A DNA stretch of 7,762 nucleotides from a virus (lineage: Duplodnaviria > Heunggongvirae > Uroviricota > Caudoviricetes). Numbering within the stretch: position 1 is the stretch's first letter; each line of letters begins with the position of its first letter. Below are positions 1 through 7,762 of this stretch, piece after piece. The stretch is from the IMG/VR virus record IMGVR_UViG_3300011952_000013. The stretch is one strand, 5' to 3'. The position numbers and the translations under genes were made by a program. The notes beneath the pieces are model-generated. The model did not search any database, had not been told where the DNA came from, and saw only the letters and a list, made by a program, of their open reading frames with translations.

Positions 1-1539
1 GATGAAATTGCTGCCATGCTGGCGGATGAGACCTGGATGTCCGGTGCCGAATGTCTGGCACATGGATTTGCTGATCAGGTGACGCCAGCCGTTAAGGCAA
101 TGGCATGTATTCAGTCAAAACGTACAGAGGAATTTAAAAAGATGCCGGAATCCATTCGAAACATGATTACTCCGCCACGCAACAGTGCTCCACGCGTACA
201 GGATGATGAACCTGCAGCCTCCCGGACGCCAGTGCAGGCAGCAGCACCCGTGGTGGATGAAAACAGTATCCGTGCGCAGGTACTGGCAGAGCAAAAAGCG
301 CGTGTAAACGGTATTAATGATCTGTTTGCCATGTTTGGCGGGCGTTATCAGACGCTGCAGGCTCAGTGTCTTGCCGATCCTGAGTGTTCGCTGGAGCAGG
401 TCCGCGAAAAGCTGTTGAACGAGATGGGGCGCGAGTCCACGCCATCCAATAAAAATACACCGGCTCATATTTATGCTGGTAACGGTGATTTTGTGGGGGA
501 CGGGATCCGCCAGGCGCTGATGGCGCGTGCCGGATTTGAAAAAACCGAACGTGATAATGTCTACAACGGGATGACCCTGCGTGAATATGCCCGTATGTCA
601 CTGACTGAACGGGGTATTGGGGTTTCCGGTTATAACCCGATGCAGATGGTCGGTGCGGCGTTCACCCACAGTACGTCTGACTTCGGTAATATTCTGCTGG
701 ATGTTGCGAACAAAGCCATTCTGCAGGGCTGGGAAGATGCTCCTGAAACCTATGAACAATGGACGCGGAAAGGTCAGTTGTCTGATTTTAAAATTGCCCA
801 TCGTGTGGGTATGGGGGGCTTCAGTGCTCTGCGTCAGGTGCGTGAAGGGGCGGAATATAAATACGTCACCACCGGAGATAAACAGGCCACTATTGCACTG
901 GCGACCTATGGCGAGCTGTTCAGTATCACCCGTCAGGCCATTATCAATGATGATCTGAATATGCTGACCGATGTCCCGATGAAACTGGGCCGTGCGGCGA
1001 AATCCACTATTGCCGATCTGGTTTATGCCATTCTGACGTCTAACCCGAAAATCTCCACAGATAATGTAAGTCTGTTCGATAAAGCGAAACATGCAAACGT
1101 ACTGGAGAGCGCTGCAATGGACGTGGCATCGCTGGATAAAGCCCGCCAGTTGATGCGCGTTCAGAAAGAGGGGGAGCGTCATCTGAATATTCGTCCTGCG
1201 TTCGTACTGGTACCGACGGCGATGGAGTCTGTTGCTAACCAGGTCATTCGCTCCTCAAGTGTCAAGGGGGCTGACATTAACGCCGGTATTATTAACCCGG
1301 TGAAAGATTTTGCGACCGTTATTGCAGAGCCTCGTCTTGATGATAACAGCCAGACCACCTTCTACCTGGCTGCGTCAAAAGGCTCCGATACGATTGAAGT
1401 GGCTTATCTCAACGGTGTGGATACGCCATATATTGATCAGATGGAGGGCTTCAGTGTGGATGGCGTGACAACGAAAGTGCGTATTGACGCCGGTGTCGCG
1501 CCAGTTGATCACCGCGGTCTGGTGAAATGTACGGCGTAA
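1..1539 (+). CDS. 5'-truncated fusion ORF: C-terminal end of a ClpP/S49-like prohead protease, a Pro/Ala-rich linker, then an HK97-fold major capsid protein. The true start lies upstream of the window.
   Basis: Frame 1 is open from nt 1 (no stop before 1537-1539 TAA), so the ATG at 16 is not the real start. The first ~25 residues (DEIAAMLADETWMSGAECLAHGFADQV) resemble the C-terminal helix region of ClpP-family proteases. Residues ~50-80 are low-complexity P/A/Q-rich. The remaining ~400 aa have the size and character of a phage major capsid protein. The gene is followed by a terminator hairpin, and its position is immediately upstream of the head-tail joining genes. Confidence 0.8.
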   Translation, partial: DEIAAMLADETWMSGAECLAHGFADQVTPAVKAMACIQSKRTEEFKKMPESIRNMITPPRNSAPRVQDDEPAASRTPVQAAAPVVDENSIRAQVLAEQKARVNGINDLFAMFGGRYQTLQAQCLADPECSLEQVREKLLNEMGRESTPSNKNTPAHIYAGNGDFVGDGIRQALMARAGFEKTERDNVYNGMTLREYARMSLTERGIGVSGYNPMQMVGAAFTHSTSDFGNILLDVANKAILQGWEDAPETYEQWTRKGQLSDFKIAHRVGMGGFSALRQVREGAEYKYVTTGDKQATIALATYGELFSITRQAIINDDLNMLTDVPMKLGRAAKSTIADLVYAILTSNPKISTDNVSLFDKAKHANVLESAAMDVASLDKARQLMRVQKEGERHLNIRPAFVLVPTAMESVANQVIRSSSVKGADINAGIINPVKDFATVIAEPRLDDNSQTTFYLAASKGSDTIEVAYLNGVDTPYIDQMEGFSVDGVTTKVRIDAGVAPVDHRGLVKCTA

Positions 1540-1562
1540 ACGTCGCAGACAACAACTCTGAT

Positions 1563-1582
1563 GGCCCGTAAGGGCTTTTTTT
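1563..1582 (+). terminator. Rho-independent terminator-like hairpin after the capsid gene: short GC stem with a GTAA (GNRA) tetraloop followed by a run of seven T.
   Basis: GCCC(1564-1567) GTAA GGGC(1572-1575), possibly extended by a G1563.T1576 wobble pair, then TTTTTTT at 1576-1582. Lies 24 nt after the capsid stop codon. Confidence 0.6.
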
Positions 1583-1593
1583 GTACCTGAAAT

Positions 1594-1612
1594 CAGCCCC
1601 TGAACGGGGCTG
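1594..1612 (+). promoter_or_regulatory. Second 7-bp perfect hairpin (CAGCCCC-TGAAC-GGGGCTG) with no T-tract, directly upstream of the Shine-Dalgarno of the next gene. Possible mRNA-stability or translation-modulating structure.
   Basis: Perfect inverted repeat 1594-1600 / 1606-1612, followed by GGAGA (1616-1620) and ATG at 1626. Confidence 0.4.
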
Positions 1613-1625
1613 TGCGGAGACAGTT

Positions 1626-1949
1626 ATGGCAAAGAATTTTGTAGAAGAAGGAAAAACGGTGGCGATTGTTGCCAGTGCAGCCATCAGCAGCGGAGAGCTG
1701 GTGCAGGTGGGTGATGTTTTTGCGGTGGCGCTGACCGATATTCCACAGGGTGAAACAGGCGACGGCATGACCGAAGGTGTGTTTATGCTGCCTAAGCTGA
1801 AAACGGATGACATGAAAACGGGTAAGAAGGTTTATCTGAAGTCCGGAAAAGTTCAGCTGACTAACAGCGGCTCTGATCCGCTGGTCGGGGTTGTCTGGGC
1901 AGATGCCGGAACCAGTGCAGAAGAAGTGCCGGTAAAACTCAATGTCTGA
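1626..1949 (+). CDS. Small (107 aa) phage head-associated protein, DUF2190-like. Function unknown; possibly a capsid decoration/cement or head-completion protein.
   Basis: ATG at 1626 is preceded by GGAGA at 5-nt spacing. The upstream ATG at 1581 offered by the ORF track lies inside the terminator T-tract and has no RBS. The N-terminus MAKNFVEEGKT and the Gly-rich beta-like composition match my recollection of DUF2190 family members. It sits between the capsid and head-tail joining genes. Its stop overlaps the next start (ATGTCTGA). Confidence 0.6.
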   Translation: MAKNFVEEGKTVAIVASAAISSGELVQVGDVFAVALTDIPQGETGDGMTEGVFMLPKLKTDDMKTGKKVYLKSGKVQLTNSGSDPLVGVVWADAGTSAEEVPVKLNV

Positions 1950-2217
1950 TCCCTTTTCCCGGCTGGCAGCGCGTATGGATGCGATCACGGTCAGAAAGAT
2001 GGGAAAGACAGCCTCGATTAATGATGTCGATATGACTGTGATCCCGGGAGAAACACTGGCAGAGCTGAATGCTCTGTCCGGACCTGCGGTCTCTCTGGTG
2101 GTGTTTTCTTCGGGATACCGCCCACGGCGCGGGGATCGCGTTGTTTATGACGGACAACAATGGACGGTCACACGGCATGAACGCTTTAACGGTAAGCCAA
2201 TGATCTTTATTGAGTAA
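1942..2217 (+). CDS. FII: Head-tail joining / head completion protein, lambda gpFII-like (91 aa).
   Basis: Start ATG at 1942 overlaps the upstream stop. The translation shows FII-like landmarks (N-terminal F..L..A...D.I..R.MG..A.I and a central RRGD motif) by eye against remembered lambda FII. Located immediately upstream of the gpZ-like gene as in lambda. Confidence 0.6.
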   Translation: MSDPFSRLAARMDAITVRKMGKTASINDVDMTVIPGETLAELNALSGPAVSLVVFSSGYRPRRGDRVVYDGQQWTVTRHERFNGKPMIFIE

Positions 2218-2228
2218 AGAGGTGTGGG

Positions 2229-2819
2229 ATGAAGGGGCTTGAGAATGCCATCCGCAATCTGAACAGCCTTGATACCCGTATGGTGCCACAGGCCAGCGCA
2301 TGGGCGATAAACCGTGTGGCACAGAAAGCGGTCTCGGTTGCCACCCGGCAGGTTGCCGGGAATACCGTTGCGGGAGATAACCAGGTGAAAGGGATCCCCC
2401 TGAAACTGGTACGTCAGCGTGTCCGGGTGTTTAAAGCCAGTCCGTCAGGAAAAATGACGGCCAGGATCCGCGTTAACCGGGGCAATCTGCCCGCCATCAA
2501 ACTGAACACAACACGGCGGCGTGCTGGTGAAGGACTGAGAGTGGGAAAATACTTTTTCCGGGGGGCATTTGTTCAGCAACTGGCGAATGGCCGCTGGCAT
2601 GTTCTGAGGCGTCTTCCTGAAGCGCGTTTTGCAACAGGGCATGACCATCAGGGCAGGCCAAGAAAAAATCGTCTTCCTGTGGAGGTAGTGAAAATCCCGC
2701 TGTCCGGACCGCTGACACAGGCATTTGAAGATGCCCGCGACCACATCATTGCTGCGGAAATGCCGAAACAGCTGGGGTATGCACTGAAACAACAACTGAG
2801 GTTATGGCTGACCCGATGA
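2229..2819 (+). CDS. Z: Minor tail / tail completion protein, lambda gpZ-like (196 aa).
   Basis: RBS AAGAGGTG at 2217-2224, then ATG at 2229. Size matches lambda Z (~192 aa) and the N-terminus MKGLENAIRNLNSL is Z-like. Its stop overlaps the U start (ATGA at 2816-2819). Synteny FII-Z-U-V. Confidence 0.75.
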   Translation: MKGLENAIRNLNSLDTRMVPQASAWAINRVAQKAVSVATRQVAGNTVAGDNQVKGIPLKLVRQRVRVFKASPSGKMTARIRVNRGNLPAIKLNTTRRRAGEGLRVGKYFFRGAFVQQLANGRWHVLRRLPEARFATGHDHQGRPRKNRLPVEVVKIPLSGPLTQAFEDARDHIIAAEMPKQLGYALKQQLRLWLTR

Positions 2820-3219
2820 ACCGACATACACAAATCCGCCAGGTCGTACTGGCACGCCTTCGGGAACAGTGTGGAGACAGCGCCACGTTTTTTGACGGGC
2901 TTCCGGCATTTATTGATGCGCANNNNNNNNNNCTGCCGTGGCGGTGTGGCTGAGTGATGCTCAGTACACCGGAAAAATGACGGATGAAGATGACTGGCAG
3001 GCTGTTCTGCATATTGCCGTCTTCATCCGGGCACAGGCACCGGATTCAGAGCTGGATATGTGGATGGAGAGCACCATTTTCCCGGCCCTGAATGATGTAC
3101 CGGCACTTTCCGGACTCATCGACACCCTGAACCCACTCGGTTTTAACTATCAACGTGATAATGAGATGGCCACCTGGGCGATGGCGGAAATCACGTACCA
3201 GATCACGTACACGAATTAA
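2816..3219 (+). CDS. U: Tail terminator protein, lambda gpU-like. The reading frame is interrupted by a 10-N run (2923-2932), across which the frame appears to change (frame 2 before, frame 1 after).
   Basis: ATG at 2816 gives MNRHTQIRQVVLARLREQCGDSATFFDGLPAFIDA. After the N-run, frame 1 gives AVWLSDAQYTGKMTDEDDWQAVLHIAVFIRAQAPDSELDMWMESTIFPALNDVPALSGLIDTLNPLGFNYQRDNEMATWAMAEITYQITYTN. Both halves are collinear with remembered lambda gpU (ATFFDGRP..., AVAVYLTGAEYTG..., ELHIEVF...PDSELDAWMES...). Stop TAA at 3217-3219. Confidence 0.8.
2923..2932. other. Run of 10 N (assembly gap or masked bases) inside the gpU-like gene.
   Basis: Literal n characters in the sequence. Confidence 1.
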
Positions 3220-3229
3220 GGAGGTGGTA

Positions 3230-3973
3230 ATGACCACACCAAATCCACTGGCAAAGACGAAAGGTGCGGGGACGACGTTCTGGATGTATACCGGCAACGG
3301 CGATGCGTTTGCGAACCCTTTGTCGGACACTGACTGGCTGCGTCTTGCGATGGTGAAGGATCTGCAACCTGGCGAAATGACCGCTGATGCAGAAGATGAC
3401 ACTTATCTCGATGATGAAGATGCAGACTGGAAAACGACAACCCAGGGGCAGAAATCCGTTGGTGATACTTCGGCGACGCTGGCCTGGCGTCCGGGTGACA
3501 GCGGGCAGAAAAAACTGGTTCAGTTGTTCGACTCCGGTGAAGTCTGCGCGTTTCGTATCAAATATCCCAACGGCACTGTTGATGTTTTCCGTGGCTGGCT
3601 GAGCTCACTGGGTAAAACCATTGCCTCAAAAGACGTGATGACCCGCACTGTGAAAATCAGCGGTGTGGGGCGTCCGTATCTGGCAGAGGAAGGCACTGAA
3701 ACCGTGAGCGTTACCGGGCTGACAGTATCACCGGCGTCTGCCAGTGTAAAAGTGGGAGCAACCACCACGCTGACCTTTACAGTAAAACCTGACGGAGCCA
3801 GTGACAAAGCGATCAGTGTGCATTCGTCAGATCCACAGACTGCCACGGTTACCCTGAACGGACTTGTGGCCACGGTAAAAGGCGTGAAGCAGGGCAGTGT
3901 CAGCATTGTGGGCATGACCGCTGACGGGAATTTTGTGGCTGTGGCTGCGGTGACTGTCAGCGCCGCAGGTTAA
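3230..3973 (+). CDS. V: Major tail tube protein, lambda gpV-like (247 aa), with a C-terminal Ig-like (Big_2-type) domain.
   Basis: Strong RBS AGGAGG (3219-3224) 5 nt upstream of ATG 3230; the ORF-track start at 3155 has no RBS and overlaps U. The translation MTTPNPLAKTKGAGTTFWMYTGNGDAFANPLSD...YLDDEDADW...NGTVDVFRGW is closely collinear with remembered lambda gpV. The C-terminal ~90 aa are T/V/S/A-rich in a beta-sandwich-like pattern typical of Big_2 domains. Confidence 0.93.
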   Translation: MTTPNPLAKTKGAGTTFWMYTGNGDAFANPLSDTDWLRLAMVKDLQPGEMTADAEDDTYLDDEDADWKTTTQGQKSVGDTSATLAWRPGDSGQKKLVQLFDSGEVCAFRIKYPNGTVDVFRGWLSSLGKTIASKDVMTRTVKISGVGRPYLAEEGTETVSVTGLTVSPASASVKVGATTTLTFTVKPDGASDKAISVHSSDPQTATVTLNGLVATVKGVKQGSVSIVGMTADGNFVAVAAVTVSAAG

Positions 3974-3993
3974 CAGGACGATACTCATCATTT

Positions 3994-4017
3994 GCCCCGG
4001 TTATCCGGGGCTTTTTT
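3994..4017 (+). terminator. Rho-independent terminator-like hairpin between the major tail gene and the chaperone gene.
   Basis: GCCCCGG (3994-4000), TTAT loop, CCGGGGC (4005-4011), then TTTTTT (4012-4017). Begins 21 nt after the V stop codon. Confidence 0.7.
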
Positions 4018-4033
4018 GCAGGTGGAGAACATG

Positions 4034-4420
4034 ATGTTTCTGAAACAGGGCACGTTTAATTATGAAAAACAGTCCGTGGTGCTCAGTGAGCTGTCCGGGC
4101 TGCAGAGAATTGAATATCTGGCGTTTGTTCAGCAGCGAACGGCAAAGTTTGATGCCGGTGAGGGAGAACTGCCGGAGGCTGAACGACAGATTGCTTTTCT
4201 GCGGATGGGGATGGATATCAATGCCTGGCTGGTTTCCCGCTCACTGTGGAATGCGGATCAGTCTAAGGATGTAGAGACGCTTTGCGCATCCGTTATTACA
4301 ACATGGTCGTATGATGCCCTGGGTGCGGGGGCGGAGATGGTTCTGTCGCTGAGCGGTATGGGGGCCATTGATAATGCCGGGGGTGATGAGCATGAGTCGC
4401 TGACGCCGGAAAAGTCCTGA
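4034..4420 (+). CDS. G: Tail assembly chaperone, lambda gpG-like (128 aa if started at 4034; ATG at 4031 is an alternative).
   Basis: GGTGGAG (4021-4027) precedes ATG 4031/4034. The product from 4034, MFLKQGTFNYEKQSVVLSELSGLQRIEYLAF, is collinear with remembered lambda gpG (MFLK...TLSELSALQRIEHLA). The ORF-track start at 3992 lies inside the terminator stem. Stop TGA at 4418-4420. Confidence 0.85.
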   Translation: MFLKQGTFNYEKQSVVLSELSGLQRIEYLAFVQQRTAKFDAGEGELPEAERQIAFLRMGMDINAWLVSRSLWNADQSKDVETLCASVITTWSYDALGAGAEMVLSLSGMGAIDNAGGDEHESLTPEKS

Positions 4421-4710
4421 CGCGGGAAATGCAGTTTGTCATGCGGCTTGCCCGGGAGTTCCGACGGGCAGACTGGCGGCGGATGCTGTCGGAAATGTCG
4501 GCCACTGAGCTTGGTGAGTGGGGCGATTATTTCCGGATGCAGAGCTTCAGTGATGTGTGGATGGATGCGCAGTTTGCCTCGCTGAAGGCATTGATCGTGA
4601 GAATGGTGTCCGGCAGCAGTGATGCTGCGGTGGCTGATTTCAGCCTTTTACCGGAAGAGAACGGGATACCGGAGCGAACGGACGANNNNNNNNNNCGGAC
4701 GAAGAACTGA
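4396..4710 (+). CDS. T: gpT-like segment of the tail assembly chaperone, in the -1 frame relative to G. Probably expressed only as a G-T fusion by programmed -1 ribosomal frameshifting near 4408-4414. Contains a 10-N run (4686-4695), so the 3' end is uncertain.
   Basis: Frame 1 is open from 4396 (upstream in-frame TGA at 4393-4395) and overlaps the last 7 codons of G. An A-rich slippery-like heptamer G_GAA_AAG sits at 4408-4414. Position between G and the tape measure gene matches the conserved G/GT arrangement of lambda-like tail operons. The ATG at 4429 has no convincing RBS. Confidence 0.65.
   Translation, partial: VADAGKVLTREMQFVMRLAREFRRADWRRMLSEMSATELGEWGDYFRMQSFSDVWMDAQFASLKALIVRMVSGSSDAAVADFSLLPEENGIPERTDXXXXRTKN
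4686..4695. other. Run of 10 N near the 3' end of the gpT-like frame, flanked on both sides by the heptamer CGGACGA.
   Basis: Literal n characters; sequence reads aaCGGACGA-N10-CGGACGAag. Confidence 1.
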
Positions 4711-4746
4711 TGCATCTTGGGGAAGGGATTTCCGGAGGCGGGCGTT

Positions 4747-7641
4747 ATGGACCAGATAGCCAACCTGGTCATTGATTTGGGGATTGATGCGGCAGAGTTT
4801 AAAAATGAAATCCCCCGTATCAAAAACCTTCTGAATGGTGCAGCCAGCGATGCAGAACGGTCTTCTGCCCGTATGCAGCGTTTTATGGAGCGTCAGACTC
4901 AGGCCGCCCGGCAGACAACGCAGGCGGCGTCTTCGGCTGCAACAGCCGCATCCGTCCATGCGCAGACAGTGGAGAAGAACGCACAGGCTCATGAACGCAT
5001 GGCCCGCGAGGTGGAGAAAACCCGCCAGCGCATGGAGGCGCTGAGCCAGAAAATGCGCGAGGAACAGGCGCAGGCCATGGCTCTGGCGGAGGCTCAGGAT
5101 AAAGCGGCTGCTGCGTTTTATCGTCAGATTGACAGTGTGAAACAGGCCAGTGCGGGGCTGCAGGAATTACAGCGTATTCAGCAGCAGATCCGACAGGCCA
5201 GAAACAGTGGCGGGATTGGTCAGCAGGATTATCTGGCGCTGATTTCTGAGGTTACGGCGAAAACCCGTGTTCTTACACAGGCTGAGGAAGAGGCTACCCG
5301 ACAGAAAGTGGCGTTTATCCGTCAGCTTAAAGAGCAGGCAACCCGCCAGAATCTTTCTTCTTCTGAGTTGCTTCGTGCTAAGGCTGCCCAGCTGGGGGTA
5401 AGCAGTGCTGCAGAAGTGTATATCCNNNNNNNNNNACCGAAAGGCAGGATGCTTGGCGGGGTTATTGGCGGTATTGCCGCGGCTGTCTATGGTCTGGGTA
5501 AAGCCTGGTATGACGGTCAGAAGGAGGGGGAAGAATTTAACCGCCAGCTGTCGCTGACGGGGCATTATGCCGGAGTCACTGCCGGGCAGCTGTGGACGCT
5601 CAGTCGTGCTATTTCCGGGAATGGTATCACGCAACATGCTGCAGCCGGTGCGCTGGCTCAGGTGGTGGGTAGTGGTGCATTTCGTGGAAACGATATCGGT
5701 ATGGTGGCGAGAGCTGCCGCACAGATGGAGCGATCGGTTGGCCAGTCGATCAGCGATACCATAAATCAGTTTAAGCGGCTGAAGGATGATCCTGTAAATG
5801 CCGCGAAGGCTCTGGACAATGAGCTGCATTTTCTTACTGCCACTCAGCTTGAGCAGATACGTGTCCTTGGGGATCAGGGACGGTCCAGTGATGCTGCACG
5901 GATAGCCATGTCTGCACTGGCAGAGGAAACCGGTCGGCGTACTGCGGATATTGATAATAACCTCAATGCGCTTGGTAGTACGCTGAAGTATCTGTCTGAT
6001 TTGTGGAGTCGTTTCTGGGATGCGGCCATGAATATTGGTCGTGAAGACTCGCTGGATGAACAAATTGCCGCTTTACAGGAGAAAGTGTCGCGGGCGAAAA
6101 GACTCCCCTGGACGGCATCATCTTCTCAGGTTGAATACGATCAGCAGCGTCTTAACGATCTTCAGGAGAAAAAACGCCAGAAGGATTTGCAGGATGCAAA
6201 AGAGCAGGCAGAGCGGAATTATCAGGAGCAACAGAAACGCCGTAATGCTGAAAATGCTGCACTGAACCGGATGAATGAAACTGAAGCAGCACGGCATCAG
6301 CGTGAAATTGCGCGTATTAATGCCATGCAGTACGCCGATCAGGCTGTCAGGGATGCGGCGATACAACGTGAAAATGAACGTTACGAGAAAGCCCTGGCAT
6401 CCGGTAAGAAAAAAACACGCGAAACCCGTAATGATGAGGCCACCCGCTTATTGCTGCAGTACAGTCAGCAACAGGCACAGGTGGAAGGGCAGATTGCTGC
6501 TGCAAGACAGTCAGCAGGCATTGCCACTGACAGGATGACAGAAGCGCATAAACAGCTTCTGGCTCTGCAGCAGCGCATCAGCGACCTGGACGGGAAAAAA
6601 CTGACGGCAGATGAAAAGAGTGTGCTTGCCCGTAAAGATGAACTGATTCAGGCATTGACGCTGCTGGATGTAAAACAGCAGGAGCTTCAGAAACAGACGG
6701 CACTCAACGAGCTGAAGAAAAAAACAATTCAGCTGACCAGTCAACTGGCTGAAGAAGAGCGCGCTCAGCGTCAGCAACATGACCTGGATATCGCCACGGT
6801 GGGTATGGGTGATCAGCAGCGGCAGCGATATCAGGTACAACTGAGTCTTCGCCAGAAATACCAGCAACAGCTGGAGCAGTTGAGGCGGGATAGTGAGCAG
6901 AAAGGGACATATAACACGGATGACTACAGAAAGGCCGAGCAGGCGCTGACGGAGAGCCTGAACCGACAACTGAGTGAGAATCGCCGTTACTGGCAACAGC
7001 TTGAAATTGCTCAGGGTGACTGGAAAAACGGAGTCCTGCGTGCACTCCAGAATGTCACTGAGAATGCGGATAACACAGCCGGGACAGTGGAACAGTTGTT
7101 CACGTCTGCGTTCAGTAGCATGAGTGACTGGCTGGCGACATTCTGTACTACAGGCAAACTCAATTTCAAATCCTTCACCTCTTCTGTGCTGTCAGATATG
7201 TCCAGAATCATGGCTCAGATAGCTTTAATGAAAGCGGTAAAAGGCATTGCTTCCGCGCTGCCTTTTGATTTTGTAGCTAATGCTGATGGCGGTGTTTATC
7301 AGTCGGCTGATTTGAGTCGCTACAGTGGCACGGTGGTTAACCGTCCGACGTTTTTTGCTTTTGCAAAAGGCGCGGGTGTGATGGGGGAAGCTGGGCCTGA
7401 AGCCATTCTGCCACTGCGTCGTGGTGCTGACGGTAAGCTGGGGGTTGTGGCGGATATTGGTGGTTCAGGTATGGCGATGTTTGCCCCGCAGTACAACATC
7501 GAGATCAATAACGATGGCACGAACGGGCAGATAGGTCCGGCTGCCCTGAAGGTGGTTTATGACCTTGGGAAAAAAGCGGCAGCGGACTTTATGCAACAGC
7601 AGGCCCGTGATGGTGGTCGGTTAAGTGGAGCATATCGGTAA
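4747..7641 (+). CDS. H: Tail length tape measure protein, lambda gpH-like (964 aa), with a 10-N run at 5427-5436 inside the gene.
   Basis: GGAGG (4733-4737) precedes ATG 4747; the ORF-track start at 4717 is a TTG with no RBS. The N-terminus MDQIANLVIDLGIDAAEF resembles lambda H (MAEPVGDLVVDLSLDAARF). There is a long Q/E/R/A-rich coiled-coil-like central region. The C-terminus NNDGTNGQIGPAALKVVYD...DGG matches the conserved lambda H C-terminus. Stop overlaps the gpM start (TAATG). Confidence 0.93.
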   Translation: MDQIANLVIDLGIDAAEFKNEIPRIKNLLNGAASDAERSSARMQRFMERQTQAARQTTQAASSAATAASVHAQTVEKNAQAHERMAREVEKTRQRMEALSQKMREEQAQAMALAEAQDKAAAAFYRQIDSVKQASAGLQELQRIQQQIRQARNSGGIGQQDYLALISEVTAKTRVLTQAEEEATRQKVAFIRQLKEQATRQNLSSSELLRAKAAQLGVSSAAEVYIXXXXPKGRMLGGVIGGIAAAVYGLGKAWYDGQKEGEEFNRQLSLTGHYAGVTAGQLWTLSRAISGNGITQHAAAGALAQVVGSGAFRGNDIGMVARAAAQMERSVGQSISDTINQFKRLKDDPVNAAKALDNELHFLTATQLEQIRVLGDQGRSSDAARIAMSALAEETGRRTADIDNNLNALGSTLKYLSDLWSRFWDAAMNIGREDSLDEQIAALQEKVSRAKRLPWTASSSQVEYDQQRLNDLQEKKRQKDLQDAKEQAERNYQEQQKRRNAENAALNRMNETEAARHQREIARINAMQYADQAVRDAAIQRENERYEKALASGKKKTRETRNDEATRLLLQYSQQQAQVEGQIAAARQSAGIATDRMTEAHKQLLALQQRISDLDGKKLTADEKSVLARKDELIQALTLLDVKQQELQKQTALNELKKKTIQLTSQLAEEERAQRQQHDLDIATVGMGDQQRQRYQVQLSLRQKYQQQLEQLRRDSEQKGTYNTDDYRKAEQALTESLNRQLSENRRYWQQLEIAQGDWKNGVLRALQNVTENADNTAGTVEQLFTSAFSSMSDWLATFCTTGKLNFKSFTSSVLSDMSRIMAQIALMKAVKGIASALPFDFVANADGGVYQSADLSRYSGTVVNRPTFFAFAKGAGVMGEAGPEAILPLRRGADGKLGVVADIGGSGMAMFAPQYNIEINNDGTNGQIGPAALKVVYDLGKKAAADFMQQQARDGGRLSGAYR
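5427..5436. other. Run of 10 N inside the tape measure gene; the reading frame is preserved across it.
   Basis: Literal n characters; homology to lambda H is on the same frame on both sides. Confidence 1.
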
Positions 7642-7762
7642 TGGAGACGTTTCACTGGAAAGTGCGCCCGGATATGAATGTGGTATCAGAGCCGAAAGTG
7701 GTGACAGTGAAGCTGGGCGATGGTTATGAACAGCGTCGTGCGGCGGGACTGAATAACCAGTT
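7640..7762 (+). CDS. M: Minor tail protein, lambda gpM-like; 3'-truncated by the window end.
   Basis: ATG at 7640 overlaps the H stop (TAATG). The translation METFHWKVRPDMNVVSEPKVVTVKLGDGYEQRRAAGLNNQ is collinear with the remembered lambda gpM N-terminus (MKTFRWKVKPGMDVASVP...FGDGYSQRAPAGLN). Confidence 0.88.

Follow-up and report, generated by a model that had tools for sequence, protein, structure and literature searches.

Are the head-maturation protease and the major capsid protein of this phage the products of two genes or of one? The question is raised by the first 1,539 nucleotides of the stretch of viral DNA analysed here (7,762 nucleotides, hereafter the window). The earlier note on this DNA, made from the letters alone, had read them as a single frame that runs from the end of a ClpP-like prohead protease through a Pro/Ala-rich linker into a complete capsid-sized domain, with a scaffold function possibly embedded in between, and had suggested a profile search and a structure prediction as checks.

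A probable protease-capsid fusion gene cut by the window edge

In frame 1, nucleotides 1-1539 comprise 512 sense codons without a stop, followed by TAA at 1537-1539; by simple arithmetic, the chance of 512 random codons being stop-free is about (61/64)^512 = 2e-11. At the 5' edge of the window the frame is still open, and the gene is therefore truncated there. At the DNA level the window shares 99% identity with cdtI, mEp460 and several further phages of E. coli. In the cdtI genome, where it lies between the gene for a lambda-family portal and one named 'head decoration', the gene is complete (4563-6521; 1,959 nt, 652 codons). Nucleotide 1 of the window corresponds to codon 141 of that gene; the first 140 codons, which include the catalytic Ser and His of the protease, lie outside the window. 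The full 652-residue cdtI protein contains Pfam domains CLP_protease at residues 23-168 (E 7e-36) and Phage_capsid_4 at residues 355-649 (E 2e-54). The protease and capsid parts are not separated by a stop or a frameshift, and in the relatives the frame is continuous over 652-675 codons. Thus, the proposal of a protease and a capsid protein in one frame holds, the full ClpP domain being located upstream, with no intervening stop, in the 99%-identical phages and in E. coli prophages. In this contig itself, the protease is probably fused in the same manner, judging from relatives that are 99-99.5% identical.

The frame 1 product was compared with curated families. It scores 738.1 bits against NCBIfam NF045540, the 'ClpP-like prohead protease/major capsid protein fusion protein' (curated cut-off 475), and passes the cut-off despite its truncation. 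Residues 1-511 align with model positions 134-651 of 652; as the alignment begins at model position 134, the first ~133 model positions are missing. Among PHROGs, phrog_133 covers residues 1-512 with profile positions 152-667 of 668. The suggested profile search has returned NF045540, a ClpP-related domain and a capsid family. cdtI gp05, mEp460 gp05 and mEp213 gp005 belong to the same family (NF045540), with no difference found beyond the truncation of the window; the mEp213 product is 72% identical to that of the window. The entire 7.7-kb window is 99.5% identical to prophages of complete E. coli chromosomes, where PGAP names the gene product a 675-residue 'ClpP-like prohead protease/major capsid protein fusion protein'. 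Of 5,426 complete E. coli genomes, 1,803 (about a third) contain matches to 80% or more of the window.

The surroundings of the gene are conserved as well. The head module shows the order portal, fusion gene, DUF2190 cement protein and head-tail connectors, with the downstream genes inside the window, and a portal gene is found upstream of the fusion gene in cdtI, mEp460, Gifsy-2 and E. coli SWHEFF_58. We consider it very probable that the gene is a 'tripartite' head gene of ~652 codons, entered by the window after codon 140, and that it belongs to a lambdoid prophage of E. coli with the cdtI/mEp460/Gifsy-2 type of head. Its single product would consist, from the N-terminus onward, of a ClpP-like serine protease, a flexible Pro/Ala linker, a scaffold-like helical segment and an HK97-fold major capsid protein (Table 1).

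Could separate protease and capsid genes have been joined only by the truncation of the window or by faulty assembly? The assembly of the window does have three N10 gap runs elsewhere, and nearly all of the protease part lies outside the window. However, nucleotides 1-1539 can be aligned gap-free, and with more than 99% identity, to finished genomes of phages and to complete chromosomes of E. coli, where the frame is continuous (652-675 codons), and the same architecture recurs in thousands of independent sequences. An artefact is thus extremely improbable and, for practical purposes, already refuted.

Table 1. Features of the fusion gene and of the region immediately downstream.
Feature	Nucleotides	Residues	Strand	Basis or remarks
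ClpP-like (S14) head-maturation protease, C-terminal end	1..84	1-28	+	NF045542, ClpP structure alignment, cdtI Pfam
Conserved segment after protease, KAMACIQSKRTEEFKKMPESIRNMI	85..174	29-58	+	Family motif F-x-x-[F/Y]-x-x-[A/V/M/I]-P
Disordered Pro/Ala/Gln-rich linker	175..243	59-81	+	pLDDT ~40; most variable segment
Helical central domain, presumed scaffold/delta-domain equivalent	253..630	~85-210	+	AlphaFold secondary structure, PHROG
HK97-fold major capsid protein domain, with TAA stop 1537-1539	631..1539	~211-512	+	Pfam, Foldseek
Terminator-like hairpin GGCCC-GTAA-GGGCT, then T run	1563..1583		+	Consensus scan; between capsid and decoration genes
Head decoration/cement protein gene, 107 residues, MAKNFVEEG...	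1626..1949		+	Phage_cement_2 E 2e-20; phrog_122

The ClpP-like end and the segment that follows it

Domain boundaries were taken from an AlphaFold model computed with a diverse alignment of 110 sequences (34-99% identity to the window product), the mean pLDDT of which is 88.2. A model based on 19 close homologues (73-99% identity) gave a pLDDT of 35, and the diverse-alignment model was used instead.

The window holds only the last ~27 residues of the protease. The first 27 residues of the product, DEIAAMLADETWMSGAECLAHGFADQV, correspond to the very end of NCBIfam NF045542, 'head maturation protease, ClpP-related' (model positions 139-165 of 165), and in the 99%-identical cdtI protein the matching stretch aligns with the C-terminal helix of solved ClpP (1y7o, 6hwm). 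In the AlphaFold model, residues 1-27 form the last helices of the ClpP domain, and residues 1-56 (nt 1-168) as a whole are made of short helices, which comprise the protease end and the conserved segment after it. D9-E10-T11-W12 is a conserved motif that aligns with the E-R-D-N-W segment of ClpP, E10 being aligned with the acidic residue of what we take to be the ClpP catalytic triad. Alignments to solved ClpP show that the cdtI protein keeps the context of the catalytic Ser (AASMA) and of the catalytic His (MIHKP); a complete ClpP domain with both is also present in the 99.5%-identical E. coli prophages. The ClpP-like C-terminal motif noticed in the letters is thus recovered both by the NF045542 match and by the ClpP structure alignment.

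A disordered linker and a helical central domain

Residues 57-85 read TPPRNSAPRVQDDEPAASRTPVQAAAPVV and are rich in Pro and Ala. Within them, residues 59-72 and 74-81 (nt ~175-243) form the only long low-confidence segment of the AlphaFold model, and among homologues this is the most variable segment in both length and sequence. Composition, low pLDDT and variability all agree with the Pro/Ala-rich linker that had been proposed here.

Beyond the linker, residues 87-144 (nt 259-432) fold into a three-helix unit with pLDDT mostly above 94 (residues 90-140 above 94). It is followed by a floppy, partly conserved loop (residues 145-163, nt 433-489) and by residues 164-202 (nt 490-606) with two more helices, 164-177 and 193-202. 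In the model, this helical middle part of ~125 residues presumably occupies the place of the delta or scaffold domain, and it may act as a scaffold, by analogy with Gifsy-2, HK97 and lambda. A scaffold-like segment between protease and capsid had been placed at about nt 250-450. Such a segment is indeed present and is helical in the AlphaFold model, but its bounds are nt ~253-630: the HK97-fold core is formed by the last ~300 residues, and the scaffold-like part therefore reaches ~nt 630. The positions proposed in the earlier note were otherwise correct to a few tens of bases.

Two further comparisons concern the central domain. Firstly, three protease families of the PHROG collection, phrog_94, phrog_53 and phrog_3348, align to residues 1-250, 1-168 and 1-132 of the window product, respectively. 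These alignments extend into the central domain, which suggests that the domain is also joined to proteases in families that are not named as capsid fusions. The name carried by phrog_94 and phrog_53 is 'head maturation protease'. Secondly, the central domain is collinear with, and weakly similar to, the Nu3 part of lambda C (blastp E 0.023; profile-to-sequence hhalign E 0.0037, probability 9%), the match being centred on the helix AEQKARVNGI / AAENSRIMGI. The signals being weak, the likeness is treated as a resemblance rather than as established homology to lambda Nu3.

The middle segment might have a different fate. Residues 85-210 could be an N-terminal extension of the mature capsid protein, or serve a different purpose, docking of the portal or of the protease for example, and cleavage would then be confined to the Pro/Ala linker. 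Residues 164 onward are well conserved and confidently modelled, as would suit a retained extension, and although the Pfam capsid model begins at residue 211, HK97-fold proteins often have N-arms that lie outside Pfam models. We nevertheless regard this as unlikely. The central domain of Gifsy-2 is said, in the abstract of the work on it, to span ~200 residues and to precede a capsid protein of HK97 size; the HK97-fold core as aligned here covers ~290 residues; protease families, two of them named as such, reach over the central domain to residue 250; and the collinear likeness to lambda Nu3, weak as it is, points in the same direction. On the scaffold reading, which we prefer, the likeliest regions of cleavage would be the linker (residues 59-81) and the loop (residues 145-163), or a site just before residue 211. 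By the same analogies, cleavage in the linker, and with it self-processing of the polyprotein, may be envisaged.

The capsid domain and the genes that follow

Pfam PF25209 (Phage_capsid_4) matches residues 211-509 with an E-value of 5e-55, and Mu-like_gpT is matched with an E-value of 2e-8. In the AlphaFold model, residues ~211-512 (nt ~631-1536) adopt a mixed alpha/beta fold. Foldseek returned 362 PDB matches at E<=0.001; the best 50 of the 362, HK97 Head I among them, are without exception structures of encapsulins, phage capsids or related shells, with ~290 aligned columns. The best major capsid protein of BFVD superimposes with a TM-score of 0.81 and an rmsd of 3.3 Å over 291 columns. A sequence search of the PDB gave only a marginal match to a Mu gpT-like protein (JBD30, E 9e-4), and no structure of a close relative was found there. 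The complete capsid-sized domain is thus established by Phage_capsid_4 and by HK97-fold matches in both PDB and BFVD, and the structure prediction as a whole delimits the linker, the helical domain and the capsid domain.

Downstream of the stop codon, the hairpin listed in Table 1 coincides with a site for which the records of mEp460 and mEp213 give a rho-independent terminator; the z-score of its fold is only -1.4. The product of the next gene belongs to phrog_122 ('head decoration', E 5e-47) and to Pfam Phage_cement_2 (DUF2190). It is 60% identical to Gifsy-2 STM1034, and the position of its gene is the same as that of cdtI gp06.

Comparison with known head modules

[quoted passage not shown] Both have the domain order ClpP-like protease, central domain and capsid protein, and both genes are followed by a DUF2190 decoration gene and then by lambda-like Z/U/V/G/T/H tail genes, with a lambda-family portal upstream in the relatives of the window. 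They differ in host and allele and in the sequence and length of the linker, and in Gifsy-2 the loop at residues 145-163 is longer by an 8-residue insertion. When the two genes were compared, no functional difference was found. The fused protease/coat architecture was reportedly described by Effantin et al. in Virology in 2010 under the term 'tripartite capsid gene'. The abstract of that article is said to assign to the Gifsy-2 product an N-terminal ClpP-like protease, a ~200-residue central domain with a possible scaffolding role and a C-terminal capsid protein, and to report T=7 capsids fitted by HK97 gp5 and lambda gpD. Gifsy-2 is among the phages with a trimeric cement protein at the three-fold axes of the capsid (PMC8538268), and a second article attributes similar head proteins to mEp213 (PMC12315714).

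The same fused layout is found in NCBIfam NF045541, 'prohead protease/major capsid protein fusion protein', an example of which is gp9 of Rhodobacter phage RcKemmy. Its linker, central and capsid domains are homologous to those of the window product (~31% identity over residues 88-509 of the latter), whereas the N-terminal protease of RcKemmy-like relatives is of the HK97-type S78 family, not ClpP. The window product scores 404 bits against NF045541, below its cut-off of 525, and therefore falls outside that family; its protease remnant is ClpP-type.

HK97 itself, with gp4 and gp5, shares with the window a shell protein of the HK97 fold and, N-terminal to it, a helical segment that would serve as a scaffold and be removed by the phage protease. 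In HK97, however, the protease is encoded by a separate S78 gene and the shell is cross-linked, whereas here a ClpP-like protease is covalently attached to the capsid protein and a cement gene lies downstream.

With lambda, the window shares lambda-like tail genes, a lambda-family portal (in its relatives) and the logic of shell stabilisation by a trimeric cement protein. Lambda also joins its protease to its scaffold, C containing Nu3, and the Nu3 part and the central domain show the weak collinear similarity described above. The differences are several. The lambda protease is S49 whereas that of the window is ClpP/S14; lambda E and D are separate genes of other Pfam families, whereas here we find Phage_capsid_4/Mu gpT-like and Phage_cement_2 (DUF2190); and D precedes E in lambda, whereas here the decoration gene comes after the capsid gene. 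No Pfam match to the lambda E or D families was obtained in the window, which does not carry the lambda-type head module (C/Nu3, D, E). It had been argued beforehand that this head module is not of the lambda type, on the grounds that lambda uses separate C, Nu3, D and E genes. The conclusion stands in that protease, capsid and decoration families all differ, but the argument has to be amended: lambda C/Nu3 is already a protease-scaffold fusion, and the real difference is therefore that here the capsid protein is joined on as well.

Breadth of the fused family

When 1.84 billion cluster representatives (50%-identity clusters) were searched exhaustively with HMMER, 10,666 clusters were retrieved at E<=0.001, 2,843 of them at E<=1e-30. 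Among the top 150 representatives, most are 620-780 residues long, i.e. fused. A ClpP-like N-domain was detected in 87 of the 148 top representatives newly retrieved by this search; others have an HK97-type S78 protease and one has an S49 protease before the same central and capsid module. Fusions of the S78 type would be expected to fall under NF045541. Thus, the fused layout is common and has been combined with three protease families, ClpP-, S78- and S49-type.

Short representatives (400-480 residues) were inspected as potential unfused genes. Three of them (L012, L014 and L016) were rejected, their frame remaining open to the edge of the contig, and are contig-end truncations. A fourth, L013, was rejected as a natural split: homologous coding sequence continues upstream in another frame, with a homopolymer frameshift in the ClpP part, and these breaks identify it as a sequencing error or a decayed copy. 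The only likely true split is found on a metagenomic contig (L015), where a separate protease gene is followed by a gene for a scaffold-capsid protein of 428 residues. By eye, the tail of the protease of this contig resembles the S78 type.

A proposed assembly pathway

By analogy with Gifsy-2, HK97 and lambda, we propose the following pathway. A T=7 procapsid would form from the capsid domains on the lambda-family portal, its protease and scaffold parts facing the interior. Digestion of the N-terminal part by the tethered proteases would come next, and a mature shell protein of ~300-350 residues would remain. DNA packaging would be followed by expansion of the shell, and the expanded shell would be cemented by the DUF2190-type decoration protein encoded at 1626-1949. 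Such a pathway raises a puzzle, namely the timing and the stoichiometry of cleavage when each shell subunit carries a protease.

A candidate internal start at the protease/linker boundary

A way out of this puzzle might lie in the gene itself. A Shine-Dalgarno-like GAGGA (127-131) is found 10 nt before an in-frame ATG at 142-144 (M48), at the boundary between protease and linker. Besides the full-length polyprotein, an internal start at this ATG could give a protease-less scaffold-capsid protein, similar to HK97 gp5, that would be the main shell subunit, with the full-length product as a minority source of protease. Similar logic is known from lambda, where Nu3 is nested within C, and from Mu, where Z is nested within I. 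The GAGGA/AGGAG element is kept 9-10 nt before the ATG in cdtI, Gifsy-2, mEp213, CP-1639 and Pseudomonas F10, and element and ATG are conserved in the last four of these despite a protein identity of 54-75%. In the AlphaFold model, the ATG sits exactly at the protease/linker boundary, and a nested start would resolve the stoichiometry of one protease per shell subunit.

Several observations speak against it, however. Among 76 members with a ClpP-type protease, the column of M48 is occupied by Met 12 times, by Ala 19 times, by Val 14 times and by Ile 10 times, and in a homologue from Vibrio the codon GCG replaces the ATG. With Met in only 12 of the 76, M48 is rejected as a family-wide internal start. 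The neighbouring E-E-F and P49 are conserved as protein and alone fix most of GAGGAATT. Indeed, P49 is present in 72 of the 76 members, and since it is nearly invariant, within the motif F-x-x-[F/Y]-x-x-hydrophobic-P, the conservation appears to act at the protein level. In our judgement, the 10-nt spacing is on the long side. The apparent 'stand-alone' gene that starts at this Met is L013, i.e. the frameshift-ridden copy described above, not a clean split. In the literature searched, to which the primary Gifsy-2 paper did not belong, no report of a nested start in Gifsy-2-type genes was found. Taken together, we hold an internal start at ATG 142 to be quite improbable. We give equally little credence to a lineage-specific nested start, which, from the distribution of the codon and its upstream element, would belong to the enterobacterial/Pseudomonas branch of the family. 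If the nested start were nevertheless true, it would set the ratio of protease to shell protein, as C/Nu3 does in lambda and I/Z in Mu.

Implications

The gene type to which the window belongs is already known, being described for Gifsy-2 and curated in NCBI annotation. The finding is therefore correct but ordinary, and its value as a discovery is small: the architecture was reportedly described in 2010, it has its own NCBI family models, and it is common in E. coli genomes. Perhaps of more practical consequence is the nomenclature. Public records name the gene variously as 'head maturation protease', 'Nu3', 'major head protein', 'putative protease/scaffold protein', 'terminase protein' or 'Clp protease', and because of this inconsistency the capsid genes of these phages are easily missed.

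Gene structure of the tail region

Three of the open reading frames (ORFs) listed for the window, those resembling the tail genes gpU and gpT and the tape-measure gene, are interrupted by runs of exactly 10 N. Alignment with an E. coli chromosome 99.5% identical to the window showed that the first run replaces 8 nucleotides, that the second is an insertion whose flanks overlap by 7 nucleotides, and that the third replaces approximately 172 nucleotides. All three look like scaffold or assembly gaps, not biology.

Features of the window and of the related locus L013
Feature	Coordinates	Context
Motif F-x-x-[F/Y]-x-x-[A/V/M/I]-P	118-147 (aa 40-49)	Conserved, immediately after ClpP domain
Terminator-like hairpin and T run	1563-1583	Between fusion and decoration genes
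91-aa ORF	1942-2217	Head-tail connector slot
Run of 10 N	2923-2932	Within gpU-like gene
gpG-like and gpT-like ORFs	4032-4710	Candidate slip site 4406-4414
Run of 10 N	4686-4695	Within gpT-like gene
Run of 10 N	5426-5435	Within tape-measure gene
L013 ClpP-capsid gene	2396-4386	GCA_000755365.1, BBMQ01000056.1

The gpG-like ORF, in frame 2 with its stop codon at 4418-4420, and the gpT-like ORF, in frame 1 and open from 4396, show the same -1 geometry as the lambda G/GT programmed frameshift. The sequence CCGGAAAAG, immediately 5' of the gpG-like stop, is a candidate slippery site. Both in cdtI and mEp460, phages whose DNA is 99% identical to the window, and in PGAP annotation, gpG-like and gpT-like are given as two separate genes.

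Downstream head genes and the intergenic hairpin

The 91-aa ORF is termed “Gifsy-2, ATP-binding sugar transporter from pro-phage” in Pfam, “DNA breaking-rejoining protein” by PGAP and “minor tail protein” in RefSeq phage records; these mutually unrelated public names are probably an annotation muddle. A weak match to Phage_attach (lambda W-like) was also obtained. For the decoration gene, the mechanical ORF list gives 1581-1949 with a TTG start at 1581; in the homologues cdtI gp06 and Gifsy-2 STM1034, the start corresponds to ATG 1626 (MAKNFVEEG), yielding a protein of 107 residues. The records for mEp460 and mEp213 mark the hairpin preceding this gene as a rho-independent terminator. It might cause the downstream late genes to be transcribed less than the capsid gene, but its fold z-score is only -1.4.

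The protease-capsid fusion and its relatives

Within the fusion gene, the proline of the motif following the ClpP domain is retained in 72 of the 76 ClpP-type family members, and the motif might serve as a docking or cleavage element. At the related locus L013, the “separate” capsid gene given by gene callers begins with the methionine equivalent to M48 of the window (in-frame ATG 142-144). This is not a natural split: two or more frameshifts, including one at an A9 homopolymer, break up the ClpP-capsid gene of L013, and the surrounding DNA resembles a rearranged prophage remnant. Other proteases are joined to the same central-plus-capsid module in some representative proteins of the family: P0226 has an S49 (lambda C-type) protease, and P0166, P0256 and P0250 have HK97-type S78 proteases. 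Thus, three protease families precede one capsid module.

Follow-up and report, generated by a model that had tools for sequence, protein, structure and literature searches.

The apparent frameshift in the gpU-like gene is very probably an assembly artefact, in which a placeholder of fixed length (10 N) hides 8 real bases; this reading draws on comparison with relatives and on parsimony. The gene lies in the window, the whole 7,762-nt stretch of DNA analysed here, and encodes a tail terminator of the Phage_tail_U family (2816..3219, plus strand), which occupies 404 positions as given and 402 nt, that is, 133 codons and a stop, when the N-run is filled with the 8 nt of its relatives. It is therefore almost certainly an intact and ordinary 133-codon tail terminator gene.

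The window, its relatives and the frame change in the gpU-like gene

The window is best read as a scaffolded draft of the head and tail module of a lambda-like E. coli prophage, with the gene order capsid fusion, cement protein, FII-like protein, Z, U, V, G, T and H. U follows the tail completion gene, precedes the major tail gene and lies upstream of G/T/H; the gpZ-like gene occupies 2229..2819 on the plus strand (PF06763, E 2.5e-57), and the gpV-like major tail tube gene, which carries a C-terminal Big_2 Ig-like domain (PF02368), occupies 3230..3973 on the same strand (PF16461, E 1.2e-66). Three N-runs are present in the window, each of exactly 10 N: the first within the gpU-like gene (2923-2932), the second within gene T (4686-4695), and the third within the tape measure gene (5426-5435).

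By megablast, the module was detected in about one-third of 5,426 complete E. coli genomes, at a median of 2 and up to 6 matching places per module-bearing genome. E. coli chromosomes reach 99.9% identity to the window, and the closest two, WP2-W18-ESBL-08 and CFSAN061763, differ from it by 8 and 10 substitutions, respectively, over all 7,732 determined bases. Collinearity of these chromosomes with the window is broken at the three N-runs only, whose places are taken by 8, -7 and 172 nt. The three sites together give (8-10) + (-7-10) + (172-10) = 143, which is the difference between the 7,905 nt covered by the top records and the 7,762 nt of the window. Repair of the three gaps leaves every one of the eight complete genes (cement protein, FII-like, Z, U, V, G, T and H) open and at full length, with 4 amino-acid differences in total from the closest relative. 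The same module occurs at 97 to 99% identity in the isolated phages HannyBb, PhiR55_1, Tritos, cdtI, mEp460 and Ayreon, the annotated tail terminator included, and therefore this U allele is functional in nature.

In frame 2, the gpU-like ORF begins with the ATG at 2816, which forms an ATGA overlap with the gpZ stop, and upstream of the Ns the ORF encodes MNRHTQIRQVVLARLREQCGDSATFFDGLPAFIDA. The N-run itself is flanked by ...GATGCGCA upstream and CTGCCGTGG... downstream. With the Ns counted literally, the program-listed ORF that contains this upstream frame (2804..2953) ends at a TGA at 2951-2953 on the plus strand, a spurious in-frame stop that would not be met if the N-run were 2 nt shorter. 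The homology to gpU resumes in frame 1, in the listed ORF 2938..3219, as (P)AVAVWLSDAQYTG...ITYTN followed by a stop codon at 3217-3219. The N-terminal 35 amino acids alone match positions 1-33 of the PF06141 profile (E 7.8e-9, 36.3 bits), and the C-terminal 94 amino acids alone match positions 39-130 (E 7.5e-44, 149.6 bits), which leaves about 5 profile positions for the gap between the two halves. The passage from frame 2 to frame 1 and the premature TGA, both pointed out in the preliminary description, were thus found as described, and the frame change is a direct property of the given sequence rather than a chance pattern. Because both halves match PF06141, one in frame 2 and the other in frame 1, continuity of the gene needs a gap length of 2 mod 3. 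The disruption depends solely on the number of Ns, and no determined base supports a frameshift.

The masked segment in relatives and the repaired protein

In the closest relatives, the place of the 10 N at 2923-2932 is taken by the 8-nt segment GGAACTGC. It completes codon Q36 with its third base, contains the whole of E37 and L38, and ends with the first base of codon P39. We scanned GTDB species representatives and IMG/VR with a variable-gap pattern that required exact flanks and allowed a spacing of 0 to 20 nt, and this 8-nt segment was found in 126 of 126 loci (124 from the two scans, together with two relatives fetched earlier). Over all loci with matching flanks, the fill is invariant (130/130). 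The alignment to intact homologues that had been proposed for counting the missing codons hence gives 8 nt at every locus, and, as 8 = 2 mod 3, the gap length class deduced beforehand was borne out. In addition, a 128-nt probe centred on the junction matched at least 99% identical sequence in 1,668 complete E. coli records; among the matches listed, every full-length one spans 128 nt and so has no indel, and the matches sit under a CDS annotated as "phage minor tail U family protein". The U ORF is uninterrupted in 130 of 130 relatives, and also in the window once bases 2923-2932, which are given as N, are replaced by this segment. Very probably, the placeholder exceeds the hidden GGAACTGC by 2 nt, and gpU for this reason appears to jump from frame 2 to frame 1.

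A programmed ribosomal frameshift, or some other recoding inside gpU, would also let one gene pass through two frames, and it was considered because the G/T pair close by does have a true programmed -1 shift; in U, nothing speaks for it beyond the apparent frame change itself. All relatives encode U as one continuous ORF, so that a two-frame architecture is not conserved, lambda gpU is a single 131-aa product, and the change of frame coincides exactly with the undetermined bases. We regard the chance of recoding in gpU as vanishingly small.

With 8 nt inserted, gpU becomes an uninterrupted 133-aa protein that is 100% identical to WP_001079412.1 ("phage minor tail U family protein", present in, for example, CFSAN061763, NRG 857C and WP2-W18-ESBL-08). 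The two agree at every determined codon, and the window differs only in having 10 N in place of the 8 nt. The repaired protein covers positions 1-130 of the 130 in PF06141 (E 6.3e-61; 204.8 bits against a cut-off of 25) and matches the lambda gpU entries (PDB 1Z1Z, 3FZ2 and 3FZB, as well as the virion entries 8IYD/8K37) at E values of about 1e-41; for 1Z1Z the value is 1.5e-41, with 53% identity over 129 residues. The alignment is gapless across the masked region (FFDGLPAFIDAQELPAVAVWL in the repaired protein versus FFDGRPAVFDEADFPAVAVYL in lambda gpU), and its lone gap, of one residue, falls near position 17, far from the N-run. Since 8 nt leave no indel relative to lambda gpU, they already reproduce the lambda spacing. 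The preliminary description had quoted the lambda motif FDEADFPAVAVYL correctly, but its prediction of an 11-nt gap was wrong by one codon and would add a residue; the error arose because FIDA had been aligned with FDEA, one residue out of register.

The likeness to lambda extends beyond the alignment. Both proteins belong to the same length class (133 aa here and 131 aa in lambda), the gene order Z-U-V-G-T-H is the same, and the stop of Z and the start of U overlap as ATGA in both (lambda Z 7977-8555, U 8552-8947). The window gene represents a different allele, typical of cdtI-, mEp460- and HannyBb-like lambdoid phages. The gap codons Q36-E37-L38-P39 align with A34-D35-F36-P37 of lambda gpU at the C-terminal end of the O-loop, which thus ends in QELP in the repaired protein and in ADFP in lambda; nothing functional distinguishes the window gene. 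In the cryo-EM structure of the lambda virion, gpU forms a hexameric ring in which the O-loop (residues 25-37) contacts gpFII and the E-loop contacts gpV (PMC10721106). By analogy, the gpU of the window would cap the head-proximal end of the gpV tube as a hexameric ring once the length set by the tape measure is reached, this ring would stop further addition of gpV, and its O-loop would offer a docking surface to the ring of the gpFII-like joining protein on the filled head.

The other N-runs and the placeholder explanation

The remaining two N-runs are of the same nominal length and stand for quite different distances. At N-run 2 (4686-4695), the heptamer CGGACGA is present on both sides of the Ns and as a single copy in the relatives. 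The two contig ends therefore overlap, by 7 nt, which corresponds to a true gap of -7 nt and makes the literal length of the run impossible. The junction is contiguous and free of duplication in 101 of 101 relatives, and an exact pattern search of IMG/VR found no sequence with the duplicated flanks. Gene T (4429 to about 4775) acquires a false frameshift here: its reading moves from frame 1 into frame 3, and a spurious stop appears at 4708-4710. N-run 3 (5426-5435) corresponds to 172 nt in all of the relatives compared (71/71). It leaves the tape measure gene in frame only because 172 = 10 mod 3, and the protein as given therefore looks intact, yet it is 54 residues short at this point. The true start of the gene is ATG 4747; the listed TTG start at 4717 differs from the start annotated in relatives. 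For both sites, IMG/VR contained no sequence with the flanks exactly 10 nt apart.

Three runs of identical length that correspond to real distances of 8, -7 and 172 nt imply that "10 N" is a nominal placeholder and not a length. Where the gap estimate is small or negative, several short-read assemblers write no fewer than 10 N. The contigs of the window were very probably joined by 10-N placeholders of fixed size, which say nothing about the real distance, and we prefer this single explanation, fixed-length placeholders at scaffold joins, because it covers all three sites. The window resembles draft assemblies that mark scaffold gaps of unknown or negative size with such placeholders in its equal run lengths, in flanks that are collinear with finished genomes and in substitutions clustered at the run edges. 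The use of fixed N counts as gap symbols by assemblers, and the treatment of runs of at least 10 N as scaffold breaks, have been described (PMC5411770, PMC10091225).

The preliminary description had weighed an N-run of wrong length against a frameshifted and inactivated tail terminator. The former is strongly supported by the 8 nt in all relatives and by the behaviour of the other two runs, and the latter received no positive support. A genuine frameshift would mean that about 10 nt are really present, 2 nt more than in the relatives, and that gpU is truncated after about 45 codons, leaving no joinable tails. The given sequence does read in this way with the Ns counted literally, and defective U alleles occur naturally in related prophages, so that decay of U in a prophage is not implausible in general. 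However, this reading takes the number of Ns at its face value, which is demonstrably wrong for the other two runs. Taken literally, the Ns need three independent rare lesions, each lying exactly beneath a 10-nt mask: U would have a +2 change, T would carry a tandem duplication of 17 nt, and H would have lost 162 nt. These lesions are absent from the 130, 101 and 71 relatives, respectively, and from IMG/VR. The neighbouring genes are all intact, and no accompanying decay is found in the module after gap repair. A real lesion in gpU is accordingly very unlikely.

The substitutions of the window provide further information on the contig ends. Eight of them (401, 4383, 4397, 4727, 4739, 4741, 5447 and 6447) are private to the window, being absent from 128 related loci. 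Four of them are found no more than 46 nt from the edge of an N-run (binomial p of about 1.4e-4); three of these four are T-to-G changes, and all are in a G-rich context. Half of the eight private substitutions alter an amino acid (D117G and A122S in G, V99G in T and M288R in H). A 40-mer carrying three of the private alleles had no match in viral or metagenome contigs, and the unique gpG variant of the window had none by exact-protein look-up. Their clustering at N-run edges fits contig ends of low quality and supports the placeholder reading; the private substitutions are probably consensus errors at contig ends of low coverage.

These results are of use only as a caution on data quality, in that 10-N runs in draft scaffolds are symbols and not lengths, and automated annotation across them will call false frameshifts, pseudogenes and split genes. 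In the window, such runs distort gpU and gene T and conceal a 172-nt part of the tape measure gene. The results add no new biology; gpU is an ordinary, already known and widely distributed lambda-type tail terminator gene.

Defective U alleles, partial module copies and further features

A decayed prophage remnant in E. coli MB06101 (L134:3112-6598), found also in B4103-1, has an N-terminally deleted U and retains only a stretch of the module that begins in the 3' part of U and ends 795 nt into the tape measure gene (L001 4697-7294). Its end points fall within gap 1 (L001 4695-4702) and within gap 3 (L001 7179-7350). The contig breaks of the window may go back to a second partial copy of this kind in the source genome. 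Taken further, the scaffold could be collapsed or chimeric: the contigs would have broken at the boundaries of a repeat formed by a second partial module copy, and the two halves of U might come from different loci. The coincidence of the remnant's homology end points with gaps 1 and 3 and the multiple matching places in module-bearing genomes (median 2, up to 6) agree with such an origin. Against it, the junction of the remnant occurs in only 2 of the 5,426 complete genomes, the window carries the L001 allele and not that of the remnant at 19 of the 19 positions at which they differ, and the coincidence of end points was noticed post hoc. We give a chimeric origin a very slight chance, and even if it were true, the gpU frameshift would still be an artefact.

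We also considered the bolder proposal that either the prophage is freshly inactivated, with a real frameshift in gpU, or the breaks at 2923 and about 5426 are recurrent sites of illegitimate recombination shared with the MB06101/B4103-1 remnant. It is highly improbable, though we would grant it a slight chance. The fixed-length placeholder remains the preferred reading of all three sites.

Another defective form of U was encountered in Logan contigs (L129:9884-10282, L130 and L131), which represent a lineage of the same prophage and in which CAG is changed to TAG at codon 9 of gpU, corresponding to 2840-2842 of the window. This amber codon is a real defective or suppressor-dependent allele and is unrelated to the N-run. 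Because of it, the 93-aa C-terminal fragment of U is listed as a gene of its own, which is the case in 36 blocks of the collection. The Logan contigs with this fragment were examined as a possible frameshift case and rejected, as their lesion is the amber at codon 9 and the normal 8-nt segment is present.

Several other features of the module were observed. The 91-aa FII-like protein (1942-2217) belongs to the Gifsy-2/head-tail attachment family (PF13856, E 1.8e-17, with a weak match to PF05354) and bears the RefSeq name "DNA breaking-rejoining protein"; this name seems to have been inherited and to be misleading for what would be a head-tail joining protein. Between V and G, a strong terminator-like hairpin, GCCCCGG-TTAT-CCGGGGC (3994-4011), is followed by a T-run (TTTTTT) to 4017, and it could attenuate the expression of G, T and H relative to V. 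Finally, the G/T region shows the geometry of a programmed -1 frameshift of the conserved kind at 4396-4429: gene G, in frame 2, has its stop codon at 4418-4420, frame 1, which is that of T, runs open from 4396 onwards, and the candidate slip site, G-GAA-AAG at 4408-4414, is one base off the G-GGA-AAG of lambda.

What the first reader, a model, noticed from the sequence alone, without database searches (positions are those of the whole stretch)
4396..4420. Candidate programmed -1 frameshift site for G-T fusion with a non-canonical heptamer
The T frame opens at 4396 and overlaps only the last 7 codons of G, which constrains the shift site to 4396-4417. The only slippery-like sequence there is G_GAA_AAG (4408-4414), not the lambda-type G_GGA_AAG. 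After a -1 shift the A-site Lys tRNA re-pairs perfectly (AAG to AAA), but the P-site Glu tRNA would re-pair GAA to GGA with a central G.U wobble. Frameshift efficiency may therefore differ from lambda, or shifting may be A-site only.
Basis: partly seen in the sequence, partly recalled or inferred. Interest (0 to 1): 0.5.

Follow-up and report, generated by a model that had tools for sequence, protein, structure and literature searches.

The report
Known-type G-T tail chaperone frameshift site
This is the low-frequency ribosome back-slip site that lambda-like phages use to make their longer G-T tail-assembly chaperone; its GGAAAAG variant is the commonest form in this phage family and is already annotated in phages N15 and LLS, so the finding is correct but ordinary.

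Summary
G (4031-4420) ends ...ACG CCG GAA AAG TCC TGA. The -1 (T) frame opens after the TGA at 4393-4395, so the overlap is 22 nt, and G_GAA_AAG (4408-4414) is the only slippery-like run in it.

The window is a prophage tail module 95-99.5% identical to mEp460/cdtI-type phages. It is present in 1,834 of 5,426 complete E. coli genomes.

The heptamer lies at the position homologous to lambda's G_GGA_AAG: the Lys is invariant and sits 11 T-frame codons before LAREF. Among 42 diverged lineages, 34 carry GGAAAAG, 4 GGGAAAG, 3 GGCAAAA and 1 GGGAAAA. The preceding codon always ends in G, although it encodes six different amino acids. The ATG at 4429 occurs in only 2 of 32 lineages. I found no conserved downstream RNA structure.

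A programmed -1 shift at this heptamer is therefore well supported. It is not new. GenBank already annotates GGAAAAG as the -1 slippery sequence in N15 and in phage LLS, and Gifsy-1/-2 T are annotated as frameshift products.

One point remains of interest: E. coli biochemists used this exact heptamer as a poorly slipping control.

Separately, T's apparent stop at 4710 is an artefact of a scaffold gap (N10 plus a 7-nt duplication). The true stop is at 4773-4775.

The parts
3230..3973 (+). Major tail tube protein gene (lambda V-like, with a C-terminal Ig-like domain), immediately upstream of G
   Evidence: Pfam Phage_TTP_12 (6e-67) plus Big_2. Coordinates transferred from the PGAP CDS in NZ_CP042899.1.
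3994..4017 (+). Terminator-like GC hairpin plus T-run between V and G
   Evidence: Scan result, 7 GC pairs followed by TTTTTT. Annotated as a rho-independent terminator in mEp460 and Ayreon.
4031..4420 (+). Gene G, tail assembly chaperone, 129 aa, 0 frame, stop TGA at 4418-4420
   Evidence: Pfam Phage_TAC_2, 3e-39; translation. PGAP starts it at the second ATG, 4034.
4393..4395 (+). TGA stop in the -1 frame that sets the 5' limit of the possible shift window
4408..4414 (+). Shift heptamer G_GAA_AAG: P-site Glu codon 4409-4411, A-site Lys codon 4412-4414. After the shift the codons read are GGA (4408-4410) and AAA (4411-4413), and decoding resumes at GTC 4414-4416.
   Evidence: Homologous to lambda's G_GGA_AAG. 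Present in 34 of 42 diverged lineages. The same heptamer is annotated as the -1 slippery sequence in N15 and LLS.
4414..4775 (+). T segment of the G-T fusion (-1 frame), 114 aa once the 17-nt assembly artefact at 4686-4702 is removed. True stop TGA at 4773-4775. The predicted G-T fusion is 242 aa with junction ...SLTPEK|VLTREMQF...
   Evidence: Pfam Phage_tail_T, 8e-11.
4429..4431 (+). ATG used by PGAP and most phage records as an independent start for T. Not conserved in the family and has no properly spaced Shine-Dalgarno sequence.
   Evidence: annotations; ATG at this codon in 2 of 32 lineages.
4686..4702 (.). Scaffold gap (N10, 4686-4695) plus a 7-nt duplicated contig end (cggacga, 4696-4702). 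This assembly artefact falsely ends the T frame at 4710.
4747..7641 (+). Tape measure protein gene (lambda H-like). It overlaps the end of T. An internal N10 at 5426-5435 stands in for 172 nt.
   Evidence: Pfam TMP_2, Tape_meas_lam_C and TMP_4.

Best explanation
G_GAA_AAG at 4408-4414 is the programmed -1 ribosomal frameshift site of a lambda-type tail assembly chaperone gene pair. Most ribosomes read GAA AAG TCC and stop at TGA (4418), giving the 129-aa G protein. A small fraction slip back one base while tRNA-Glu is on GAA and tRNA-Lys is on AAG. tRNA-Lys (the single E. coli species, anticodon mnm5s2UUU) re-pairs perfectly with AAA. tRNA-Glu re-pairs with GGA through G:C, a central G.U and A:U. 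Decoding then continues at GTC (4414) through the T frame to 4775, giving a 242-aa G-T fusion with junction ...TPEK-VLTRE.... By analogy with lambda, many G and a few G-T molecules coat the tape measure protein, and the T part recruits the tail tube protein. Shown here: the frame geometry, homology of the site to lambda's, nucleotide-level conservation of the heptamer including its first G, lack of a conserved T start codon, and lack of a conserved downstream RNA structure. Inferred: that slippage occurs, its frequency (probably low per cent or below), and that both tRNAs slip together rather than tRNA-Lys alone. Given that a shift occurs, I put the two-tRNA version at about 0.55-0.6.
For: 1. 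G and T belong to Pfam Phage_TAC_2 and Phage_tail_T and lie between the tail tube and tape measure genes.
2. In the G-T fusion alignment the shift-site Lys is invariant and aligns with lambda's ...SAGK|VFDGE.... The heptamer always sits 11 T-frame codons before LAREF/M.
3. Heptamer census over lineages less than 90% identical: GGAAAAG 34, GGGAAAG 4, GGCAAAA 3, GGGAAAA 1. Flanking positions are far less conserved.
4. The codon before GAA is CCG, GCG, CTG, TTG, ACG, GTG or ATG. These are 7 codons for 6 amino acids, and all end in G, against a background third-position G frequency of 0.34 (about 5e-4 for 7 independent codon types). The selected -1 frame codon is therefore GGN, as P-site re-pairing requires.
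5. Across lineages the permitted shift window shrinks to the heptamer. In L043 the T frame opens 3 nt upstream of it, and in L030, L046, L161 and L162 the G stop follows it directly.
6. ATG 4429 is present in 2 of 32 lineages. In 17 of 32 the first T-frame ATG lies beyond the invariant LAREFxRPDWR motif.
7. GenBank annotates this heptamer as the -1 slippery sequence in N15 and in LLS (there with a joined CDS). Gifsy-1/-2 T are annotated as made by frameshifting.
8. A_AAG is the most shift-prone tetramer in E. coli, and heptamers of the form X_XXA_AAG are the most efficient (Sharma et al. 2014, PMC4066793).
Against: There is no direct evidence here of a fusion protein for this clade. In a reconstituted E. 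coli system the identical heptamer (AUG GAA AAG) gave 'mainly the 0-frame product' and was chosen as the poorly slipping control (Peng et al. 2019, PMC6924986). A_AAG without a stimulator is barely above background in vivo, about 0.15%. No conserved stimulatory RNA structure lies downstream: z = -0.4 for the window's own sequence and a consensus energy of -1.35 kcal/mol with no covariation. The window also lacks the SD-like GAGG that its closest relatives have 10 nt upstream. How enough G-T is made is therefore unexplained. The GGCAAAA variants cannot re-pair their P-site tRNA-Ala well, which shows that good P-site pairing is not indispensable in every lineage.
Confidence: 0.85

Rival explanations
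1. The shift occurs at this site, but only tRNA-Lys slips, on the tetramer A_AAG (4411-4414). This could happen during translocation, or in the P site while the next codons (UCC, then the UGA stop) are being decoded. tRNA-Glu re-pairing would play no part. The protein product is identical to that of tandem slippage.
For: A_AAG is the best -1 tetramer in E. coli. [quoted passage not shown] Related lineages with G_GCA_AAA followed directly by TAG have essentially no P-site re-pairing potential, yet they keep the G/T arrangement. The G stop codon lies 0 or 1 codon after the heptamer in 26 of the 41 representatives tallied (one search's 32 plus one search's 9 new ones).
Against: Heptamer position 1 is G in all 42 lineages, although it is a third-codon position under six different amino acids. 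Pure A_AAG slippage puts no constraint there. Tetramer shifting needs a strong pseudoknot to reach per-cent levels, and none is conserved here. In 15 of those 41 representatives the stop is 5 codons away, so a nearby stop is not a general requirement.
Confidence: 0.3
2. T is an independent gene translated from ATG 4429, as PGAP and most phage records annotate it, and no fusion protein is made.
For: An in-frame ATG exists at 4429 in this clade. RefSeq/PGAP, mEp460 and Tritos annotate T as a separate CDS from that ATG.
Against: That ATG is present in only 2 of 32 diverged lineages. In 17 of 32 the first ATG would remove the invariant LAREFxRPDWR motif. The only SD-like bases (GGGA, 4424-4427) lie 1 nt from the ATG. 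Conservation in the T frame starts at the heptamer, upstream of the ATG. Lambda T itself is made only as G-T (Atkins et al. 2016 review).
Confidence: 0.04
3. The non-canonical heptamer is a sequencing error or a mutation of GGGAAAG in a decaying prophage.
For: The window is a gapped draft scaffold with three N10 runs.
Against: GGAAAAG is identical in about 200 independent loci, in complete genomes 99.5% identical to the window, and in cultured phages.
Confidence: 0.01
4. The frame change is made by RNA polymerase slippage on the A run rather than by the ribosome.
For: None specific.
Against: The run is only 4 A. From general knowledge, bacterial transcriptional slippage needs runs of about 7 or more. 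The conserved features (G at position 1, AAG rather than AAA at the end) fit tRNA re-pairing, not polymerase slippage.
Confidence: 0.01

Closest known systems
Phage lambda G / G-T programmed -1 frameshift (G_GGA_AAG; Levin, Hendrix and Casjens 1993; Xu, Hendrix and Duda 2004, 2013, 2014, as cited in the Atkins et al. 2016 review, PMC5009743)
   Same: Homologous G and T proteins and the same gene order V-G-T-H. The shift site is at the homologous codon: the Lys is invariant and lies 11 codons before LAREx. The A-site codon is the same, AAG moving to AAA. There is no conserved downstream structure.
   Different: The P-site codon is GAA (Glu), not GGA (Gly), so re-pairing has a central G.U instead of three standard pairs. 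The G stop lies 1 codon after the heptamer rather than 5. G-T is 242 aa against 279 aa.
Phage N15 genes 14/15 and phage LLS genes 11/12 (GenBank NC_001901.1 and PQ299149.1)
   Same: The identical heptamer GGAAAAG in the identical register at the homologous position. It is explicitly annotated as 'slippery sequence for -1 translational frameshift' in N15 and as 'minus-one programmed translational frameshift site GGAAAAG' in LLS.
   Different: The proteins are only about 42% identical to the window's T. Their G stop is 5 codons downstream (lambda-like), not 1. The codon before the heptamer is GCG or GTG rather than CCG.
Gifsy-1, Gifsy-2 and Fels-1 prophages of Salmonella
   Same: Same clade. The sequence CCGGAAAAG(T/C)CCTGA is shared in an otherwise 68-71% identical region. 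The Gifsy T genes are annotated as made by frameshifting.
   Different: They lack the ATG found at window position 4429. Gifsy-2 has no T-frame Met before the conserved domain.
Actinobacteriophage tail chaperone sites G_GGG_GAA ('fivetwo') and the 'twofour' motif class of PRFect (PMC10885494)
   Same: These are tail-assembly-chaperone -1 sites that depart from X_XXY_YYZ. The same GAA-to-GGA re-pairing of tRNA-Glu through G:U is proposed there. GGAAAA fits the 'twofour' pattern.
   Different: In those sites tRNA-Glu is the downstream (A-site) tRNA. The hosts and the proteins are unrelated.
IS3-type A_AAG tetramer frameshifting and dnaX A_AAA_AAG
   Same: Both rely on E. coli tRNA-Lys slipping from AAG to AAA.
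   Different: Those sites depend on a strong downstream pseudoknot or hairpin, and dnaX also on an upstream SD. Neither feature is conserved here.

Membership tests
Lambda-type tail assembly chaperone G/G-T programmed -1 frameshift | [quoted passage not shown] | tested here: met
   V 3230-3973, G 4031-4420, T frame 4396-4775, tape measure from 4747.
Lambda-type tail assembly chaperone G/G-T programmed -1 frameshift | Sequence homology of the two parts to lambda gpG and gpT | tested here: met
   Pfam PF06894 (3e-39) and PF06223 (8e-11). The fusion is 35% identical to lambda G-T over its full length.
Lambda-type tail assembly chaperone G/G-T programmed -1 frameshift | A conserved slippery sequence within the overlap, at the position of lambda's mapped site | tested here: met
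   The heptamer aligns with G_GGA_AAG. It is GGAAAAG in 34 of 42 lineages and GGR/GGC-AAA-R in all.
Lambda-type tail assembly chaperone G/G-T programmed -1 frameshift | The downstream ORF lacks its own conserved translation start | tested here: met
   An ATG at the 4429 position occurs in 2 of 32 lineages. In 17 of 32 the first ATG lies after the conserved motif. This window's clade does carry an ATG, so for this locus alone the test is only indirect.
Lambda-type tail assembly chaperone G/G-T programmed -1 frameshift | A fusion protein is made at a low fixed ratio (about 1:30 in lambda) and is needed for tail assembly | not testable with these tools
   Needs a western blot, mass spectrometry or genetics. 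The ratio for lambda is taken from the Atkins 2016 review.
Canonical X_XXY_YYZ tandem-slippage heptamer | Positions 1-3 identical (XXX), so the P-site tRNA keeps standard pairing at the first two positions after the shift | tested here: not met
   Positions 1-3 are G, G, A. tRNA-Glu on GGA has a G.U at the middle position (described as a second-position mismatch in PMC6924986).
Canonical X_XXY_YYZ tandem-slippage heptamer | Positions 4-6 identical (YYY), so the A-site tRNA re-pairs | tested here: met
   AAA at 4411-4413, with the A-site codon AAG moving to AAA.
Z_ZZN tetramer (A_AAG) single-tRNA frameshift site, IS3 type | A_AAG in the correct register | tested here: met
   A4411 and AAG 4412-4414.
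Z_ZZN tetramer (A_AAG) single-tRNA frameshift site, IS3 type | A strong downstream stimulatory structure, needed for per-cent-level shifting on a tetramer (Sharma 2014) | tested here: not met
   Folding z-scores of -0.4 and +0.2. The 27-sequence consensus gives -1.35 kcal/mol with 0 covarying pairs. No Rfam match.
Z_ZZN tetramer (A_AAG) single-tRNA frameshift site, IS3 type | No sequence constraint on the three bases upstream of the tetramer | tested here: not met
   G at heptamer positions 1 and 2 is invariant across 42 lineages, including at a synonymous or variable codon position.

The most novel reading that the evidence does not exclude
G_GAA_AAG, not lambda's textbook G_GGA_AAG, is the ancestral and prevailing shift site of enterobacterial lambda-type G/T genes: it occurs in every major clade of a rough G-T tree, with the lambda clade nested among them. 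Selection on its first G implies that a P-site tRNA-Glu re-pairing through a middle-position G.U is functional in vivo. Yet the same heptamer behaves as nearly non-slippery in a purified E. coli system, and no RNA stimulator is conserved. If so, either these phages need far less G-T than lambda, or an unrecognised stimulator raises the shift. Candidates are the acidic nascent G tail, the nearby stop codon, or the frequent but not universal SD-like GAGG 10 nt upstream.
Probability: 0.3. Interest if true: 0.45.

Novelty: already known. Interest (0 to 1): 0.22.

Why it matters
In practice, about a third of complete E. coli genomes carry this module, and RefSeq/PGAP and most phage records annotate T as a free-standing gene starting at ATG 4429 rather than as the frameshifted G-T fusion. 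Annotation pipelines that look only for X_XXY_YYZ will miss the commonest site of this family. Mechanistically it offers a natural, very widespread test case for how much P-site mispairing (a central G.U) a bacterial -1 frameshift tolerates without an RNA stimulator. The same heptamer has already been used as a negative control in kinetic work. Neither point changes what is known about tail assembly chaperones.

Tried and rejected
1. Downstream stimulatory structure. Folds of 4415-4500 and 4380-4470 are no more stable than shuffled sequence. RNAalifold on 27 diverged homologues found only a 4-bp helix with no covariation. Rejected.
2. Known RNA families. An Rfam E-value scan of 3900-4900 gave only a chance lncRNA hit.
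3. Upstream SD-like stimulator. On average it is enriched 6-20 nt upstream (median -4.3 against -2.2 kcal/mol, Mann-Whitney p = 6e-5). It is absent in the window itself (-2.2), in lambda and in the Enterobacter/N15-type lineages, and it is confounded by the Glu/Asp-rich G tail. I do not claim it as part of the mechanism.
4. Nearby 0-frame stop as a required element. The stop lies 0, 1 or 5 codons after the heptamer in different lineages that share the same heptamer. Rejected as a general requirement.
5. Literature. Full-text searches for GGAAAAG, G GAA AAG and G_GAA_AAG together with frameshift or tail found no phage paper, only Peng et al. 2019. Xu et al. 2004 and 2014 are not in the library, so I could not check whether their table lists this heptamer or whether N15's site was tested experimentally.
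6. My first translation of G used the wrong register and was corrected.

Full report
**What is in the window.** The 7.8-kb window is the head-to-tail part of a lambdoid prophage. It is 95-97% identical over the G/T region to phages mEp460, cdtI, Tritos, HannyBb and Ayreon. It is 99.4-99.9% identical over its whole length to a prophage in E. coli CFSAN061763. The same G/T segment, at 95% identity or more, occurs in 1,834 of 5,426 complete E. coli genomes. Pfam assigns 3155-3973 to the lambda tail tube family plus an Ig-like domain. It assigns 4031-4417 to Phage_TAC_2 (lambda gpG, 3e-39), the -1 frame after 4396 to Phage_tail_T (8e-11), and 4747-7638 to tape measure families. A terminator-like hairpin lies between V and G at 3994-4011.

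**Checking the observation.**
- G ends ACG CCG GAA AAG TCC TGA, with the stop at 4418-4420.
- The -1 frame has a TGA at 4393-4395 and is open from 4396, so the overlap is 22 nt.
- GGAAAAG at 4408-4414 is the only homopolymer-containing stretch in the overlap. It lies in the register G_GAA_AAG.
- The heptamer is not rare in itself: 3 copies in the window against 1.24 expected. Any significance must come from position and conservation.

**An assembly artefact next to the site.** The window has three N10 runs. Compared with a 99.5%-identical complete genome:
- 2923-2932 stands for 8 nt.
- 5426-5435 stands for 172 nt of the tape measure gene.
- 4686-4695 lies between two contig ends that overlap by 7 nt, so cggacga is duplicated and 17 nt are added.

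This last gap falsely terminates the T frame at 4710. With the artefact removed, T reads ...ERTDEELMHLGEGISGGGRYGPDSQPGH* as in mEp460. It stops at 4773-4775 and overlaps the tape measure start at 4747. The predicted G-T fusion is 242 aa.

**Homology of the site to lambda's.** I built fusion proteins for the window, Gifsy-1, Gifsy-2, Fels-1 and lambda by reading the 0 frame through the heptamer and then the -1 frame. The junction aligns without gaps: window ...TPEK|VLTREMQFVMRLAREFRRADW against lambda ...SAGK|VFDGELSFALKLAREMGRPDW. The Lys is an invariant column. In every locus examined the heptamer lies exactly 11 T-frame codons before the LARE motif. The window's site is therefore the positional homologue of lambda's G_GGA_AAG and differs by one base (GGA to GAA).

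**Survey of relatives.** One scan of species-representative genomes gave 69 loci. Two scans of viral contigs gave 160 more.
- After collapsing to lineages less than 90% identical over 187 nt around the site, 42 remain: GGAAAAG 34, GGGAAAG 4, GGCAAAA 3, GGGAAAA 1.
- GGAAAAG is found in prophages of Escherichia, Salmonella, Citrobacter, Kosakonia, Kluyvera, Leclercia, Atlantibacter, Klebsiella, Phytobacter, Enterobacter, Pluralibacter, Trabulsiella, Sodalis, Symbiopectobacterium and Providencia.
- In a rough neighbour-joining tree of G-T proteins it occurs in every major clade, and the lambda GGGAAAG clade is nested among GGAAAAG lineages.
- Heptamer positions 1, 2 and 4-6 are invariant, while the surrounding 30 nt are mostly 30-70% conserved.

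**Nucleotide-level selection.**
- The codon that supplies heptamer position 1 is CCG, GCG, CTG, TTG, ACG, GTG or ATG. These encode six different amino acids and always end in G, where the third-position G frequency in the same genes is 0.34.
- In the 34 GGAAAAG lineages the Glu codon is always GAA and the Lys codon always AAG, although elsewhere in the 32 G genes tallied AAA outnumbers AAG 78 to 54.
- The bases in the -1 frame (GGA AAA) are not translated if the shift occurs here, so their conservation is not explained by protein coding.
- Across lineages the window in which a shift could occur shrinks to the heptamer. In the Edwardsiella locus the T frame opens 3 nt upstream of it, and in the Providencia-type loci the G stop follows it directly.

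**No independent start for T.** The ATG at 4429 is present in only 2 of 32 lineages. In 17 of 32 the first T-frame ATG lies after the invariant LAREFxRPDWR motif. In the window the only purine-rich bases upstream of the ATG (GGGA, 4424-4427) lie 1 nt from it. PGAP, mEp460 and Tritos nevertheless annotate T as a separate CDS from this ATG, and Ayreon from a later one.

**Stimulators.**
- The downstream sequence folds no better than shuffles (z = -0.41 and +0.23).
- An alignment fold of 27 diverged homologues gives -1.35 kcal/mol with no compensatory change.
- Rfam has no match.
- Pairing potential to the 16S 3' end is on average higher upstream of the site than elsewhere in G (p = 6e-5). It is absent in lambda, in the N15/Enterobacter types and in the window itself, which has GAGTCG where its nearest relatives have GAGGCG or GAGGTG. 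The Glu/Asp-rich tail of G is a confounder.
- The distance from the heptamer to the G stop is 0, 1 or 5 codons in different lineages.

None of these is a general requirement.

**Mechanism.** The most likely mechanism is a -1 slip with tRNA-Glu on GAA and tRNA-Lys on AAG. tRNA-Lys re-pairs perfectly with AAA. tRNA-Glu pairs with GGA through G:C, G.U and A:U.

The invariant first G is what two-tRNA slippage predicts and what slippage of tRNA-Lys alone on A_AAG does not. The tRNA-Lys-only model still keeps appreciable weight, for two reasons. The GGCAAAA variants have almost no P-site re-pairing potential. And Peng et al. (2019) used exactly AUG GAA AAG as the sequence on which 'only one tRNA can slip' and obtained mainly 0-frame product in a purified E. 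coli system.

Sharma et al. (2014) found A_AAG to be the best tetramer. It was barely above background without a stimulator, and the X_XXA_AAG heptamers were the most efficient. All the models give the same fusion peptide.

**Comparison with what is known.** The G/G-T frameshift of lambda and its conservation in tailed phages are textbook material (review text). The specific heptamer is also on record:
- The N15 GenBank entry marks 10027-10033, which reads GGAAAAG, as 'slippery sequence for -1 translational frameshift'.
- Phage LLS carries a joined CDS and a feature named 'minus-one programmed translational frameshift site GGAAAAG'.
- Gifsy-1 and Gifsy-2 T are annotated as made by frameshifting.
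- The PRFect paper lists a 'twofour' motif class for tail chaperone sites and discusses GAA-to-GGA re-pairing through G:U.

**Verdict.** The remaining open point is modest: how does a heptamer that biochemists treat as poorly slippery deliver enough G-T without a conserved stimulator? I could not read Xu et al. 2004 or Ravin et al. 2000, so I do not know whether the N15 site was verified experimentally.

Noticed in passing
window 2923-2932, 4686-4702, 5426-5435: Three N10 scaffold gaps. They stand for 8 nt, for a 7-nt contig overlap (a net 17 extra nt that breaks the T frame), and for 172 nt of the tape measure gene. ORF ends and lengths near them are artefacts.
   Followed up: yes
window 3994-4017: Strong terminator-like hairpin (7 GC pairs plus a T-run) between the tail tube gene and G. 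It is annotated as a rho-independent terminator in mEp460 and Ayreon and would lower G/T/H transcription relative to V.
   Followed up: partly
window 4394-4399: The window reads GAGTCG (Glu-Ser), where nearly all close relatives read GAGGCG or GAGGTG. The relatives thus have an SD-like GAGG ending 10 nt before the heptamer, the spacing that stimulates dnaX frameshifting, and the window has lost it. The Glu codon at this position is conserved in 97% of lineages.
   Followed up: partly
L014, L016, L166 (G_GCA_AAA TAG); L045 (G_GGA_AAA TAG); L030, L046, L161, L162 (G_GAA_AAG TAG): Some relatives place the G stop codon directly after the heptamer, and three use GGCAAAA, where the P-site tRNA-Ala cannot re-pair. 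These may shift by P-site tRNA-Lys slippage with a stop codon in the A site.
   Followed up: partly
L048-L060, L065-L068 (genome contigs): Short, low-coverage contigs in assemblies of unrelated bacteria (Neobacillus, Oceanobacillus, Kitasatospora, Shewanella, Leeuwenhoekiella, Pseudoxanthomonas and others) share with phage lambda a G/T overlap identical at the nucleotide level over the segment compared. This is most likely laboratory or sequencing-control contamination.
   Followed up: no
window 4429-4775 and the homologous CDS in RefSeq and phage records: PGAP and most phage submissions annotate T as a stand-alone CDS from ATG 4429 (Ayreon from a later ATG), with no ribosomal-slippage join. 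This affects roughly a third of complete E. coli genomes.
   Followed up: yes
window 16-1539: The large ORF at the left end corresponds to a PGAP 'ClpP-like prohead protease/major capsid protein fusion protein' in the 99%-identical reference prophage.
   Followed up: no
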